From contig JAZRLA010000008.1 of NCBI GenBank assembly GCA_045646605.1, positions 128,931 to 192,930 on the forward strand: 64,000 bases of DNA. The letters run 5' to 3'. The position numbers were made by a program, and so were the translations under genes. Below, in pieces: positions 1 through 64,000 of the stretch (position 1 is the first letter of the stretch; each line of letters starts with the position of its first letter). Below the pieces are notes generated by a model. That model saw nothing but the letters and a program-made list of their open reading frames with translations. It searched no databases and was not told the origin of the DNA. Source of the stretch: Candidatus Enterousia sp. (GTDB lineage: Bacteria; Pseudomonadota; Alphaproteobacteria; Rs-D84).

Positions 1-306
1 GCGCAATTTGTGATTTTAAGTCAGATGTGTTGATTTTATGTTCGTTGTTCCATTTTGTTTCTTTGGTTGATATAGTAAAAAATGCCGTGCCAAAATTCCC
101 GGTTATATACGCGGTATCAAAATAGGTTCCCATTTGTTGTTCAAGTTCGTCCGCAACAGATTTTAATGCTGATACGGTGTCAAAATCATCGACAGAATAA
201 TATGCCGATTGGTCAATCATTGCGTTTTTTATGCGGTGCGCAATTCCACGGACCCCGCATGTACCGATATCAAGACATAAAAAACAAGAATCAATCATTC
301 GCATTT

Positions 307-990
307 TTATTTTACCAAAATTCTTGTGTCATCGCGCATATCTATTACTTTTAAATCTTTGGATAATATGTTGTGTTTTTTATCCAATGTAACGATATTT
401 CCGATTGCGGCAACCGGGTCGTTTTCCGGTAACATAATTGTAATTCCGCCAAGTGTTATTAAATTCCACCGCCGTTTATCAACCCATTCAAGGTAATTTA
501 GGTCATGGATAAGGTTGTGTGCCGCCTTGGTTATTTCGCCAATGTCATTTGGAACGTCGCCACGAAAAACAACTGTGCTCGCGCCACGTGTTTCAGACGG
601 TGTTTCTATGCGTTTGCCTTCGGCAGAAAGCGGATAATAATAGGTACCGTCCGTTATTTCCGCGACCGCTTTGTAAAAATTTACTTTGATAGATAGATTA
701 CCGTTCGATAGTCGTCGAACCGAAGATTCTTTGATATTAGGTATTTTTTGCTTAAGGCGGTCGTTTAAAAGTTCAAGTTTTTTCGCGTATGTGTGGGTTC
801 CCGCAATAATCCCCAGGGCATTTTCAATGGATGAAAGATTTTTATCTTTTGTATCCGTGGATATAGATATATGGCGAATCGTTGCGGTGGGACCATAACC
901 TATGTATGCCATAATTATGCGGGTTGCAAAATAAATGCTAAGCAAAATAGCGGCAATAAAATACAGCCAAAACCAAAGATTTCGTTTCAT
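307..990 (-). CDS. ftsQ: cell division protein FtsQ-like (N-terminal TM helix, POTRA/FtsQ-type periplasmic region)
   Basis: 227-aa ORF with an N-terminal hydrophobic anchor (WFWLYFIAAILLSIYF). Length and beta-rich periplasmic part fit FtsQ/DivIB. Assignment by resemblance only. Confidence 0.5.
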   Translation of the reverse strand: MKRNLWFWLYFIAAILLSIYFATRIIMAYIGYGPTATIRHISISTDTKDKNLSSIENALGIIAGTHTYAKKLELLNDRLKQKIPNIKESSVRRLSNGNLSIKVNFYKAVAEITDGTYYYPLSAEGKRIETPSETRGASTVVFRGDVPNDIGEITKAAHNLIHDLNYLEWVDKRRWNLITLGGITIMLPENDPVAAIGNIVTLDKKHNILSKDLKVIDMRDDTRILVK

Positions 991-1110
991 GGTGGATATT
1001 ATAACATATTTTAGTGAAAAGTGTTAGTGGTTAGTGTTAGTGGTTGGTGGTATCTGGAATCCGTTTGTAATTACGCAATTATTCCAGAATTCCCCCGATG
1101 ACCATTTTCT

Positions 1111-1491
1111 TTATGTTGCACGAAGTAAATAACCGCGTTTGAACATGCATTTACGGTACGAACCAACGGAACGTGATGTGGTGTTTCGTGGCACCGATAA
1201 CAGGGCGCGTTGACCGACATCCCGATATTCATTTGATTGAAATGTTACCCAAAGTCCGTCCCAATCCGGCATACGTACGGTCTGATTCGGTGATAAAAGC
1301 TTTGCAAGACGGGATCGTGGCAGATATGACGGTTTTGTTATCCCAAGGCATGATTTATGATCACGAACAAATTGTTCCATTGTGACCGATTCATTTTCCC
1401 AATTCAGGATTGTGGCGTCATCAATACTGCCCCCATTTGGGGATGCACAGGCGCATAAACCAAGTAATAAAAATACTTTTAATATTTTCAT
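1111..1491 (-). CDS. hypothetical lipoprotein (signal peptide plus Cys)
   Basis: 126-aa ORF. N-terminus MKILKVFLLLGLCACASP is lipobox-like. No recognisable domain. Confidence 0.45.
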   Translation of the reverse strand: MKILKVFLLLGLCACASPNGGSIDDATILNWENESVTMEQFVRDHKSCLGITKPSYLPRSRLAKLLSPNQTVRMPDWDGLWVTFQSNEYRDVGQRALLSVPRNTTSRSVGSYRKCMFKRGYLLRAT

Positions 1492-1567
1492 CTTTCCTAT
1501 TATAATTTAATTGCGTTTTTGTGGCAATAGTTTTTATAATGTATAAAAATACATCGGGAGAAAAGAG

Positions 1568-1891
1568 ATGGCGGTTACCGTTCAAAACTTTGTAAAGTTA
1601 GCAAATTTCTATAATCAAATGGCAAAGACCATGTCGGCGATATGTGTAAGCAAAGGCGGAATTCCAATGGAAAAATATGTTGGACGATTCTTTGCCGCCG
1701 ATGTTTTGGAATTTGTTGTGGAATATGGTGAACGTTTATTAAAATCAAAAAAAGATGTGGCGCCGGATGTGGTGTCGGTTATAGATATGTTTAAAAAACA
1801 ATTGGCCGGTGTTAAAGAATGGGTGACGACTTCGCAAAAACCAATATACGAAATGTCGTTGGAAGAATTTGAACGGGTGATGAATATATAA
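1568..1891 (+). CDS. hypothetical protein
   Basis: 107-aa ORF preceded by RBS gggagaaaagag. No recognisable motif. Confidence 0.45.
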   Translation: MAVTVQNFVKLANFYNQMAKTMSAICVSKGGIPMEKYVGRFFAADVLEFVVEYGERLLKSKKDVAPDVVSVIDMFKKQLAGVKEWVTTSQKPIYEMSLEEFERVMNI

Positions 1892-1901
1892 AGGATGCAG
1901 T

Positions 1902-3233
1902 ATGAAAAATTTGAAATGCTTTATGTTAATGTTTGTCGGAATTGCCTTTGCCGGGTGTATGGAGGTTCGGGATCCGTATGATGTAGAAAATGTTGAATAT
2001 ACGACCGTTCAGGTTGTTGATAATTTGGTCATAGATGGTAATTCGGTGCCAATTTTTCCGAAAAAAGCGGCATTGACCACCGATACGGCGCGGCGTTTTT
2101 CAATTGAGTTGCCACGGCGTTGCACGGTGGGTTGGGATTCACAATCGGTTATGTCAATTGTGCCGGATGAAAAAATTGAAATTGTTCGTTTGAATGTTGG
2201 TGATCCTTTGCCTGATTTGACTGTGTCAGATTATGATTTTAGAAAGCAGGGTGTTCGTGATGTGTTGGATAAATTGCTTTCGGGAACAGATATTGCGGTC
2301 ATAGAGCAAGAGCAGAATTTTGAAAGGATATCCGGGTCGATTGTTGGTGGAAATCTTGCGGATGCGGTTGATTTGATTACTCACCTTGGGCGTGCATATT
2401 ATTCATACGATGAAAAATTGGGTGAATTGAAATTGTTCAATCGTGGAAAATGGCTAATTAAAATGCCAAAGAACGAAGATATTGTTATGGCGATTTTGGA
2501 TGCGATGCATGGTGCCGATGTACGAAATGTGATTGTTGATTGGGCGGATAATACGCTGGTATTCGAAGGTAATTATCAAACAGAGCGTGAGGTTGCAAGA
2601 ATTCTTGCCGATATTGCGTCAAAAAAATATGTGATGGCGTGGGATATGGATGTGTATCGCGTTTATCCGCGGACCGATAATCCGATTGTGTGGATGAATA
2701 TGTTGCCGGCATTTGGTGAAAAAAATATAAAAATGTCGATACCGGGTGTTGTTGGGCGCGCATTGGTTGTGGGACCAGAGGTGAATACGAAAACATTGCA
2801 AGAATTTTTGTCGCAACAGGCAAATGTTGTTTTGATATCCCAAGGGCATTTTGTTGTACCTGATGGATGGCAATCGCGTTTTGATATTGGGCAATGTGGC
2901 AAAGAAGAGAGGTTAGAAACAGATTTGATTGTTGGTGCAACCGCAAAGTATGGTGATTTTGGTGGCAAAGATAAAATTGATGCGAAAATTGTTTTGCGGA
3001 CCAGTAATGGTGAACTTTCGTCGTTTACAATTCCGTCCAGTGTCGGGGATAATTATGTGATTGTTGGTATTCCAACACATTCATTTGTGACTACACCGGA
3101 AACATTGATAAGTCCGTTCGCCGAGTTGGTTGTGTTCATGTCGCCACGAATCGTTTCAATTGTGAATCCAGCGGATGTTTCGGATGATGCGCCATTGGTC
3201 GGTGATGCATTGCGTGATTGGTTAAAGGAATAA
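1902..3233 (+). CDS. hypothetical lipoprotein (443 aa) directly upstream of lolC/lolD
   Basis: Signal peptide with lipobox (FAGC). RBS aaggatg. Stop lies 3 nt before the lolC start. Confidence 0.55.
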   Translation: MKNLKCFMLMFVGIAFAGCMEVRDPYDVENVEYTTVQVVDNLVIDGNSVPIFPKKAALTTDTARRFSIELPRRCTVGWDSQSVMSIVPDEKIEIVRLNVGDPLPDLTVSDYDFRKQGVRDVLDKLLSGTDIAVIEQEQNFERISGSIVGGNLADAVDLITHLGRAYYSYDEKLGELKLFNRGKWLIKMPKNEDIVMAILDAMHGADVRNVIVDWADNTLVFEGNYQTEREVARILADIASKKYVMAWDMDVYRVYPRTDNPIVWMNMLPAFGEKNIKMSIPGVVGRALVVGPEVNTKTLQEFLSQQANVVLISQGHFVVPDGWQSRFDIGQCGKEERLETDLIVGATAKYGDFGGKDKIDAKIVLRTSNGELSSFTIPSSVGDNYVIVGIPTHSFVTTPETLISPFAELVVFMSPRIVSIVNPADVSDDAPLVGDALRDWLKE

Positions 3234-3236
3234 AAT

Positions 3237-4490
3237 ATGTTTACGAAATTAGAGCGAAAAATTGCATTTAGGTATTTGGCGGCGCGGCGGCGTGGGTTTG
3301 GTTCTGTTGTGTCGTGGGTGTCGTTTTTGGGGATTATGTTGGGTGTTGCGACGCTGATTGTTGTTATGTCGGTGATGGGTGGGTTTCATGATACATTGCT
3401 TGCACGGATTGTTGGTATGAACGGGCATGTCGTTGTGTATCACCAAGATGGCGCGATTGCGGACTATGATTTCTTGGCCGAAAAAATGATGGAAAATAAA
3501 ACGGTTGCGCGTGCGGTTTCCGCGGTTATTCCAATCGCCGAAGGCCAGGTTATGGTTACCGCAAATGGAAAAAATTCAGGTGCGATGGTACGTGGAATTC
3601 GTATGGATGATTTAATGACGAAAACCAAAAGTGGTGTGCGCATGTACGGTCGTGATTTGGCGGATATTCGCGACGGCGAATTGATAATTGGGTCAACGCT
3701 TTCGCGGAATTTAGGTGTGCATATGGGCGAAAGTGTTTCACTGGTATCCGCCGATAATGCGACGCCAACACCTTTTGGAACAATGCCGCGTATTATGTCG
3801 TATCCGGTGCAAACATCTTTCTTTATGGGAATGTATGAATACGATTCGGGATATATATTTATGCCACTTACAACAGCGCAAAAATATTTGAACCTGGGCG
3901 ATGCGGTGACGCATATTGATTTGTTCTTGCATAATCCTGATGATACGGACGCGGTGCGGGATGTGTTGATTGATGTTTTGCCTGATGGTTATATTGTGCG
4001 TGATTGGCGTGATTTGAATCGGGGCTTTGTTGGTGCATTGCAAGTCGAATCAAATGTAATGTTTTTAATTTTGATGTTGATTGTTATCGTCGCAGCGTTT
4101 AATATAGTTTCGTCGTTGGTAATGTTGGTAAAGGATAAGTCCAAAGATATCGCGGTGTTACGGACATTTGGGGTTTCGCGTCGTTCGATGATGCGCATAT
4201 TTATATTGTCGGGAACCAGTATCGGCGTGGTTGGTGCAGTGTTTGGAACGATACTTGGTGTGGTGGTTGCAATCTATATCGAACCGATACGGCGATTCTT
4301 TCAATGGGCAACGGGGCGTGACCTTTTTCCGGCAGAGTTGTATTATTTGTCGGAATTGCCGTCGCGTGTGGAATTTGCAAGTGTGCTGGGGATCGCGCTG
4401 ATTGCAATTGCACTGGCGTTCTTGGCCACAATTTATCCGGCATGGAAAGCGGCAAACACGGACCCGGTAGAGGTTTTGCGGAACGAGTAG
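3237..4490 (+). CDS. lolC: lipoprotein-releasing system permease LolC/LolE (FtsX-family ABC permease)
   Basis: 417 aa. N-terminal TM, large periplasmic MacB-like domain, three C-terminal TMs. Typical LolC/E length. Immediately followed by the ABC ATPase gene. Confidence 0.8.
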   Translation: MFTKLERKIAFRYLAARRRGFGSVVSWVSFLGIMLGVATLIVVMSVMGGFHDTLLARIVGMNGHVVVYHQDGAIADYDFLAEKMMENKTVARAVSAVIPIAEGQVMVTANGKNSGAMVRGIRMDDLMTKTKSGVRMYGRDLADIRDGELIIGSTLSRNLGVHMGESVSLVSADNATPTPFGTMPRIMSYPVQTSFFMGMYEYDSGYIFMPLTTAQKYLNLGDAVTHIDLFLHNPDDTDAVRDVLIDVLPDGYIVRDWRDLNRGFVGALQVESNVMFLILMLIVIVAAFNIVSSLVMLVKDKSKDIAVLRTFGVSRRSMMRIFILSGTSIGVVGAVFGTILGVVVAIYIEPIRRFFQWATGRDLFPAELYYLSELPSRVEFASVLGIALIAIALAFLATIYPAWKAANTDPVEVLRNE

Positions 4491-4499
4491 AGAGAAATA

Positions 4500-5210
4500 A
4501 TGGCGTCGATATTGAATTCTTTATCACGTGTGAAAAAGGGCGAAGTCGTCCTTTCTGTGCGTGATATAAAAAAGACCTTTATCGAAGGTGGGCAACCGTT
4601 ACATATTCTAACCGGCGGTGGTTTTGATTTGCACCGTGGTGAAATTGTCGCGCTGGTTGGACCGTCGGGGTCGGGTAAATCAACACTGTTGCAATGTGTT
4701 GGATTATTGGATAAACCGTCGGGGGGTAGCATTATTGTGTCGGGTACCCCGGTGCATAAAATGAATGATGAAATGCGGACGATGATGCGCCGGCGGAAAA
4801 TGGGGTTTGTGTATCAGCGGCATAATTTATTGTCTGATTTTACGGCATTGGAAAATGTTATGTTACCGATGCTTGCTAATGGGGTTGATACAGATGTTGC
4901 AATGGCACGCGCGAAGTCTTTGTTAAAGGCGGCAAATGTTGCACATCGTGCGTCACACTTGCCGGGGCAAATGTCGGGTGGGGAGCAGCAACGGACCGCG
5001 GTGGCGCGTGCGCTGGCCAACAATCCTGATATTTTATTGGCGGATGAACCAACGGGCAGTTTGGATCCAAATCATGCGATTGCTGTTTTTGAACTGTTGC
5101 TTTCTTTGGTTCGAAAAAACAAAATGGCGATGTTATTCGTTACGCATGATATGTCATTGGCCAATCGTGCGGACCGGCGCATAACAATCAAAAATGGAAC
5201 AGTTAAATAA
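4500..5210 (+). CDS. lolD: lipoprotein-releasing system ATP-binding protein LolD
   Basis: Walker A GPSGSGKST, ABC signature LSGGEQQR, Walker B ILLADEPT. 236 aa. Confidence 0.85.
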   Translation: MASILNSLSRVKKGEVVLSVRDIKKTFIEGGQPLHILTGGGFDLHRGEIVALVGPSGSGKSTLLQCVGLLDKPSGGSIIVSGTPVHKMNDEMRTMMRRRKMGFVYQRHNLLSDFTALENVMLPMLANGVDTDVAMARAKSLLKAANVAHRASHLPGQMSGGEQQRTAVARALANNPDILLADEPTGSLDPNHAIAVFELLLSLVRKNKMAMLFVTHDMSLANRADRRITIKNGTVK

Positions 5211-5240
5211 ACAATAAACTTAAAAAAAGGAGAGAGGAAA

Positions 5241-6050
5241 ATGAAAGACATCAAAAATACAAATTGTGAGAATTGCTATATCTGTTCGCGCAGGCAAAAG
5301 TTTTGGGCGTGGGTGTTATTGTTTGGTATATTTGGTTGCGGGGTTATGACGGGGCTTTATCCGTTGGGACATAAATTGACCAATACGCCGGATTCTGCCG
5401 TAAAGACCGAAACCAAAGAGTCAGAAGCAGTCGTCGTTTTGCCGGACCCGGAACCGCAAAAAGCATGTGAAATAAATGAAAAGGTTTTGAAAACGCGTCT
5501 TGCACGGAACATAGATGATACGCTTCCGGGGGCATTTACCGCCCATCAAAACAATATGTTGGTTTATAAACGTTTGTTCAATACGGGCTGTTTGGAAAAT
5601 CGTGATTATTTTTCAGAAATGGCGGCGAACGAGCGGATATATATGGATGCACTTACGGTAATTGAAAAAAAGAATAACGAATCGATTGAAAGACCGTGTC
5701 GTGAAATTGAAAGTGCGTTAAGTCGGCGTATTATTTCGGGGTGCGATACAAATCAATATGTTTCGGAATGCCATTTGAATAATGCCGAAGTTTATTCAAA
5801 ACTTGCCGAAGATGGATGCCCGGAAAATATTGAACGTTATCGTAAAAATGCGTTGGACGAATTGCAAATTGCGGATGGTGTGCGTATAAATGCAAGTGAT
5901 GTGAACCCGCGTGAGGTACGTTCAACAATAAATACATATAAGAAATTACAGATGCAGAGCGAGGCGCGTCGGTACCTTAATAAAGTTGAAAAAATGTTGG
6001 ATCCGGGGATTGATTTTATCATGGAATTGCAAAAGGTTATTGAAGAATAA
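5241..6050 (+). CDS. hypothetical membrane-anchored protein with N-terminal CxxCxxC cluster
   Basis: Strong RBS aaaggagagagg. Motif CENCYIC followed by a TM helix (WAWVLLFGIFGCGVM). Confidence 0.5.
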   Translation: MKDIKNTNCENCYICSRRQKFWAWVLLFGIFGCGVMTGLYPLGHKLTNTPDSAVKTETKESEAVVVLPDPEPQKACEINEKVLKTRLARNIDDTLPGAFTAHQNNMLVYKRLFNTGCLENRDYFSEMAANERIYMDALTVIEKKNNESIERPCREIESALSRRIISGCDTNQYVSECHLNNAEVYSKLAEDGCPENIERYRKNALDELQIADGVRINASDVNPREVRSTINTYKKLQMQSEARRYLNKVEKMLDPGIDFIMELQKVIEE

Positions 6051-6059
6051 AAAGGAATT

Positions 6060-6752
6060 TTGATGAATATAAAAATAATTCCGGTTATTGCAATTGGTGT
6101 CGTTTTGATGGCGACACCAAGTGTGCGCGCCGAAGACGATTCTTATCAAGAAACACAATATAATGATTACGAAGACTATGAAGTGTTTGATGATGTTGAG
6201 GATTTGATAGATGGTGAGTTGATTGGTGCAGAAGATATTGTTGAAGAAGTGGATGACGATATACAGAATCTTGCGATTACAGAGGTTCCGGCGCCGCGTG
6301 CGGTTGTAAATAGGATGTCTTGTGATGAAATAAATGCGCGTGTTGATGAATTGCGCACGGATGTGAAGTCTTATCCGGATTTACGGGCTGATTTGGAATA
6401 TATGCTTTTGCGCCAGCGTGACCAATGTGCACCGCGTGCCGCGCGTCGTCCGGTGCATAACTATCGGAATGTGAATCCAGTTGTTGAACTTGAAGCCCAG
6501 GAAGTACAGGCGCCCGAAGAATCGGTTGCGCCGGAAAAAACAAAAGAAATAGTAAAAGAGGTTGTTATAACAGATACGGTAAGTTTGGCACAGATAGAAG
6601 AAAATCGTGCCAATGGTTTGTGTGATAATGGCGATAAACCGAATCGGTATGGATGTTGTGATGGCGAGAAATTTAAAGAAGTTTCACAGATGAATTTTGC
6701 ATGCTGTCCAAAAGAAGGTGAGGGCGAGTGTGTTGCGCCGCGGAAAAAATAG
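6060..6752 (+). CDS. secreted acidic protein with C-terminal 6-Cys module
   Basis: Signal peptide. D/E-rich N-terminal half. C-terminus CDNGDKPNRYGCCDGEKF...FACCPKEGEGECVAP. Confidence 0.5.
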   Translation: MMNIKIIPVIAIGVVLMATPSVRAEDDSYQETQYNDYEDYEVFDDVEDLIDGELIGAEDIVEEVDDDIQNLAITEVPAPRAVVNRMSCDEINARVDELRTDVKSYPDLRADLEYMLLRQRDQCAPRAARRPVHNYRNVNPVVELEAQEVQAPEESVAPEKTKEIVKEVVITDTVSLAQIEENRANGLCDNGDKPNRYGCCDGEKFKEVSQMNFACCPKEGEGECVAPRKK

Positions 6753-6821
6753 CCATTTATTGTAAAAGTTGACAATATTGTGTGCTTGTGTTATTGTTTG
6801 CTTAAAATAAAGGAGTTTTTT

Positions 6822-7223
6822 ATGACCGATCAAGATATTTTAAAATTTGTGAACAAGATAGATCGTTTCGAAGACGGTGCTAACTATATGAATGTTTATT
6901 TTAAACCGAAATCGGGCGATGATATTAAAAGTTTGACCCAATCTTTCATAGATTTGGGCGTAACCAATATTGTTGATTCTAGGAATTCTGTGGTGAATGG
7001 TACAAATGTAGCAGAGATCAAATTTGTATTGAGCTATAGGTATTCTAAACAAGGAAAAATTATAGATGATTTAATGGTAAAGCATGCGCGTATAAAGGCA
7101 TGGGAAGTGTTGCGTAATAATGGTGGTACAAATATGAATGCGGCAGAGGCGGCTTTCTTTGCCACAAAGGGTTATGAAGTGGCCAAGATGAAATCGCAAC
7201 AAACGAGAAGAGCAAAAATCTAA
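6822..7223 (+). CDS. hypothetical protein
   Basis: ORF trimmed to ATG at 6822 (MTDQD), which has RBS aaggag 7 nt upstream. Confidence 0.45.
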   Translation: MTDQDILKFVNKIDRFEDGANYMNVYFKPKSGDDIKSLTQSFIDLGVTNIVDSRNSVVNGTNVAEIKFVLSYRYSKQGKIIDDLMVKHARIKAWEVLRNNGGTNMNAAEAAFFATKGYEVAKMKSQQTRRAKI

Positions 7224-7241
7224 AATTTCTGGTGTGATTTT

Positions 7242-7598
7242 TTGATATTTTTTATGAGGAAAGATATCATAAATTTTATAAATAAAAAATATAATGTAAA
7301 TCCGGAATACCTTTGGCGGCGGTATCCGGATTTTTGTGTGTTTCGGCGCGGCGATAATAGAAAATGGTTCGCGATAATTATGAAAATTCCGCGCGGGAAA
7401 CTTCGACTTTCGGGCGATGGCGCGGTTGATGTGATAAATGTTAAAACCGATAATGTGGAATTCTTTTTGGGTGTGCCGGGAATTTTGCCGGCATATCATA
7501 TGAATAAAGATAATTGGGTGACGGTCATGTTGGACGGAACCGTGCCGGCGACCAATGTCAAAAAATTGATAGAAATGTCGTATGGGTTGGTGGGGTAA
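7242..7598 (+). CDS. MmcQ/YjbR-family protein
   Basis: 118 aa with the pattern YPDF..FRRGDNRKWFAIIM...NKDNWVTVMLDG, typical of the YjbR/MmcQ family. Confidence 0.55.
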   Translation: MIFFMRKDIINFINKKYNVNPEYLWRRYPDFCVFRRGDNRKWFAIIMKIPRGKLRLSGDGAVDVINVKTDNVEFFLGVPGILPAYHMNKDNWVTVMLDGTVPATNVKKLIEMSYGLVG

Positions 7599-7600
7599 AG

Positions 7601-8191
7601 TCAATCCCTTTTCGGTTTGTAAACGATTCGGTTTTGGTTCATGTAATCGCGCAGGACTGATTCGCCATGTTCGGGTTCGATATTGCCGTATACGGTGATA
7701 TTCCGGCGTTTGAATTCGTCCAGCCAATCCGGTTTGAAACCTTCGTCGAATCCGGTTATTGATTCGACGGCCCTGGACGGAACGCCGAAAAATACATGCC
7801 GAATTCCGGACCACATTATTCCGCCCAAACACATGATGCACGGTTCAGCCGTCACATACAGCGACAGGTTGTGTCCCGATAAATCGTATGTGTGCAGTAA
7901 TTCTTCGGCGTCGCGTATGGCGTTCATTTCGGCGTGGTTGTGACTGCAATTCATGGAAACCACGCTGTTTGCGGCGCGTGCGATTTGATTGCCGTCCGCG
8001 TCATAAATCGCGGCTAAGAACGGCCCATGTCCGCGTGCGATATAGTTCGGCAATTCGTCGTATAATTCAGTGATGATTTTTTTTGCGTGCGCAAGTTTGC
8101 GTGCATCGATTTTTTCATTCGCAATTATGTTGTCTGTATTTTGCATTTTTTGCCCCCGTAATCTTTGTGATAATTTTACGATTCGGTGCAT
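7601..8191 (-). CDS. tadA: CMP/dCMP-type zinc deaminase (TadA/GuaD-like) with N-terminal extension
   Basis: Motifs HAEMNAIRDAEE and PCIMCLGGI (H-A-E ... PC..C zinc site). 196 aa. The first ~25 codons plus upstream region are duplicated at 9290-9414. Confidence 0.65.
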   Translation of the reverse strand: MHRIVKLSQRLRGQKMQNTDNIIANEKIDARKLAHAKKIITELYDELPNYIARGHGPFLAAIYDADGNQIARAANSVVSMNCSHNHAEMNAIRDAEELLHTYDLSGHNLSLYVTAEPCIMCLGGIMWSGIRHVFFGVPSRAVESITGFDEGFKPDWLDEFKRRNITVYGNIEPEHGESVLRDYMNQNRIVYKPKRD

Positions 8192-8241
8192 AAAATCGCA
8201 AGTGATTTTGATAAAACCGATTCGGTGATGGGTATTTTTTA
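8118..8241. repeat. 124-bp direct repeat copy A (tadA 5' end plus promoter region)
   Basis: Near-identical to 9290-9414, with 2 differences. Confidence 0.85.
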
Positions 8242-8556
8242 CGAAATATTATGAGTGGTGCGTTGTTTTCGGATGTATTTAGTTGATATCGGTTGTTTTA
8301 TATTGTATAATTTTCTTGAATCCGATGCAAATCGGGTTTGGGGTTGTAGAAAGCCCACTTCATTCGGTGCGAAAGCATCGTAATTGTTTATTTTCGGTGC
8401 TTTTTGCATCGTTTGCCCCCAGCCAGAATGGTTGGGGAGCTGTTGGTGTATATATGAAGGCCACAGAATCAATAATGAAGTGATTTTCTAACTCCCCAAC
8501 CGTCAATTTATTGGCGGTTTTATGTAATAAATATAAAACATTAAAAGGAGAATGTT

Positions 8557-9219
8557 ATGAAAAATAATACTTTGTTTTCAGTAATAGGTTGTGTTTCTGC
8601 TGTTGTTATGTGTGAATCTGCGAAAGCAGGTTCGAATATTAGACCATATATTGGTTTAAATTTTACATATGCGCATGCAAATTTAAATGATGAACTTGGG
8701 GATTTAGCTAGTTATATTTCGGGATATGATTTTGGAACCGATGATTTAATTAACCCTAATACGGTTGGTTTTACTGCTAATATTGGTGCACAGTTTAATA
8801 AATATTTGGGTGCAGAGTTGTTTTTGAATTATACGGCATCAACAGCCGAGGTGTCTTTTTATGATAATTATGCAACAGTAGTTGCAACAATGAAAAACAA
8901 TGGTTCTTCTTTTGGAATTGGCGCGGATGTTATTGGAAGTTTACAAATTTCTGATAGCGATTTTTCTATGTTGGGTTCTATTGGGGGTGGATACTATAAT
9001 TTTAAATTAAAAGTAAATTATGAGGATTATTTGTATAAATATAGTGATAGTGGAAATGAGAAACATTTTGGTTTTCGTTTGGGAATCGGGGGCCAATATG
9101 CATTCACTGATAATTTCGCAGCACGTACACTGGTTCGATATGTCATTATAAATTCTGACGAACAAGATCTTATAAAAGGGATGTTGGATTGGTCGATTGG
9201 TCTAAAATGTACGTTTTAA
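8557..9219 (+). CDS. outer-membrane beta-barrel protein (OmpW/Opa-like, ends in Phe)
   Basis: Signal peptide. Alternating hydrophobic beta-strand pattern. C-terminal ...GLKCTF. RBS aaaaggagaa. Confidence 0.6.
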   Translation: MKNNTLFSVIGCVSAVVMCESAKAGSNIRPYIGLNFTYAHANLNDELGDLASYISGYDFGTDDLINPNTVGFTANIGAQFNKYLGAELFLNYTASTAEVSFYDNYATVVATMKNNGSSFGIGADVIGSLQISDSDFSMLGSIGGGYYNFKLKVNYEDYLYKYSDSGNEKHFGFRLGIGGQYAFTDNFAARTLVRYVIINSDEQDLIKGMLDWSIGLKCTF

Positions 9220-9228
9220 TATTTTTGT

Positions 9229-9258
9229 ACCCGCCGTTCGGCGGGTATAATGTTTTTT
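9229..9258 (+). terminator. putative rho-independent terminator after omp gene
   Basis: Hairpin acccgcc-gttc-ggcgggt followed by a T-run. Confidence 0.45.
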
Positions 9259-9273
9259 CTATGGAAGAGGCGC

Positions 9274-9289
9274 GGGGCGCACGGATTCG
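9274..9289 (-). other. 16-nt exact copy of tRNA-Gln 3' end (att-like direct repeat)
   Basis: ggggcgcacggattcg is identical to 15663-15680, the 3' end of the minus-strand tRNA-Gln, in the same orientation. Confidence 0.6.
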
Positions 9290-9414
9290 TTCGCAATTAT
9301 GTTGTCTGTATTTCGCATTTTTTTGCCCCCGTAATCTTTGTGATAATTTTACGATTCGGTGCATAAAATCGCAAGTGATTTTGATAAAACCGATTCGGTG
9401 ATGGGTATTTTTTA
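9290..9414. repeat. 124-bp direct repeat copy B
   Basis: Matches 8118-8241. Confidence 0.85.
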
Positions 9415-9630
9415 TATAAAAAATATGATTTTTTTACGGGCGATATTTTTTCCTAGGGTAAAAATTTTTTGTTATGTAAAAAAGACAAAAAACCTTAGGA
9501 AAATCAACGGATGCGGCGTGTTTTGTGTGTTGTGATTTTAGGCATAATGAAAAAATATGCTTGTGTCCCATGTATCTGTTTGTTTTTAGGGCGTTTATAT
9601 AAAACTTTTTGTATCTGTGTGTCCCTTTTG

Positions 9631-9660
9631 GGTTATCCGATGCATAAAAATAGGATAACC
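9631..9660. promoter_or_regulatory. perfect 8-bp inverted repeat GGTTATCC-N14-GGATAACC upstream of HTH regulator gene (candidate operator)
   Basis: Palindrome seen directly in the sequence, about 60 nt upstream of the 9720 start. Confidence 0.4.
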
Positions 9661-9719
9661 TAAATTTTCCTGGGAATGAATATAATGTGGACATGGTTAA
9701 CAAACAAAAGGAGATTACC

Positions 9720-9947
9720 ATGACTCATCAAGATATATGGCAAGCAATTGATAATTTCGCTTTTCAGCATAACATGTCCTGTTCAGGATTGGCGAGATTT
9801 TCAGGATTAGATGCAACCACGTTTAACAAGAGCAAACGTTGGTCGAAATATGGTCAACCACGGTGGCCTTCGACAAACAGTATTGCCAAGATATTAAATT
9901 CCACCGGAAAAACTATCGCGGATTTTATAAAATGTATCGGTGAATAA
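9720..9947 (+). CDS. phage CI-like HTH DNA-binding protein (short, 75 aa)
   Basis: RBS aaaaggag 7 nt upstream. Sequence ...FSGLDATTFNKSKRW...STNSIAKILNSTGKTIADF resembles the CI-repressor HTH family. An alternative start exists at 9687. Confidence 0.5.
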   Translation: MTHQDIWQAIDNFAFQHNMSCSGLARFSGLDATTFNKSKRWSKYGQPRWPSTNSIAKILNSTGKTIADFIKCIGE

Positions 9948-9992
9948 AATATTTTTGTTTACAAAGGTATTTGGTCGTGTAGGATACATTGC

Positions 9993-10895
9993 ATGTCAAC
10001 ACTAAAAACAAAAATAATTTTATTGAAAGAATTATTGGCACTAAAAGAGGTTGTTGATAAGGGCAGTATTCAAATCGCCGCGGGTGAAAACGGTATCAAA
10101 AATTCTAATCTGTCGCAAATGATTAGGAATTTAGAACATAGGTTTCATACTAAACTTATCAACAGGGGCGCGAGTGGCAGTTTACCAACGAATTCTGCGC
10201 AACTTATATATAATGATATATGTGCGATAGAAGAAATGCTTGGTAAAATTTCCGAAAATTTTGTCGATATGGATGCGCTGTCTGGGTCTATGTCTATATG
10301 GACCGAAGAAGGTCTGATTGGCAGTTATATTATGAAAGATTTGTCCGAATTCTATGCGAAATATCCAAAGATTCGTTTGGAATTGTTCATGCGCAAAGAA
10401 CCTGATATATCCACAATGGATATTTTAATTATTAAACCGAAATTGCATCCGAATATTCATGGAACGGTTTTGTTTAAGTTTAAAACGCACTTGAAGTTTT
10501 ATGCCAGTAAAAAATATCTTGAATTGCGTGGCGTTCCGAAAAATATAAATGATTTGTTGGAAAATCATGATTTGTGCATGGTTTATCGGTATATGAATTT
10601 GCCGGAATATCAAAGTATTATAAAACGCGCGAAACATTTGAATACTACATCCGATTCGTTGGCGTTGATATACCGGTTGGTTAGTGATGGTGACGGTATC
10701 ACGGTTTTTCCGTCGTGGTTCCAAGAAAGTAATGAAAATCTTGTTTGTTTGGATAAATTAAATTTTGAATATGAAATGGAAACGCAGTGTATTTGTCGCA
10801 CGGAAATCGCGGAATCACCAAAGGTCGGCGCATTCGTAAATTTCTTTATGGATTTCTGCAAGGGCCACCAAGTGCCGATTGATATTTATTTTTGA
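9993..10895 (+). CDS. LysR-family transcriptional regulator
   Basis: N-terminal LysR-type HTH (LKEVVDKGSIQIAAGENGIKNSNLSQMIRNLE..F...L) followed by a ~200-aa substrate-binding domain. Confidence 0.65.
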   Translation: MSTLKTKIILLKELLALKEVVDKGSIQIAAGENGIKNSNLSQMIRNLEHRFHTKLINRGASGSLPTNSAQLIYNDICAIEEMLGKISENFVDMDALSGSMSIWTEEGLIGSYIMKDLSEFYAKYPKIRLELFMRKEPDISTMDILIIKPKLHPNIHGTVLFKFKTHLKFYASKKYLELRGVPKNINDLLENHDLCMVYRYMNLPEYQSIIKRAKHLNTTSDSLALIYRLVSDGDGITVFPSWFQESNENLVCLDKLNFEYEMETQCICRTEIAESPKVGAFVNFFMDFCKGHQVPIDIYF

Positions 10896-11683
10896 TTGCG
10901 GACGGTGGGTGAAATACGTGGTTGTTTTATTTTGATATTGCCATAGTTGTTTTTATACAGATTCTGGGTTTGGGGTGATTTTATAACTTCCAGTGCCCTT
11001 GGTTTTATTTTTAATTGTTCGGGATGTTTTAATCCGTATGATTTTGCTGCATTTATTAGTTTTGTAATAATTTTTAATTCTAAATCATAATATTCAGGAT
11101 TGGCCGGCATATCTGGAATATCAGTCAATAATAATAAAATCAAATCACCAATATTTCTGATTTTTTTAATAGGTCGCAAATCAATTATGTAAAATTTTTT
11201 GGATTTTGGATTTAGTAATAAATTTCCTTCGCTTGGGTCTATGGTGAAATCTGTGTTTGCCAAATGATTCAAATCTTCTATTAGTTTTTTAAATGATTTT
11301 TGTGGCATAGACGCGATAATTTTCATTTTTGTTATGGCTTTTTGTTGTGCAGTCAAAATTTGTCTTGGGGTTAAAGGTGGTTCAACTAAATCATTTGTTG
11401 GAAAACCGTCAGCCTTTTTGCATACCGATAAAACAATTGTTGATTTAGATTCGTCAATTAAATTGTATATAGCTTGACCAAAATTCCTGCGCCCGTGAAC
11501 ATTTTGTGCTTTTTTTGTTTTGTAAACATTGCTTGCCAATTTGTTTCTAAATAGTGCATCATTTTTTATGTGTTTTGGCATACGCAGAACATATTTGCCT
11601 GCATCATACGTGATGGCCTCTGTTCCTTTGCCAATAGGTCTTTGTGATAAATATGTTAAAATTTCTAAATTTGTCAGTTTCAT
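10886..11683 (-). CDS. protein-kinase-fold (PKL) protein, effector-like
   Basis: G-loop-like IGKGTEAITY, Lys in VLRMPK, catalytic-loop-like DPSEGNLLLNP (D..x4..N), metal-binding YIIDL. No clear SD, so start uncertain. Confidence 0.45.
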   Translation of the reverse strand: MKLTNLEILTYLSQRPIGKGTEAITYDAGKYVLRMPKHIKNDALFRNKLASNVYKTKKAQNVHGRRNFGQAIYNLIDESKSTIVLSVCKKADGFPTNDLVEPPLTPRQILTAQQKAITKMKIIASMPQKSFKKLIEDLNHLANTDFTIDPSEGNLLLNPKSKKFYIIDLRPIKKIRNIGDLILLLLTDIPDMPANPEYYDLELKIITKLINAAKSYGLKHPEQLKIKPRALEVIKSPQTQNLYKNNYGNIKIKQPRISPTVRNQK

Positions 11684-11726
11684 GAGGTAATTATAACATG
11701 AGATGTGTGAGTTTCTATGTTTATTT

Positions 11727-11948
11727 TACTCTCTGGAATGCGCACGGGTGCCTCGATACACAATAACAAAAATCAAAAAAATCTCCGCGGGTCGATTTTT
11801 TAAGATTTTTCTAATTGTGTATTCTCGTATTGGTGCTGCGCCCGACGGGCTTGCGCCGATCCGTGCGCCCAGGAATAAATAAAAACACCAAAAAGGGTGT
11901 TTTTGTTTATTCTGGTTGAGGTGTGTGTGCAAAACGCGAGTTGAGATG
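11727..11948 (+). repeat. cassette leader repeat copy 1 (ctctctggaatgcgcacg... long hairpin ... gtgtgtgcaaaacgcgag)
   Basis: About 75% identical in blocks to 13372-13722. Contains a 20-bp-stem hairpin at 11881-11929. Confidence 0.7.
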
Positions 11949-11972
11949 GCACATGTATTTCAAATGAAGCAT

Positions 11973-13130
11973 TTAAAATGCATTACCACCATATTCCTTA
12001 ATAATACTTGCGATATCTTTTGAAACAGCTGTTCCGACAGAGATTCCACCATTCGCATTCGATGTTTCTGGACTGATGGAAATTCCTTTGCCTAACATAT
12101 CTCCAACCAATCCATCGTTTGAACGCACAAATGGTTGAATTGCGGTAGCGATTTGTTTTTCTAAGTTTGGATTTCTAGCATTTGTATAAATAGTTACAGG
12201 GTCATGTCGCGATAATATTTCATCGTAAAAATTCGTTTTGGGAAATTTGTAAGAATTAATATATCTTCCCCCATCTTTAATCAAAAAGTCATCTAAAACT
12301 TTAATTAAATCTTTTGTGACACGAACATTCAGACTGATATGAAAACCATTCGGATTACCAGAATCAATAACAGGGGTTTCTGTATTACCGCCACAAGATC
12401 GGAACCAAGTCCAATTTTGCATTCCATGCATGTTTATATGTCTACCTTGTGGCCATTGTTTAGAACACGATGCTAAAGCATAATCAAAGGCCTCTTCAAA
12501 TTCTTTTTGCGAGACATCTGTATATTCTCCATCTTGCTTGTAACGCAACATCCTGTATATCATATCCTCATCAGTCGGGCTTTCAGACCGAAGGATATTC
12601 AATATCGTTACCGTTGATAAATTTGGATAGTTTTGTTGGATAATTTCAATTAATTTGTTTTCCAGTTTTTCTCGCCCATTTGCAAAAACACTTATTTTAT
12701 CCATAGGTCTGCTGGCTTTTGTGAACCAATAGTACATAGATCCATTTTGCATATAAGGGACCAGCTGAACACCAATTTCAATTAAAGATTTATTCAACTG
12801 TGCCCATTCTTCTTTTGTCAATCGCGAGTCAGGCAAACCTGTTGTTTCGCCAGTGGCCAAAAAATTATTTAAATATTTTTCAAAATTTTTACTAGCACGC
12901 TTACGTAAATCATTAACAGAACCTAATTTTGCAAACCAATAGTATAACACACCTTTATCTGTACCGGGTATCAATACAACACCTTGGGAAGATAACTCTG
13001 TGTTTAATTGTTTCCATTCGGCATCGTTTAATCTTTCTCCAGGCAAACCTACGGTCTCCCCTTTAGTCAAAAAATTACTTAAATATTTTTCAAAACTTTG
13101 GCTGGCACGTTTACGCAAATTGTTATCCAT
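11973..13130 (-). CDS. hypothetical protein with two N-terminal ~66-aa tandem repeats and a ~250-aa C-terminal domain (effector-like)
   Basis: Repeat units NLRKRASQSFEKYLSNFLTKGETVGLP...YYWFAK and DLRKRASKNFEKYLNNFLATGETTGLP...YYWFTK. RBS aaagga. Confidence 0.55.
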   Translation of the reverse strand: MDNNLRKRASQSFEKYLSNFLTKGETVGLPGERLNDAEWKQLNTELSSQGVVLIPGTDKGVLYYWFAKLGSVNDLRKRASKNFEKYLNNFLATGETTGLPDSRLTKEEWAQLNKSLIEIGVQLVPYMQNGSMYYWFTKASRPMDKISVFANGREKLENKLIEIIQQNYPNLSTVTILNILRSESPTDEDMIYRMLRYKQDGEYTDVSQKEFEEAFDYALASCSKQWPQGRHINMHGMQNWTWFRSCGGNTETPVIDSGNPNGFHISLNVRVTKDLIKVLDDFLIKDGGRYINSYKFPKTNFYDEILSRHDPVTIYTNARNPNLEKQIATAIQPFVRSNDGLVGDMLGKGISISPETSNANGGISVGTAVSKDIASIIKEYGGNAF

Positions 13131-13214
13131 AAGAATATCCTTTCTTTACCATGCGTAATTTTATCATGATATATTTGAGAAAACAACTTCTTTTCGCCCA
13201 CACACCACAACCAC

Positions 13215-13236
13215 ATCGAATGAAAATGATACCTAG
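13215..13236 (+). repeat. terminal motif cgcccacacaccacaaccacat, copy 1
   Basis: Also present at 15112-15133. Inverted variants occur at 13697-13722 and 11915-11945. Confidence 0.7.
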
Positions 13237-13290
13237 AGCAAATTTTGATTAGTTTTATAAGCTTATTGTTGGTTCGAATGTTTTTAGTGA

Positions 13291-13352
13291 TTTATAAGTA
13301 GTTCGAAAGCGTGTTTCAAAAGACAAAAAATCGAAATTTTAACTTTCGAACT
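13291..13352. repeat. hairpin element tagttcgaaag...ctttcgaact, copy 1
   Basis: Second copy at 15552-15603. A solitary half-site sits at about 15190. Confidence 0.6.
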
Positions 13353-13371
13353 CATGAAAATTTAATTTTTT

Positions 13372-13722
13372 TTGCTCTCTGGAATGCGCACGAGACCTTG
13401 ATAAACAATAACCAACCGCAGGGCAAAAACTCTATTAAAAATATCCGTTTTTGCGCGGTTGCTAATTGTTCATCTGCGTATTGGGCATGCGCTCTTACGG
13501 GCTCTGACCGATCCGTGCGCGGGGCGCACAGGATTCGCTCGGTCGGCTTTGCCGACACTGCGCGCAACCCGTGACGATTTGGCTACGCTTTGCTTGCCAA
13601 ATCTACTTGGTTTCGAACCCGCAACAAAGTTGCGGATGGCGACCCGTGGCCCCAACCAAAAATTAAACCGGCAAAAGCCGGTTGAATTTTTGGTTGTGGG
13701 GTGTGGGCGAAACGCGAGCTGA
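13372..13722 (+). repeat. cassette leader repeat copy 2 (extended, GC-rich, many hairpins)
   Basis: Shares 5' and 3' blocks with copy 1. Has ~110 extra nt including a palindrome of the tRNA-Gln 3'-end fragment (13511-13537). Confidence 0.7.
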
Positions 13723-13783
13723 ATTATAGTTGCAAAAAATAATACAGCGGAATATAATCACAGTGTTATAAAAAGGATGGAAT

Positions 13784-14392
13784 ATGAAAAAATTTTTTGC
13801 TTTGTTATGTTTCGTTTTATCTGGTTGTGTTTCAGTTGATATGAATAAAGTCATGACTGTAAATGAAACAGATACAGAAAAATTGCCAACATTAGAAACT
13901 GTGTATATTGATGCTACATCAAAAGTACCACAATATTGGGAAGCTGGAGCCAAAGTCGTACAAAGTGGCTCTAATAGGGCAACGTTATTTTATCAACAAA
14001 TCGAAAAAAATCTGACAGACCCATATGGTGATATGCATGGTTATATAGAATTGCGCGATAATACATTTTTAAATGGTCCAGACCCTGTTAAGGTTGGAGA
14101 TGCTTGGGGTGCGATGTCTATAGTAACCCTTGGTGTTTTTAATTTGGTTGGTATGCCGGCGTATCATTTTAAACCATATAGTGAAATTAATGTTCGTGTA
14201 TTAGATAAAACAGGGAAACTTATAAAACGCTACCAAGCTAGTTTTGAAGATTCTGAATATGCAGCATTATATTGGGGGTATTCGTTGGGTGCAGGGGATG
14301 AATTATTGTTAAGAACATATAGAAAAGCACTTGATGATGTTATAGAACAAATGCAAAACGATAAAGAATTTTTATTAAAGAAATTAAAATAA
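13784..14392 (+). CDS. hypothetical lipoprotein (AT-rich cargo gene)
   Basis: Signal peptide with lipobox LSGC. RBS aaggatgg. Markedly AT-rich codon usage. Confidence 0.5.
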   Translation: MKKFFALLCFVLSGCVSVDMNKVMTVNETDTEKLPTLETVYIDATSKVPQYWEAGAKVVQSGSNRATLFYQQIEKNLTDPYGDMHGYIELRDNTFLNGPDPVKVGDAWGAMSIVTLGVFNLVGMPAYHFKPYSEINVRVLDKTGKLIKRYQASFEDSEYAALYWGYSLGAGDELLLRTYRKALDDVIEQMQNDKEFLLKKLK

Positions 14393-14417
14393 TAAGTTTG
14401 ATATTCTTATAATCGGG

Positions 14418-15098
14418 ATGGATGATATATTGTATAATTTTGATAGAGAATATGGCAATATAGTGGAGTATAATGCTAGAGATATATCTTGGTTTCATAT
14501 AGAAAAATTGAATATATTTTATACTGCTATAAATGCCAGTCTAAAAAGTTTGAAGAAAGAATTAAATCGCTTGCCGATATTGAAATCTCCTTTGGAATAT
14601 AGAACAGATTTGTTTAATGAGGTTCTAAATGAAATGAGACAGGCAGCAATAGTTGGCATATTTCATTTATGGTTACATAATTTACAAGAATTTTTGGCTA
14701 TCGGTGGTGATTTTAATAATAACAAAAAAATAAAACTCATCAGTAGTCCAACTGAAACTATTTTAAACTTGTTTAATGAAGATAAAATCTTGCAATCATT
14801 GGTTCCTGTATTAGAAAAATACGGATATTTAGTAAATACGATAAAACATGGAATAGGTCCTTCTTATAAAAAGTTGCAACATTTATATCCAGAATTTTTT
14901 GTGGAACCTGGGGAATACAAAGAAGAGCTTATTTTAGATGGTGAAAGTTATGATTCTACAATAGCTATGCCACCCTATGTTTTACAAAATCATATAGATG
15001 AATTTTACAAAACCGCAAAAAATTTCTGGCAAAATATTCCAGAAAAACTAGTTATAGATTTCACAGAAAAAATACCAAAGCGAGTTATAAAAGCATAA
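14418..15098 (+). CDS. hypothetical protein (AT-rich cargo gene)
   Basis: 226-aa ORF immediately downstream of the lipoprotein gene. No recognisable motif. Confidence 0.45.
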   Translation: MDDILYNFDREYGNIVEYNARDISWFHIEKLNIFYTAINASLKSLKKELNRLPILKSPLEYRTDLFNEVLNEMRQAAIVGIFHLWLHNLQEFLAIGGDFNNNKKIKLISSPTETILNLFNEDKILQSLVPVLEKYGYLVNTIKHGIGPSYKKLQHLYPEFFVEPGEYKEELILDGESYDSTIAMPPYVLQNHIDEFYKTAKNFWQNIPEKLVIDFTEKIPKRVIKA

Positions 15099-15111
15099 AT
15101 TTTATTCGTTT

Positions 15112-15133
15112 CGCCCACACACCACAACCACAT
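15112..15133 (+). repeat. terminal motif cgcccacacaccacaaccacat, copy 2
   Basis: Identical 22-mer to 13215-13236. Confidence 0.7.
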
Positions 15134-15247
15134 TGAATATAAATACTAAATATAGCGGTTTTAGGTTGGTTTTCTTTCGTTTTTATTAGTTCGAAAGTTT
15201 TTGAATGTCTTGATTTTTATAAATTGTATCCGTATACTCCAATTGTG

Positions 15248-15504
15248 CTTGTCAGAGAGTTGGTTCTTTGCTTGAAACACATTATTTTAGTCAGGACAAC
15301 AGATGGCGACAATAATGTTGTTATCGAGTACATGGTGAACTTTAATTCACCTGAATAAAAAGGACTCAAAATGAGTACAATAAAAAGGGCTAGAAGCGCT
15401 GTCAATGGTAGATTCGTACCAATGAAAGTGGCTCAAAAGCAGCCAAAAACTCATGTTGTTGAAACTATAAAGCGGAAGTAAACAACATAATTCTCTCTGA
15501 CAGG
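15248..15504. repeat. miniature element bounded by 12-bp inverted repeats (cttgtcagagag / ctctctgacagg)
   Basis: Arms match 11/12 and lie 233 bp apart. They enclose a 36-codon sORF. Confidence 0.45.
15371..15481 (+). CDS. possible small basic protein (36 aa, MSTIKRARSAVNGRFVPMKVAQKQPKTHVVETIKRK)
   Basis: sORF with RBS-like aaagga. Below the ORF-track cutoff. Speculative. Confidence 0.2.
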   Translation: MSTIKRARSAVNGRFVPMKVAQKQPKTHVVETIKRK

Positions 15505-15551
15505 TGCATTATACCATAAATTATGACAAAAATATACAGTTATTTTTAATA

Positions 15552-15603
15552 GTTCGAAAGTGTTAGTAAGAACGCTGTTTCCCTAAATTAAACTTTCGAA
15601 CTT
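15552..15603. repeat. hairpin element tagttcgaaag...ctttcgaact, copy 2
   Basis: Homolog of 13291-13352. Confidence 0.6.
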
Positions 15604-15621
15604 GCCAAACTCTTGTATTCT

Positions 15622-15652
15622 GAACAAAAAATGCTCTGAAGAGCATTTTGTT
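15622..15652 (-). terminator. terminator of tRNA-Gln (perfect palindrome aaaatgctc-tgaa-gagcatttt)
   Basis: 22-nt palindrome followed on the minus strand by a T-run, directly 3' of the tRNA. Confidence 0.6.
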
Positions 15653-15657
15653 AACTT

Positions 15658-15731
15658 TGGTTGGGGCGCACGGATTCGAACCATGATAAAGAGAACCAAA
15701 ATCTCTTGTCCTACCATTAGACGACACCCCA
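15658..15731 (-). tRNA. tRNA-Gln (anticodon UUG), CCA encoded
   Basis: Manual cloverleaf: acceptor UGGGGUG/CGCCCCA, D-arm, anticodon loop UUUUGGU (UUG), T-arm CAUGG-UUCGAAU-CCGUG, discriminator A, CCA. Resembles E. coli tRNA-Gln. Confidence 0.85.
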
Positions 15732-15863
15732 AAAACAGTGTGGATTATAGTAGTTTTTCGGCTTTTTGCAATAATAAAATAATTTTTGTTATTTTAGGAC
15801 TTGATTTTTAATCGTTAAAAATTATAATGATTGCTGGTTTTAATAAAGCACTAGGGGGTGAAA

Positions 15864-16313
15864 ATGGCTCATAAAGAGTTGGTTTCTTTGATGTGGAAAA
15901 ATATTTTGTCGTTCGCGAAATTGTCTGAACGCATAAATCGTAGTCAAATGTCATTTAATGATTATTCGCGGACACAAATGCAATTGCTGATTCGCCTTTA
16001 TCTTGGTGGGCGGGTGCGGTTAAAGGATTTGGCGGCGCGCGAATTTGTGCCGGCGCCGAATTTATGCACGGCTTTTCGTAAAATGGAACATGATGGTTTG
16101 GTGGTGCGTGCGGTGGACGAAGATGACCGTCGGAATACGTGGTATTCGGTTAGTGAACGCGGGGCACGGGTTGCAAGTGATATTATTGAAATGTTGCACA
16201 ATGCAATTGGGGCTATGTTCAAAGATATTGATAAAAAGGACGAAGAAGAATTGGTTCGGTCGTTCAAATCTATGAATGAAATTTTGGCAAAGATGGAGAA
16301 TAAAAATGCGTAA
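15864..16313 (+). CDS. MarR-family transcriptional regulator
   Basis: Winged-helix MarR pattern. The first gene of the efflux operon. ORF-track start 15858 is GTG. ATG at 15864 has RBS aggggg. Confidence 0.7.
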   Translation: MAHKELVSLMWKNILSFAKLSERINRSQMSFNDYSRTQMQLLIRLYLGGRVRLKDLAAREFVPAPNLCTAFRKMEHDGLVVRAVDEDDRRNTWYSVSERGARVASDIIEMLHNAIGAMFKDIDKKDEEELVRSFKSMNEILAKMENKNA

Positions 16314-17625
16314 AATTTTTGGTTGTGTTTTTGCGCTATACGCCGGATTTTCCTGTATAGACGGTTTTGCGATGGATTTGTCGTTGAATGATGCGGTGCA
16401 AAAAATTGTGGCTGAATCGCATGATTTGAAAAAGGCGGATGCCAATGTCAAAAAGGCCCAGGCATCTTTGGATGCGGTGAGTGCCAATCGTTGGTTTAAT
16501 ATTGAAGGTTCGGCATCGTATATGAACCTTATCAATGTGGAAAAACCGTTTGATTCGTTCAATGTGCAATTGCCGCCTGAAATTGGTGGGTTGGTGCCGC
16601 AAATGGCGGGATTAGAAAATATAGAGGTTCCGGATAATATATTTATGGCGGGGGTAACAATAACGCAGCCGATTTATACTTTTGGAAAAATTGGTAATGC
16701 GGTGGACAGTATGCGCAGTGCGATAAAGATGAGTGAATATAGCAAGGAAATGGTCCTGCGTGAGGTAAGGTATAGCGCCGTGGATTTATATTGGACCGCA
16801 AAAATGACCGATGGGATTGTGGAAATTGCGCGTAAAAATTTGAATGATGCGGTTGCCGCAAAAAAGAAACTGACCGGGGCGGGACGCGCAAATCGTAGTA
16901 ATCTTGTTAAAATAGAATCAGATATTGCGACCAAAGAAATCAACCTTTCGGATGCAGAATTTAATCGTGACACCGCGCATAGGATGCTAAAAATTTTGGC
17001 GGGAATTGATATCGATGAACCGTTAAACCTTACCGATGAATTCCCAGAAACTTTTCCGGAAATTGAAAACAAAAAACTTTCCAATACGCCAGAATGGCAG
17101 GTTTTGGACCAGCAGGTAAAAATGTATGAATCCAAAGCATCGTCGAATCGTGCGAACGGTTATCCGACACTTGCGGCGGTTGGTTCGTATAATTATGTGA
17201 CGATGGATAAAGATTTCAAAAATATGTTTAATAGTAATGGGTCGCAATCTGCGTATTGGGGACTTGCGTTAAAAGTTCCGATTTTTAGTGGCGGGGTAAA
17301 TCGTGCAAATGCGACAATTGATGTGATGAATGCAGAGGCCGCACGGCAAGATTTAGATAAGTCAAAAAAAATCACCTCGGAAAAGTATACCAATGCAATA
17401 AAGCAATATAATCATTTGCGAGGAAATTTGTCGGGGCTTAGCAATGCGCGTAATTTGGCGGCCAAGGCGTACGGTTTTTCGCTTGATAGGTTTGCGGCCG
17501 GACAAACATCGGCGGTTGAATTGGCAGATGTGTCCAGTGGTTTGTATCAATTAGATGTTGCGCTTCTTAATGCAAAATATAAAATTTTAATGTCAGCGGA
17601 ATCAATCAAAAAACTTGGTGAATAA
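16306..17625 (+). CDS. TolC-like outer membrane efflux protein
   Basis: Signal peptide. ~440 aa with two tandem OEP-type repeats. Start overlaps the marR stop by 8 nt. Confidence 0.7.
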   Translation: MRKIFGCVFALYAGFSCIDGFAMDLSLNDAVQKIVAESHDLKKADANVKKAQASLDAVSANRWFNIEGSASYMNLINVEKPFDSFNVQLPPEIGGLVPQMAGLENIEVPDNIFMAGVTITQPIYTFGKIGNAVDSMRSAIKMSEYSKEMVLREVRYSAVDLYWTAKMTDGIVEIARKNLNDAVAAKKKLTGAGRANRSNLVKIESDIATKEINLSDAEFNRDTAHRMLKILAGIDIDEPLNLTDEFPETFPEIENKKLSNTPEWQVLDQQVKMYESKASSNRANGYPTLAAVGSYNYVTMDKDFKNMFNSNGSQSAYWGLALKVPIFSGGVNRANATIDVMNAEAARQDLDKSKKITSEKYTNAIKQYNHLRGNLSGLSNARNLAAKAYGFSLDRFAAGQTSAVELADVSSGLYQLDVALLNAKYKILMSAESIKKLGE

Positions 17626-17627
17626 TC

Positions 17628-18227
17628 ATGAAAATACTTGGTAAAAATTTTGATGATAAGAAAACAAAAAAATTTCTCTATACGGCGGTTTTAGGCGTAT
17701 TGGCAATTTGGTTTATATATCGTTTTATTATGGTTGCGATTGAATCGCATATGGTTGTTTTTAATCCTGTGCGTGATGCAGGCCAAAATGGAATCGCCGT
17801 TGATACTATTGTCGCCGAGCAAAAAATAGGTGTTATAAAGACGCCACTTTCGGTTGAAAATAATCGGGCATATGTTTCGGGGGCGCATCGGCGTGGTTTA
17901 AAGGTTGGGCAAAAGGTTGGTGGTGGTGAAATAACGTATGTTGCGAATAATTTGGATTTAGATACGGGTATGTATATTGTTAAAACAAAAAATGTTGATG
18001 ATGGTGTTGTGTTTGCAGAAAGTGAATGTAACGGATTTTTTATTCCAACATATGCGGTGCGTGAATCGCAAATTATGCGTGCCGAATCTGGTGTGGCAGT
18101 TTCTGTGTCGGTAAACATTAATGCCGCTGATTCAGATTTTTCATGCGTTTCCGGCGATATACATGATGGTGATATTATCGTGTTATCCAAGGTTAGTGCA
18201 GGTCAAAAAATGAACGTTCAAAAGTAA
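17628..18227 (+). CDS. short periplasmic adaptor (membrane fusion protein-like, 199 aa)
   Basis: N-terminal TM followed by a beta-rich domain, between the OMP and RND genes. Much shorter than canonical HlyD/AcrA adaptors. Confidence 0.5.
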   Translation: MKILGKNFDDKKTKKFLYTAVLGVLAIWFIYRFIMVAIESHMVVFNPVRDAGQNGIAVDTIVAEQKIGVIKTPLSVENNRAYVSGAHRRGLKVGQKVGGGEITYVANNLDLDTGMYIVKTKNVDDGVVFAESECNGFFIPTYAVRESQIMRAESGVAVSVSVNINAADSDFSCVSGDIHDGDIIVLSKVSAGQKMNVQK

Positions 18228-18237
18228 AGGTGAGGAT

Positions 18238-21200
18238 ATGTTAAAGTTCTTTGTTAAACGGCCAGTTACAACGGTGATGTTTGTGTTGTTGTGGGTGGTG
18301 TTGGGTTTTGTTGCGTTTCCAAAGATGAATGTAGAACGCACACCGGCATTGGACTTTCCGATGGTGACGGCGACATTTGTTTATCCGGGGGCCGCGCCGG
18401 TTGAAATAGAATCGCAGGTTATTAAAAAGGCCGAAGATGCGATTTCCCAGGTGCCCGAACTTAAAAAAATCACAGCCCAGGCGTTTGAAAATGGTGGCTA
18501 TGTGATGGCGGAATTTAATTTGGGGGTGAATGTCAACGACAAAGCGAGTGAGGTTAAATCCAAAATTGATGCGTTGGCTTCGGAATTTCCGTCTGAATTA
18601 AAACAGCCCGTGATAGAAAAGTTAAATCCGTTGCAGACATCGGTTGTTGATGTCGCGCTTTATGGTGCAAATCTGCGCGATTTGCAAGAATATGCCGATA
18701 ACACGCTTGCGAATAAAATCACATCGATAAATGGTGTGGCAAGTGTGTCGATTTTTGGTGGTGAAAAGCGCGCGATTCGTGTGGCGCTAAATCCGGAAAC
18801 TATGGCGGCCTACGGTGTAACGGTAATGGATGTTGTGACCGCAATGGGTGCGAATAATATCAATGTTCCGGGTGGAAAAATAGAGATTGGGGCGGATTCA
18901 TCAAATGTGCGCTTTATTGGTGAATTTGAATCGGTTGATTCGATAAAGAATTTGCATATAACGACCGCCGAAGGGCAAAGGTTCAAACTTTCAGATGTTG
19001 CAACGGTTACTGATTCTGCGCGTGATATTGATACGGGGGCGCGTTTTAATGGTGATGATGTTGTTATATTGTCTGTTGTAAAGGCGTCTGATGGTAATGC
19101 GATAAAAGTGGCACGTGCGCTTAATAAAAAATTACCAGAATTTAATGCGGATTTGAATGTGCGTTTCCCGGGGGCGCAGATGGAGATAATTTCTGATTCA
19201 TCCATTGTGATTTCAAGTGAAACAACCGGTACGATATATGGAATTTTAATTGGTGTTGTGTTTACAATTTTGGTGTTATTGGCGTTTACCGGAAATTGGC
19301 GTTCAACGATTGTTGCCGGTGTTGTGATTCCGGCATCACTTGTTGCGGGTTTGTTTTTTGTGAACGCAAGTGGATTTACGATAAATGTTATGACACTGCT
19401 TGCGTATTCGTCGGCGCTTGGGACATTGGTGTCGAATGCAATTATTCTTATCGAATCGGCATTGCAAGAAATGCGAAGTGGGAAAACGGCTGAAACCGCC
19501 GCAATTGACGGAACAAAAAAAGTTGCGGTGTCGGTGTTGGCTGGTGTTGGAACAAATGTCGTTGTGTTTTTGCCACTTGCGTTTATGGGCGGAATCGCGG
19601 GTAAATTTATGACACAGTTTGGTATGACGGTTGTGTATCTTACTTTGTTATCTTTGGTGTTTTCATTCACGTTGACGCCGATGATGATTGCAAAGATTTT
19701 GCGCATAACCAAGGAAAAACATGTTTCGGCGGTCAAGGCAAAAAAATCAGCATTTCAAAAATGGTTCGCGTATCAATATAAACATTCGGGGCGGGTGATA
19801 TTGTTTGCTTTCCTTGCGTTGCTTGCGAGTGCGATGTTGATGCGGTTCACGGGGAACGAGTTTAGTCCGTCAACCGATGCAAATGAAATAAATATTACCG
19901 CGCGTGCGCCGATGGGGGCGACGTATGAAAAATCACAATCTATTGCCAAAGATATAGAAAAAGTTTTGTCCGGATTTGATGAGGTAAAATCAACATCTGT
20001 AAAAATTGGTGAACGCGGTTTACAAAATATTGCGGTGAAAATCAAATTGGTTGATAAAGCAAAGCGTCGGCATACCGATAAAGAAATCGCACGCCGTATA
20101 TTACCAAAACTTGCCGTGATTCCGGATGCGGAAATTCAAATTCGTGCGGGCGAAGGTGTGTCGTCGTCAATTTCGTCCGATATTGTTTTGAATATATATG
20201 GTGATGATGATGCGAAAAGGCAAGAGTATGCAACACGCGCATTAAATGCCATAAACAACATTTCCGAAGTGCAAACCGCGGTCTTTGCGCAACAGGTGCC
20301 GGGTAATGAAATAAAATTTATTCCGAACCCAGAGCAAATGGATTTTTGGGGCATAAAGAATTCTTATGCTGGGGCGGCGTTGCGCACGGCGCTTTATGGA
20401 AACGATACATATAAATATAAAGAAAATGGCGAAGAATATCCGATTGTTTTGGAATTCGCGCGGCCGTTCAAGAATCCGAAAATGTTTGAAAATGTTTTAG
20501 TGAATTCGCAAAAGGGTATGGTTGCGCTGTCGCAAATCGGAACGATAAAGACCGAATCAGCAACACCTAATATTTATCGTTTGGATAAAAGTCGTATTAC
20601 GGAAATCGATATCAATATCGGAAAGTCAACCAGTGGCCCCGTGCAATCAAAAATTGTGTCGGAATTGGATAAATTTGATTGGGCACAGGGCTATGGTTAT
20701 TCATTTGGTGGTATGGCGGAAATTCAAGGCGAAACGACCGGCGAAATTGGGACGGCGTTCTTGCTTGCTACCGTTTTGACATTTATGTTGCTGGCGGCGA
20801 TTTTGAATTCTTTGATTCATCCGTTGACCATTGCGACATCAATTATCACAAGTTTTGCGGGCGTGTTTATATTGCTGTTTTTGTCGGGGGCATCAACGAA
20901 TGTCGGCGCGATGCTTGCGTTCGTTATGTTGGTCGGGTTGGTCGTGAACAATAATATTTTGGTGTTGGAACCAACAGTCCAACGAATCGCGCGCGGCGAA
21001 AATCCAAAGGCCGCTTTGTGGGACGAACTGAACGCGAAAAAGAATATGGTGTTGATGACATCTATTGCGGTTATGGCGGGTATGTTGCCGCAACTTTGGA
21101 GTGCCGATGGTATGAAGCGCGCGATGGCGGCAGTTATGATTGGTGGAATGCTGGCGTCGCTGATATGGACATTTACACTAACGCCGGCGTTGTTCTTTGC

Positions 21201-21240
21201 GATGGAAAGATTGCGCCAAAGGTTAAAAGGAAAAAAATAA
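18238..21240 (+). CDS. RND-family efflux transporter (AcrB/HAE1-like, 1000 aa)
   Basis: 12-TM topology with two large periplasmic loops. Typical length. Confidence 0.85.
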   Translation: MLKFFVKRPVTTVMFVLLWVVLGFVAFPKMNVERTPALDFPMVTATFVYPGAAPVEIESQVIKKAEDAISQVPELKKITAQAFENGGYVMAEFNLGVNVNDKASEVKSKIDALASEFPSELKQPVIEKLNPLQTSVVDVALYGANLRDLQEYADNTLANKITSINGVASVSIFGGEKRAIRVALNPETMAAYGVTVMDVVTAMGANNINVPGGKIEIGADSSNVRFIGEFESVDSIKNLHITTAEGQRFKLSDVATVTDSARDIDTGARFNGDDVVILSVVKASDGNAIKVARALNKKLPEFNADLNVRFPGAQMEIISDSSIVISSETTGTIYGILIGVVFTILVLLAFTGNWRSTIVAGVVIPASLVAGLFFVNASGFTINVMTLLAYSSALGTLVSNAIILIESALQEMRSGKTAETAAIDGTKKVAVSVLAGVGTNVVVFLPLAFMGGIAGKFMTQFGMTVVYLTLLSLVFSFTLTPMMIAKILRITKEKHVSAVKAKKSAFQKWFAYQYKHSGRVILFAFLALLASAMLMRFTGNEFSPSTDANEINITARAPMGATYEKSQSIAKDIEKVLSGFDEVKSTSVKIGERGLQNIAVKIKLVDKAKRRHTDKEIARRILPKLAVIPDAEIQIRAGEGVSSSISSDIVLNIYGDDDAKRQEYATRALNAINNISEVQTAVFAQQVPGNEIKFIPNPEQMDFWGIKNSYAGAALRTALYGNDTYKYKENGEEYPIVLEFARPFKNPKMFENVLVNSQKGMVALSQIGTIKTESATPNIYRLDKSRITEIDINIGKSTSGPVQSKIVSELDKFDWAQGYGYSFGGMAEIQGETTGEIGTAFLLATVLTFMLLAAILNSLIHPLTIATSIITSFAGVFILLFLSGASTNVGAMLAFVMLVGLVVNNNILVLEPTVQRIARGENPKAALWDELNAKKNMVLMTSIAVMAGMLPQLWSADGMKRAMAAVMIGGMLASLIWTFTLTPALFFAMERLRQRLKGKK

Positions 21241-21243
21241 AAT

Positions 21244-21266
21244 GCGGGCGTTTGCCCGTTTTTTAT
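21244..21266 (+). terminator. rho-independent terminator after RND gene
   Basis: Hairpin gcgggc-gttt-gcccgt followed by tttttt. Confidence 0.6.
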
Positions 21267-21323
21267 TTGCTATATCTGTTTTCATTATTATAATTCGGTG
21301 AATTTTAGAAAAGGTGAGTGTAT

Positions 21324-21920
21324 ATGTTGAAACCTGTTGATGTGGTGCTGTTTGATTTTGATGGAACGCTGTCGTGGCCGGATTCGAATATGGCGTTTGG
21401 ACGGTACTGTTTCCGGCGTAGTTTGCGGCCGTGGTTGTTTTTGCCACTGATTGGTGTGTGCTTTGTTGCGCGAATTTTTAATCGTGGTGGGGTATGGTGG
21501 CGGCAAAATATACGTCGGTTTATCACGCCGAATATGATTAAAAAGTTTGCGCCGGGCTTTGTGCGTGAACATATGCGGAATCGCTTTGGTTGGGTGGCGG
21601 AGCAAATTGCAAACGAACGCGCGCGTGGGAACAAGGTTTTATTGATTACCGCATCGCCGGATTACCTGGTGGATGGGTTGGTGCGTGGTTTGCCGTTCGA
21701 TGCGGTTATTTGTTCGAAAATGGATAAAAAAAGACCATGGAAATATGAATTTTTGTGTTGGGGCAAAAATAAAGTTGTTGCGATGGATGAATGGGCGGTG
21801 GCACATAAATTTATTCCGCATGTGGTGCGGGCGTATTCGGACAGTAAATCTGATTTACCAATGATGAACATCGCCGATGAACAGGTATGGATAAATCCAA
21901 AGACAGGAATGAGAAGATAG
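21324..21920 (+). CDS. HAD-superfamily hydrolase (DxDGT motif)
   Basis: N-terminal VVLFDFDGTL. RBS aaggtgag. ORF-track start 21318 is GTG. Confidence 0.55.
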   Translation: MLKPVDVVLFDFDGTLSWPDSNMAFGRYCFRRSLRPWLFLPLIGVCFVARIFNRGGVWWRQNIRRFITPNMIKKFAPGFVREHMRNRFGWVAEQIANERARGNKVLLITASPDYLVDGLVRGLPFDAVICSKMDKKRPWKYEFLCWGKNKVVAMDEWAVAHKFIPHVVRAYSDSKSDLPMMNIADEQVWINPKTGMRR

Positions 21921-22053
21921 GACGCGACTATGCCGAGACTGCGCCAGGGCTTTGCACTGGCTTGGTGTGGGTGCGCGGGGCGCCCGTGTTTTTGTTTGTA
22001 GTAAATCGTTAAATATGTTATAATAAAGTTGTTATATAACAAGGAGAAATCAG

Positions 22054-22881
22054 ATGGTGTCTATACCTGGAGGGGGTGGGGCGCATGCTTCAAAATGGGG
22101 AATGTTGCGGGCCTCGTTGGATGTGGAAAAACAGAAGTCGCCGAAAACGACGGATAAAGAAATTGAGATTCTTAAGAAATTGGATGGAACGTTTTTTTCT
22201 ACTACGGAGTTTTTGTATTCGATGGCCCCAGATGAAAAGTCAAGGAAATCAGAATTTCGTCGTATGGTATGGGATTCAATATTTAATCGTAGGGCTTCGT
22301 ATGAACAGATGTGCAAGGCCATGGAGTTTATTCGTCCAGCTGATGATACTATTTGGAAGGAAATGTTTTATGCGTTGAATTATACAGAAGCGGATGTTAA
22401 ATGGGGTAAAGATCTTGTTCGTGCGGCGGGTAAGGTTTTACATATCGGTGACGATGAATTTGATGTGTCTGATTTTGATTTGATTAGCTTCTATAAGGAA
22501 CTTATGGATGATAGCAAGGACGATTATTATCCCAAGATTTTGGTTGGAAGTTCAGATATGTTAACGATAATGTTACAAGAATTGAATTCAAAAATGATGT
22601 CAAAGTATAAAAGTTACAGGACTGGGATGAAAAAGATGATATATGACGATGGAACACTTGCCCATGTTATGTCTTTTCTACGTGATACTTTTGGCAAACA
22701 GGCTCGTAATGTACATAGGTCGGCACAGTTGAGAAATGCGTACAGGCAGATTATAGATAATGTACATAAAATCGAAATGCGCGTATTGCAAAATATTCAA
22801 GATGAAGACAAAGAATTTTTCAAGGTTGTTTATATGCTGACGGAACCAGTTAAATTTCGATCGGAAGAGTGGATGTATTAG
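22054..22881 (+). CDS. hypothetical protein (275 aa, no signal peptide)
   Basis: RBS aaggagaaa. No recognisable domain. Confidence 0.5.
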   Translation: MVSIPGGGGAHASKWGMLRASLDVEKQKSPKTTDKEIEILKKLDGTFFSTTEFLYSMAPDEKSRKSEFRRMVWDSIFNRRASYEQMCKAMEFIRPADDTIWKEMFYALNYTEADVKWGKDLVRAAGKVLHIGDDEFDVSDFDLISFYKELMDDSKDDYYPKILVGSSDMLTIMLQELNSKMMSKYKSYRTGMKKMIYDDGTLAHVMSFLRDTFGKQARNVHRSAQLRNAYRQIIDNVHKIEMRVLQNIQDEDKEFFKVVYMLTEPVKFRSEEWMY

Positions 22882-22932
22882 TTGGTTTTCTGTGGTATGA
22901 CGGGCGCGTGGCGCCCGTTTTTTGTCGCGGAC

Positions 22933-23050
22933 CAAAGTTCCCCTCTGTTGTGCCAACGGCACAACGAAGAGAGGGGTGCCCCGTGGAACGGGGTGGGGTG
23001 TGGTAAAAAGACCACCTCGGCCTGCGGCCACTCCTCCAAAGGAGGAGAAC
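22933..23050. repeat. multi-hairpin repeat element copy X (caaagttcc...ggggtgg...aaagaccacctc...actcctcc-aaa-ggaggagaac)
   Basis: Homologous to 50228-50357. Confidence 0.7.
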
Positions 23051-23064
23051 TTCGAATTTTTTAT

Positions 23065-23093
23065 TTTGAATAAAGTCAAATATGTGATATAAT
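23065..23093 (+). promoter_or_regulatory. sigma70-like promoter TTGAAT-N16-TG-a-TATAAT (extended -10)
   Basis: tgatataat at 23085-23093 with ttgaat 16 bp upstream. Leads to a structured ~200-nt region upstream of 23298. Confidence 0.45.
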
Positions 23094-23297
23094 GCGTATG
23101 ACGTGGCGGGTTGCCATGTCTGGGCATAGAAACCCATGTCAAGCGTCCCTGTTTTTGTGGGACGATAAAGAAAAATCCCAACCGTGGGTTGGGGTGTTGC
23201 GAATATATTGAATAAGCAACGCAATTCTTGACATTGTTTCTAAGCCCCAATCCACACCGTGGCGTTTGTCATTGTGTGATTCCAAAAGTGGGGAAAA

Positions 23298-23597
23298 ATG
23301 AAACGTTATATTTTGATTTTTCTAATTCTATTTTCGCCGGTGGCGGCGCGGGCGGATGATACTGGTGTTATGGATGCGGATATGGCGCGGCAAATGGAAC
23401 TTTCGAAATTGAAACGCGAAGTGAGTGAACTTGAAATCAAACTTTCCGAATGTAAACGAAAAAATAAAAATTGGCGCACGGCGACATGGATTGGTGCGGC
23501 GGGAACCGTTGCAACCGGCACCGCGGCGATAGTGCAGGGTGTAAAACTAAATAACCTAAAAAAAGAAAAAGCGAACGCAAAACAAAATGAAAAATAA
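23298..23597 (+). CDS. small secreted/membrane protein (signal peptide, coiled coil, Gly/Ala-zipper hydrophobic segment)
   Basis: 99 aa. Paralogous in architecture to the next ORF. Stop overlaps the next start. Confidence 0.55.
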   Translation: MKRYILIFLILFSPVAARADDTGVMDADMARQMELSKLKREVSELEIKLSECKRKNKNWRTATWIGAAGTVATGTAAIVQGVKLNNLKKEKANAKQNEK

Positions 23598-23976
23598 AAT
23601 TGTGATTTTGATTGGGATGTTTGCGTGCTGTGCGGTGCATGCCGCGGATTATGTCGATATGCAGATACGCGAACTGCAACAACGGCGCGATGAACTGCGT
23701 GCGGAATTGGACGCGTGCGAAGAAAACACGCGTAAATTCAAAATTGCCGGTGTTGCAACACTGGGTGCGACGGGTGTTGGTGTGGTTGGAAACATCGCAT
23801 TGCATAACGAAATTAAAAAAATCGAACAATCCAAAAATGGTGGTGGGTATAGCGGCGGTGCTGTGGGTGGTGTTCAGATGGATACGCAATCAGACGAACA
23901 GAAAATGGATGCGATGTGTGTAAAACTTTGTAAAGAATTTCCTGATGAAGCTGCTGAAGATGAGTGTGAATGCTAA
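23587..23976 (+). CDS. small secreted/membrane protein, paralog of previous, with Cys-rich C-terminus
   Basis: 129 aa. Signal peptide, coiled coil, then GVATLGATGVGVVGNIA segment. Ends ...CVKLCKEFPDEAAEDECEC. Confidence 0.55.
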   Translation: MKNKIVILIGMFACCAVHAADYVDMQIRELQQRRDELRAELDACEENTRKFKIAGVATLGATGVGVVGNIALHNEIKKIEQSKNGGGYSGGAVGGVQMDTQSDEQKMDAMCVKLCKEFPDEAAEDECEC

Positions 23977-24009
23977 TTGAGAAACAACAAAAAACAAAAG
24001 GAGAAAAAA

Positions 24010-24663
24010 ATGAAAAAAACTTTGTTGTCTATGTTGGCTGGGGTGGCCATTGTAAATACTGCAAATGCAGATATTAGTGTAGATAGAATGCGTGAAAGAT
24101 GTTTGAAACATCCAGATAAATGGGTTTGGGTGGAACAGACACACAGGTGTGTTGATATTAATCCGTGCAAATCTGATGACCCAATAGAGGTTGATGCATA
24201 TTGTAATAAGACGTTTGCAGATGTTCAGGTTGGAGAACCGATGGTTGCACATAAGCTCGTGTATAAATATCTAAGACATGTTACGGGTATAAGAGACTAT
24301 CGTACTGTTGAAGATGTGTTTGAAAAAAGATCTTGGTTTGGTCAGGATTATTATGGTTATACATTGCCAGGCGGGGGATACGTTGTTTTTGAATTTGATG
24401 ATACAACCGATATTACTAATAAGGATGTACGAGATGGCACAATGGTGGCATTATGTTCTCATGTTTATGGTGGAACACTTGGTAAACAAGATACTTCAAA
24501 ATCTTTTGAGTGTGGTGGTGTAACAGAGAATATTTGTGAAACTATTGCGACAGATCTTGAAGATTGGAATTTTGATCTTTGGGGTGGTCAATATCCAATT
24601 GTAAATTGGCAATATAGTGAAGAAGATGGTGTATGTTCGGTGTATTTTAAGTACGACAGGTAA
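24010..24663 (+). CDS. secreted Cys-rich protein (217 aa)
   Basis: Start trimmed to MKKTLLSM with RBS aaggag. Signal peptide. 10 Cys. Confidence 0.55.
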   Translation: MKKTLLSMLAGVAIVNTANADISVDRMRERCLKHPDKWVWVEQTHRCVDINPCKSDDPIEVDAYCNKTFADVQVGEPMVAHKLVYKYLRHVTGIRDYRTVEDVFEKRSWFGQDYYGYTLPGGGYVVFEFDDTTDITNKDVRDGTMVALCSHVYGGTLGKQDTSKSFECGGVTENICETIATDLEDWNFDLWGGQYPIVNWQYSEEDGVCSVYFKYDR

Positions 24664-24704
24664 TATATCTATTCCGATCCGATTTGGTGGGGCATGACAT
24701 AATA

Positions 24705-24731
24705 AAAACGGTTGCGATTGCAACCGTTTTT
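24705..24731 (+). terminator. rho-independent terminator (aaaaacggttgc-gat-tgcaaccgttttt)
   Basis: 9-bp stem plus T-run. Flanked by an A-run, so possibly bidirectional. Confidence 0.65.
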
Positions 24732-25023
24732 AACTTGGTCATACCGCCGCAGGGCGGTATCTTGTTAGGCAAGTCGTGGAATAATTCTCTGCAAGCCCGC
24801 GGAGATACCGGCGTTCGCCGGTATGATGGCGTTTTTTCTGGCGCAAAAACACGGGGCGAAAGCTCCGCGCACCCGTCGCGGCACGCCGCGCCGCGGTCGT
24901 GACGGACTAACCCCTGCCTCGCCGTAGCCTTGGCGTAGGCGGATGGCACCGAACGGCGACGGGGTAGTGGCCCATACCCCACCGCGTTCCGCGGTCCCCC
25001 CCTTTCCCAAAGGAAAGGGGAAT

Positions 25024-25902
25024 TTACTTATCAAAATCCAGTTCTTTAATCTTTTCTGCGCGCGGGGTGATTTTGCCGATTGATGTTTGCATTTGTTCCA
25101 AATCGGTTTGTGTCATTGCAAAGTGGCTTTGTACCCGCGCCGCGCGGTCGGCAAGGCGCGAAAGGTCTGTCAGCAACATATCGAGTTCATGTTTAATCTG
25201 GCCCGCGACGCGTTTGATTTTTATGTCCGACAGCACCGCGCGAATTGTGTTCAGTGTCGCCCAAAGTGTCGCCGGTGAAACGATAAAAACTTTTCGGCGT
25301 GCGGCGTATTCTATGGCGCCCGGGAATTCGCGGTGTAATGTTTCAAATATAGATTCAGATGCGATGAACATCATTGCAACCTCGGCCGTTTTGCCGGGTA
25401 TAATGTATTTTTCCGCGATTGCGTCAATATGCTTGCGCACGTCCAATTCAAATTGCTTGCGATATAGTTCCGGGTTGTCGCCGTTCATCATATGATTGTA
25501 TGATTCCAATGGAAATTTACTGTCGATAATCATGTCGCCCGGCGGATAGGGCAGGCGGATTATGCAATCGGGCCGCACGCCTGTATCCAACACACTTTGA
25601 AACGCGTATGTTTCGGGCGGCATAATGTCGGCGATTAAATCCTCTAGTTGTCGTTCGCCGAATGTGCCGCGTGCCTGTTTATTGCCCATAAGGATGTTTT
25701 TGAAATTCGCAATATCTGAACTGATGTTTTTAAGTTCGATTGCATTTTGCGACAGTGCGCCAAGCCGTTCAGAAAGCCGTTCGCGCAGGCGGGCGTTGTC
25801 TTCGCGTAGTGCCGACATATCCATTTTTGCCGGCCGCATCAGCAGCGCGCCCAGCATGATGATTATAACCGCGCACATCGCAATCAAAATATAAGTTGTC
25901 AT
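25024..25902 (-). CDS. rmuC: DNA recombination protein RmuC-like
   Basis: N-terminal TM. Coiled coil with DNARLRERLSERL. C-terminal RmuC-like region. Start trimmed to MTTYIL (RBS aagga). Confidence 0.6.
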   Translation of the reverse strand: MTTYILIAMCAVIIIMLGALLMRPAKMDMSALREDNARLRERLSERLGALSQNAIELKNISSDIANFKNILMGNKQARGTFGERQLEDLIADIMPPETYAFQSVLDTGVRPDCIIRLPYPPGDMIIDSKFPLESYNHMMNGDNPELYRKQFELDVRKHIDAIAEKYIIPGKTAEVAMMFIASESIFETLHREFPGAIEYAARRKVFIVSPATLWATLNTIRAVLSDIKIKRVAGQIKHELDMLLTDLSRLADRAARVQSHFAMTQTDLEQMQTSIGKITPRAEKIKELDFDK

Positions 25903-25945
25903 TTGGAATTCCTTTGCTATCATTTTATTATAAAAGGATTTAGAT

Positions 25946-26446
25946 ATGTTGCAAATGAAACTTTGTGGCGATTTGGTGTTGCGGGAAAAATGTGCGCCCG
26001 TGGATGACATAACGCCGGAAATTTTAGAAATTATGGACGAAATGGTTAAAATGATGGAGGAGCAAAAAGGGGTTGGCCTTGCCGCGCCCCAGGTTGGCGT
26101 GTCAAAGCGTTTTTTGGTTATGAAAAATCCGTCCAATGATAAAATTATGAAACTGATAAATCCGGTGATTTTATCGCGGTCGTCCGAAACCGTCGTTAAA
26201 GAAGAGGGGTGTCTTTCGGTGTTGGGACCTGATGGGTTGCCGGTTTATGCTGATGTTGAACGGCCTGCAAAGGTTACGGTTCAATGGACTGATATAGATG
26301 GCAAACAAAACGTTACCGAAATGTCTGGTTTTCGTGCGCGGATTGTGCAACATGAAACAGACCATTTGGATGGAATTTTGTTTATTGACTATCTGTCACC
26401 GGTAAAGCGGGAAATGGTTATGCGCAAGGTAAGGCGACGTAAATGA
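25946..26446 (+). CDS. def: peptide deformylase
   Basis: Motifs GVGLAAPQVG, EGCLSV, HETDHLDG. Confidence 0.9.
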   Translation: MLQMKLCGDLVLREKCAPVDDITPEILEIMDEMVKMMEEQKGVGLAAPQVGVSKRFLVMKNPSNDKIMKLINPVILSRSSETVVKEEGCLSVLGPDGLPVYADVERPAKVTVQWTDIDGKQNVTEMSGFRARIVQHETDHLDGILFIDYLSPVKREMVMRKVRRRK

Positions 26447-27246
26447 ATGTGGTTTTAATGGGAACGCCCGATTTTGTTGTGCCTATTTTTGATGCGATTG
26501 CCGCGCGGCATAATGTTTTGGCGGTCTTTACGCGCGCGCCAAAGCCCGTTGGACGGAAGCACGCTATTACAAAATCGCCGGTGCATACATGGGCGGAATC
26601 ACGAGGATTGCCGGTTTACCGTAAGCCAAGTGAATATAATTTTACGCCCGATATGGTTTTTGTTGCGGCCTATGGTGCAATATTGCGCGATAATGTTTTG
26701 AATTCGGCGCCGTGTGTAAATTTGCACCCAAGTTTGTTGCCAATGTATCGTGGGCCGTCACCGATTATAACCGCAATTAAAAACGGCGATGCGGAAAGTG
26801 GCGTGTGCCTAATGAAAATGACGGCGGAATTGGATGCGGGCGATGTTTTAATGTGTCGCAAATTTAATATTGATATTGATGACACAACCGAAACTGTTGA
26901 ACAAAAGGTTTCAAAAATTGGCGTGGATATGATTTTGGAATATATGGAAAATCCAAAAAAATATTCACCGCTTCCGCAAAGTGGAAAAATCGTCTATACG
27001 GCGAAAACTGGCGTATACGACGAAATTATCGATTGGAAAAAATCGCCGAAAGAAATACATAACTTGGTGCGCGCGCTTGGTGCGGGACGGACAAAGATAA
27101 ACGGCATTGATGTCAAGATTTTAAAAACAAAAATGAATGGTGATAAGTTAGAGATTTTAACAATTCAACCGGCGGGTAAAAAGCCAATGGACTGGAAAAG
27201 TTTTGTAAACGGCCTGCACGGTGCAGAGATTAAATATGGAGAATAA
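26443..27246 (+). CDS. fmt: methionyl-tRNA formyltransferase (short form)
   Basis: N-terminal VVLMGTPDF. Formyltransferase core with ...SLLP.YRG... Overlaps the def stop (ATGA). Confidence 0.8.
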   Translation: MNVVLMGTPDFVVPIFDAIAARHNVLAVFTRAPKPVGRKHAITKSPVHTWAESRGLPVYRKPSEYNFTPDMVFVAAYGAILRDNVLNSAPCVNLHPSLLPMYRGPSPIITAIKNGDAESGVCLMKMTAELDAGDVLMCRKFNIDIDDTTETVEQKVSKIGVDMILEYMENPKKYSPLPQSGKIVYTAKTGVYDEIIDWKKSPKEIHNLVRALGAGRTKINGIDVKILKTKMNGDKLEILTIQPAGKKPMDWKSFVNGLHGAEIKYGE

Positions 27247-27247
27247 A

Positions 27248-27454
27248 ATGGGAAAAAAATATTGTTTGAGTGTTAAACAAGAAGTAGAAATTACCCAATA
27301 TAATAAAAATGGGGAATGCAAATGTCTAAATTGTTTGGAATCAGAATGCAAAGGTGTGCTATGTTCTGATTTCCCGCCGAATAATTGTACCAATGCGGTT
27401 GATTATTTCAAAGGGGAGAATTCAATGTGTGTGAAATGTCGTGGCGGAAGGTAA
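27248..27454 (+). CDS. small Cys-rich protein (68 aa, no signal peptide)
   Basis: MGKKYC...ECKCLNCLESECKGVLCSDFPPNNC...CVKCRGGR. Sits between fmt and truA. Confidence 0.4.
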   Translation: MGKKYCLSVKQEVEITQYNKNGECKCLNCLESECKGVLCSDFPPNNCTNAVDYFKGENSMCVKCRGGR

Positions 27455-27458
27455 AATT

Positions 27459-28202
27459 ATGACGCGGTACAAGGTTATTTTGGAATACGATGGAACGGAT
27501 TTGATTGGCTGGCAAGAAAACCGCCAAGGTCCGTCTGTGCAATCGTTGTTAAAAGACGCAATAGAAAAATTCTGTGGTGCGCGGCCGGATGTTGTCGGGG
27601 CGGGACGGACGGATGCGGGTGTGCATGCGGTTGCAATGGTGGCGCATTTTGATTTGGTTTCCGATGCGGATGCGAACACGGTTATGCGGGCGATGAATTT
27701 TTACTTGAATGATGCGCCGGTGTCAGTGATTGATTGCAAAGTTGTATCGGATGATTTTAATGCACGTTTTTCATGTGTTATGCGGCACTATAAATACATA
27801 GTTCTAAATCGTTCTGCGCCGCCGGTGTTGGATAAAAATCGCGCCTGGTGGGTGCCACGGAAATTAAACATTAAGAAAATGCGTGATGCGGCGCGGCTTT
27901 TGGTTGGTGAACATGATTTTACATCTTTTCGTGCATCACAATGTCAGGCAAAAAGTCCGATAAAGACATTGGATTCTTGCCGTATAGAGAAAAAAGATGA
28001 TTTGGTTGTTTTTGATTTTTCGGCGCGTTCATTTTTGCATCACCAGGTTCGAAATATGGTTGGAACATTGGTCGAAATTGGTCTTGGCACGCCATACAAT
28101 ATAAATGAAATTTTTACGGCGCGTAATCGGTCGGCGGCGGGTGCAACCGCGCCGGCATGTGGTCTTTATTTTATTCAGGCCGATTATGCCACCACCGATT
28201 AG
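27459..28202 (+). CDS. truA: tRNA pseudouridine(38-40) synthase TruA
   Basis: LEYDGTDLIGWQ...GAGRTDAGVHA motif. Start chosen at the ATG with RBS ggaagg. Confidence 0.85.
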   Translation: MTRYKVILEYDGTDLIGWQENRQGPSVQSLLKDAIEKFCGARPDVVGAGRTDAGVHAVAMVAHFDLVSDADANTVMRAMNFYLNDAPVSVIDCKVVSDDFNARFSCVMRHYKYIVLNRSAPPVLDKNRAWWVPRKLNIKKMRDAARLLVGEHDFTSFRASQCQAKSPIKTLDSCRIEKKDDLVVFDFSARSFLHHQVRNMVGTLVEIGLGTPYNINEIFTARNRSAAGATAPACGLYFIQADYATTD

Positions 28203-30102
28203 ACGGAATTTGAATCATCTTGCCGGATTGATATATCACACCGCCGTTTTGTATAATTTTATCTGCACATTTTTCAGAATTTATATCAAAGTTTGATGCA
28301 ATATATTTTATGCGTGGGTTTTCACAAAGGAATGAAAAGTTTTTAGAAAGTGATACAAAATTTTTGAAATATACGATGTCAAAATCTTTTGCTGAAATTG
28401 TGTATACGCCGGATTCTGCTGTAAAGCGCAAATTATCTGTGCCTGATTGTTCGCCATTAAATCTTTTCCAATTATCAAATGCAAAGTAATTTCCACTGTC
28501 GTGTGATTTGTTAAATTGCAATTTGCCGTCCACGGGTGTGGCGATAAGTTTTCGGTCGGAACTGATATAAAAAATCGGTTTTTTGATTGTGCCGCAAATT
28601 ACTATGCCGGTGCCAATAAATAGAATTGCAGCAAGTGGTCCAATATGTCGAGCAAAGAAGTTTTTGAAACTTTCATCGTCTTTGACAAGGATTAAACATG
28701 CAAAACCAATGGTTGTTAGTATTATTGCGGTGTTTGGTATGTTACCGATTGTAATTTCTGAATACGGTGTTTGTGATAATTTTTCGGCAAATGTGAATGC
28801 GTAATTATATATAATATGCGCGATTTCCAAAGGCGTATGCATGCCGATACACGCGCATAATGTGCCACCAATAACAAGCGGCATGATGATAAAAGAGAAT
28901 ATGGGTAGGAATATAATGTTGCCGATAATGCCATAAATTGGGATTGTACCGAAGTGTAAAATTATGAATGGCGCAGTGAACATTGTTGCGACCAATGCGG
29001 TTAAAACCGCCGTATAGAGATATTTTAATGTTTTGAAATTTGGGATTCGTGGCTTTATGTTTTGCCATAGCCATACGATTCCGAATATTGCGGCAAAAGA
29101 TAACTGAAACCCCGCGGTCATTACATAATATGGATTGATTATTATAATCGCAAAAAACGCAAGCGCAATCATACGAAGTGATAATGCGTTGCGGCCGAAC
29201 ATAAATGCCGCCATAACCAGTGTCGCCATTATAAATGCGCGAAGTGTTGCAACGCCGGCCCCAGATATGAATACATAGCCAAGTAATCCAATCCAAGTGC
29301 AGGCAAGGGCGGGAATTCGTGCGGGAATATGTTTGACGATTGATGGAAATAATCGAAATATAAAATAAAACAATATGAATAACCAACCGCCAATAAGTGT
29401 CATGTGATAACCACTGATTGACCAAATGTGCGCCATACCGTTTGTCGCCCAAGTTTCACGGTGGCCATCGGGCAGGGCATTTTTATACCCCAAGACAAGT
29501 GCGTCAGTTAGGAAAGATTTTGCTATGTTATGTGTTTTATCTCGAACACTGTATACGCCGGAATCCGCCGTATAGATAATTTTTGTATCGCGTAAATATC
29601 CGGTCGCGCTAAGGTTTTTGAAATACATATGCCGTGCAAAATCAAATCCGTGTGGTGTGTCCGCCGGTTTGGGTTTGAATAGGCCGCCGTTGCCTAATAT
29701 AATATCGCCGATTTTTATATTGATTTCGTCGGTTGTTGATACGCGCAGATTGCCAAAGTTTTCTGTATTCAGATATAGTTTTGTCTTTTCTCCGCCGGTG
29801 TCGATTTCTGTTACGCGACCGGTTATTTCAATTTCGTGGATATCGTGGCGTAATATCGGCACGGTTTTCATGTGTGTGTATATTCCGGCGTACCCGAAAC
29901 CCAGTAAAAAACAGGTTGCCAGGGCGATAATTGGTCTGTGGCGAAATGCGATGATTATCGCGGTGCTTAATATAAATATGGTCGCCAAGAAAATAATATT
30001 GGGTTCGCCGAATATAGAAAAATATAATCCAACGCCAAATGCCGTTACCAATGGCGACCATAGAAATAAACTTTCGTATTGATTATACAGAAATTTTTTC
30101 AT
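28171..30102 (-). CDS. comEC: competence protein ComEC/Rec2-family membrane protein
   Basis: 643 aa, polytopic, with the ComEC competence-domain pattern. 3' end overlaps truA by 32 bp (convergent). Confidence 0.7.
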   Translation of the reverse strand: MKKFLYNQYESLFLWSPLVTAFGVGLYFSIFGEPNIIFLATIFILSTAIIIAFRHRPIIALATCFLLGFGYAGIYTHMKTVPILRHDIHEIEITGRVTEIDTGGEKTKLYLNTENFGNLRVSTTDEINIKIGDIILGNGGLFKPKPADTPHGFDFARHMYFKNLSATGYLRDTKIIYTADSGVYSVRDKTHNIAKSFLTDALVLGYKNALPDGHRETWATNGMAHIWSISGYHMTLIGGWLFILFYFIFRLFPSIVKHIPARIPALACTWIGLLGYVFISGAGVATLRAFIMATLVMAAFMFGRNALSLRMIALAFFAIIIINPYYVMTAGFQLSFAAIFGIVWLWQNIKPRIPNFKTLKYLYTAVLTALVATMFTAPFIILHFGTIPIYGIIGNIIFLPIFSFIIMPLVIGGTLCACIGMHTPLEIAHIIYNYAFTFAEKLSQTPYSEITIGNIPNTAIILTTIGFACLILVKDDESFKNFFARHIGPLAAILFIGTGIVICGTIKKPIFYISSDRKLIATPVDGKLQFNKSHDSGNYFAFDNWKRFNGEQSGTDNLRFTAESGVYTISAKDFDIVYFKNFVSLSKNFSFLCENPRIKYIASNFDINSEKCADKIIQNGGVIYQSGKMIQIPSNRWWHNRPE

Positions 30103-30183
30103 CGTGGGCCCATTATAGGATTTTATTATTGATTGGCAACAACGATTTTTTGTAACATTTTAATACATAAGGAGAAAAAACTT

Positions 30184-31752
30184 ATGTCAAAATATATATT
30201 TGTAACCGGTGGTGTTGTTTCAAGTTTAGGCAAGGGCGTTTCGGCGGCATCGTTGGGCGCCCTTTTGCAATCGCGTGGATATAGTGTTCATGTCCGCAAA
30301 TTTGACCCGTATCTTAATGTAGACCCGGGTACCATGTCGCCATTACAACATGGTGAAGTTTATGTTACCAATGATGGGTTCGAAACAGATTTGGATTTGG
30401 GATATTACGAGCGTTTCTTGGGAATCAAATTATCCAAAAACGATTCGGTTTCGGGTGGACGCATTTATTGGGAAGTGCTTAATGCGGAACGGCGTGGGGA
30501 TTATTTAGGTGCCACCGTGCAAATGATTCCGCACGTTACAAATAAAATCAAAGAACATATTGGGGTGCCGACGGATACGGATTTTGTGATTTGTGAAATT
30601 GGTGGCACGGTTGGTGATATCGAAGGCAAAGTTTTCCTTGAATCGATTCGGCAATTTGCGAACGAGGTTGGACGCCGAAATGTTTTGTTTGCACATTTAA
30701 CATTGGCGCCATATTTGGAACAAAGCGGTGAATTAAAAACTAAACCGACACAAATGTCAGTGCGACGCTTGCTTGAAAACGGAATTCAGGCGGATGTTTT
30801 GTTCGTACGTTCGCCGCGTATGTTGACCGCGGATGAACGCGCAAAGATTGGTATGTTCTGTAATTTGCCGGCCAAAAATGTTATTACAAGTATGGATGTG
30901 GATAATATTTACAAGATTCCGTTGGTGTATGATGCCCAAGATGTATTTAATATAATGGCGCAACATTTTGATTTGCCCGAAGCGGCCGGTGATATGTCGA
31001 AAATCAAAAAGATAGAACAATATTTAAATGCTGATTTGCCGGTATGTACAATTGGTATGGTTGGAAAATATTTTGATGTTTCTGATGCATATAAATCACT
31101 AAACGAAGCATTGTTTCATGCCGGAATTCAAAATAATGTGCATGTGAAAATAAAGAAAATAGATGCGGAAAATTTTAGTCCCGAAGATTGTGCTGATGTG
31201 GATGGAATACTTGTTCCCGGTGGTTTTGGTGTGCGTGGGGTCGAAGGTAAAATTGCCGCGGCGAAATATGCGCGTGAAAACAATGTGCCGTATATGGGAA
31301 TCTGTTTGGGAATGCAGGTTGCGGTCATAGAATTTATGCGAAATGTTGTTGGTGATGAAAATGCAAATTCCACGGAATTTACCAAGAACTGCACGCCGGT
31401 CATAGATATTATGCGCGATTGCGATGCGGAAAATATGGGGGGAACATTGCGATTGGGCGCATACCCGTGTGAGATTAAATCTGGGACACTGGCAGAAAAA
31501 ATCTATGGTTCAAATCATATTTCTGAACGGCACAGGCACCGGTACGAAGTGAATATCGAATATAAAGATGCGCTTGAAAAAAATGGTATGGTTATTTCAG
31601 GAATGTCGCCGGATGGTAAATTGCCAGAAATGATAGAGATACCGTCGCACAGGTTCTTTGTTGCCGGCCAATTTCATCCGGAATTTCAGAGTAACCCATT
31701 TACGGGACATCCTTTGTTCAATGCCTTTGTGGCCGCAGCCAAGGATAAATAA
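30184..31752 (+). CDS. pyrG: CTP synthase
   Basis: MSKYIFVTGGVVSSLGKG. C-terminal glutamine amidotransferase with GICLGMQ. RBS aaggag. Confidence 0.9.
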   Translation: MSKYIFVTGGVVSSLGKGVSAASLGALLQSRGYSVHVRKFDPYLNVDPGTMSPLQHGEVYVTNDGFETDLDLGYYERFLGIKLSKNDSVSGGRIYWEVLNAERRGDYLGATVQMIPHVTNKIKEHIGVPTDTDFVICEIGGTVGDIEGKVFLESIRQFANEVGRRNVLFAHLTLAPYLEQSGELKTKPTQMSVRRLLENGIQADVLFVRSPRMLTADERAKIGMFCNLPAKNVITSMDVDNIYKIPLVYDAQDVFNIMAQHFDLPEAAGDMSKIKKIEQYLNADLPVCTIGMVGKYFDVSDAYKSLNEALFHAGIQNNVHVKIKKIDAENFSPEDCADVDGILVPGGFGVRGVEGKIAAAKYARENNVPYMGICLGMQVAVIEFMRNVVGDENANSTEFTKNCTPVIDIMRDCDAENMGGTLRLGAYPCEIKSGTLAEKIYGSNHISERHRHRYEVNIEYKDALEKNGMVISGMSPDGKLPEMIEIPSHRFFVAGQFHPEFQSNPFTGHPLFNAFVAAAKDK

Positions 31753-32073
31753 TCATTTACCAAATATAAAATCCGAATTCGATGATACCGCGATGATTTC
31801 ATCAATATCATCGTTTTCGGCACTGTGTTGTCGAATCGTTTTGCCGCATTTTTGACATTTATGGGTAATGATAAATCCATTGCCGGCGGGTTCGGCGGAA
31901 ATTGGTTCCATCATGCCGCCACATATCGCACCACGGTCGCCGGGATTATTATCAACATGGCGTGACCATAAACATTTTGGGCAATGGTTTGTATATCCAT
32001 TGCCCTGAACCGTTGCACCACAATGTGCGCAAACAAAATTTTCAACAGTTTTTGTGAATTTTTTCATTTGCAA
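31753..32073 (-). CDS. RNHCP-domain zinc-ribbon protein
   Basis: Motif YTNHCPKCLWSRH with flanking Cys pairs. Confidence 0.55.
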   Translation of the reverse strand: MQMKKFTKTVENFVCAHCGATVQGNGYTNHCPKCLWSRHVDNNPGDRGAICGGMMEPISAEPAGNGFIITHKCQKCGKTIRQHSAENDDIDEIIAVSSNSDFIFGK

Positions 32074-32075
32074 AA

Positions 32076-32324
32076 TTACAGACCAAGTGCGTTGCGATAC
32101 ATCTTGGTCAATTCGTCCGTTTCGTCCAATTCATCCGGGTCCATTTTACGCAGACGAATCATTTGGCGGATATATTTTGGGTCGTAACCTGCGGATTTTG
32201 CCTCTGTAAAAATTTCCTTGATATCCGCGGCGATGGCCGCGCTATCTTCGTTTAATTTTTCGATTCGTTCGATGATACCAAGCAATTGTTGGTTATCAAA
32301 ACTTCCATGGTTTGCATTTTTCAT
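32076..32324 (-). CDS. gapR: DUF2312/GapR-like nucleoid-associated protein
   Basis: 82 aa. QLLGIIERIEKLNEDSAAIAADIKEIFTEAKSAGYDPKYIRQMIRLRKMD matches the alphaproteobacterial GapR family pattern. Confidence 0.6.
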   Translation of the reverse strand: MKNANHGSFDNQQLLGIIERIEKLNEDSAAIAADIKEIFTEAKSAGYDPKYIRQMIRLRKMDPDELDETDELTKMYRNALGL

Positions 32325-32403
32325 TGATGTTTTCCCCTTGTTAAAGTGACCTTTTTATGATATACAATAAAACATAAAAATCAACCAGAGAGATTGTAAA
32401 ATT

Positions 32404-33777
32404 ATGACAAGATTTACAAAAATAACTGCTTCCATTGGTCCAAGTTGTGAAAGTGTTACCGTTTTGCGGAAAATGATTTTGGCCGGTGTAAATGTGTGCC
32501 GTATGAATTTTAGTCATGACACCGGCGCGGCCCAGGGGAAAAAGATTGATGCGATTCGCAAAATATCGGCGGAATTAGATATGCCGGTTGGGGTCTTGGT
32601 GGATTTACAGGGGCCAAAGCACCGAATCGGTAATTTCAAAACCGAAGAAAAATACCCGATTTCACCCGGACAAACGTTTACTTTTGATTCAAATCCGGAA
32701 CCTGGAAATTCGGAACGTGTGCAATTGCCGGACGTGGATGTGATGCGGTCGTTACATGTCGGTGAAAGAATTTTGTTAAATGATGGCAAAATTGAAATGC
32801 AGGTGACCGATGTTTTGCCAGACGCCATAAAGACCAAGGTTATTCGTGGAACGGAAATTTGGTCACGTCGTGGTTTTAATTTGCCGGATACGGTTGTTGA
32901 TACATCGGTTCTGACCGAAAAGGATAGGGCAGATTTGGAATATGCGCTTACCAAAAATCCGGATTGGGTGGCGGTTTCTTTTGTTCAACGGCCCGAAGAT
33001 ATTGCCGAAGTTCGTGACTTTATCACCGCGCATACCGCGCGGCCGGTTAAGATTATGGCAAAGATAGAGCGTAAAAGTGCGGTTGAACAAATTGATGAAA
33101 TTGCACGGGCGGCGGATGGAATTATGATTGCACGTGGTGATTTGGCGGTTGAGTTGCCATATGAACAAGTGCCGGCTATTTCGCGTCATATTATACGTGA
33201 ATGTCGGCGGTTAAATCGGCCGGTGGTTATGGCAACGCAAATGTTGGGATCAATGGTGGAAAGTGAATTTCCAACGCGCGCAGAAATAAGTGATGTGGCA
33301 AATGCGGCGTATCTGCGTGTGGATTCAACGATGACATCCGAAGAAACGACAATTGGTGCGAATCCACTAAATGTTATTGAAACGATGGCCAAAATTTTGA
33401 ATTTTTCCGATGATGATGCGATGGAAAACCCAAATGATTGGATGCGTGCAGAAAAATCGTCTGATGAAAATGATTGGTCGCGGTCGATATCGTCGATGGC
33501 ATACCTTAATAAAGCAAATGCAATAATCGTTTTTGCCCGTGATACCGAATCGGCGATAAGTATTTCTTGTCGGCGGCCGGATACAAAAATAATCGCCGTG
33601 TGCGATGGTGAAATTGTTGCAAATCAACTTTGTTTGGTGCGTGGTGTGTTTCCGGTCTATACGCCGGATTTGTTCGCACGGCGCGATGCGGTTGCCATTG
33701 CACACAATGTTGAAATTACAAAAGGCAATATCGTCATTGTTGACGGTGAAAATGTAAGTTTACAGAATCTTGATTAA
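32404..33777 (+). CDS. pyk: pyruvate kinase
   Basis: TKITASIGPSC...MNFSH; MIARGDLAVE; MATQML.SM. Confidence 0.85.
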   Translation: MTRFTKITASIGPSCESVTVLRKMILAGVNVCRMNFSHDTGAAQGKKIDAIRKISAELDMPVGVLVDLQGPKHRIGNFKTEEKYPISPGQTFTFDSNPEPGNSERVQLPDVDVMRSLHVGERILLNDGKIEMQVTDVLPDAIKTKVIRGTEIWSRRGFNLPDTVVDTSVLTEKDRADLEYALTKNPDWVAVSFVQRPEDIAEVRDFITAHTARPVKIMAKIERKSAVEQIDEIARAADGIMIARGDLAVELPYEQVPAISRHIIRECRRLNRPVVMATQMLGSMVESEFPTRAEISDVANAAYLRVDSTMTSEETTIGANPLNVIETMAKILNFSDDDAMENPNDWMRAEKSSDENDWSRSISSMAYLNKANAIIVFARDTESAISISCRRPDTKIIAVCDGEIVANQLCLVRGVFPVYTPDLFARRDAVAIAHNVEITKGNIVIVDGENVSLQNLD

Positions 33778-33779
33778 AT

Positions 33780-34040
33780 TTATTTTGTTATTGGTGGAAA
33801 ACAATCACCACCACTGTCGGGGCAACAATTCCATCCAAATTCATTCATGTTGGTGTATGTTTCGCCCGGACAGCACCCATGTTCGTCGGGGTCGGCATTG
33901 TCTTTGCACATGAATTGTTCCGAAGTGTATAAAAAATCCATGATGTCGTGATTCATGATGTACACAGTCGCAAATGCGGTCACAATGCACGTTATTAAAC
34001 AAGAGATTATAATCTTATATTTTGTTTTCATTTTATTCAC
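33780..34040 (-). CDS. small secreted protein with C-terminal 6-Cys module (GCCPGE...NCCPDSGGDCFPP)
   Basis: N-terminal TM/signal. The C-terminal module aligns with the C-terminus of the 6060-6752 protein. Confidence 0.5.
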   Translation of the reverse strand: MNKMKTKYKIIISCLITCIVTAFATVYIMNHDIMDFLYTSEQFMCKDNADPDEHGCCPGETYTNMNEFGWNCCPDSGGDCFPPITK

Positions 34041-34049
34041 CGTAATTTA

Positions 34050-35657
34050 CTAATTTGATATTTCAACCGAATCGATATATGTTCGACTTATGTTATCCAA
34101 AGGTATGGGTTGGTAATCTTCGGATGTTATAGATTCAGAATCGTTTATTGGCAATACCGTTGATGTATGGAATATTGGCTCATTGGTTTCATGTGCCGGA
34201 GAATGATTTACACCGTATGTTTTGGCGTTATATTTTCCACGAAAACGTTCCGGAATTTTTATATAATCAAGTGGGTTTACACCGTCGGAATCCAAAGGCA
34301 TGCTTTCAACCGCGGATACGTATGTTCCGCCTGTTCTATAAATCGGAACAGTAAACGCATCGGATTCGGTACGGGCAACGGATGTTGTGCCGTCACCGTT
34401 AAGGCGCATAATACGTAATGCCCGTTCATTTGTTCCATCACTATGTAATCTAAACAGGCCGTTTACACCGGTATACCCACTTGGGTTCATCAAGTGTGCG
34501 TGTATGTCATCATTTGAGTAAAGGGTGCCAATGGCAAGCATTGTTGATTCATATCCGATTGTTGACATGCGTGTCGGAAATGTTCCGGTTGCAATTGAAT
34601 ATGTGTTTCGAAAATCTTCGGGAATATCAGGCAGTGTTGCATACACGGCGCCGGTCATGGTCAAATCTGATGCGATATCACTGTCTTCCCATAGTGGCGT
34701 GCCATAAAATTTTACATCGCGTGCATCAACACCATAGTAGCGTAAAAATGACGCAACCGATTTTGTGTCGTTTCCGTCCCCAAGGAACAGAATCGAATCG
34801 TATGGTAAATCGCCAAGTGTGTCAAAACGGTTCAGGTTTTCAAGTTGCCGCGATAACGAATGTTTTTCAGAACCACTAAGTTTTTCATGGTTTATTATGG
34901 CGGATAAAATTTCCTTGGCGCGTTTGTTTGCCGCATTGCGTGCGTTATACATGGATGCGGTCATTGCGGTTGATTTTATCGAATCGGTATCGCGTTCGCC
35001 GTAATAAAATATGCCCACATTGTTCACATCGTAAAAATCAGAAATTGCATTTGCGGCGCCCGCCATAACCGGACCTGACGCATTATTCGGTGCAATGATG
35101 ATAAAGTTTTTACCACCGGTTGCGGACATTTCTTGGATTGCAGATTCAACGGTGTTTGTCGGCATGACCGCCATGCTAATTACGCCGTCACCAACCGCCG
35201 ATACATCGGATGTAAATGATAGTGCCGGCATGGCCGATGGTTTTTTGTCCCGTAACAGTCGTGCATTATCGGCAAATACCGGTCCAATGATTATTTCAGG
35301 GTTTGATGCCAATGCGCGATTTATTGTTTCGCCCGTATCCCCGGTTCCGGTATCAAAGAAATTTATTTGCAATCCATCGGGTGCGAACCGCATCGCCGCC
35401 GATTCGATTCCCAAACGAATCGTTTTACCAATCTTTGCATTTGGGCCACTGGTTGGAATCAATACAGCAATGCTGTGTGATGTATCGGATGCGCCCCCAT
35501 ACATTCCAAACGAATATGTGCCATATTGCAACTGGGTCGGTGCGGTAATCGGCACATCGGTATATTCCGAACGCCATGCGGAAACTTTATTGTTGTGACA
35601 CGATGAAAGTAGCATCGCAAGGCAGGTTAAACCAAAAATCTGTTTTATAATATGCAT
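34050..35657 (-). CDS. lpoA: LpoA/LppC-like lipoprotein (PBP activator; periplasmic binding-protein fold)
   Basis: Lipobox LLSSC. ~530 aa. Divergent from rsmI as in the E. coli yraM-yraL arrangement. Start trimmed to MHIIKQ. Confidence 0.6.
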   Translation of the reverse strand: MHIIKQIFGLTCLAMLLSSCHNNKVSAWRSEYTDVPITAPTQLQYGTYSFGMYGGASDTSHSIAVLIPTSGPNAKIGKTIRLGIESAAMRFAPDGLQINFFDTGTGDTGETINRALASNPEIIIGPVFADNARLLRDKKPSAMPALSFTSDVSAVGDGVISMAVMPTNTVESAIQEMSATGGKNFIIIAPNNASGPVMAGAANAISDFYDVNNVGIFYYGERDTDSIKSTAMTASMYNARNAANKRAKEILSAIINHEKLSGSEKHSLSRQLENLNRFDTLGDLPYDSILFLGDGNDTKSVASFLRYYGVDARDVKFYGTPLWEDSDIASDLTMTGAVYATLPDIPEDFRNTYSIATGTFPTRMSTIGYESTMLAIGTLYSNDDIHAHLMNPSGYTGVNGLFRLHSDGTNERALRIMRLNGDGTTSVARTESDAFTVPIYRTGGTYVSAVESMPLDSDGVNPLDYIKIPERFRGKYNAKTYGVNHSPAHETNEPIFHTSTVLPINDSESITSEDYQPIPLDNISRTYIDSVEISN

Positions 35658-35705
35658 TGAAAAATCCATTTTATTCTGTATTATTTTACTACAAAGGATT
35701 CATAA

Positions 35706-36494
35706 ATGCAAACGGGGCTTTATATTGTTGGAACACCTATTGGAAATCTGGGCGATATGTCGCCGCGCGCGATAGATGTTTTAAGAAATGTTGATTTAAT
35801 CGCCGCCGAAGATACACGGGTTTTTGGTAAGATTGCATCACATTTTGATATAAAAACGCGGCGCGTATCGTGTCATGAACATAATGAACGTGATGTAATC
35901 GATGGGTTGATAGAAAAAATAAAGGGCGGTGCAGCAATTGCGGTGGTAACCGATGCGGGTATGCCGGGAATAAGTGATCCAGGGTTTCGAATCGTTCGTG
36001 CCGCGCGTGATGCGTCTGTGCCGGTTTATGTTGTGCCTGGGCCGACGGCGGTGATATCGGCATTGGTGCTTAGTGGTTTTCCAACCGACCGATTCACGTT
36101 CTGTGGGTTCTTTGATGAAAAAAAATTGCGCGACGATAATAAGATTCGGCATACCATTGTTTATTACGAAAGTCCGAATCGAATTTTGAATTCTGTGGCG
36201 GCAATTGCGCGTATTATGCCGGAACGAAAAATTGCCATTGTGCGTGAAATAACGAAAATTCATGAACAGGCGATAATTGGATATCCGGCGGATTTGGTGA
36301 ATATTGATCCACCACGTGGTGAAATTGTTATTGTGGTTGCGCCGGCCCCGGAACATAAAATGTCTGATGCGGAAATATCGGAAATTGTAAATGATGTTGT
36401 CGCAAATTCGACCAAGAGTGCGGCAAGTGATTTGGCCCGTCGTGCCGGAATTTCCAAGAAAGATGCGTATCGGCGTTTGATTAAAAAGGATTGA
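35706..36494 (+). CDS. rsmI: 16S rRNA (cytidine1402-2'-O)-methyltransferase RsmI
   Basis: LYIVGTPIGNLGD...IAAEDTR. Tetrapyrrole-methylase fold pattern. Confidence 0.85.
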   Translation: MQTGLYIVGTPIGNLGDMSPRAIDVLRNVDLIAAEDTRVFGKIASHFDIKTRRVSCHEHNERDVIDGLIEKIKGGAAIAVVTDAGMPGISDPGFRIVRAARDASVPVYVVPGPTAVISALVLSGFPTDRFTFCGFFDEKKLRDDNKIRHTIVYYESPNRILNSVAAIARIMPERKIAIVREITKIHEQAIIGYPADLVNIDPPRGEIVIVVAPAPEHKMSDAEISEIVNDVVANSTKSAASDLARRAGISKKDAYRRLIKKD

Positions 36495-36498
36495 ATAT

Positions 36499-37053
36499 AT
36501 GATAAAATTTGTTGGTGGTTTTGAAAATGTGCGTGATTTGCCACAAACACAATTCCCGGAATATGCTTTTGCGGGGCGCAGTAATGTTGGAAAATCTTCG
36601 CTGATAAATGCGGTTTTGGGTGAAAAAGTCGCGCGGACATCCAACACGCCGGGGCGGACGCAGACATTAAATATGTTTAATGTAAATGACAAAGTAATCA
36701 TTTTGGATTTGCCGGGATATGGTTATGCGCGTGTTGCGCGTGCGGATAGTATGCGATGGATGTTAAGATTCCAAGAATATATTATGACACGCCGGCAATT
36801 AAAACGGCTTTTTATATTGATTGATTCGCGCATTGGACCGCGCGATTCGGATGTGGAATTGATGGAATTTTGCGATAAAAATGGGATATCTTATCAAATT
36901 GTTTACACCAAGAAAGATAAGCGTGTGCGTGAAAAAGACCAGGTTACAATCTGTGCGGACGTGCACCCAGCGATGGTTAATGATATTGTTGAAACATCGG
37001 CTGAAAAGAAATATGGTTTGGATAAGCTAAGGGTGGTAATTGGCATTAAATAA
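36499..37053 (+). CDS. engB: GTP-binding protein EngB/YsxC
   Basis: GRSNVGKSSLIN (G1), DLPGYG (G3), TKKDK (G4). Confidence 0.85.
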   Translation: MIKFVGGFENVRDLPQTQFPEYAFAGRSNVGKSSLINAVLGEKVARTSNTPGRTQTLNMFNVNDKVIILDLPGYGYARVARADSMRWMLRFQEYIMTRRQLKRLFILIDSRIGPRDSDVELMEFCDKNGISYQIVYTKKDKRVREKDQVTICADVHPAMVNDIVETSAEKKYGLDKLRVVIGIK

Positions 37054-39568
37054 TAATATCTTTTGTGTTTCAAATCCGGCAAAGATACTTGATGGGCTTT
37101 GGAAGGTTATGGTTGAATCTGGGGTTGATTTGACCAATATGTTAATTTTTTTGCCGAATAGGCGGACCGTCCGCAGTGTTGAAAAAATGATAGTGGATAA
37201 AGTTGGGCATGCAACGCTTTTGCCGCGGCTTGTGCCACTTGGTGAAGGAATCGAAGATGTTGATTTAGATGATAAAAGTGATGCGGGTGTGGTTTCAACC
37301 CAGGAACGCGTTGTTGCAATCACATATTTGTTATCATCTGTTCCGACAATCAAGACAATATCAAATGCGTTACCAATTGCACGCACTTTGATAACCATGC
37401 AAGATTATTTGGAAAACAGTGGCATAGATATTGCAACAATTGATTGGATGAATTTGATTGATGATAAATATGCCAAACATTTTCAGGATAAAGCGCAAAT
37501 TTTATCGATTCTGTCGCGGGTACAATCGAATGTGTTTAATAATCGTGATATGGAAACAAAACGCCGGAATCGTGATGTATACGTGTGGCGTGATTATGTG
37601 AAAAATATGGATATGGATAAATCTTTGGTTGTTGTTTGTGGTTCAACCGCAAGTGTTCCGGTAACACGGAATTTGATGTCGATAATTGCGGAAATGCCAA
37701 ATGGCCGTATAATTTTACCGGGGCGGATTGACGGCAGAACGGAAGATTTTGAACTTGATACGCATCCGTATAATTCGGAATATAAATTTCTTTCTGGGGT
37801 TGGTGCCGGCATATCAGATGTTCAAGAAATTGATGTTGGTGAATCACATATTGATTTTATGAATACGGCGTTTTCCAACGTATACAGCAATTTAAAAGAA
37901 TATAATTTGTCGAATTGTCATTTAATAGAAACGGTGCGTGAATCAGAAGAGGCTGCCGTCACCGCAGAAATCGCGGCGCGTGCGATTGCCGATAAAAAAA
38001 CGGTTCTTGTTATAACGCCTGATGCGGCGGGAAACCAAAGGTTAAAAACCGAATTTGAACGGCGAAATATTGTTGCGGATTTTTCGGGTGGTGTGTCGGC
38101 AACAATGACCAGGGCGGGGCGGGCAATTTTGAATATAATGGATGATTGGATTGAATCTGATTGTCATTTATTTGAAGAAATATATTCAAAAAATGGTTTT
38201 AATTTATTTGATACTATTGCTGAAATTGTTGATAAGTATACCGAAAGTTTTGCACCGCAATTTGATGTTGAAAGTTCGGAATCTGTGTCTGTTTGGGCGG
38301 CGATAAAAAAACTTTCAGATTGTTTGATAGATAAAAAAATAGAGATTAGTGCAATTGATGCGCGTGCGTTTATTGCGGATGCGCTTTCGTCGGTACGTGT
38401 TCGGTCGCCAATGAATGATTCTGCGGATGTTGTTGTTTTGGGGACGATTGAATCGCGCATGCAAACCGCAGATGTGGTTATACTTACGGGGCTGAACGAA
38501 GGTATGTTTCCGGCACCCGGTTATGAAAACCCATGGTTGCCACGTAAAATATCAAATCAGATTGGGTTGCCATCCCCAAATCACAAGGTGTCATTGATGG
38601 CCCTTGATTTTATGAATTTGTCTTGTGGTGCACAGGTTTATTGGTTGCGCAGCAAAAATTCCGGTGGTGTTCAAACCCAAGAATCGCGATTCATTTCGCG
38701 TGTGATTGTTGCACGTGGTCTGTTTGATACCAATGTGGCAAATGATATATTAAATGCGGTGCGTTCGCGCGATTCGGTTGAATCGCAACCGCTTTGTTAT
38801 GATAATCCAAAGCCGCCGGCCGATTGGTCAGATGTTTATGTTACAAGTTTGGAATTGTTGATACATAATCCGTATGCGTTCTATGTGCGACATATATTGC
38901 GGTTGCGTCCAATTGATGATTATTGGATTGGGCCGGATGTGCGGGATTTTGGAACGTTGGTTCATGCCGCAATAGAAAAGGCGCCCACTGGTGTGACAGA
39001 GCAGTGGTTGATTGCGGAAATGGATAGACGTGCATTAGAGGTTTTAGGTCAAAATAATCTTATATTTTATTTCTGGCATCAGCGTTTTTTAGAAATTGCG
39101 CCGCGTGCACTACAAATGTTGCGTGATACCGCCGGTGCATATACAGAGGTCGAAGGTTGTGTGAACATTGCCGGACGTAATGTTCGTGCCCGTGCGGACC
39201 GAATTTGGGATGGCGGTGTGTTGGATATTAAAACCGGGGCGGCACCAAGCAAGAAACAATTGGCGGATGGAACAATGCCGCAATTACCGCTAGAGGCGTA
39301 TATGTTGCAAAACAAAGGTTTTCGTTTTAGAACAACTGTAAAAAGTGAGATACCAATTATGCAGTTTTTACAACTTAAATCCGGCGATGCAAAAATAATA
39401 AAATATGATACGGAAGAAACAGCAATCGCAATAAATGCGGCGTATAGCAAGGTTACGGAATTATTTAATATGTATTCGGCGGGTGCAGCAGAATATGAAT
39501 ATCGTCGGACCGGTGACACAAAATATAAAGAATATGATGACTTTGCGCGGGCGGATGAACGCGATTAG
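37040..39568 (+). CDS. addB: AddB-like double-strand break repair protein (inactive-helicase N-region plus C-terminal PD-(D/E)XK nuclease)
   Basis: C-terminal RADRIWDGGVLDIKTGAAP, a RecB-type nuclease motif. 842 aa. No addA adjacent. Confidence 0.6.
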   Translation: MALNNNIFCVSNPAKILDGLWKVMVESGVDLTNMLIFLPNRRTVRSVEKMIVDKVGHATLLPRLVPLGEGIEDVDLDDKSDAGVVSTQERVVAITYLLSSVPTIKTISNALPIARTLITMQDYLENSGIDIATIDWMNLIDDKYAKHFQDKAQILSILSRVQSNVFNNRDMETKRRNRDVYVWRDYVKNMDMDKSLVVVCGSTASVPVTRNLMSIIAEMPNGRIILPGRIDGRTEDFELDTHPYNSEYKFLSGVGAGISDVQEIDVGESHIDFMNTAFSNVYSNLKEYNLSNCHLIETVRESEEAAVTAEIAARAIADKKTVLVITPDAAGNQRLKTEFERRNIVADFSGGVSATMTRAGRAILNIMDDWIESDCHLFEEIYSKNGFNLFDTIAEIVDKYTESFAPQFDVESSESVSVWAAIKKLSDCLIDKKIEISAIDARAFIADALSSVRVRSPMNDSADVVVLGTIESRMQTADVVILTGLNEGMFPAPGYENPWLPRKISNQIGLPSPNHKVSLMALDFMNLSCGAQVYWLRSKNSGGVQTQESRFISRVIVARGLFDTNVANDILNAVRSRDSVESQPLCYDNPKPPADWSDVYVTSLELLIHNPYAFYVRHILRLRPIDDYWIGPDVRDFGTLVHAAIEKAPTGVTEQWLIAEMDRRALEVLGQNNLIFYFWHQRFLEIAPRALQMLRDTAGAYTEVEGCVNIAGRNVRARADRIWDGGVLDIKTGAAPSKKQLADGTMPQLPLEAYMLQNKGFRFRTTVKSEIPIMQFLQLKSGDAKIIKYDTEETAIAINAAYSKVTELFNMYSAGAAEYEYRRTGDTKYKEYDDFARADERD

Positions 39569-40332
39569 GAAATTTTAATCATTAATCCGCAATGATCCGT
39601 TGGTTTTTCACCCATGCGTGGTTCAGGGTCAATTTCACATTCTGTAATTATTTTTGTGGCCGTTTTATTCGCCATGAAATAGTCAAGGCGCAGGCCATGT
39701 TTTTGTTCGAATCCGCGCTGACGATATCCATACCAAGTGTATCCGATTTCATCTGGGTGCATTTTACGCCACATATCGGTCCACCCGTCATCAAACCAAG
39801 ATTGTAAAACCTTACGCGCCGCCGGGGCCGAAATACTGGATCCCACATAGTTTTCCGGTTTCCATATATCGCGGTCCGTAATTGCGACATTAAAATCGCC
39901 ACCGATGATTACCGCTTCGGGTGAATCAAGATATTGTTTAATATATTTTCCAAATGCCCGCATCCAATCGATTTTATATTCGAACTTTGGCGAAGTTTCC
40001 GATTCACCGTTCGGCATATAAACATTGATAATGCGAATATGGCCATCAACAAGTGTTTCTAAAAATCGTGCGTTTACATCGGTATAGCCGGGTATGCCGC
40101 GAACCGTGTCTTCAATAGAAAATTTTGAAAAAGTTGCCACACCATTCCAACTTTTTTGGCCGAAAACCTTTATATTATATCCATATTCTTCGAATATATT
40201 GTGTGGAAATCCGGCGGTTTCGACCTTTAATTCTTGGACGAGTATGGTGTCGTATTCGCCTGATTCCAAGATTTTTATAAAACTTTCCGCGTGGGCGCGA
40301 ATCGAATTGATATTGATGGTTAGTATTTTCAT
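39565..40332 (-). CDS. xth: exodeoxyribonuclease III
   Basis: MKILTININSIRA ... ILVQELK ... GDFNV ... C-terminal DHCGL. Start trimmed from the ORF-track extension. Confidence 0.85.
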   Translation of the reverse strand: MKILTININSIRAHAESFIKILESGEYDTILVQELKVETAGFPHNIFEEYGYNIKVFGQKSWNGVATFSKFSIEDTVRGIPGYTDVNARFLETLVDGHIRIINVYMPNGESETSPKFEYKIDWMRAFGKYIKQYLDSPEAVIIGGDFNVAITDRDIWKPENYVGSSISAPAARKVLQSWFDDGWTDMWRKMHPDEIGYTWYGYRQRGFEQKHGLRLDYFMANKTATKIITECEIDPEPRMGEKPTDHCGLMIKIS

Positions 40333-40401
40333 GTTTGCAATATTTCCTTTTATGGGTATAATAGCCGTAATAAGTTCTAAAAACAACAAGGATTTTGAAT
40401 C

Positions 40402-41985
40402 ATGAATAGTATGTTTCAATTTTTGGAAAGAGCCGTTAAAAAATGGCCGAATGGCATCTATTTGGTGCGTGAAAATGTGACGTTTTCGGACTTTATGAAG
40501 ATGGTGCGGGCGCGGGCGGCGACGTTGCATTCGTTGGGGGTGAAACCTGGCGATGTCGTTGGAATTTTGTCGCATAATATACCGGCGTTTCCGATAACGC
40601 TGTTTGCGATTTGGTATTTGGGCGGGACGGTGTTGCTGCTGGATACGAATTTGACGCCGTTTGAATACGATAATATGGCAACGATTACAAAGTGTAAATT
40701 TATATGCGCGGAAAAATCGTTCTTTTATAAAACCGATGGGTTTCAGTTTTTTGATATTACAACCGAAGATAATGGCGAAAATCCCGATTTGAAACCGGCG
40801 GAATTAAAACCGGCGGACATCGCCACACTGTCGTTCACATCTGGGTCAACCGGTACGCCAAAGGTTGTGCCGCTTTCGCACTATAATTTGTTGGAATGTG
40901 CAAATTCGTTGTTGGATATGCGCGAATGGTTTGAGGTTGGCGATGTTATGTATGGCTTTTTGCCGATGTATCATATTTTTGGGTTTGCGGTGGAAATACT
41001 TGCGACATTACAATACGGCGCGGGCGTGTTGTTGCAACCGACGGTTAATCCAAAGGAAATCTTGGCGGATTTCAAACGCTATCGCCCACATGTCATTCCG
41101 GCGGTGCCACGGTTGTTTGAGGTTTTTCGTAATAAGATAATTGACGGCGTAAAGGCACAGCATAAATGGTGGCTATTTTCGTTTGTGTTGAAAAATGCGG
41201 ATTTGCTGAAAAAAATCGGCCTGCGCAAATTGGTGGATATGGTGACAAAGCCGGTTCTGGACGTGTTCGGCGGTCGCGTAAAGTTGATGATTGCCGGTGG
41301 TGCGGCGACAAAACCCGAAATTGAAAATTTCTTTGTGGCGCTTGGGCTTGGGTTTATTCAGGGTTATGGTATGACCGAAACGGTCGGACCGATTTGCATT
41401 TCCAAACCGTGCAAGGGTCGGATTCCGTTCGCCTTTGGCGCGCCGACCACGAATAACGAGGTTGAAATCCGTGATAAAAACGAAGACGGCGTTGGTATTT
41501 TATGGCTGCGCGGGAATCAGATTTTCAAAGGTTATCTGAATAATGACGATGCGAATAAACAGGCGTTCGATGACCGCGGATTCTTTAACACCGGCGATAT
41601 GGTGTCGATGGATAAAAACGGCGAATTGCACTTTGCCGGGCGCAAGAAACAGGTGATTGTTTTGGACAGTGGTAAAAATGTTTACCCGGATGAGTTAGAA
41701 GGTTTGTTCATAAATATCCCCGGGGTGAAAAATGTCGCGGTGTTTGAACATCGGGTAAAGGATAAAACCGTTGCATACGGCGTGTTTAGTGTGGAAGAGG
41801 GCATGACAATGGAGCAATTATCGGCGGCAATTGCGGCGGCGAATAAAAAGGTCGCGTCCTATAAATGGGTGACGCACTTTGCAATGACAACCGAAGATTT
41901 GCCGATGACCAGCACGCAAAAGGTTAAACACCACATTGTCCGTCAGAATTTGATTGATGGAAAATATCCGCTGCGTAAGGAATAA
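40402..41985 (+). CDS. AMP-dependent synthetase/ligase (long-chain acyl-CoA synthetase-like)
   Basis: AMP-binding motif LSFTSGSTGTPKVV; YGMTE; GDMVSMDKNGELHFAGRKK. Confidence 0.8.
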   Translation: MNSMFQFLERAVKKWPNGIYLVRENVTFSDFMKMVRARAATLHSLGVKPGDVVGILSHNIPAFPITLFAIWYLGGTVLLLDTNLTPFEYDNMATITKCKFICAEKSFFYKTDGFQFFDITTEDNGENPDLKPAELKPADIATLSFTSGSTGTPKVVPLSHYNLLECANSLLDMREWFEVGDVMYGFLPMYHIFGFAVEILATLQYGAGVLLQPTVNPKEILADFKRYRPHVIPAVPRLFEVFRNKIIDGVKAQHKWWLFSFVLKNADLLKKIGLRKLVDMVTKPVLDVFGGRVKLMIAGGAATKPEIENFFVALGLGFIQGYGMTETVGPICISKPCKGRIPFAFGAPTTNNEVEIRDKNEDGVGILWLRGNQIFKGYLNNDDANKQAFDDRGFFNTGDMVSMDKNGELHFAGRKKQVIVLDSGKNVYPDELEGLFINIPGVKNVAVFEHRVKDKTVAYGVFSVEEGMTMEQLSAAIAAANKKVASYKWVTHFAMTTEDLPMTSTQKVKHHIVRQNLIDGKYPLRKE

Positions 41986-42004
41986 TAAGTGTAAGAGGTT
42001 AGTG

Positions 42005-42039
42005 AAACGGGCGCCTCTGCGCCCGTTTGGTTTGTTTTT
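42005..42039 (+). terminator. rho-independent terminator (aaacgggcgc-ctct-gcgcccgttt plus T-rich)
   Basis: Lies between convergent genes. Confidence 0.6.
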
Positions 42040-43393
42040 AAAATGGAGGAGTGCCAACTCCCGATGCTACACCTATTAAGTAAATAGGGGCGCCTTCTGC
42101 ATTGATCTCTTGTATTATTATAGGTTCAGGTAGTGTAAAATTATTGTCGATATCTGCTATGTAACAATAATCCGCTGATACTTGGGCGCAAAAATTCTCT
42201 TGTGCATATGTTGTAGGATCTACATCATCAGGGATATTTGCTGCGTATTGCCTCACTAGGGTATATTGACTGTTTGGTAATGGATTATAGTTATAGTGTT
42301 TTAGTTCATAACCAACCGTACGCTTGGTTATTACGAATCTGTTCTCTTCTGAATAATATCTCAGATCGCACCATTTCTCTGATATTGTTTCATTACAAAT
42401 ATTTGCTGCAAACTCTACAATTTTATCATATGGTGCGTTTGTTAAGTATGTATATTGTGTTACCAATGTTTGAGCGTCAAGGTTAATTAGGTCATAAGCA
42501 TACTCTGGTTGTGTGCCGCCGCCAGGATTTGTTGTTAGTGCATCAAGTGCATTTCTTACGGCTGTTGCGGTAACTAGTTGGTTTTCATTGGCCAAGATAC
42601 TCAAATCGGTTGATATCATACCTGGTTTTATGCGTAAACCTGTGGTGGTTGCGCCTGTGTCTATATCGGTAGAATGCTCGTATATCTCTATATAGTTGTC
42701 TCCCGAAACAATGGATGACCATTCACCATTTTGTGCACCCAAACTTAGTGTTGTTGATTTGCTTTGTTTTTCGTTTACGGCATTTGTTACCGTCTTGTTT
42801 TGTATGGGGTGGGTGCTGGTTGCGGATAATTTACCATCCACAATAGTGATATCGTTGGGGCCAATTACTACCGCGCCTTCCGGAACAACAATTAGTCCAC
42901 CATTCGGGTCAGTCCAGTTACCGCGTTCATCAATTTTGGGTACCTTTTGTTCTGATTCGGCAATCAGCGTGTCTATTTCATCTTTGGTATATGTTTTTGA
43001 TTCGATATTTACTTGGGCTGATTCTGCGACATCGAGTTTATTTTGCAATTCTTCGATACGCGTATTAATCGCATTTAATTCTTGTTGTGCGCTGGTGGTA
43101 TCTTTGATTTTACCGGGATTAAAACCTTTGATACCTTTTAACAGTGCAATACGCGCATCCGTTGTTTCGGTTGAAACCGGTGTCGCGATGGATTGCGTTG
43201 TTGTGACCGACGGCGCGGAAACGGACGATGTTTTCATCATTTGTGTTCGCATTGTTCCCGCACGTGCGATATTTGCCGTGGGTGTTGTGTTTGTTGCGGT
43301 GCCGCCAATTTGCGGAGCGCGCAGTGACGCCGCACCAAATGCGTTGCCGACAATTGCGGTGGCAATCGTTATGCATAAAATGCTGTATTTCAT
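42038..43393 (-). CDS. secreted protein with S/T-rich linker, coiled coil and tail-fibre-like beta-rich C-terminal region
   Basis: Start trimmed to MKYSILCITIATAIVGNAFG (signal peptide, RBS aagga). Motifs such as VTATAVRNALDAL are reminiscent of phage fibres. Confidence 0.55.
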   Translation of the reverse strand: MKYSILCITIATAIVGNAFGAASLRAPQIGGTATNTTPTANIARAGTMRTQMMKTSSVSAPSVTTTQSIATPVSTETTDARIALLKGIKGFNPGKIKDTTSAQQELNAINTRIEELQNKLDVAESAQVNIESKTYTKDEIDTLIAESEQKVPKIDERGNWTDPNGGLIVVPEGAVVIGPNDITIVDGKLSATSTHPIQNKTVTNAVNEKQSKSTTLSLGAQNGEWSSIVSGDNYIEIYEHSTDIDTGATTTGLRIKPGMISTDLSILANENQLVTATAVRNALDALTTNPGGGTQPEYAYDLINLDAQTLVTQYTYLTNAPYDKIVEFAANICNETISEKWCDLRYYSEENRFVITKRTVGYELKHYNYNPLPNSQYTLVRQYAANIPDDVDPTTYAQENFCAQVSADYCYIADIDNNFTLPEPIIIQEINAEGAPIYLIGVASGVGTPPF

Positions 43394-43690
43394 TTTTTTT
43401 CCTTTGTTTGTTGTTTTTGCGGGAATTAAAAAGACCGTCAAAAAGAACGGTCGGGGTGTTCGAAAATCACAAGAGTAATGATTCCTGTGGGCTTTATATA
43501 TACACCACGGGCACCCCAACCAATCGGGGTATACTAAAATGACGGCACAAAACATCGGAAAATTTGCGATTTATCACGCGGATTACGACATGATGTGCCG
43601 ACTCTTGCGGGCTTTCGACAGCCCCGAACCAAGTTCCCACTTGATTCATATGTATCATATCATAGTTTATATATAATTACAATTTTTAAA

Positions 43691-45055
43691 TCACTTTCCC
43701 AAACACAATTGAGAAAAGGTCTTGTCAAGGATTTCGGCGGTGCCGATGGTGCCGAGTATTTTGCCAATTGCGTCCGCCGCGTATCGCACCTGTTCAGATA
43801 AAATATCATAGTCGCCATTAAAATCGTTCAATGCCGCAAATAATTCATCGCGCGCGGTCACCAGTAATTCGTATGTGCGTGCGTTTATCATGACCGCGCT
43901 TTCGCCGTTGTTTGTGATTTCGGCGATTCGGTTTCGAATTTCGTGCATAAGTTCCGATACGCCTGCACCGGTCTTGGCGGAAACATATATTGCGCCGCGT
44001 ATGTCGCGTGAATCGATTGTGTCAGATTTATTTATGACCAAAATTTCATTTTCTGCAACCGGTGCGACCACACCCCGTCCGTCACCGCAAAGCGGTGCCG
44101 TGACACCCCTCTCTAGAGGGGAACTGGTGGCATCAATAACATGTAAAACTATATCGGCGTTGGCGATTTCCGTGTTTGTGCGTTCGATTCCGATTTTTTC
44201 CACGAAATCCACCGTATTGCGCAGGCCGGCCGTATCAGATAAATTTACCATGTATCCGTCAATGTCCATTTGTGCGGACACGACATCGCGCGTTGTGCCG
44301 GGGATATCGGATACTATGGCGCGGTTCGCACCAACGATGCGATTGAATAACGAAGATTTCCCGACATTTGTTTCGCCAACGATTGCGATATTTATTCCGC
44401 ACATTATTGCACGTGAAACTTTGTAATTGCCCAATACGCCGGAAACCGCCGTATAGAGCGTTTTTATATGTTCCAAAATTATATCAGAAATGTTTGGCGG
44501 TAAATCGTCGGCGTCATAGTCCGTCATTGCGGCGGCGTATGCGGATATTTCCAACATTTGGGCGCGCCAATTTTCATAAATCGCACTGTCGCCACCCATC
44601 ATGGAACGCAGTGCCGCCGCGCGTTGCTTATCCGTTTGTGCGTCAAGCAACGCAACCAGTCCGTCAACATCCGTCAAATCCATTTTGCCATTATAAAACG
44701 CGCGCCGCGAAAATTCGCCGGGCGTGGCGACACGCATATTATGCCCGCGCAAAAATTCAAAGATTTTATTTATAACCGCCGGCGCGCCGTGGCACTGAAT
44801 TTCAATGATGTCTGTGCCGGTGAAACTGTGCGGCGCGGCAAAATAGATAATGACGCATTGGTCGATTATGTCGCCATTATCATCGCGCAAGTTTGTAAAA
44901 TATGCGCGCCGGGGTACTGGCGTACGGCCAATAATTTTTTTTGCAAAATCGTGTAAATTGTTGCCCGATATGCGAATCACCGCAACGCCGGATTTCCCAT
45001 GCCCAGATGAAAGCGCAAAAATATTATCGTTGTTATTCATATTATCTGTTTCCAC
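43691..45055 (-). CDS. mnmE: tRNA modification GTPase MnmE
   Basis: N-terminal IFALSSGHGKSGVAVIRISG. G-domain GETNVGKSSLFN, DTAG. C-terminal ...CLGK. 5' end overlaps the ruvA 3' end by 14 nt. Confidence 0.85.
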   Translation of the reverse strand: METDNMNNNDNIFALSSGHGKSGVAVIRISGNNLHDFAKKIIGRTPVPRRAYFTNLRDDNGDIIDQCVIIYFAAPHSFTGTDIIEIQCHGAPAVINKIFEFLRGHNMRVATPGEFSRRAFYNGKMDLTDVDGLVALLDAQTDKQRAAALRSMMGGDSAIYENWRAQMLEISAYAAAMTDYDADDLPPNISDIILEHIKTLYTAVSGVLGNYKVSRAIMCGINIAIVGETNVGKSSLFNRIVGANRAIVSDIPGTTRDVVSAQMDIDGYMVNLSDTAGLRNTVDFVEKIGIERTNTEIANADIVLHVIDATSSPLERGVTAPLCGDGRGVVAPVAENEILVINKSDTIDSRDIRGAIYVSAKTGAGVSELMHEIRNRIAEITNNGESAVMINARTYELLVTARDELFAALNDFNGDYDILSEQVRYAADAIGKILGTIGTAEILDKTFSQLCLGK

Positions 45056-45617
45056 TTATTTCTTTCAATGCCATCGGGACGAGTTTTGATACCCCCGCGT
45101 CTGGATTTTGTGCAACAAGTTTTTGTGCCATTTCGATTATGTCCATACGGCGGTACCCCAATGTTTCCAATGCCGCCAACAAATCGGGCAGGGCGCCCGT
45201 GTCGCCGGATGTATCAAATGCAAACGATGCGCCACCGACCTTTGATTTAAGTTCCACGATGATTTTTTCTGCGACCTTTTTGCCAACGCCCGGCGCGGTT
45301 GCGATTGTTTTCGCATCGCCGGTTGCAATTGCGGTCATCAGTGTATCGGTCTTTATCGTGCCCATTATCGCCATCGCGACCTTTGGCCCGACACCCGATA
45401 CGCCGTTCAGCATATTAAATAAATTCTGTGCGGCGATGCTTGTGAATCCAAATAAACGAATCGAATCTTCGCGCACGACCGTTTCAATCCACAGCGATAT
45501 GTTCGTCCCCAATGTCAATGTTTCCGGCGTATACACCTTGTACCCGATGGGGCCCGCCATCAAAATAATGAACCCGTCGCCGATATAATCAACAATGCCT
45601 TGCAATTTTCCAATCAT
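45042..45617 (-). CDS. ruvA: Holliday junction DNA helicase RuvA
   Basis: MIGKLQGIVDYIGDGFIILMAGPIGYKVYTP... plus HhH motifs GVGPKVA and GVGKKVAEKI. Confidence 0.85.
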   Translation of the reverse strand: MIGKLQGIVDYIGDGFIILMAGPIGYKVYTPETLTLGTNISLWIETVVREDSIRLFGFTSIAAQNLFNMLNGVSGVGPKVAMAIMGTIKTDTLMTAIATGDAKTIATAPGVGKKVAEKIIVELKSKVGGASFAFDTSGDTGALPDLLAALETLGYRRMDIIEMAQKLVAQNPDAGVSKLVPMALKEISGNR

Positions 45618-45668
45618 TTGCTATCCTTTGCCGGTAATTTTAATCTAATTAAATCAAAAGGTCAAATC

Positions 45669-46385
45669 ATGAGCGGACATAGCAAATGGCACAATATTCA
45701 ACATAAAAAGGGACTTGCCGACGCGGCACGCAGTGGGTTGTTCACGAAACTTGCGCGTGAAATCACGATGGCGGCGAAATTGGGCGATAAAAATCCGGAC
45801 AATAACCCGCGGTTGCGCCTGGCTATTTTACAGGCGCGCAAGAATTCTATGCCGAACGATAATATCAAACGCGCGATTGACAAGGCGTCGGGCGCAAACA
45901 CCGAAAGTTATGTTGCAGTGCGGTACGAAGGCTATGGCCCGGGCGCGGTGCCGATTATAGTAGAGGCATTGACCGACAACCCGCGGCGCACGGTGCCAGA
46001 GGTGCGGAATATCTTTTCCAAACACGGCGGCAACATGGGCGAAGAGGGCAGTGTCGCATTTATGTTCACACGCGTCGGGCAAATTTTCTATCCGGCATCG
46101 ATTGGTAAAACCGAAGATGAAATGATGGAAATTATTATGGACGCGGATGCGGATAATTTAGAGACAACCGAAGAAGGCTATATCATCACGACCAAACCTG
46201 ATGATTTTATGAATGCCCAAAAGAAAATAGCGGATGTGCTGGGTGAACCGGAAAATGCGGAATTGACCTGGGTACCGAATATGCCGATGGATGTGGACGA
46301 AGAAACCTGGGCCAAGGTTGAAAGGTTGGTTGATGCACTGGACGCCAACGACGACGTGCAAAAGGTGTTTACCGGCGCAAATTAG
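45669..46385 (+). CDS. yebC: YebC/PmpR-family transcriptional regulator
   Basis: MSGHSKWHNIQHKK...YEGYGPGAV. Confidence 0.85.
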   Translation: MSGHSKWHNIQHKKGLADAARSGLFTKLAREITMAAKLGDKNPDNNPRLRLAILQARKNSMPNDNIKRAIDKASGANTESYVAVRYEGYGPGAVPIIVEALTDNPRRTVPEVRNIFSKHGGNMGEEGSVAFMFTRVGQIFYPASIGKTEDEMMEIIMDADADNLETTEEGYIITTKPDDFMNAQKKIADVLGEPENAELTWVPNMPMDVDEETWAKVERLVDALDANDDVQKVFTGAN

Positions 46386-46411
46386 TGGTTGGTGTAAGTA
46401 GATAGTGTTAG

Positions 46412-46438
46412 TGCGGGCGCGAATGCGCCCGTTTTTTA
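46412..46438 (+). terminator. rho-independent terminator (gcgggcgc-gaat-gcgcccg plus tttttt)
   Basis: Follows yebC. Overlaps the stop of the convergent minus-strand gene. Confidence 0.6.
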
Positions 46439-46729
46439 TAATTCCCCATACAGCGCGTTAAATAATTTTACCAACAATTCGGTATCTTCGATATCGGGGA
46501 TCAACAGCATTGGTTTTGCGCCGGGGTATGGGATTTCCGGTGTTGCGTTCGGGATAATTTTCTGTGCCGCCGTGGTCGGTTTAATTAGCAACCGGTTGTC
46601 ATAAATTCCGCCGATGATTTTCCCGCGATAGTAAATAATATATTCACCCATCATCGCGCGGTATGTTATGTCCGGCAACGCGGATAATTGTGTAAGCACG
46701 AAATTCAAAAATTCTTTGCTTGATGGCAT
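46436..46729 (-). CDS. TfoX N-terminal domain-like protein
   Basis: 97 aa. Pattern ...EFLNFVLTQLSALPDITYRAMMGEYIIYYRGKIIGGIYDNRLLIK fits the TfoX_N family. Confidence 0.45.
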   Translation of the reverse strand: MPSSKEFLNFVLTQLSALPDITYRAMMGEYIIYYRGKIIGGIYDNRLLIKPTTAAQKIIPNATPEIPYPGAKPMLLIPDIEDTELLVKLFNALYGEL

Positions 46730-46730
46730 T

Positions 46731-47303
46731 TTATAAAGTTTTTTTGTATTCTGATTTTAGTTTTCCAAACATTGCGGTGCTGTGTATGGAACCATCCGGC
46801 CATAATTTGCGTTCGCGTTGAATGCCTTCAAGTTTATATCCATTTTTTTCGGCATGTTTGCGTGAAGCAATATTATCGTCGTCGCACCAAATATTTATTT
46901 TTCGTAAATTAAATTTTTCAAAACCTAATTCTTCTATTGCCGGTATCAATTTATCCACAATCCCCTGTCCGCGAGCAGATTTTTTTAGCCAATAACCAAT
47001 TTCACCGGTTTGATTTTTTGTGTCTATGCCGGAAAGACCGATTTCGCCCAATAATTCATTGCACCTGAAAATGCCGTACATGGCATATTTCCACCGTGGG
47101 TCATTGCTTTGCGATTTATCACAGTAATATTTTTCTACTTCATCGACCGATTTCCACATACCTCCGTCGAACCAGTATTTGAATGTATCCGAATCGGTTG
47201 TGAATATGTCGTAAATTTCCTTTGCAAATTTTGGTGTCCCTGGAATTGGTTTAAGTACAAAATCGCAAATAATAATTTTTTCGGGTTTAATAAATTCTGA
47301 CAT
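46731..47303 (-). CDS. GNAT-family N-acetyltransferase (RimJ/RimL-like)
   Basis: Acetyl-CoA-binding-like KKSARGQGIVDKLIPAIEE... Confidence 0.6.
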   Translation of the reverse strand: MSEFIKPEKIIICDFVLKPIPGTPKFAKEIYDIFTTDSDTFKYWFDGGMWKSVDEVEKYYCDKSQSNDPRWKYAMYGIFRCNELLGEIGLSGIDTKNQTGEIGYWLKKSARGQGIVDKLIPAIEELGFEKFNLRKINIWCDDDNIASRKHAEKNGYKLEGIQRERKLWPDGSIHSTAMFGKLKSEYKKTL

Positions 47304-47315
47304 GATGTATCCCTA

Positions 47316-47807
47316 TTATTTTATAAATTTTTCAAATCGTGTTGTGTTGGCATGGGCCAGGGCGATTGCGATGGCGTCACTTTCGTCCGCGGTTTTGGGG
47401 TTTGCGGCGGGCAATAAAATTCGCACCATTTTATCGACCGCGGTTTTATCCGCATGACCCGCGCCGGTTAGAATTTTTTTTACTTTGTTTGGCTCGTATT
47501 CAAACACCGGAATTTCACGCACAGACACCGCGACCATTGCCGCCGCGCGTGCGTGCCCCAATATCAATGTCGTTGTCGGATTTTTATTCACAAATGTTAT
47601 TTCCATACTGCATTCATCGGGAGAAAATGTTTCGCAAAGTTTTGTGACACCATTGAATATAATTGCAAGTCGTTCGGGCAATGCGCCGGTTTTCTTGGGC
47701 AAGATAACACCACTGGCCACATATTTTCTTTCGTTGCCGTTTGTGTCGATTATCGCCCATCCAGTATGTAAAAGTCCGGGGTCAATGCCAAGTATTCGTT
47801 TCGTCAT
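47316..47807 (-). CDS. ruvC: crossover junction endodeoxyribonuclease RuvC
   Basis: ILGIDPGLLHTGWAII...; catalytic acidic-residue pattern. 163 aa. Confidence 0.85.
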   Translation of the reverse strand: MTKRILGIDPGLLHTGWAIIDTNGNERKYVASGVILPKKTGALPERLAIIFNGVTKLCETFSPDECSMEITFVNKNPTTTLILGHARAAAMVAVSVREIPVFEYEPNKVKKILTGAGHADKTAVDKMVRILLPAANPKTADESDAIAIALAHANTTRFEKFIK

Positions 47808-48235
47808 TTTTTACGCCGTGTTTTAATTTCTGTTGCCGATAGTATATTGCGTTGATTCCGAAATACCCACGGACGATAAGTTTTTATAATATATGTTTTC
47901 CCGACTTGCAATCTTTTTTGTAACTCATTAGATTTTCGTTTCCAAGGTATCACATCGTTTAGGTTCAAAAAGGTTTCTTTGTTGGTTGTTTCAATTGCTT
48001 TATATGTGAATAATCCAACAACAGCGGTCTTTTTTGATTTTATCGTTACCTTGAATTTTCGAATACTAATCCATGGCAAAATAAGCAAGAAGTAAATAAT
48101 TATCCATGTAATGATATTTAATGTCTTTGCAAAGATATCCATGCCAGGCAAAATTATGTCGTCTATTAAATATTCGACGGATAATATAATTATCAGTGCG
48201 ACTATGAGAAATAAAAGGTATTTTGATTTTTTCAT
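47804..48235 (-). CDS. hypothetical membrane protein
   Basis: Two or three TM helices. Stop overlaps the ruvC start (ATGA-type). Confidence 0.45.
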   Translation of the reverse strand: MKKSKYLLFLIVALIIILSVEYLIDDIILPGMDIFAKTLNIITWIIIYFLLILPWISIRKFKVTIKSKKTAVVGLFTYKAIETTNKETFLNLNDVIPWKRKSNELQKRLQVGKTYIIKTYRPWVFRNQRNILSATEIKTRRKK

Positions 48236-48239
48236 TTTG

Positions 48240-48578
48240 CTATTTCCTGAAACTTATTTTACCGACACAAGATGTGCCAAAGTATTTATTTATTTTCTTT
48301 GTGATTTCCGGAACCATATAGGACAGATTTAATGTATACGCCGGATTCCGTGGCCGCAAGACGATATTGTATGTTCCGTCACGCATTTTTTTTACCGCGC
48401 AAATATCGGCCAGGTTCGAAATTTCCGGACCGATTATTTCCGGCCAACGCGCAACAAGGTCGGAATCTGATGCGCGTACACCAAAAATTTTGAGAAGTCC
48501 CCCAAGCGCGCCCGCAATGGTTTGTGGGCGTTTCGTGCGTTTGGAAAAATCGTTTTTATTTTGGTTTGACATATACAT
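48240..48578 (-). CDS. DUF721-like protein
   Basis: ...ALGGLLKIFG...LVARWPEIIGPEI...TYNIVLR...AYTLNLSYMVPEI pattern. Start trimmed so as not to overlap mltA. Confidence 0.45.
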   Translation of the reverse strand: MYMSNQNKNDFSKRTKRPQTIAGALGGLLKIFGVRASDSDLVARWPEIIGPEISNLADICAVKKMRDGTYNIVLRPRNPAYTLNLSYMVPEITKKINKYFGTSCVGKISFRK

Positions 48579-49659
48579 ATTCTTTCGGCATAAGGATATA
48601 CATTTCGCCCTGGGCATGTTGACCGTGCGCGTATTGATACGCTTCGTCGCCCTTGCCAAAGAATATGTCGGCGCGCACGAAACCGCGTATCGCACTGCCG
48701 GTATCTTGGGCAATCATAAGGCGTCTAAATTTTTGTCCGTTCGAAAGGTTCGTATCGATGTATACGGGCAAACCCAACGTATAGAGCGAATCGTCCATCG
48801 CGATACTGCGTATTTTTGAAAGCGGTGTTCCCAACTTTCCAATCACATCCGGCGGCACCGATTCATAGAAATATACATACCGAGGATTGTTATAGATTAC
48901 TTCGCGCGCCAGTTTCGGATTTTTCTTTAGATGCTTCCAAACCGCGTCCGCCGAATATCCGCCTTCGGGTTTTATGCCACGGTTGCGCAGTTGTTCACCG
49001 ATGGATTTGAACGGCATGTCGTTCACGGCGGCAAAGTTCAGTTTTACCATTGTGCCGTCATCAAGTTTTAACATACCGCTGCCCTGGATTTGAATATTTT
49101 GCACATCGACGATGTTCGCCCAATAAAGTACTTTGCCGATTTTATCCTTTACGATTTTTTCCTTTGGTACGCCGCGGAAGTTTTGCCCGTTTGTCGGCAC
49201 GCCCATCAGTGGTTCGTTGCATTCGGCGGTTTTTTTGCGGCACGCCGGAATTATCGGCGAATAGTATCCGGTAAAAGTGCCTTTGGTCGTTCCATTGTCA
49301 TTATATATCTTGTACGGTTGAAAGTGTGATTCAAACCATGCGCGCACCGTTTCGTTGTCGGCACTGGCACTGGGTAACATATTGCATTTTTCTTCGAACA
49401 GCGCGCGGTCGGGTATTATGCGACCCTTGTATTGAATTTTCGCTTTGCATGAATTGCGAAATGCCTGGAGTGCATATCGGACATCGTCATCCCGCCATCC
49501 CGGCAGGTCCGAATACGATACTTTTCTTAAATTTTCGGACGGGATTGTCGAATCGTCGCCCGTGTGTGTCGGCGTTGAAACATCACAAGATGCAAGTACA
49601 ACGCCCGCGATAACTAGTAAAATTCCCCTTTTTACCAGTTTAAGAATGTTTGTTGTCAT
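48556..49659 (-). CDS. mltA: membrane-bound lytic murein transglycosylase A
   Basis: Lipobox LASC. MltA 3D-domain pattern with ...IFFGKGDEA... Confidence 0.8.
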   Translation of the reverse strand: MTTNILKLVKRGILLVIAGVVLASCDVSTPTHTGDDSTIPSENLRKVSYSDLPGWRDDDVRYALQAFRNSCKAKIQYKGRIIPDRALFEEKCNMLPSASADNETVRAWFESHFQPYKIYNDNGTTKGTFTGYYSPIIPACRKKTAECNEPLMGVPTNGQNFRGVPKEKIVKDKIGKVLYWANIVDVQNIQIQGSGMLKLDDGTMVKLNFAAVNDMPFKSIGEQLRNRGIKPEGGYSADAVWKHLKKNPKLAREVIYNNPRYVYFYESVPPDVIGKLGTPLSKIRSIAMDDSLYTLGLPVYIDTNLSNGQKFRRLMIAQDTGSAIRGFVRADIFFGKGDEAYQYAHGQHAQGEMYILMPKEYVYVKPK

Positions 49660-49739
49660 TTTTTTTATTCCCCCACTTGTAAAATTCCCCCTGTATGCTA
49701 TATTATCATAAAACGAGTCATAAAAAAAGGAGCAATCGC

Positions 49740-50180
49740 ATGGCTAAGTTCAATATTATATCTCAATTTTTGAAAGACATTTCTTTTGAAAGCCCAAATG
49801 TCCCGGATTTATTCTTTAAGCAGGATAATGGCCAGGCGGAATTGGAAATCAATATCGATATGCAGGTCAAAGGTTCGGAAAAAAACCTGTTTATGGTTGA
49901 TTTGATTACAAAAATCCATTCAAAGTTAAAGGCGGATTCGAAAACTATATTTTTGATAGAAACAACTTATTCCGGCCTTGTTCAGATGGAAGAAGAAAAA
50001 GACGAAGAAAAGAAAAAACGCACTTTGTTGATTGATGTGCCGACATTGTTGTTCCCGGCGGTGCGTGCATTGGTGACACGTCTTACGGCCGAATCTGGTT
50101 TTCCGCCGTTTGCGATGCAGATGGTTGATTTTGCAGATTTGTATGAAAAACGGAATCAAAAGCAAGCGGAAGCGAAATAA
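49740..50180 (+). CDS. secB: protein-export chaperone SecB
   Basis: MAKFNIISQFLKDISFESPN... acidic C-terminus. RBS aaaggag. Confidence 0.8.
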   Translation: MAKFNIISQFLKDISFESPNVPDLFFKQDNGQAELEINIDMQVKGSEKNLFMVDLITKIHSKLKADSKTIFLIETTYSGLVQMEEEKDEEKKKRTLLIDVPTLLFPAVRALVTRLTAESGFPPFAMQMVDFADLYEKRNQKQAEAK

Positions 50181-50184
50181 TCAA

Positions 50185-50210
50185 GACGCACCGAAAGGTG
50201 CGTTTTTTTG
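50185..50210 (+). terminator. rho-independent terminator after secB
   Basis: acgcacc-gaaa-ggtgcgt followed by ttttttt. Confidence 0.7.
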
Positions 50211-50227
50211 GTGATTATTCCAGAGTA

Positions 50228-50357
50228 CAAAGTTCCACTCCTGTGGAGGGGTGCCCAGTGAAACTGGGCGGGGTGGTCTTTCAGATTCCAGAAAATTTAT
50301 ATTTATAAAAGACCACCTCCCGGCGTTCCACGCCGTACTCCTCCGCAGGAGGAGAAC
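50228..50357. repeat. multi-hairpin repeat element copy Y
   Basis: Homologous to 22933-23050, with a ~35-nt internal insertion. Confidence 0.7.
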
Positions 50358-50439
50358 CAGCACTCTGCAACCCCGCACTAACTGTTTTTTGCGATTCGGT
50401 TGTTTTTGTGATATATTTATGTGACGGGGGTGAGAGTAA

Positions 50440-51624
50440 ATGGCCAAAGATAAATATATCTCTATGCGAAGTTCGCTTAGTGGGTTTTCGTTTGCAAATC
50501 TTGGGATTTTTACCGGATTTGCCGATGGTATTTACAATGCGGTTTATTCCCTTGTTATACTCGAAATCTTTATGAATTCCGCGGTTGTTGGTGTCTATGT
50601 CGCGATTTATTCGGTGTTCTGTATGATTGTCGCGTTGTTCGCGCATGAAATTTTTCGCCAGTTTTCCAAGACCAAGGTTTTCTATTTTGCATTGTTGATG
50701 TTGGTCGTGTGCTATGCGATGATGGGTTTTTCAGTGTTGCCGCGAACGTTTATCGTCCTTGATTATACCAGTGGTTTTGCAATCACACTTACGGCGATGT
50801 TGGTGCCATTGTTTATGTCGGATTTTTCACGCGATGTTGGCATGGCGCGACTAAATTCGCGATATCATTTGTGGATGAATATTGGTGCGCTGTTTGCACC
50901 GATGTTGGCGGTGATGGTTGCGACCCGATTCGGTAATCGGTCGGCGTTCTTTTTGTCATCGGCGATTTATTTGGGCGCGTGGGTGTTCTTTAAGTATTTT
51001 CATTTGACTCAAGAAGACAAAGTTATAAAACCGGTTAGTCCGCGGCGCACAGTTCGCGCGCTTTGGCGCAATACTATGGAATTTTTTAGGACACCCGGGA
51101 TGAAGCGCGCGTATATTGTGAACTTTGGGTATTATTCGTTGCGTGCGATGCGTCTTTTGTATGTGCCGATTGTGGTCATAGAGGCCGGATTTACCAAGGA
51201 TACACTTGGTTTGATTCTAAGTTTTGGTATCGTGCCGTATTTGATTTTATCGGAAATTATGGGGCATTTGGTGCGAAAGTTTGGAAAAAGTATATGGCTG
51301 ATTTTGGGGTTCGGGTCGTTTGCGGCGTTTTCGGTTTGGGCGACATTCGCGACCGGGTTTCCGTTGCTTGCCATATTCGTATTATGGCAGATTTCAGGCG
51401 CCCTAATGGAACCGGTGCACGATTTGTTGTTCTTTGATGGGACAAAACCGGCACAGCAAACAAAGTTTTATGGTGTGTTTCGCACAAGTTGCAATTTGCC
51501 AAGTGTGATTGCACCCGGTATTGGCGCGGCATGTATTGCGGCGTTTGGAACAACCGCGGCGGTTTGGTGGGTGACGGCGGCATTGGGTGTATTTTCGATT
51601 TTGGTTTTGATGGCTAAAAAATAA
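50440..51624 (+). CDS. MFS-family transporter
   Basis: 12 predicted TM segments. 394 aa. Confidence 0.65.
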
Positions 51625-51680
51625 ATTGCATAGTGTTTTTTTTGCGGTATCATACGGGGCGTATAGCAAAGGAAGTTATT

Positions 51681-52754
51681 ATGGCAAAGAAAGAAACGGC
51701 GGCCGTGGGTGCGGGCGCAAAAAATCCGGCACTTGAATCGGCACTTGCGCAAATTCAAAAGCAATTCGGCAAAGAAGCAATTATGAAAATGGGCGATGGT
51801 TCGCAACAGAATATAGAGGCGATTTCTTCGGGGTCGTTGGGCCTTGATATCGCACTGGGGATTGGTGGTTATCCGCGTGGGCGTATCGTTGAAATTTATG
51901 GTCCGGAAAGTTCGGGTAAAACGACGCTTGCGTTGCATGCGGTGGCCGAAGCGCAAAAGAAAGGCGGCACGTGCGCATATATCGATGCGGAAAATGCGCT
52001 GGACCCGAGTTATGCGAAAAAATTGGGTGTTGATGTCGCAAATTTGATTATATCGCAACCTGATTCTGGGGAACAGGCGTTGGAAATTGCGGACACGCTT
52101 ATTAAATCTGGTGCGGTTGATGTTGTGGTTATTGATTCGGTTGCGGCGTTGGTGCCAAAGGCGGAACTGGAGGGCAACATCGGTGACAGTTTTGTTGGAA
52201 CGACCGCGCGACTCATGAGTCAATCACTGAAGAAACTTGCGGGGTCTGTGTCGCGCAGTAATACTTTGCTTATTTTTATCAATCAGATTCGTATGAAGAT
52301 TGGCGTGATGTTCGGAAACCCGGAGACGACCAGTGGTGGTAATGCGTTGAAATTCTATGCTTCGGTTCGTTTGGATATTCGTCGCACCGGGGCAATCAAA
52401 GATAAAGAAAATGTTATCGGAAATGAAACACGGGTAAAGGTTGTGAAAAATAAAGTCGCGCCACCTTTCCGCACTGTTGATTTCAAGATTATGTATGGCG
52501 AAGGAATTTCGCGGATAAGTGAAATCTTGGATATGGGTGTGAAATATGACTTTATCGACAAGGCCGGCAGTTTTTATTCATATAACAATGAACGCATAGG
52601 TCAGGGCGAGGCGAATGCGCGACAGTGGTTGAAAGATCATCCAGAGGCGCAGCAAGAGTTGCTTGATAAAATTATGGCGCGCGCGGGTGGTATTGCCGAA
52701 GAAATGACGACCGGGCCGTCGGATGATGAAGATGAAAGTGTGACAGAAGAATAA
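51681..52754 (+). CDS. recA: recombinase RecA
   Basis: [32 protein letters not shown]; acidic C-terminus. Start trimmed to MAKKE (RBS aaggaag). Confidence 0.95.
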
Positions 52755-52803
52755 TTTGTTCGGGCGGCGTTTGTCGCCCGATGCTTTAACCAAAGGGGCG
52801 GGA

Positions 52804-53700
52804 ATGAACATAGCAAAAATGTGGGCCAAGACCTGTGCAGTATGGCAGGGGCATATTGTTAACTGGTTTTGGCGGTCGCGCGCACATCGGCATAATGTTC
52901 GGACTGGGGTTCTTGCACGGATAATACCGTCTTATCTTAAACGGTATTTGCCGGCCGCGGCGGCGATTCCGGAACGCGTGGTTGTGCATGATGATGAACA
53001 TGAAAAGATTTTTACTATTTGGCTTCAGGGTGAAGAAAGTGCGCCGGATTTAATAAAGGCATGTTTCCGCAGTATTCGTCGGCATTGCACCCAGGAATTG
53101 GTTGTGCTGGATGAAAATTCGATTTTTGATTATATTTCTTTGCCGAATGAAATCATTAATAAATATCGGGCGGGTAAAATTTCGCGTGCACATTTTGCGG
53201 ACATATGTCGTGTGGAATTATTGTATGAACATGGTGGAATTTGGATGGATTCGACATGCTTTGTAACGGGCCCAATCCCGGATTGGATTATCAAAGAAGA
53301 TTTTTTTGTTTATATGTATGGCAAAGGGCATTATGAATATTCGTTTATGCAAAACTGTTGGATACGGGCGCGCAAGGGGGCGTATTTATTGGATGCGTGG
53401 CGTGCGATGATGATTGATTATTGGATGCATGAAGATGGTGTCTTTGATTATTTTATGCATCAGTTGATGTTTAAAACTTTGGTTCAAAATGATCCGCGGG
53501 CGATAAAATATTTTGAAAAAATGCCGCATGTTGACCAAACGCCAACACATGCACTGTGGTGGGATTATGGTGATAAACCTTTTGATAAAAAGATTTTTGA
53601 TGAAATAACATCGAAAACTTTTTGGCAAAAGACAACGTTTAAGCATTATAAGACAATACCCGAAGGGTCTTTTGCGGATGTTATGATTAATAAAATGTAG
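52804..53700 (+). CDS. capsular polysaccharide synthesis-family glycosyltransferase (Caps_synth/DXD)
   Basis: IFTIWLQGEE...; VELLYEHGGIWMDSTC matches the Caps_synth pattern. Confidence 0.55.
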   Translation: MNIAKMWAKTCAVWQGHIVNWFWRSRAHRHNVRTGVLARIIPSYLKRYLPAAAAIPERVVVHDDEHEKIFTIWLQGEESAPDLIKACFRSIRRHCTQELVVLDENSIFDYISLPNEIINKYRAGKISRAHFADICRVELLYEHGGIWMDSTCFVTGPIPDWIIKEDFFVYMYGKGHYEYSFMQNCWIRARKGAYLLDAWRAMMIDYWMHEDGVFDYFMHQLMFKTLVQNDPRAIKYFEKMPHVDQTPTHALWWDYGDKPFDKKIFDEITSKTFWQKTTFKHYKTIPEGSFADVMINKM

Positions 53701-53708
53701 GAAATGAG

Positions 53709-54482
53709 ATGACACCAAAAATATCTGTGATAATTCCGGTTTATAATGTAGAAAAATATTTGCGACGTTGTTTGGACAGCGTACAAAATCAAACTTTCAC
53801 CGATTGGCAGGCGATATGTGTTGATGATGGCAGTCCTGATAACTGTGGAAAAATTTTGGATGAATACGCGGCACGCGATAGTCGATTCGTTGTTGTGCAT
53901 AAGGAAAATGGTGGTGTGTCGGCGGCGCGCAATGATGGGATGAATTTGGCGCGCGGGGAATATATCCATTTTATGGATGCGGATGATTTTATAGATTCGG
54001 ATTATTACGAAAAAATGTTTGCGATGGTCTTTGAAACGGCTGCTGATATTGTGTGCAGTGGTTTTGTCACGAATACAAAGTATGCCATCGATTTGAAATA
54101 TCCCAAGAATTTTACGGAAACAAGTTTGAAAAAAAAGTTGCGGAAAACATATGCCTTTACCGATGGATTTGTTTGGCGTTATTTATTCAAGCGGGATTTT
54201 ATTACGGCAAATAACTTTGAATTTGATACAAAATTGATTTCCCAAGAAGATGTGGTGTTTGTATTGAATGCTTTGGTAAAGGCGAATAGGGTGTCGTTTG
54301 TTTCGGGAACTTTTTATCACTATATGTTTAATGAAACGTCTGCGTTACATGCGCGTGATGTGGAACATCACAAAAAAATAAAAGAACAATATAAAATAGG
54401 TAAAAAATATAGACGTGATTTTGCGCGTGCGTGTGGGGTTTATGGACTTTGGATATGGCGCAAGATTTTAAGAAGACTGTGA
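53709..54482 (+). CDS. family 2 glycosyltransferase
   Basis: ISVIIPVYNVEKYLRRCLDSV.NQTF.D...VDDGS.D; DADDF. Confidence 0.75.
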   Translation: MTPKISVIIPVYNVEKYLRRCLDSVQNQTFTDWQAICVDDGSPDNCGKILDEYAARDSRFVVVHKENGGVSAARNDGMNLARGEYIHFMDADDFIDSDYYEKMFAMVFETAADIVCSGFVTNTKYAIDLKYPKNFTETSLKKKLRKTYAFTDGFVWRYLFKRDFITANNFEFDTKLISQEDVVFVLNALVKANRVSFVSGTFYHYMFNETSALHARDVEHHKKIKEQYKIGKKYRRDFARACGVYGLWIWRKILRRL

Positions 54483-54494
54483 AAGGAGTGTTTT

Positions 54495-55514
54495 ATGAAA
54501 CGGCCAAAAATATCAATTATTATACCTATGTACAATGTTGAAAAATATGTGTGGCGTTGTTTGGATAGTGTGTTAAATCAAACGTTTACCGATTGGCAGG
54601 CAATATGTGTTGATGATGGGTGCAGTGATAAAACTGGTGAAATTGCTGCCGAATATGCTGCGCGCGACAAGCGGTTCATTGTTTTGCACGGTGAACATGA
54701 CGGGCCTTCGGGGGCGCGAAATTTGGCGTTGGAACATGCAACGGGCGAATACATAATGTGTTTGGATGGTGACGATTTTATTCATCCACAAACAATGGAA
54801 ATTGCAATTGGGTTGGCGTTGCGTGATAATGCGGATATGGTTTCTTATACGTATGATAGGGCATACAGGCCGCACCTTATGATTCGGTATTTGTTAAAGA
54901 TGGATGTTGATTCGGTTGAACCGTTTGCAATTAAAAGAAAGTATAATTTATCAAAAATAAAAACTGTGGTGACCGATAATATTTTTGAATATGCCACCGA
55001 ATCCACGCATAATGCGTTTAATAAAAATCGACGTTGGCTGGTTAAACATTGTCAGGTATGGAAAAATTTGTATCGTCGTGATTTGGTCAAAGATATAAAA
55101 TTCATAGATGGTATTTTGTTTGAAGACTTTCCATGGTGGAGCGAGGTTTTATTAAAAAATCCGCGAACAACTATTGTTAATTTGCCTTTGTATTTTTATC
55201 GGCCTAATTTTAAGGGGATTGTTTTGTCGGCAAAGCAAATTCAGATAATGCAATCGCTGTTCGTTGGTTTGGTGGATATTTATGAAAAATACAAATCTTG
55301 TGCGAATGATTATCAAATGAAAATGTGGACGGAAAATTTCTTGTGGTTTTTTATTGCGCGTGCATTTGACAAGACAAAATATTTGAAAACGGATAAAGAG
55401 TTTAAACTTGCGCGTGATGGCTTCAAAAAACTGAAAGAAACGGGAATGTTTGATAATGTTCCAAACGAATGGTATGCGTTGTGTGAAAAAATTTATAGAT
55501 TCATAGATAAGTAA
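54495..55514 (+). CDS. family 2 glycosyltransferase (paralog)
   Basis: ISIIIPMYNVEKYVWRCLDSVLNQTFTDWQAICVDDG; DGDDF. Confidence 0.75.
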   Translation: MKRPKISIIIPMYNVEKYVWRCLDSVLNQTFTDWQAICVDDGCSDKTGEIAAEYAARDKRFIVLHGEHDGPSGARNLALEHATGEYIMCLDGDDFIHPQTMEIAIGLALRDNADMVSYTYDRAYRPHLMIRYLLKMDVDSVEPFAIKRKYNLSKIKTVVTDNIFEYATESTHNAFNKNRRWLVKHCQVWKNLYRRDLVKDIKFIDGILFEDFPWWSEVLLKNPRTTIVNLPLYFYRPNFKGIVLSAKQIQIMQSLFVGLVDIYEKYKSCANDYQMKMWTENFLWFFIARAFDKTKYLKTDKEFKLARDGFKKLKETGMFDNVPNEWYALCEKIYRFIDK

Positions 55515-55538
55515 AAATGCGGTGTTATACCGCATTTT

Positions 55539-56555
55539 CTATTTTTCAAATTCGCATTTATTCGGGAAACGTTGTTCCAAAAACTCACGATTTTTTTCCA
55601 ATATTTCGGGTGTGTTATTTGGTGCATCGTTTATACAAAATGTTGGTGCCTTGGAAATAGCATCGGCGCAAGCCACAACATTTGGGCATACAACATTAGA
55701 ATTGCGAATACCGATGAAATGTAGTGTGTTATAAATAAAATTCAAAATTTTATGTCGTGTATATTTACGCGCGCGCGCATGTTTGAATACGGCACGTCCA
55801 GTTGCCAAATCGTAAAGGTTAAAAGTCCATCTTTGAATCTCTGTATTTGTTCTGAATTTGTTTGGAATTTGTTTTTCTATTTGTTCTTTTATTCGTGGAA
55901 TATTCATGCATTCTTTGATTGAAGATTTAATGTATGGGTCGATTCCGTGTGATGGACGACCGAAATACAATCTTTTACCAAGTGCATCTTCCAAAATTTT
56001 GGACGATAAAATCAGCGTTTTTGTATAATTATCCACAGAGTCTATCCATTTGTTAATTTCGGATGGATGTTTAGTGTAGGAATTGTATCGAACAATCGGA
56101 TGTCCATCGGTGTCAAAAAAGAAATCTGGCGATAGTTTTTTATTAAAAAACATATCGTCGTTCATTAATAAAAAATGTTCGGATAGTTCCGAAATGTTTG
56201 GAATACACATTTCGATAGATGTCGCATTAAATGTAGGTAGTGCGTGTGCGGGTATAATTTGTTCGTGTGGAACAATTGTGATTTTTGGATGGTTTGTGTT
56301 TAGCCATTTTGGTACCTGATCAAACCCTGTGATGATATAAATATGGTTTACCCATGGGGTACATTCGGCAACGCTGCGCAAGGAATGTAAAAATTCACCG
56401 TTGTCGCGCCATCTTTCTTTGGTCGCGGCACCGTGGTAAATTGGTGTCTTGCCATTAATCTTTTCATACCATTTGTCTTTTTCAGTGCGCCATTTTTCAT
56501 CGGCACCATCAACCCAAAGGTAAACAATATCTATTTTTTCTTTTGTCATTTTCAT
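55539..56555 (-). CDS. Stealth-family protein (capsule/exopolysaccharide hexose-1-phosphoryltransferase-like)
   Basis: IVYLWVDGADEKW (CR1-like) and NDDMFFN (CR2-like). Start overlaps the upstream stop (ATGA). Confidence 0.6.
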   Translation of the reverse strand: MKMTKEKIDIVYLWVDGADEKWRTEKDKWYEKINGKTPIYHGAATKERWRDNGEFLHSLRSVAECTPWVNHIYIITGFDQVPKWLNTNHPKITIVPHEQIIPAHALPTFNATSIEMCIPNISELSEHFLLMNDDMFFNKKLSPDFFFDTDGHPIVRYNSYTKHPSEINKWIDSVDNYTKTLILSSKILEDALGKRLYFGRPSHGIDPYIKSSIKECMNIPRIKEQIEKQIPNKFRTNTEIQRWTFNLYDLATGRAVFKHARARKYTRHKILNFIYNTLHFIGIRNSNVVCPNVVACADAISKAPTFCINDAPNNTPEILEKNREFLEQRFPNKCEFEK

Positions 56556-57385
56556 ATCCCTGTTTTTTGAAATCGTGTTGGAATCTTTACGACCCATTTT
56601 ATACCGAACATGCCAGGTTTATCCAGTGCATAGATTGGACGGAATATGCGTTGCAACATACGGGCAATTTTTATATGTCTTTCACCATGTGCGGTTTTGG
56701 TTGTTGTTAAATTTATTGTTCCGTTACCGCGGCGGCGCAGGTGGTTCACCCAATCTGCACCACGTTTTTCCGCCTTTTTAATCAGCATTTCCATATCAAC
56801 CGCACCAAAGTGAAACAGATATAAATTTTTATCAATGTGAAAATTTTTACCTTTGACGCTGTGAAATCCGCTGCCCCAACGGGCCGGGCGTGATAGTACA
56901 ACCGGTTTTGTATAACGGGTTGAAAGCAATGCATATTCGCGTTGTTCCAACATTGGCCGTGTTTGGTCGAGCGGTTTTTCGGTTTTCATATTTTGCCCAA
57001 TGTCAAACCCAAGGCCGGAAACGGTTGTTTTTATCTTTGTTGATGACAGGTATTCGCGCAAAGATTTTTTTGTTGCCGGGTCAACGACCAAGAATTCGTC
57101 ACTGTCGCACCCGATTACTATGTCATATGTTTTGAATAATTCGTTTGCCAAATCAGATATTTTTCCGATTCGGTATTTGTCGCCGGCGGTGCGTGACATT
57201 TCCACGTGTGTCAGTTTTATTATGTTTGCACCGTCTGCGTTTTGTGGTTCGGTTTGGTCGGTGCCATCAAGAATAATATAAAGATTTTCATTGCCTAATT
57301 CGTGACCGTAATAATCCACCCACCGCGATAGAAAAAATTCATCATTTCGTGCCATTGTGATGGCGGCAATTTTTTTGTTTTTCAT
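56552..57385 (-). CDS. glycosyltransferase-like protein (GT2-related)
   Basis: AITMARNDEFFLSRWVDYY...ILDGTDQ. Confidence 0.5.
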   Translation of the reverse strand: MKNKKIAAITMARNDEFFLSRWVDYYGHELGNENLYIILDGTDQTEPQNADGANIIKLTHVEMSRTAGDKYRIGKISDLANELFKTYDIVIGCDSDEFLVVDPATKKSLREYLSSTKIKTTVSGLGFDIGQNMKTEKPLDQTRPMLEQREYALLSTRYTKPVVLSRPARWGSGFHSVKGKNFHIDKNLYLFHFGAVDMEMLIKKAEKRGADWVNHLRRRGNGTINLTTTKTAHGERHIKIARMLQRIFRPIYALDKPGMFGIKWVVKIPTRFQKTGI

Positions 57386-58239
57386 TATATTTCCCCGGAA
57401 ATAATTCGTTTCACTGTATGTTTTAATTTTGTAATAAAACTTATCAACATACCATTATGTAAAACCCTATCTGTATATTCGGCACCATAAACGCGTTTCG
57501 CATTATTAACAATGGCAATGGACAAATCTTTGGGGATACGATTCAAAATATATTTTATTTGATATCCCAATGCGCCTTCGAGTGCAAGAAATGCGGCCTT
57601 TTTCATAAATGGCATACGGCGTTTATATAGTGATTTTACCCTTTTGTATACACCGCGATTTAATACGTGGAACAAGCAGAAATATTTTATGTTATGTTTT
57701 TTTATCAGTTGGGTAAACCCAGTTTCATACATAATTGCAACATGATTCTTAGATGGCTGATGACATACAGACCTTATGAATTCATCAAACCAATCTGACA
57801 TGAATACCGTGGGGCGCATCCCGATAAACCATGATTGAATATGTGGTGCGTGTCCCATGGTTTTATCAACCATTCCAAATGCACCACATTCATCTTTGGA
57901 TTCCATCTTTGTGAAATACGGTTTCAAGTCAAAGAACGGACCATATACAGAATCATTTACCATATAGACGAATTCGTAGTTTTCTAATCCGACATTTTCG
58001 ACCGCCCAAATATATGCACGTTTATAAGAACCGAAATCGTATTCGCCATGACGCACGGCGGCGGCATAAAGACAATACGGTTTTATTTTTTGTAGTTCTT
58101 GTTCGGCGCAATCCGAATCCATAACCAATACTACATCGCCGAATTTTGCCAGATGACTTGCGTAATAAACCAATGTGTCGTCAATAATTCCGTCACGGTC
58201 ATATCCAGCCATTAAAAATAGTCGCTGTCGTTTTTGCAT
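57385..58239 (-). CDS. polysaccharide biosynthesis protein (rhamnan-synthesis-F-like)
   Basis: 284 aa. In-cluster with the glycosyltransferases. Weak family resemblance only. Confidence 0.4.
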   Translation of the reverse strand: MQKRQRLFLMAGYDRDGIIDDTLVYYASHLAKFGDVVLVMDSDCAEQELQKIKPYCLYAAAVRHGEYDFGSYKRAYIWAVENVGLENYEFVYMVNDSVYGPFFDLKPYFTKMESKDECGAFGMVDKTMGHAPHIQSWFIGMRPTVFMSDWFDEFIRSVCHQPSKNHVAIMYETGFTQLIKKHNIKYFCLFHVLNRGVYKRVKSLYKRRMPFMKKAAFLALEGALGYQIKYILNRIPKDLSIAIVNNAKRVYGAEYTDRVLHNGMLISFITKLKHTVKRIISGEI

Positions 58240-58290
58240 AATAAAAAATCCCTTGTTTACAATATAATCATATTTACGATAGATTTACAA

Positions 58291-58321
58291 GAAAAACAAA
58301 ACCGCCCGTGTGTACGGGCGA
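58291..58321 (-). terminator. rho-independent terminator after typA
   Basis: cgcccgt-gtgt-acgggcg followed by a T-run on the minus strand. Confidence 0.6.
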
Positions 58322-58326
58322 TATCT

Positions 58327-60162
58327 TTATATTTCATCTTTGCCGCGGGCAAGTTTTTTTCGTTTTCCGCTGTCTAATTCTTTCTTGCGCAGGCGGATTG
58401 TTGCCGGTGTGACTTCGACCAATTCATCGTCTTGGATATATGACAATGCTTCTTCCAATGACATTTTACGTGGCGGCGCAAGGAACAATTTTTCATCGGC
58501 CGTCACGCTGCGCACATTGGTAAGTTCTTTACCCTTTATCGGGTTCACTTCCAAATCGTTTTCTTTGCTGTGTTCGCCTATAATCATACCGGAATAAACC
58601 TCGGTCTGGGGGCCAACAAACAAAACACCACGCGGTTCAAGGTTATGCAACGCGTATGTCGCCGTCACGCCATTTTCCATTGAAACCAAAACGCCTGGAC
58701 GATATTGTACGATTGGTCCGCGATATGGACCGTATTTATCAAACACGCGATTCATAATTCCGGTGCCGCGCGTATCGGTTCTGAATTCCGAAAGGTAACC
58801 GATAAGTCCACGTGACGGTGCAGAAAATACAATGCGTGTTTTGCCACCGCCGGATGCCTTCATTTCGGTAATTGTTGCTTTGCGCTTTGTCATTTTTTCG
58901 ATAACAACACCGCTGAATTCATCATCGACATCAACAACGACTTCTTCGATTGGTTCTAACATTTCGCCGTTTTCGCCTGTGTGCATAACAACGCGCGGAC
59001 GCGATACCGAAAGTTCGAAACCTTCACGCCGCATTGTTTCAATAAGAATCCCCAGTTGCAATTCGCCACGGCCGGAAACTTCAAAAGATTCTTTGTTTTC
59101 GCTTTGTGTCACTTTCAGGGCGATATTCGTTTCGGCCTCTTTGAACAGGCGTTCACCAATCATACGTGATGTAAGTTTTTTACCACTTTTGCCCGCAAGT
59201 GGCGATGTGTTTACGAAAAATGTCATGGTAAGTGTTGGTGGGTCAATCGGCATTGCGGGAATTGGTTCGGTGACTTCTGGCGCGCACAGTGTGTCCGCCA
59301 CGGTTGCTTTGGTGAATCCGGCAACAACGACAATATCGCCGGCCGATGCGCTTTCGCGGGAAATTTTTTCAATTCCGCGATGTTCGATGATTTTTGTAAT
59401 TTTTGCGTTTTCGATAAATTCACCCTGCATATTAATTGCTTTGACGCTTTGTCCAACGCGCACGGTTCCCGATTCGATTTTACCAGTTAAAATGCGGCCG
59501 ACATAGGGGTCTGATTCAAGGGTTGTGGCCAGCATAGTAAATGGTGCATCCAATTGGCAACGTGAACCATTGCAATCGGGTGCCGGCACATGATCAACAA
59601 TCAGTTGGAACAGGGGTGTCAGGTCTTTATGTTCGTCCTTTAAATCGCGAACCGCCCAACCGTCGCGACCGACCGCATAAAGGTACGGAAAATCAAGTTG
59701 CGCATCGTCCGCACCCAATTTATCAAACAGGTCAAATGTTTCGGATAAAACCTCATCTGGACGGGCATCGCCACGGTCAACCTTGTTGATGCAAACAATA
59801 GGGCGCAGGCCAAGTTTTAATGCCTTGGACAACACAAATTTCGTTTGGGGCAGGGGGCCTTCGGCACTGTCGACAAGCAACACCACACCATCAACCATCG
59901 ACAAAATGCGTTCGACTTCGCCACCAAAATCCGCGTGGCCGGGGGTATCCACGATGTTTATCTTGTAATCGTGCCACAGAACAGATGTTGGCTTTGCGGA
60001 AATAGTAATGCCGCGTTCGCGTTCGATGTCGCCACTGTCCATGACGCGGTCTTCGACGCGTTCGTTTTCGCGGAAAGTTCCCGCCTGTTTCAACATATTG
60101 TCGACCAGGGTCGTTTTTCCGTGGTCAACGTGTGCAATAATCGCAATATTACGAATTTTCAT
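58327..60162 (-). CDS. typA: translational GTPase TypA/BipA
   Basis: IRNIAIIAHVDHGKTTLVD; DTPGHADF; NKVD. ~610 aa. Start trimmed to MKIRN. Confidence 0.9.
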   Translation of the reverse strand: MKIRNIAIIAHVDHGKTTLVDNMLKQAGTFRENERVEDRVMDSGDIERERGITISAKPTSVLWHDYKINIVDTPGHADFGGEVERILSMVDGVVLLVDSAEGPLPQTKFVLSKALKLGLRPIVCINKVDRGDARPDEVLSETFDLFDKLGADDAQLDFPYLYAVGRDGWAVRDLKDEHKDLTPLFQLIVDHVPAPDCNGSRCQLDAPFTMLATTLESDPYVGRILTGKIESGTVRVGQSVKAINMQGEFIENAKITKIIEHRGIEKISRESASAGDIVVVAGFTKATVADTLCAPEVTEPIPAMPIDPPTLTMTFFVNTSPLAGKSGKKLTSRMIGERLFKEAETNIALKVTQSENKESFEVSGRGELQLGILIETMRREGFELSVSRPRVVMHTGENGEMLEPIEEVVVDVDDEFSGVVIEKMTKRKATITEMKASGGGKTRIVFSAPSRGLIGYLSEFRTDTRGTGIMNRVFDKYGPYRGPIVQYRPGVLVSMENGVTATYALHNLEPRGVLFVGPQTEVYSGMIIGEHSKENDLEVNPIKGKELTNVRSVTADEKLFLAPPRKMSLEEALSYIQDDELVEVTPATIRLRKKELDSGKRKKLARGKDEI

Positions 60163-60313
60163 TTTCTTAGCCTTTTTTTGCCCTAAGAACACAGGGTACA
60201 CTATATTTTTGAATTTTCAACAATTTGTGGTGCGTTTTTTGTAAAATTGACATGTGCGAAATTTTGAGTATACTTTTGCAGAAAATACGTTTCACAGGGA
60301 AAAGGGGTCATTT

Positions 60314-60790
60314 ATGAAAGACAATTTTAAAAAAGATGTTTCTGAAAGTTTGAAAAGGTTACATTTTGTGTTGTTGAAAAAGGCGAAGTCGAAAAAATTA
60401 TCACCGTGGCAGTTTCAGAAATGTATGGAATATCTAAATTTTTTGCAAATTGTTGCGTCTAATGCTGGGGCGTATTGCAATCCGGAATATTTTGTTAGGA
60501 ATGTGCAAAAATTGGGGTTTGATGTGGCAACAGATTTTAATCTGCTTAATGTGGATGAATTTGCCGCCCAAAGTGTTTATGATATTATGGTTTGTCGGCG
60601 TGATTATATATTTTTGGGTGACGAAAAATTGCGAAAAACACGCAAATTTGGTCCTTGTAAATATGATTCGCGCCAGGATGCGATTGATGCCATGCGGTTG
60701 TTTAAGCGCGATTCGGTGCAAATGGCCGGTGGTATAATTCCGTGTATGGTGCGGAAAGTTTGGAATTCTGTGTGCGGTAAAAACAAATAA
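60314..60790 (+). CDS. hypothetical protein
   Basis: Start trimmed to MKDNFKK (RBS aaagggg). No recognisable domain. Confidence 0.45.
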   Translation: MKDNFKKDVSESLKRLHFVLLKKAKSKKLSPWQFQKCMEYLNFLQIVASNAGAYCNPEYFVRNVQKLGFDVATDFNLLNVDEFAAQSVYDIMVCRRDYIFLGDEKLRKTRKFGPCKYDSRQDAIDAMRLFKRDSVQMAGGIIPCMVRKVWNSVCGKNK

Positions 60791-60809
60791 AAACCGCCCG
60801 TTTGGGCGG
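60784..60809 (-). terminator. terminator after serS (ccgccc-gttt-gggcgg)
   Basis: Hairpin with a T-run on the minus strand. Confidence 0.55.
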
Positions 60810-60818
60810 TGTGAATTA

Positions 60819-62099
60819 TCAGTGTTTTCCGCCTATCTTTGTTCTTCCGCCCATTAATGGTTGCAGTTTTTTCGGGATATTCACCGAACCGTCGGCGTTT
60901 TGGTGGTTTTCGATTACCGGTACCAATGCGCGGGGCAGGGCGATTCCGGTGTTATTTAATGTTGCAACAAATTTTACTTCGCCGGTTGCGTTTTCGCGGT
61001 AGCGTGTATTTGTGCGGCGTGCCTGGAATTGTCCAATCGATGAACAAGACCCCAATTCCCGATATGCATTTTCCGATGGGAACCATGCCTCTACATCGTT
61101 CATTTTTACCTTGTTGAATCCCATGTCGCCGGTGCTGTTCGCAATTACGCGATACGGTAATTCCAAATCGCCAACGACTTCGCACAAATTGTTTAATAAA
61201 AATTCATGCATTTCATCGCTTTCTTCGGGACGACAGAAAATATATTGTTCCACTTTATCAAAGTGATGAAACCGGACCAGTCCGCGCGTGTCGCGGCCGG
61301 CGGCACCGGCCTCTTTACGGAAACATGTGGAAAAACCGGCATACTTTATTGGTAATTCGTTTTCGGTTAAAATGTCATCCGCGTGCAGAGAATTCAAAAT
61401 TATTTCCGCGGTGCCGGCCAAACAACGGTCTGTGTCGGCCAGCATGAAAACGTCGTCGTTCATAACCGATAAATCTGAACCCATAAAATGACCCGCATTG
61501 AATATGGTTTGTGGTTTTGTGACGGGTGGGCATTCGATATATTTGAAACCTTTACTAATCAATTTTTGAATGACGTATGTTTGTATCGCCAACGATAATT
61601 CCGCCAATTCGCCGCACAGGCAATATGTGCGTGTGCCACAAATGCCCGCTATTTTTTCCGGCATCCACCAACCATTCATATCCAATAATTCCCACTGGGG
61701 ACGCGGCGTAAAATCAAACGTGCGCGGGGTACCAACGCGGCGAACCTCTACATTTGCGGAATCGTCCGCGCCGACGGGTGCGTCGGTCGACGGAATTTGT
61801 GGAACGCGATGCAAAAGGTCGTTAAGTTTTTCTTCTTTTTCGGACAATTCTGCCAAATCGTTTGCAATCTCTTCACCTATTTGTTTCGATTTTGCAATCA
61901 GTGGAGCCTTGTCCGTTGCGGTTGGAATTTCGCGCGAAATCTTGTTTTTTTCGGCGGTTTTCGTTTGTGTAATTGTCTTTAATTCGCGAACGCGCACATC
62001 AAGTGATAAAATGTCATCAACAACATCCGGAAAGTTTTTTACGCGACATGCGTTTTTTACAACATCTGGGTTTTCACGAATAAATTTCATATCTAACAT
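60819..62099 (-). CDS. serS: serine--tRNA ligase
   Basis: MLDMKFIRENPD... N-terminal coiled coil. Class II motifs (FRKEAGAAGRDTRGL.R.HQF.KVE). Confidence 0.9.
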   Translation of the reverse strand: MLDMKFIRENPDVVKNACRVKNFPDVVDDILSLDVRVRELKTITQTKTAEKNKISREIPTATDKAPLIAKSKQIGEEIANDLAELSEKEEKLNDLLHRVPQIPSTDAPVGADDSANVEVRRVGTPRTFDFTPRPQWELLDMNGWWMPEKIAGICGTRTYCLCGELAELSLAIQTYVIQKLISKGFKYIECPPVTKPQTIFNAGHFMGSDLSVMNDDVFMLADTDRCLAGTAEIILNSLHADDILTENELPIKYAGFSTCFRKEAGAAGRDTRGLVRFHHFDKVEQYIFCRPEESDEMHEFLLNNLCEVVGDLELPYRVIANSTGDMGFNKVKMNDVEAWFPSENAYRELGSCSSIGQFQARRTNTRYRENATGEVKFVATLNNTGIALPRALVPVIENHQNADGSVNIPKKLQPLMGGRTKIGGKH

Positions 62100-62111
62100 T
62101 TTTTATCCTTT

Positions 62112-63017
62112 TTATTGTGCGTTTGCGTTAAGGTATGCAATTGCGTCCATTGCCGCGGTGCATCCCGTGCCGACCGCCGTCGCAATTTGCATTTTTATAT
62201 TTGAATGAACATCGCCGGCGACAAACATTCCACGTGGCAGATTTTCCGGTGCAATCCGCCCAAGGTCGTCGCGTTTGATGTCTTCGGTTAAATAATCGGT
62301 GTTCGCTTCATGTCCAATCGCAACAAAAATTCCATCACAAACAATTTGTTCATCGTTTGTTGTTGTCGCAACAAGCTCGCCACTTTCGGAATTTGGGCGT
62401 GCCGATATAGATTTTAATTCAGTATTAAATATGCATTCGATGTTTTGTTTTTCCGCAACGCGTTCGCGGATGATTGCTTCGGCCCGCGTGAATGATGCCT
62501 TGCGATAAACGATTTTTACAGTTTTTGCGATGTCCGCCAAATACAACGCGTCGTTTAATGCCGCATTTCCGCCGCCAATAACAAGCACCGTTTTGCCACT
62601 GTAAAAAAATCCATCACATGTTGCGCAGTATGAAACGCCACGACCAAAGAATTCGCGTGCACCCGCAATTTCAAGTTTGCGGGGTGATGCACCCGTTGCC
62701 AAAATAACGGCACGCGAATCGTATTTTTTTCCGTGTGTGTCGGTTAGTGTAAAAGTGTTGTTTTCGCCATTTTCAATGTGCGCGATGGTGTTCATTTCGA
62801 TTTTGGCACCGAAAGATTCCGCCTGGGTCTTCATAAATTGGATAAGGTCAAATCCAGACCCCCGGAATCCCGGATAATTTTCAAGTGTCGCGATTCCCGC
62901 GGTTTGACCACCAAGCGTGTCGCCACCCATGACAAGCGCATTTTTATTCGCGCGTCCGCAATACAGTGCCGCGGTTAATCCCGCCGGCCCAGAACCAAGT
63001 ATAATGACATCGTACAT
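62112..63017 (-). CDS. trxB: thioredoxin-disulfide reductase
   Basis: DVIILGSGPAG; redox CATCDG; GGGNAA. Confidence 0.9.
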   Translation of the reverse strand: MYDVIILGSGPAGLTAALYCGRANKNALVMGGDTLGGQTAGIATLENYPGFRGSGFDLIQFMKTQAESFGAKIEMNTIAHIENGENNTFTLTDTHGKKYDSRAVILATGASPRKLEIAGAREFFGRGVSYCATCDGFFYSGKTVLVIGGGNAALNDALYLADIAKTVKIVYRKASFTRAEAIIRERVAEKQNIECIFNTELKSISARPNSESGELVATTTNDEQIVCDGIFVAIGHEANTDYLTEDIKRDDLGRIAPENLPRGMFVAGDVHSNIKMQIATAVGTGCTAAMDAIAYLNANAQ

Positions 63018-63081
63018 GTAAAAAATCCTTTTTGTGCGTCATAACATAGCACAAAGCGGATAAATGTGCCATAAAAAATTC

Positions 63082-63576
63082 TTATTTGCCGAAATGTTTT
63101 TTTAGTGTTTGATATGCGGCGGAAATTTTTGCAAATTCGGCGCCATTCGAATCGGAACTTTTTGCCGTGTCTGGGTGATATTTTTTGGCGAGTGTGCGAT
63201 ATTTTGCGCCAATTTCGCGCCATGAAGCCGTGATTGGTAATTCAAGTGTTTTGAATGCCGCAACGATTGCTGAAGGCAACGATTTCTTTGGTGGCATTTT
63301 ATCAAAAGTTGAACGGCCGGTTATAAAATCATTAAGGAATTTTATGTAATCGGCGCTGTCTTGCTTTGAACGATTGCCGATTGGTGTGCCAAATGTTTGG
63401 CGTTCCCAATCTTCTTCGATTTCATCGGCGGACATATTCGCGTAATAGTTCCAATTTTTGTTATATTCGGCGGCGTGTTCGCGGCAAAAAGACCAATATT
63501 CTTTTAGGTCGCGTGTCTTTGGTGCGCGACAAGTACCGGCGCGTGTGCAACCGGGAAAATCACATTTTTTAATCAT
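63082..63576 (-). CDS. J-domain protein with N-terminal Cys cluster (C-terminal DnaJ domain)
   Basis: ...AKYRTLAKKYHPD (HPD motif). N-terminal CDFPGC..C. Confidence 0.55.
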   Translation of the reverse strand: MIKKCDFPGCTRAGTCRAPKTRDLKEYWSFCREHAAEYNKNWNYYANMSADEIEEDWERQTFGTPIGNRSKQDSADYIKFLNDFITGRSTFDKMPPKKSLPSAIVAAFKTLELPITASWREIGAKYRTLAKKYHPDTAKSSDSNGAEFAKISAAYQTLKKHFGK

Positions 63577-64000
63577 TGGTTGTGTGTCCTTTGGTTTTCG
63601 AAAGAGGGTGATGTTCGGCGACAACCTGTTGCAACTTTTCCGGCAAAACATGCGTATATATTTGTGTCGTTGATATATCTTCGTGCCCAAGCATTGTTTG
63701 AATTGCGCGCAAATTTGCACCGTGTGACAATAGATGCGATGCAAACGAGTGTCGCAAAACATGCGGACCAACACGCGATGGTGAAATTCCGGCAAGTGTT
63801 GCGCATTTTTTTAACAGTTTGAAAAATCCGTCGCGTGTGATATGGCCCGATGCGCCACGGGATGGAAAAACATATTTTGATTCATCCGCATCACGCATCC
63901 GCAACCATCGGGTAAGCGCCGTTTGTGCTTCGGCATGCATGGGGACAATACGTTCCTTGGAACCTTTGCCGTGTATCAACAGGCGGTCGCCGAGTATCGC
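63569..64000 (-). CDS. xerD: tyrosine recombinase XerC/XerD-like, C-terminal part (5' end beyond window)
   Basis: LRHSFASHLL; GHEDISTTQIYTHV (catalytic Tyr region). Confidence 0.7.
   Translation of the reverse strand, partial: AILGDRLLIHGKGSKERIVPMHAEAQTALTRWLRMRDADESKYVFPSRGASGHITRDGFFKLLKKCATLAGISPSRVGPHVLRHSFASHLLSHGANLRAIQTMLGHEDISTTQIYTHVLPEKLQQVVAEHHPLSKTKGHTTND

Follow-up and report, generated by a model that had tools for sequence, protein, structure and literature searches.

An array of small recombinase-less cassettes at an apparent genus-wide insertion hotspot beside tRNA-Gln(UUG) of Candidatus Enterousia

Integrons combine IntI, attI and RYYYAAC/GTTRRRY repeats with inter-cassette elements of 57–141 nt, while the pdif (XerC/XerD) modules of Acinetobacter plasmids hold one or two genes and no recombinase, and their 28-bp sites alternate in inverted orientation along the array. 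Islander-type tDNA islands, which can accrete in tandem, usually have tyrosine integrases as catalysts (PMC4383910). In the tycheposon study of Prochlorococcus, a minority of the elements (27 of 937) carry large serine recombinases (bioRxiv 10.1101/2020.12.28.424599). Flexible islands linked to tRNA genes are thus known; here, we describe a variant, found in a window (i.e., the whole analyzed stretch) of 64,000 nt from Candidatus Enterousia. It consists of a 4.76-kb variable array of three modules and their scaffolds, located between the stop codon of a LysR-family gene and the 3′ end of a tRNA-Gln gene (10,896–15,657).

The anchoring gene, tRNA-Gln(UUG) with encoded CCA (15,658–15,731, minus strand), was recognized in an earlier note on this DNA and is called alike by ARAGORN and Rfam (RF00005, 57.7 bits); on the plus strand, its 3′ end reads TGGTTGGGGCGCAC... 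We compared the locus across 80 Candidatus Enterousia genomes (species-level) and 22 metagenome contigs, all comparative data being metagenome-assembled genomes. The order tRNA-Gln–MarR–TolC was kept in nearly all of the 80 loci, while the DNA 3′ of tRNA-Gln was hypervariable: across genomes and contigs its gene content changed in almost every species, almost all of its genes formed singleton clusters, and in distant species the gap from tRNA-Glu to tRNA-Gln ranged from 95 nt to 5.4 kb. One relative (L030) displays an empty site, in which LysR is followed by a 53-nt terminator, tRNA-Gln, and MarR. The empty site anticipated in the earlier note thus exists in modified form, with LysR instead of a tadA-like gene next to the tRNA. 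Together with the varying gene content and with recombinase genes abutting the same tRNA end elsewhere, it bears out the proposal of an insertion hotspot, and the suspected tandem insertions at tRNA-Gln were seen as well.

The same note had read the locus as one degraded 6.4-kb island (9274–15,731) integrated into the tRNA 3′ end, with two 16-mers as attL and attR and a second event at 13,521. The 16-mer GGGGCGCACGGATTCG indeed occurs exactly and in the same orientation at 9274–9289 and 15,663–15,678, and it is not expected by chance: no further matches were found at ≤2 mismatches, the expected number was 0.05, and 0 of 100 shuffles contained ≥2 matches. The geometry also fits an island located 3′ of the tRNA, and G+C is low throughout, i.e., 0.29–0.37 in the interval vs 0.40–0.48 in the flanks. 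However, this reading is contradicted by synteny. The HTH gene (9687–9947, plus strand) and the LysR-family regulator (9993–10,895, plus strand; Pfam HTH_1 and LysR_substrate), both previously counted as island cargo, instead form a conserved flank to the left of the array: at least 12 loci, from relatives without the 9274 copy or the OMP gene described below, have them in this position with 81–99% amino acid identity. Since only the 53-nt terminator separates the LysR stop codon from the tRNA in L030, where LysR directly abuts the tRNA, we assigned both genes to the flank and the array to 10,896–15,657. Homology with close relatives (L002, L003, L006, L013) ends at 10,896–10,901 and restarts at 15,656. 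The label “CI-like” for the HTH gene is backed only by a sub-threshold HTH_26 match (E = 0.0065).

The 9274 copy belongs to a different event. It lacks the CCA-end bases (TGGTT) and is located at the right joint of a separate insertion of 1.04–1.17 kb (8242–9285), which carries an outer-membrane beta-barrel (OMP) gene (8557–9219, plus strand; Pfam OMP_b-brl, 2.4e-15) and is absent from L002, L004, and L006. The last 12 nt of this insertion plus TTCG make up the 16-mer, i.e., inserted DNA accounts for only 12 of its 16 nt. On either side lie copies of a 128-nt direct repeat, at 8114–8241 (deaminase 5′ end and upstream region; 96 nt exact) and 9286–9414, which is single-copy in the three closest relatives. 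The deaminase itself, previously termed “tadA-like”, scored 41.6 bits against a TadA cut-off of 150 and is a generic cytidine/deoxycytidylate-type enzyme. Overall, a single island bounded by the two 16-mers appears extremely improbable.

Within the array, two of the three modules are bracketed by a conserved terminal inverted repeat of 24–28 bp that starts with TGGTTG. Cassette 2 (11,913–13,213; 1301 bp), with repeats at 11,913–11,940 (TGGTTGAGGTGTGTGTGCAAAACGCGAG) and 13,186–13,213 (...CGCCCACACACCACAACCA), holds an orphan ORF with an internal repeat (11,973–13,130, minus strand; no family match in Pfam or NCBIfam). Cassette 3 (13,691–15,130; 1440 bp), with repeats at 13,691–13,718 and 15,103–15,130 whose 24-nt arms are 96% complementary, encodes a lipoprotein (13,784–14,392) and a second ORF (14,418–15,098), both on the plus strand, behind its own predicted sigma-70-like promoter (13,730–13,758; score 10/12 in a promoter scan). 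Unit 1 (10,919–11,912) contains a structured element and a hairpin (11,873–11,912); it is partial in L004 and missing from other relatives, and an orphan ORF (10,886–11,683, minus strand) there, for which a kinase fold had been proposed in the earlier note, matched no family in Pfam or NCBIfam and no PDB sequence. What the unit junctions have in common is not the 16-mer but solely the hexamer TGGTTG, antisense to the terminal CAACCA of the tRNA, which forms the outer end of the inverted repeat at 2 of 4 junctions. Because this core is only 6 nt long and three additional TGGTTG occur by chance within the array, the left boundary of unit 1 (TGGTTG, 10,919–10,924) is tentative.

The inverted repeat is confined to this locus. 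Four copies occur in the window vs 0.00 expected, and a search of ~1.5 Mb from ~100 loci returned 57 matches vs 0 in shuffled sequence, all at the tRNA-Gln locus; where the tRNA was on the same sequence, 36 of 36 matches lay 222–4382 nt on its 3′ side. Complete cassettes number 11–13 and span 0.56–1.96 kb; their cargo is unrelated and may point either way. Just three cargo types recur at different loci, and one cargo is tRNA-proximal in L092 but second from the tRNA in L042. Cassette 3 recurs in L027 with 98–99% nucleotide identity, although TolC of that genome is only 78% identical at the amino acid level. Conserved terminal repeats around unrelated passengers with no recombinase inside, and the same cassette in two divergent genomes, are what non-autonomous transposons (mobile insertion cassettes or MITEs with passengers) would show if mobilized by a transposase in trans with the tRNA end as preferred target. 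Yet none of 9 inspected cassettes had a target-site duplication, no copy contained a transposase, every copy was at one locus, and the pattern was not found in viral contigs, making this origin quite unlikely. Whole genes flanked by inverted repeats of invertase-site length, with both cargo orientations occurring across loci, could also point to a phase-variation or shufflon-like switch driven by a serine invertase, in which variability would reflect inversion and recombination rather than integration. However, the only cargo found twice with complete flanks points the same way in the two genomes, and inversion can yield neither differing gene contents nor the L030 empty site, so that we regard such a switch as very unlikely, even with the inverted repeats around recombinase genes described below.

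A copy of a conserved non-coding scaffold closes every unit. The scaffold is composed of a C region, three TTCGAA sites, optionally one or both of the structured elements A and B, and a terminator hairpin, and it finishes with TGGTTG so that the CAACCA terminus of the tRNA is regenerated. Scaffold copy 2 (13,214–13,690), whose homologues adjoin the tRNA in many loci, includes the C region, TTCGAA sites at 13,263–13,284, 13,293–13,309, and (inverted) 13,341–13,353, one copy of each element, and a bidirectional hairpin in the element B region (13,650–13,699; terminator scan). Copy 3 (15,131–15,657) has the C region, TTCGAA sites at 15,180–15,201, 15,543–15,564, and (inverted) 15,591–15,603, a terminator at 15,628–15,649, and a 363-nt insert between 22-nt direct repeats that carries a 36-aa ORF (15,371–15,481). 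Element A is present as copy 1 in unit 1 (11,729–11,868, provisionally plus strand; 140 nt; closing stem GCGCACG/CGTGCGC) and as a second sequence variant, copy 2 (13,375–13,520, plus strand; 146 nt); in an alignment of 19 sequences, 96.5% of cells were paired and 12 pairs showed compensatory changes. Copy 2 lies head to head with element B (GATCCGTGCGC adjoining GGGGCGCACAGGATTC).

Element B (13,521–13,696, plus strand; 176 nt) explains the second tRNA-like repeat. Its first 17 nt (13,521–13,537) are the one-indel copy GGGGCGCACAGGATTCG with one inserted A, as reported in the earlier note, which had also considered a coincidental GC hairpin; it is not such a hairpin but part of this conserved structure. 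Element B ends in TGGTTG, is the sole full copy in the window (covariance model R1, 181 bits, E = 3.6e-43), and has no match in Rfam. In its alignment, 95.8% of cells were paired, with 18 compensatory pairs, a level matched by 0 of 500 shuffles. At least 14 loci have an element B whose start is the tRNA end, and the element is arranged in tandem in L057, L075, and L033.

The absence of an integrase, previously noted from the sequence alone, held up in our searches: no ORF between 7601 and 16,313 matched an integrase family (Pfam, NCBIfam), and none of the ORFs ≥80 aa in the whole window resembled the three recombinases from this site in other genomes (phmmer, which is less sensitive than a full Pfam scan). 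Elsewhere, a large serine recombinase adjoins the same tRNA end in five genomes (L001, L017, L018, L056, L078); in L031 another serine recombinase takes this place, and in L022 it is a tyrosine integrase that does so. Like the TP901-1 integrase, the large serine recombinase combines Resolvase, Recombinase, and Zn-ribbon (Zn_ribbon_recom) domains, and its catalytic domain matches that protein (PDB 3bvp, E = 5e-6); it is absent from the window, and in L017, L018, and L001 the gene sits within perfect inverted repeats of 131, 131, and 119 bp, respectively, that end in the tRNA terminus. These repeats would suit an invertible segment, but all three recombinase copies point in one direction. To our knowledge, the tRNA 3′ terminus is not a target of large serine integrases. 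In L078, the gene lies in a 4.7-kb element with TGGTTG direct repeats on both sides, and the DNA flanking it on the left is identical to that following LysR in L008. The TTCGAA inverted-repeat motif of the scaffold is also present in the recombinase gene 3′ end; scaffolds of L025 and L094/L095 match this 3′ region at ~79%, while those of the window are similar at the motif level only. Since neither the L078 element nor those of the L017 type have the 28-bp inverted repeat, recombinase and cassettes are linked by circumstantial evidence.

Taken together, these sequence comparisons suggest that the hotspot was probably, on balance, filled by successive site-specific deliveries of small recombinase-less units, later reshuffled via their scaffolds. 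Units would arrive one by one through site-specific recombination at the tRNA 3′ terminus, the newest closest to the tRNA. Candidate catalysts are the recombinase kinds occupying this position in other species, primarily the TP901-1-like large serine recombinase, with the second serine recombinase and the tyrosine integrase as further candidates; the recombinase gene may have been subsequently lost or may have acted in trans. Homologous exchange through the repeated scaffolds could then reshuffle DNA among strains. The tRNA-like repeats would be by-products, the 13,521 copy as the 5′ end of an element that seems to start everywhere with a tRNA-end copy, and the 9274 copy as a truncated relic of the same kind that entered with an OMP cassette derived from a diverged form of this locus. 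The cassette would have been joined to recipient DNA at a 4-nt microhomology, with duplication of 128 nt of the deaminase 5′ region, a pattern typical of homology-facilitated illegitimate recombination. A 50% identical OMP homologue on L103 lies in an inverted-repeat cassette adjoining B, A, and LysR. Several observations count against successive delivery: the window is without a recombinase, excision or circular-junction products are not among the observations from metagenome-assembled genomes, and a simple attL/attR model leaves the inverted-repeat bracketing of cargo unaccounted for. The 6-nt junction core, the small number of shared cargo types, and the motif-level likeness of scaffold and recombinase gene count against it as well.

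Alternatively, no dedicated recombinase would be involved: following uptake of DNA, homologous and illegitimate recombination alone would maintain a hypervariable region, using conserved flanks and scaffold repeats as crossover substrates. The OMP insertion fits, having a homologous anchor and a joint at 4-nt microhomology (GGGGCGCACGGA to TTCGTTCGC). L027 likewise has a mosaic scaffold, half of A fused to part of B, and homology breakpoints fall within shared repeats. Uptake alone is nonetheless unlikely to account for the array, as it leaves unexplained three site-specific recombinase families exactly at the tRNA terminus elsewhere, the TGGTTG-flanked element of L078, and the conserved locus-specific inverted repeat.

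Successive delivery at the tRNA has parallels in described systems. As in Islander-type islands, the tRNA 3′ end is targeted and the gene regenerated by incoming DNA, tRNA-end copies lie further out, a relative has an empty site, and an integrase abuts the tRNA in some genomes; unlike in these islands (PMC4383910), the units are 1–2 kb with 1–2 genes and no integrase, only the last 6–14 nt are regenerated, cargo is also bracketed by a conserved inverted repeat, and the commonest recombinase is a large serine one. The array resembles integrons in being one-sided, with a fixed anchor site, single-gene cassettes, unrelated cargo, varied order, and inter-cassette elements bounded by inverted repeats (here ...CACAACCA / TGGTTGTG...), and in both, each cassette starts with sequence complementary to the distal side of the recombination element that it carries. 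In contrast, the locus has no IntI or attI, its repeats do not fit RYYYAAC/GTTRRRY, its inter-cassette elements measure 220–590 nt, a predicted promoter lies within at least one cassette, and the anchor is a tRNA gene. With pdif modules it shares recombinase-less 1–2-gene modules and 28-bp sites in inverted, alternating orientation; however, inspection of the 28-bp sequence revealed no internal dyad symmetry like that of dif (11-6-11), and the array lies in the chromosome, linked to one tRNA gene only. We know of no description of such an inverted-repeat cassette architecture.

Candidatus Enterousia is a gut bacterium with a small genome, and Enterousia genomes are <1 Mb (PMC12306168). Tycheposon-shaped islands are likewise known from streamlined genomes with variability next to tRNA genes, where older elements are pushed outward by successive integrations and degenerate remnants and partial tRNAs remain (bioRxiv 10.1101/2020.12.28.424599); here, however, neither an integrase nor a replication module of the tycheposon kind is present, what repeats is a conserved non-coding scaffold containing structured elements, and inverted-repeat cargo cassettes are not known from tycheposons. 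From the genomes compared, the DNA immediately 3′ of tRNA-Gln(UUG) thus appears to be a genus-wide insertion and recombination hotspot in Candidatus Enterousia.

We scanned species-representative genomes with the neighboring TolC-like protein and recovered 80 loci at 65–94% identity, nearly all labeled Candidatus Enterousia or uncultured Alpha- or Proteobacteria and originating from rumen and gut. Almost all 80 loci keep tRNA-Gln, MarR, TolC, and the remaining efflux operon genes collinear. The closest relatives (loci L002, L004, and L006) share the order YjbR, deaminase (minus strand), HTH, LysR, ~1.3–2.1 kb of unrelated genes, tRNA-Gln (minus strand), and MarR, and their HTH and LysR proteins are 91–99% identical to those of the window. 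Given this shared order and identity, HTH and LysR represent a conserved flank and not, as the earlier note had proposed, cargo. Homology with L002, L003, L006, and L013 ends at the LysR stop codon (10896–10901) and restarts at the tRNA (15656). Moreover, one relative, L030, displays an empty site, in which the LysR stop is followed by 53 nt with a terminator hairpin, the tRNA-Gln 3' end, and MarR, i.e., the island is absent from a related genome in the sense of the Islander criterion. An empty site had been anticipated, although with a deaminase rather than LysR as its left neighbor; the gene read as “tadA-like” (7601–8191) scores far under the TadA cut-off. Predicted ORFs within the slot fell almost exclusively into singleton clusters across species. 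The slot 3' of tRNA-Gln is a genus-wide integration hotspot, filled in the window by 10896–15657.

Several loci departed from this layout. The HTH-LysR pair precedes the deaminase in L016, LysR is flipped with respect to HTH in L028, and the whole HTH-LysR pair and tRNA-Gln are inverted in L067, hence the hotspot also reshuffles its own flank. More distant species (L033–L077) carry a tRNA-Glu(CUC) 95 nt to 5.4 kb downstream of tRNA-Gln, e.g., L054:9157–9400 and L038:3887–9379, while in L041, L045, L050, L065, L068, and L069 only tRNA-Glu was found next to MarR. Typical tRNA-Gln/MarR/TolC loci also occur in two records titled “Bacteroides fragilis” (L070) and “Muribaculaceae bacterium” (L080), which are probably mis-binned or mislabeled. 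Searches for exact matches to the MarR, deaminase, and outer membrane protein (OMP) sequences returned 0 contigs. Within the window, a 256-aa ORF (7071–7841, minus strand) is antisense to YjbR and also overlaps the deaminase gene, in a different frame; its arginine- and histidine-rich, low-complexity composition indicates that it is almost certainly no gene.

The sequence features that had first drawn attention to this region are genuine. Both ARAGORN and Rfam call the tRNA-Gln(UUG) at 15658–15731 on the minus strand, with an encoded CCA. The 16-mer GGGGCGCACGGATTCG, antisense of the T-stem and acceptor portion of this tRNA, occurs exactly only twice and in the same orientation, at 9274–9289 and 15663–15678, compared to 0.05 matches expected at ≤2 mismatches and two matches in 0/100 shuffles. 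The G+C content is 29–37% over the interval at ~8.5–16 kb and 40–48% on either side, and no ORF in 7601–16313 has an integrase-family match. Taken together, the tRNA calls, match counts, G+C content, and ORF results indicate that the repeats singled out by the earlier note are really in the sequence and not there by chance. Its view of an integration hotspot without an integrase stands, but the note misplaced the boundaries and misread the repeats: comparison with relatives reveals that the 16-mer at 9274 marks no island endpoint, and the one-indel copy at 13521–13537 (GGGGCGCACAGGATTCG), although present, is the start of a recurrent unit, element B. A single 6.4-kb island spanning 9274–15731 would fit the non-random pair of 16-mers, yet it is contradicted by synteny and is hardly tenable. 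The displaced copies of the tRNA end comprise a TGGTTG at unit junctions and a 14–17-nt copy at the start of element B; the tRNA itself is intact.

The origin of the 9274 copy may be read from an insertion next to the deaminase gene. There, an OMP gene lies in an insertion (8242–9285) between 128-nt direct repeats (8114–8241 and 9286–9414, 96 nt exact), and in L002, L004, and L006 the repeat is single-copy with no OMP insert. Only the first 12 nt of the 9274 16-mer derive from the insert; its last four (TTCG) are shared with the 5' region of the recipient deaminase, which identifies a microhomology joint. In L103, an OMP homolog with 50% identity lies in an inverted-repeat cassette beside element B, a partial element A, and LysR, and this context identifies OMP genes of this type as array cargo. 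We propose that a fragment of a diverged version of the locus, spanning the deaminase 5' end, the OMP gene, and the start of an element B, could have entered by homologous recombination in the deaminase gene and illegitimate recombination at TTCG, and that this joining event would have produced both the 128-nt duplication and the 16-nt relic at 9274. The two window copies (9274 and 13521) share a GCGC before GGGGCGCAC that is found in no other aligned element B copy, and this common prefix suggests that they are related to each other. For genome scans, the lesson is that even a tRNA-end repeat with sound statistics can be the leftover of a secondary recombination joint and need not mark an island boundary.

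Next, we resolved three units in the slot through self-comparison and cross-species comparison. Unit 1 includes an orphan ORF (10886–11683, minus strand), element A (11729–11868), and a hairpin, with a left edge tentatively placed at a TGGTTG at 10919. Unit 2 is a 1301-bp cassette (11913–13213) with one orphan ORF, followed by a scaffold (13214–13690), i.e., the repeated non-coding stretch between cassettes. Unit 3 is a 1440-bp cassette (13691–15130) with a lipoprotein gene, a second ORF, and its own promoter (TTGCAA-17-TATAAT), followed by a scaffold (15131–15657) reaching the tRNA. Cassettes 2 and 3 are bracketed by TGGTTGTGGTGTGTGGGCGAAACGCGAG and its inverted complement: these terminal inverted repeats (24–28 bp, hereafter 28-bp repeats) are found in four copies in the window vs 0.00 expected, and over 24 nt they differ from the consensus at 0–3 positions. 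TGGTTG, which is antisense to the six terminal bases of the tRNA, is present at all unit junctions. Each scaffold begins after the right-hand repeat with a conserved C region, followed by three TTCGAA-containing sites (two direct, one inverted), a promoter-like stretch, optional elements A and/or B, a hairpin terminator, and a terminal TGGTTG.

PADLOC, PHROGs, and PDB sequence searches assigned no function to the cargo. The orphan 385-aa protein of cassette 2 (11973–13130, minus strand) has an N-terminal tandem repeat of ~70 aa, visible in the DNA as two 123-nt segments (12793–12915 and 13003–13125; 72% identical, 210-nt spacing), and no family or PDB sequence match. In the last scaffold, 22-nt direct repeats (15180–15201 and 15543–15564; 91% identical, both TTCGAA sites) surround a 363-nt insert with a basic 36-aa ORF (15371–15481, MSTIKRARSAVNGRFVPMKVAQKQPKTHVVETIKRK), which occupies the scaffold position of the recombinase gene in L017-type loci. 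Over window positions 1–26000, the plus-strand G-C skew is strongly and uniformly positive, such that the cumulative skew climbs throughout, and it dips only inside the array (12000–13500), in a part whose cargo gene is encoded on the minus strand.

The 28-bp repeat also encloses unrelated cargo genes of both orientations in L008, L009, L013, L016, L027, L028, and L042, including a BspA-type LRR protein, orphan proteins of 170–580 aa, and other small ORFs, and a degenerate pattern scan of the metagenome collection added 22 rumen contigs, in which, for those long enough, tRNA-Gln was always 0.2–1.2 kb from repeat-bearing cassette sequence. Overall, 57 repeat matches at ≤6/28 mismatches were detected in 1.5 Mb of loci, compared to 0 in shuffled sequence. 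In tRNA-containing loci, 36/36 matches lay 222–4382 nt on the 3' side of the tRNA, even though each of these loci also includes ~10 kb on the opposite side. The cassette family is real and locus-specific within these ~1.5 Mb of loci. No recombinase was found inside any cassette, and target-site duplications were absent at the nine cassettes inspected. Viral contigs held neither a relative of the large serine recombinase found at the tRNA end in other species (see below) nor a copy of the inverted repeat, i.e., these searches gave no sign of phage-borne units. Non-autonomous transposons would account for the terminal inverted repeats; however, the lack of target duplications and the restriction of copies to the tRNA-Gln locus (~1.5 Mb of loci) make this origin quite unlikely. 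At least one cassette is mobile: cassette 3 is 98–99% identical in nucleotide sequence in L027, where the TolC protein is only 78% identical, which marks a recent horizontal exchange. Its orientation is the same in both loci and no orientation polymorphism was seen among the assemblies compared, while different contents and an empty site cannot arise by inversion, so that an invertase switch acting on the inverted repeats is improbable. Finally, related cargo is tRNA-proximal in L092 and second from the tRNA in L042, as predicted if new units are added at the tRNA end.

Two structured elements recur within the scaffolds. Element B is a ~180-nt unit whose first bases repeat the tRNA end (TGGTTGGGGCGCAC, extended to GGATTCG in the subtype of the window, L019, and L026) and that ends with a hairpin and TTTTTGGTTG, directly abuts the tRNA in at least 14 loci, and forms tandem double copies in L057, L075, and L033. 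A covariance model identified 29 full-length copies, all within tRNA-Gln arrays, and one in the window. The consensus structure has 95.8% of cells paired, with compensatory changes in 18 pairs, above all 500 shuffles and every slid control, and the G-U/A-C balance favors a strand antisense to the tRNA. As a tRNA- or tmRNA-like gene on the tRNA-sense strand, element B was rejected: ARAGORN calls nothing there, and in the aligned copies the putative acceptor pairing is unconserved and the T-arm-like motif fails. Element A (11729–11868 and 13375–13520 in the window; 140–147 nt) recurs in no fewer than 15 loci with 86–98% conservation, restricted to the tRNA-Gln scaffold and flanked there by the promoter-like stretch and the terminator. 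Its structure has 96.5% of cells paired, 12 compensatory pairs, and a closing stem GCGCACG/CGTGCGC, and it occurs as two sequence variants in which one stem is AAAATC/GATTTT or AACCGC/GCGGTT. Element A may be a small RNA gene. Rfam 15 returned 0 matches over 11729–11868 or 13375–13649 at E ≤ 5, only a sub-threshold sRNA match at the terminal hairpin of element B (13652–13706, E = 0.42), and, at permissive thresholds, only sub-threshold terminator-like matches.

Candidate enzymes are encoded at the same site in other species. Pfam scans of the larger tRNA-abutting ORFs in other loci revealed three kinds of recombinase: a large serine recombinase in L017, L001, L018, L056, and L078, and probably also in L015, a second serine recombinase in L031, and a tyrosine integrase in L022. 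The L017 protein combines PF00239 (Resolvase), PF07508 (Recombinase), and PF13408 (Zn_ribbon_recom), the domain set of a large serine recombinase, and the catalytic domain matches the TP901-1 integrase. The reading frame of the large serine recombinase continues into the tRNA antisense, so that gene and tRNA terminus touch. In L078, a 4.7-kb recombinase-carrying element lies between TGGTTG direct repeats, with a left flank identical to the post-LysR flank of L008. Elsewhere, perfect inverted repeats surround the gene, with lengths of 131 bp in L017 (6357–6487 and 8043–8173), 131 bp in L018 (134–264 and 1819–1949), and 119 bp in L001 (1–119 and 1674–1792). Their outer ends are the tRNA terminus (CCAACCA/TGGTTGG) and the right-hand copy overlaps the last ~40 codons of the recombinase gene; the arrangement resembles a self-contained module, invertible or self-targeting. 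The 3' end of this gene also contains the inverted TTCGAA pair known from the scaffolds, and the scaffolds of L025, L094, and L095 match that region at ~79%, while the window scaffold displays motif-level resemblance only. No homolog of any of the three recombinases was detected in the window, and no distal tRNA-fragment repeat was found within ~9 kb of each locus for the integrase-bearing elements of L022, L031, and L017.

On balance, we lean towards units captured one after another at the tRNA terminus by site-specific recombinases, which would now be absent or act in trans, with later homologous shuffling between scaffold repeats. The comparison itself shows the hotspot, the array structure, one mobile cassette, and recombinases at the site in other species; which enzyme acted, and what the 28-bp repeats do, is inferred. 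These repeats are the weak point of this explanation, because simple attL/attR logic gives direct, not inverted, repeats. Purely homologous and illegitimate exchange would do without site-specific recombination altogether, but it leaves the recombinases at the terminus and the locus-specific repeat unexplained, and we consider it unlikely. Three further interpretations of the repeats and scaffolds were rejected. As attP halves of a serine integrase, the 28-bp repeats should be matched by a dyad-symmetric attB, yet their flanks form none and recombinase-bearing elements lack the repeat. Scaffolds inserted in an intact 56-bp palindrome were discarded as no unsplit palindrome was found in ~100 loci. 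Finally, TGTGGGCG inside the repeat resembles the Tn7 terminus; however, the inverted repeat reaches 11 nt further out and the 5-bp duplication is absent, hence Tn7-like ends were rejected.

Compared to known systems, the array shares features with several and coincides with none. Integron attC sites span 57–141 bp with RYYYAAC ... GTTRRRY cores, whereas the junction elements here span 220–590 nt and the repeat ends (CCACAACCA/TGGTTGTGG) fall outside this core pattern; IntI with an adjacent attI was not found in or near the array. Similarly, pdif/Xer sites are 28 bp long, with two 11-nt arms of partial dyad symmetry and a 6-nt spacer, whereas TGGTTGTGGTG-TGTGGG-CGAAACGCGAG has no arm symmetry. 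Mobile insertion cassettes and MITEs share the terminal inverted repeats, but target-site duplications are absent at the nine cassettes and copies at other sites are absent in the ~1.5 Mb of loci. For integrons, pdif modules, and mobile insertion cassettes alike, the array thus lacks a defining feature that was tested. tRNA-gene islands in general are cataloged by Islander (PMC4383910); the canonical island has its integrase inside, a test that the window array fails, given the integrase-family searches across 7601–16313 and the homolog search of the window, while other species have an integrase at the site. In functional terms, the locus acts like a flexible island linked to a tRNA and growing by tandem accretion; successive integration and remnants are described in the tycheposon study (10.1101/2020.12.28.424599). 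The tRNA hotspot itself is ordinary; judged by Rfam and a limited literature search, neither the cassette family with its inverted repeats nor elements A and B appear to have been described.

The layout nevertheless resembles an integron, with a fixed anchor, one-sided growth, and single-gene cassettes whose start is complementary to the distal arm of their own junction element. In a tRNA-anchored, integron-like cassette system as yet undescribed, a cassette would consist of the 28-bp repeat, cargo of one to two genes with their own promoter, the inverted repeat, and a ~250-nt scaffold. Once the cassette is circularized, its two repeats would meet in a long, imperfect palindrome that encloses the scaffold, and a large serine recombinase would insert it in trans at the terminal CAACCA of tRNA-Gln. 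Both A and B begin with sequence identical to the target plus strand (GCGCACGG...) and would act as functional RNAs, or as folded single-stranded DNA, joining in or regulating this recombination. Taken as a whole, with its trans-acting recombinase and functional A and B, this remains a tentative reading that we would not expect to hold in full.

Three aspects of the locus are directly testable and worth follow-up: the cassette architecture, with a recombinase-less family whose conserved 28-bp inverted repeat is found only at the tRNA-Gln target; a large serine recombinase whose natural target, the tRNA terminus, is short and defined; and two covarying non-coding elements of 140–180 nt without Rfam match in a sub-1-Mb genome. 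Members of Candidatus Enterousia are uncultured alphaproteobacteria of the gut and rumen, and their genomes are smaller than ~1 Mb (PMC12306168). The turnover of one locus in such a reduced genome parallels the tRNA-linked islands of Prochlorococcus, and, with orphan and often surface-type genes exchanged there in nearly every species, this single locus may be a major route of adaptation in reduced genomes.

Follow-up and report, generated by a model that had tools for sequence, protein, structure and literature searches.

Gene cassettes between short inverted sites at the tRNA-Gln gene of Candidatus Enterousia

An array of gene cassettes was found at the tRNA-Gln gene of the gut bacterium Candidatus Enterousia (order Rs-D84, Alphaproteobacteria), within a stretch of 64 kb that was analysed as a whole (the window). 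Each cargo is bounded by a site a (TGGTTGTGGTGTGTGGGCGAAAYGCGAGTT) at the left and by its inverse, a', at the right, the two forming an inverted repeat of 23-32 bp. Both cassettes of the window recur in other genomes at 97-99.6% identity, whereas the flanking genes in those genomes are only 68-77% identical, and the identity between shared cassettes breaks, at the level of single residues, at a and a'. Judged by these identities, the cassettes are shown to have been transferred horizontally between genomes. The reading that we consider best, and somewhat probable, is a site-delimited exchange of cassettes at resident recombination sites, carried out by a putative trans-acting enzyme.

The array between LysR and tRNA-Gln

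About 40 related loci share the order LysR, a-cargo-a', spacer, a-cargo-a', spacer, tRNA-Gln, and the length and content of the array vary among them. Together they contain 22 complete cassettes of 463-1442 nt, which were sorted into 15 cargo families, and each cassette has a single gene or a pair of genes, which may lie in either orientation. The functions of the cargo are mixed (GNAT acetyltransferase, methyltransferases, SDR, isochorismatase, APH-like kinase, peptidase S51, nucleases), and many cargo proteins lack a Pfam family, as do the 385-aa protein of cargo 1 and the 202-aa and 226-aa proteins of cargo 2 in the window. The segments between the arms, here called spacers, measure 196-574 bp and carry a promoter, an RNA gene and a terminator. 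Both window cassettes appear to have promoters of their own, the apparent promoter of cargo 1 lying just inside the right arm, where its hexamers were read by eye and not confirmed by a promoter scan. The region is reasonably likely to form the variable portion of a hot spot for gene cassettes on the chromosome, between a conserved LysR gene and tRNA-Gln. Since the same cassettes are found almost unchanged in distantly related genomes, this looks like a gene-exchange hot spot that has not been described before. The features of the window are listed in Table 1.

Table 1. Features of the cassette array and its surroundings (positions are those of the window)
Feature	Position	Strand	Description
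Stray tRNA-Gln 3' fragment	9274-9289	+	GGGGCGCACGGATTCG; end of a 1.17-kb insertion
N copy 1 (hairpin variant A)	11729-11868	+	cmsearch 145.7 bits; folding z-score -6.3
Terminator hairpin type X	11873-11912		after N copy 1; inverted repeat; terminator scan 11881-11904
Site a, left arm of cassette 1 (degenerate)	11913-11942	+	TGGTTGAGGTGTGTGTGCAAAACGCGAGTT
Cargo 1	11943-13191	-	gene 11973-13130, 385-aa protein with internal 210-nt repeat
Site a', right arm of cassette 1	13192-13214	+	TTTCGCCCACACACCACAACCAC; includes the 22-mer
Spacer segment t	13215-13299	+	conserved, type variable; extra GTTCGAA box
H, paired TTCGAA boxes (hairpin or operator)	13300-13352	+	directly upstream of N copy 2
N copy 2 (hairpin variant B)	13375-13520	+	cmsearch 168.1 bits; covariation
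M, second structured module	13521-13650	+	begins with tRNA-Gln 3'-end fragment GGGGCGCAC(A)GGATTC
Terminator hairpin type Y, bidirectional	13650-13699		inverted repeat; scan positive on both strands, 13666-13683
Site a, left arm of cassette 2	13691-13720	+	TGGTTGTGGGGTGTGGGCGAAACGCGAGCT
Cargo 2	13721-15108	+	promoter 13730-13758; 202-aa lipoprotein gene 13784-14392; 226-aa protein gene 14418-15098
Site a', right arm of cassette 2	15109-15131	+	inverse of a
Last spacer	15132-15657	+	t (to 15202), insert, H, terminator type Z; no N body
Insert in last spacer	15203-15550		348 bp, with 36-aa ORF
Second H	15551-15602		in last spacer
Terminator type Z	15628-15649		within last spacer
tRNA-Gln (UUG)	15658-15731	-	fixed right-hand end of array; encoded CCA end (TGGTTG, plus strand) is the junction point

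The sequence-only reading had described two adjacent units, each consisting of a leader, a variable cargo and a terminal 22-mer, and all the motifs it listed were found in the window, far above chance level. Two copies of the leader start CTCTCTGGAATGCGCACG, and no more, are present in the 64 kb, at 11729 and 13375, where none is expected by chance. The 22-mer is present in two exact copies (13195-13216 and 15112-15133; the position 13215 given earlier for the first is roughly its end), with an inverted copy carrying three mismatches at 13688-13709 and a more degenerate one at 11913-11936. Inverted motif copies thus do bracket the cargo as claimed, including a pair of 24 nt and 96% complementarity around cargo 2 (13691-13714 versus 15107-15130). 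The TTCGAA-centred hairpins were recovered as well (two found versus none expected), and the three open reading frames agree with the earlier description. The two leaders align over their first ~146 nt and again at the terminator and the a site, and the second carries an additional module of ~130 nt, M. The possibility that the motifs are a mere local duplication, limited to these two copies, did not hold up: they are present in 14 species-representative genomes and in dozens of metagenome contigs. The metagenome loci were picked by an exact 18-mer from the arm, so the apparent conservation of the arms is inflated in that subset. The central idea of a cassette array with variable cargo is therefore supported, and gain, loss and exchange of cassettes are seen when genomes are compared. 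The unit had been drawn too wide, however: the exchanged unit is what the two inverted arms enclose, not the stretch from leader to 22-mer.

At the right-hand end, the arrangement of the last spacer is shared with the related loci L085 and L091. A direct repeat of 76% identity links 13188-13285 to 15105-15202, and in other genomes at least six variants of segment t follow the same cargo. The 1.17-kb insertion that ends in the stray tRNA-Gln fragment carries a gene for an outer-membrane protein.

A small RNA gene in the spacers

The so-called leader is a free-standing, strand-specific gene, N, for a structured small RNA of ~140 nt. Its fold is a three-way junction made up of P1 (GCGCACG/CGUGCGC), a long hairpin P2 and a hairpin P3, and its closing helix consists of a copy of the 3' segment of tRNA-Gln together with the complement of that copy. 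In an alignment of 28 copies with 35 pairs, 97.3% of the cells are paired and double-sided changes occur in 10 pairs. The covariation score is 0.265, versus 0.10 in shuffles (0 of 500 reach 0.265) and at most 0.085 in slid controls, and the G-U wobbles are compatible with the plus strand only. The suggestion that the leader is structured is thereby borne out. The core of N copy 1 is 97-98% identical (BLASTN) to the copies in L009 and L010. Copies 1 and 2 differ by compensated changes in P2 and P3, and copy 2 is therefore not a recent local duplicate.

The two other roles that had been given to the leader were not upheld. As to its membership in a cassette unit, one exact N match each is found in 13 of the 14 loci from reference genomes, mostly adjoining tRNA-Gln; as to its serving the cargo, many spacers in other arrays lack N and the cargo genes appear to have their own promoters. 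N as a cassette leader was accordingly rejected. In the relatives, a set of Ca. Enterousia and allied uncultured gut and rumen Alphaproteobacteria, the usual position of N is tail-to-tail with tRNA-Gln and behind a hairpin with TTCGAA boxes. The paired boxes, H, are found upstream of N in most of them, with TTGACT and TATATT hexamers 18-19 nt apart, and on the basis of these hexamers H is probably the promoter region of N.

Module M has homologues in nine loci (L031, L047, L049, L052, L054, L075, L080, L082 and L093) and shows compensatory changes in 9 of 22 predicted pairs; in L044 and L050 an M-type insert of a different sequence type is located between 19-nt direct repeats of the tRNA end. 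The type X hairpin also precedes tRNA-Gln in L003, L004 and L013, and the 3' arm of the type Y terminator overlaps the start of site a of cassette 2. Like small RNA families of Rfam, N and M are compact, terminator-ended structured bacterial RNAs adjoining a tRNA gene, but unlike these they have no covariance-model match: over 11600-15700, with E-values up to 5, Rfam 15 yielded weak terminator-like matches only and no family for N or M. The sole match in the window at gathering score was the tRNA.

The inverted sites and the exchange of cassettes

Site a starts exactly where the CCA end of tRNA-Gln (TGGTTG) starts in cassette-free loci. It opens with the terminal TGGTTG(G/T)GG of the tRNA, after which, at ~9 nt, the identity stops. 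The arms are asymmetric inverted repeats with TG at the start and CA at the end. Since one strand of a single a site is almost purely G and T, internal dyad symmetry is not possible, unlike in the core sites of tyrosine or serine recombinases. All copies of a and a' that were found in Enterousia-type (low-GC, related) sequence, the window included, are in array-type context, i.e. with H, N, a terminator hairpin or tRNA-Gln as neighbour, and they lie between LysR and tRNA-Gln wherever a contig includes those genes.

The resemblance to the tRNA end could mean that the array consists of decayed tandem islands of a tRNA-targeting integrase, inserted at the 3' end of tRNA-Gln, with the integrases since lost and att sites left as remnants. 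Tandem accretion at a tRNA 3' end, which Hackl et al. reportedly described in 2023 for the tycheposon arrays of Prochlorococcus, is indeed a likeness, and here tRNA-Gln adjoins the array with its 3' end. In line with this idea are also the partial tRNA repeats (the start of M and the stray fragment at 9274-9289), the 19-nt direct repeats in L044 and L050 and the L005 sequence, which diverges past 16 nt of the tRNA end. Insertion by an integrase would however leave direct repeats, whereas the cassettes are flanked by inverted ones, and in the arrays seen so far a and a' are never direct repeats. The short identity of a to the tRNA, the occurrence of one cargo beside many different spacers, a unit size of only 0.5-1.4 kb and the absence of an integrase from every array or flank examined likewise speak against such islands, which we regard as improbable.

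Cargo 1 DNA is 97-99% identical in L093-L096, against a TolC identity of only 68%, and cargo 2 DNA is 93-99.6% identical in L059, L061 and L085-L092. Cassette 2 as a whole is 99.4% identical in L087, against a backbone identity of 68-69%, and 98.1% identical in L085, against 76%. It adjoins six or more different flanks on the left and six or more on the right. At least five of its right-hand junctions, independent of one another, fall inside the 23-25 nt of a', and its left breakpoints vary with the pair compared, lying ahead of the terminator, within a or at the inner edge of a. The block 13640-15672 is common to the window, L085 and L091 and so extends beyond the arms into the spacer. Because some shared segments run past the arms in this way, homologous recombination in the conserved spacer also contributes.

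Plain RecA-dependent recombination might even account for the whole pattern, although we think this rather unlikely. Incoming DNA of other Enterousia species would then recombine only in short near-identical islands (tRNA, N, terminators, a/a'), so that the variable genes between the islands are swapped, and a/a' would be kept for another reason, e.g. transcription insulation or protein binding. RecA is encoded in the window, and the inclusion of whole spacers in shared blocks and the shifting left breakpoints agree with its action. So does the lack of a dedicated enzyme: no recombinase, integrase or transposase was found within 6-8 kb of the arrays in the gene tables of L085-L087 and L093, nor a recombinase among the window ORFs flanking the array and ten further window ORFs. 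The five or more independent right-hand junctions of cassette 2, on the other hand, fall inside a' though longer identical tracts (N, 140 nt; tRNA, 75 nt) lie just beyond, and for RecA recombination the 23-32 nt of the arms are at or below the minimum efficient substrate. Nor does this explanation account for near-invariant inverted pairs of 23 nt across genomes that are 68% identical elsewhere.

The arms themselves were compared across loci. The left arm of L093 differs from that of the window at 6 of 32 nt, beside a cargo that is ~97% identical, and L004, L011, L062 and L093 carry matching variant arms across one cargo. Over all pairs, arms facing each other across a cargo differ by 2.59 mismatches and those across a spacer by 2.44, so that cargo pairs are no more alike. 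As the arms vary by context beside a constant cargo, and some loci share an arm variant across the cargo, the arms behave as resident sites and not as ends travelling with the cargo.

This bears on a non-autonomous transposon (a mobile insertion cassette), of which a and a' would be the travelling terminal inverted repeats and the transposase would be encoded elsewhere. The asymmetric ends of 23-32 bp (TG...CA) around passenger genes, the cassettes without a transposase inside and the matching variant arms would suit such an element. Transposon ends should, however, travel with the element, whereas the arms change with context beside identical cargo; all related copies seen in the window and in the related loci lie in array-type context at one locus, an empty target site was not seen, and in the related loci examined there were no target-site duplications and no direct repeats beside the arms. 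We consider a transposon very improbable, and the MITE-bounded module that had been suggested is unsupported, since target-site duplications are lacking and the module was not seen at another locus.

Known cassette systems and a putative exchange mechanism

The likeness to an integron, also part of the sequence-only reading, is one of general design. As in integron arrays, small genes of diverse function are stacked at a hot spot, each with a core sequence at one side and its inverse at the other; cassettes are common to several species and the mix of functions resembles that of chromosomal integrons. The features that were tested do not agree with an integron or with an attC cluster lacking its integrase (CALIN). 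No IntI-like gene is found nearby in the gene tables and window ORFs named above, the arms (CCACAAC/GTTGTGG) fall, by inspection, outside RYYYAAC/GTTRRRY, and the spacers, with their promoter, RNA gene and terminator, are not attC hairpins, which are imperfect palindromes of 57-141 bp with R''/L''...L'/R' boxes. Whereas an integron cassette is a single, mostly promoterless ORF tied to its own downstream attC, the cassettes here appear to have promoters inside and occur in both orientations, and a given cargo assorts independently of its downstream site, with at least six different downstream spacers. An integron or CALIN is thus largely refuted and retains hardly any credibility.

The closest known architecture is that of the dif modules of Acinetobacter, which are bounded by pdif sites on Rep_3 plasmids (PMC13141974, PMC6449649) and are described as unique to that genus (PMC13141974). 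In both systems gene modules lie between short inverse sites (~28 bp in dif modules), two kinds of segment alternate, one module is found in many contexts while the sites stay with the backbone, and the module encodes no recombinase. Unlike pdif sites, a and a' have, by inspection, no 11-6-11 layout, dyad symmetry or TTATG-type XerD arm. The array here, moreover, lies on the chromosome, with the 3' end of a tRNA gene as its anchor; a unit of promoter, small RNA gene and terminator is repeated as the alternate segment, and the alphaproteobacterium that carries the array is uncultured and has a genome of less than 1 Mb (PMC12306168). Inversions have not been seen so far, the 22 cassettes being a small sample; nor was a circular intermediate or an empty a-a' site seen among them. 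The statement that no described system matches therefore still stands with respect to the integron, dif-module, transposon and tRNA-island definitions that were tested.

In the site-delimited exchange that we favour, a and a' would be recombination signal sequences, and the cargo would be swapped between genomes by conservative recombination at two inversely oriented sites, in a manner comparable to cassette exchange or to the dif-module system of Acinetobacter. The putative enzyme would be encoded elsewhere in the genome and act in trans; the missing recombinase, the missing target-site duplications and the restriction of the a/a' copies found to arrays fit such an enzyme. Against the reading speak the lack of any recombinase in the DNA searched, the missing dyad symmetry of a single a site, the absence of circular intermediates, empty a-a' sites and inverted cassettes, the mismatch counts of the arm pairs, and the shared segments that run past the arms. 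The array may grow by the arrival of a cassette that brings a copy of the spacer (t, H, N or M, and a terminator) with it, which would place the small RNA gene twice in the window.

We tentatively suggest, as a possibility short of an expectation, that a and a' are the recombination sites of a previously unknown chromosomal system for cassette exchange, distinct from integrons and independent of Xer. These sites would derive from the 3' end of tRNA-Gln or mimic it, a putative recombinase acting in trans would move cassettes between species with genomes below 1 Mb, and N and M would represent new RNA families. If this is true, N and M possibly have a role in the exchange system, and the a/a' system would be the chromosomal counterpart of the dif modules.

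Layout of the array and its cargo

A wider search for the motifs of the sequence-only reading showed them to recur: a pattern scan with one genome per species gave 14 loci holding the leader motif, and about 40 related loci (denoted L plus a number; reference genomes and metagenome contigs) were obtained once the matches to an 18-nt piece of the arm in metagenomes were added. These roughly 40 loci have a common layout. On the left, an HTH and a LysR gene are followed by units in which cargo lies between a left arm, a, and an inverted right arm, a'; on the right come tRNA-Gln, MarR, TolC, HlyD and AcrB. Cassettes are separated by a spacer of the form t-H-(N, M or nothing)-terminator, in which t is a spacer segment, H the TTCGAA-box hairpin region, N the "leader" of the sequence-only reading and M an additional module; N is absent from many spacers. 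Site a consists of GTGGTTGTGGTGTGTGGGCGAAA and a conserved inner extension, YGCGAGTT, and its start coincides exactly with the start of the encoded CCA end (TGGTTG) of the tRNA in cassette-free loci. Its reverse complement, a', includes the 22-mer CGCCCACACACCACAACCACAT that had been proposed to close both units. This 22-mer was indeed found in two exact copies, with inverted copies opposite, and cargo 2 is bracketed by an inverted repeat of 24 nt (96% complementary). The TTCGAA-centred hairpins are likewise present, and the ORFs of both units are as they had been described.

Features of the array and neighbouring genes in the window
Feature	Positions	Strand	Remark
Deaminase-like gene	7601-8191	minus	
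Direct duplication	8114-8241; 9286-9414		96 nt perfect, ~128 nt overall
Insertion (1.17 kb)	8242-9285		
Outer-membrane beta-barrel gene	8557-9219		within insertion
tRNA-Gln 3' fragment	9274-9289		16 nt
265-aa ORF	10886-11683	minus	10-nt overlap with LysR
Leader-start 18-mer CTCTCTGGAATGCGCACG	11729; 13375		exact copies
3' strand of N closing helix, ATCCGTGCGC	11856-11868; 13508-13520		
Cassette 1	11913-13214		
Cassette 2	13691-15131		
Inverted 22-mer	11913-11936; 13688-13709		weaker; 3 mismatches
385-aa protein gene (cargo 1)	11973-13130	minus	
Tandem repeat in cargo 1	12793-12915; 13003-13125		210-nt unit, 72% identity
22-mer	13195-13216; 15112-15133		exact copies
TTCGAA-centred hairpins	13300-13352; 15551-15602		
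Module M	13521-13650		~130 nt, in leader 2; begins with tRNA-Gln 3' fragment
Predicted cargo 2 promoter	13730-13758		TTGCAA-17-TATAAT
Insert in last spacer	15203-15550		348 bp
36-aa basic ORF	15372-15482		within 348-bp insert
H and terminator type Z	15551-15657		no N body
tRNA-Gln 3' segment	15663-15678		
RmuC gene	25024-26136	minus	
RecA gene	51633-52754	plus	

The 22 complete cassettes measure 463-1442 nt and carry 15 cargo families, each in a single orientation relative to the asymmetric arms. An invertible segment serving phase variation was rejected on this ground, and since no inverted matches were found among these cassettes. Assigned functions include GNAT acetyltransferases, SAM methyltransferases, an SDR, an isochorismatase, an APH-like kinase, S51 peptidases and nucleases; many cargo proteins have no Pfam family, and no recombinase was found among those examined. 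In the window, the cargo genes appear to be served by promoters of their own, placed next to the inner ends of the arms.

Several further features were observed in and near the array. The direct duplication spans the start of the deaminase-like gene (its 5' end) together with the DNA upstream of it, and the insertion between its copies, which ends in the tRNA-Gln 3' fragment, is lacking in the close relative L007. The 265-aa ORF between LysR and N copy 1 has no Pfam family and no recognisable a/a' arms, and none of the related loci matches its DNA; owing to its position N copy 1 is without the usual upstream H region. The 348-bp insert has an imperfect inverted repeat at its ends (TGTCAGAGAG ... 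CTCTCTGACA), encodes a basic ORF starting MSTIKRARSAVNGRFVP, and is common to the window, L085 and L091 but absent in L059. H comes next and is joined directly to the type Z terminator (types W to Z are hairpin variants), with no N body between them; this pairing of H and terminator is also found in L019, L049 and L018. H is probably the promoter of N, in which case the H-terminator Z segment would yield a product of no more than a few tens of nt.

Exchange of cargo between genomes

Thirteen contigs on record encode a lipoprotein identical to the 202-aa one of cassette 2, whereas exact look-ups of the 385-aa, 226-aa and LysR proteins gave no matches. Positions 13654-15137 of the window are 99.4% identical to L087, while TolC and AcrB reach only 68-69%; for L085 the identity is 98.1% over 13640-15672, against 76% for the backbone. 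At residue level, the left neighbour of the cassette 2 cargo takes at least six forms (N-M-terminator Y; N(A)-terminator Y; another M-terminator Y; a protein gene-terminator Y'; terminator W; a deaminase gene without an a core), and on its right at least six different t types are found. On the right, identity is lost within a'; on the left it is lost at a or within it. Homologues of cassette 1, found via relatives of the 385-aa protein, behave similarly: positions 11913-13215 are 97-99% identical to L093-L096, minus one 210-nt repeat unit, and the adjoining TolC is 68% identical. A break in identity of the same kind is present in L044/L045. These comparisons show the cargo segments to be horizontally exchanged cassettes delimited by a/a'. 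With respect to the 385-aa protein itself, a 315-aa homologue from other genomes (P0002) is 96% identical with one repeat unit fewer, and distant homologues in L097 and L099 have no flanking a/a'.

The arms do not travel with the cargo, since the left arms of cassette 1 in the window and in L093 differ at 6 of 32 nt beside cargo that is about 97% identical. Within L093 both arms share one variant (a perfect 33-nt repeat, imperfect onward to ~62 nt), and matched variants also occur in L004, L011 and L062. Over all pairs, the arms are no more similar across cargo than across spacers (2.59 vs 2.44 mismatches), so a global co-variation was rejected in favour of matched variants at individual loci. 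L004 and L051 have cargo in common despite completely different arm variants. The arms are far more conserved than the surrounding spacer. The main rival to the mechanism proposed below is plain homologous recombination in the few sequence islands still identical across species, which we consider rather unlikely.

The RNA gene N and module M

The leader had been seen as part of each cassette. It normally lies, instead, beside tRNA-Gln, and 13 of the 14 reference loci have only one match to it. All 14 belong to Ca. Enterousia or to unnamed Alphaproteobacteria of gut and rumen. The usual order is H, CTCTCTGGAATGCGCACG ... CCGATCCGTGCGC, a terminator hairpin and, directly after it, a tRNA-Gln converging on N (plus-strand sequence TGGTTGGGGCGCACGGATTCGAACC). 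The window holds just two copies of the 18-mer that begins the leaders, against a chance expectation of none; the proposed likeness of the leaders holds over ~146 nt and again at the 3' ends, interrupted by the ~130 extra nt in leader 2. A recent local duplication of N was rejected, because the window's copies belong to two P2/P3 variants (A and B), and other species have nearly identical counterparts of each.

The predicted fold of N is a three-way junction of P1 (GCGCACG/CGUGCGC), a long hairpin P2 and a hairpin P3. Among 28 copies 97.3% of cells are paired and 10 of 35 pairs have double-sided changes; the covariation score of 0.265 compares with 0.10 in shuffles (0/500 reach the observed value) and at most 0.085 in slid controls. 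G-U wobbles are consistent with the plus strand only, and we expect a transcript of ~190 nt from near CUCUCUGG to the terminator. Homologues of M were found at nine or more further loci, and 9 of its 22 predicted pairs show compensatory changes. No Rfam family was found over N or M, at the gathering score or at E-values up to 5, and ARAGORN reported tRNA-Gln only and no tmRNA. The comparative data show N (plus M) to be an RNA gene unit whose native place is next to tRNA-Gln, and N and M are well-supported candidates for two new structured RNAs. A guide-RNA or bridge-RNA role was rejected, as N and M have no complementarity of 7 nt or more to a/a'.

Likeness to the 3' end of tRNA-Gln is shared by the opening ~9 nt of a, helix P1 of N and the beginning of M, and in L011, L051 and L057 an alternative inner extension of a, GGATTCGGGCT, resembles it as well. 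A third, more diverged arm type, TGGTTGGAGTGTCTTAGCGTTTCTCGAAC, occupies the same position after a terminator in L007 (4533-4570), L059 (~1100-1140) and L097 (reverse strand, ~9230); it opens with 9 nt that are identical to TGGTTGGAG, the tRNA-Gln allele of some species. The 3' strand of the N closing helix and the 3' segment of tRNA-Gln have one and the same sequence, so that in cassette-free loci N and the tRNA form an inverted repeat of ~13 nt around their shared terminator. L012 (2510-3000) has three tandem N copies, one partial, between LysR and tRNA-Gln without H, t, a/a' or cassette, and may represent a cassette-free state. In L044/L050 a related M-type insert lies between 19-nt direct repeats of the tRNA end, the footprint that would be expected of an integrase-type insertion; the array as a whole contradicts decayed integrase islands in at least one tested defining feature.

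Mechanism and significance

Every a/a' copy in related sequence sits in an array-type context, the other 18-mer matches of the metagenome scan being unrelated sequence. We lean towards a/a' being resident recombination sites for site-specific cassette exchange by an enzyme in trans. Conservative recombination at the two inversely oriented signal sequences would swap cargo between genomes, the enzyme acting from elsewhere, and the array would grow when an incoming cassette brings a copy of the spacer along, by which H, N and the terminator are duplicated. No empty a-a' palindrome was found, nor any recombinase within 6-8 kb of the array in four relatives or among the window ORFs tested, including ten further ORFs. 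The window also encodes RecA and RmuC, the latter of a recombination-limiting protein family.

Of the proposed likeness to an integron or MITE-bounded module, the cassette array itself is borne out. The logic of an array of small genes is shared with integrons, but by intI, attC and cassette structure the array does not qualify as one; a non-autonomous transposon likewise conflicts with one or more of the defining features tested, and no target-site duplications were found at the arms. Tn7 termini contain TGTGGGCG, as does the arm; Tn7-like ends were rejected, since TGTGGGCG is internal to the arm repeat, without a 5-bp duplication or repeated subterminal sites. A phage or plasmid origin was rejected, as 11727-15700 has no match in annotated plasmid or phage collections; a search of viral contigs for both motifs gave no match. 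The closest architecture is that of the Acinetobacter dif modules, with inversely oriented short bounding sites, one module in many contexts and no enzyme inside (PMC13141974, PMC6449649). Here, however, the sites do not resemble dif, the array sits in the chromosome with a tRNA as its anchor, and alternate segments are RNA-gene units. Judged by sequence, the bounding sites match neither of the site types compared (integron attC, dif).

The locus is real and recurrent, and apparently an undescribed cassette-exchange locus with its mechanism partly resolved; LysR ... tRNA-Gln offers a clear marker for locating such arrays in metagenomes. The enzyme, if found, could open up a recombination system not known before, and with it a new tool. 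Reduced genomes are usually poor in mobile elements. The genomes of Ca. Enterousia and the rest of the order Rs-D84 are reduced, to ~0.75-1 Mb (PMC12306168). If our reading is true, a main route of cross-species gene flow in these uncultured gut bacteria would run through one dedicated locus, where genes ready for expression are taken up and swapped.
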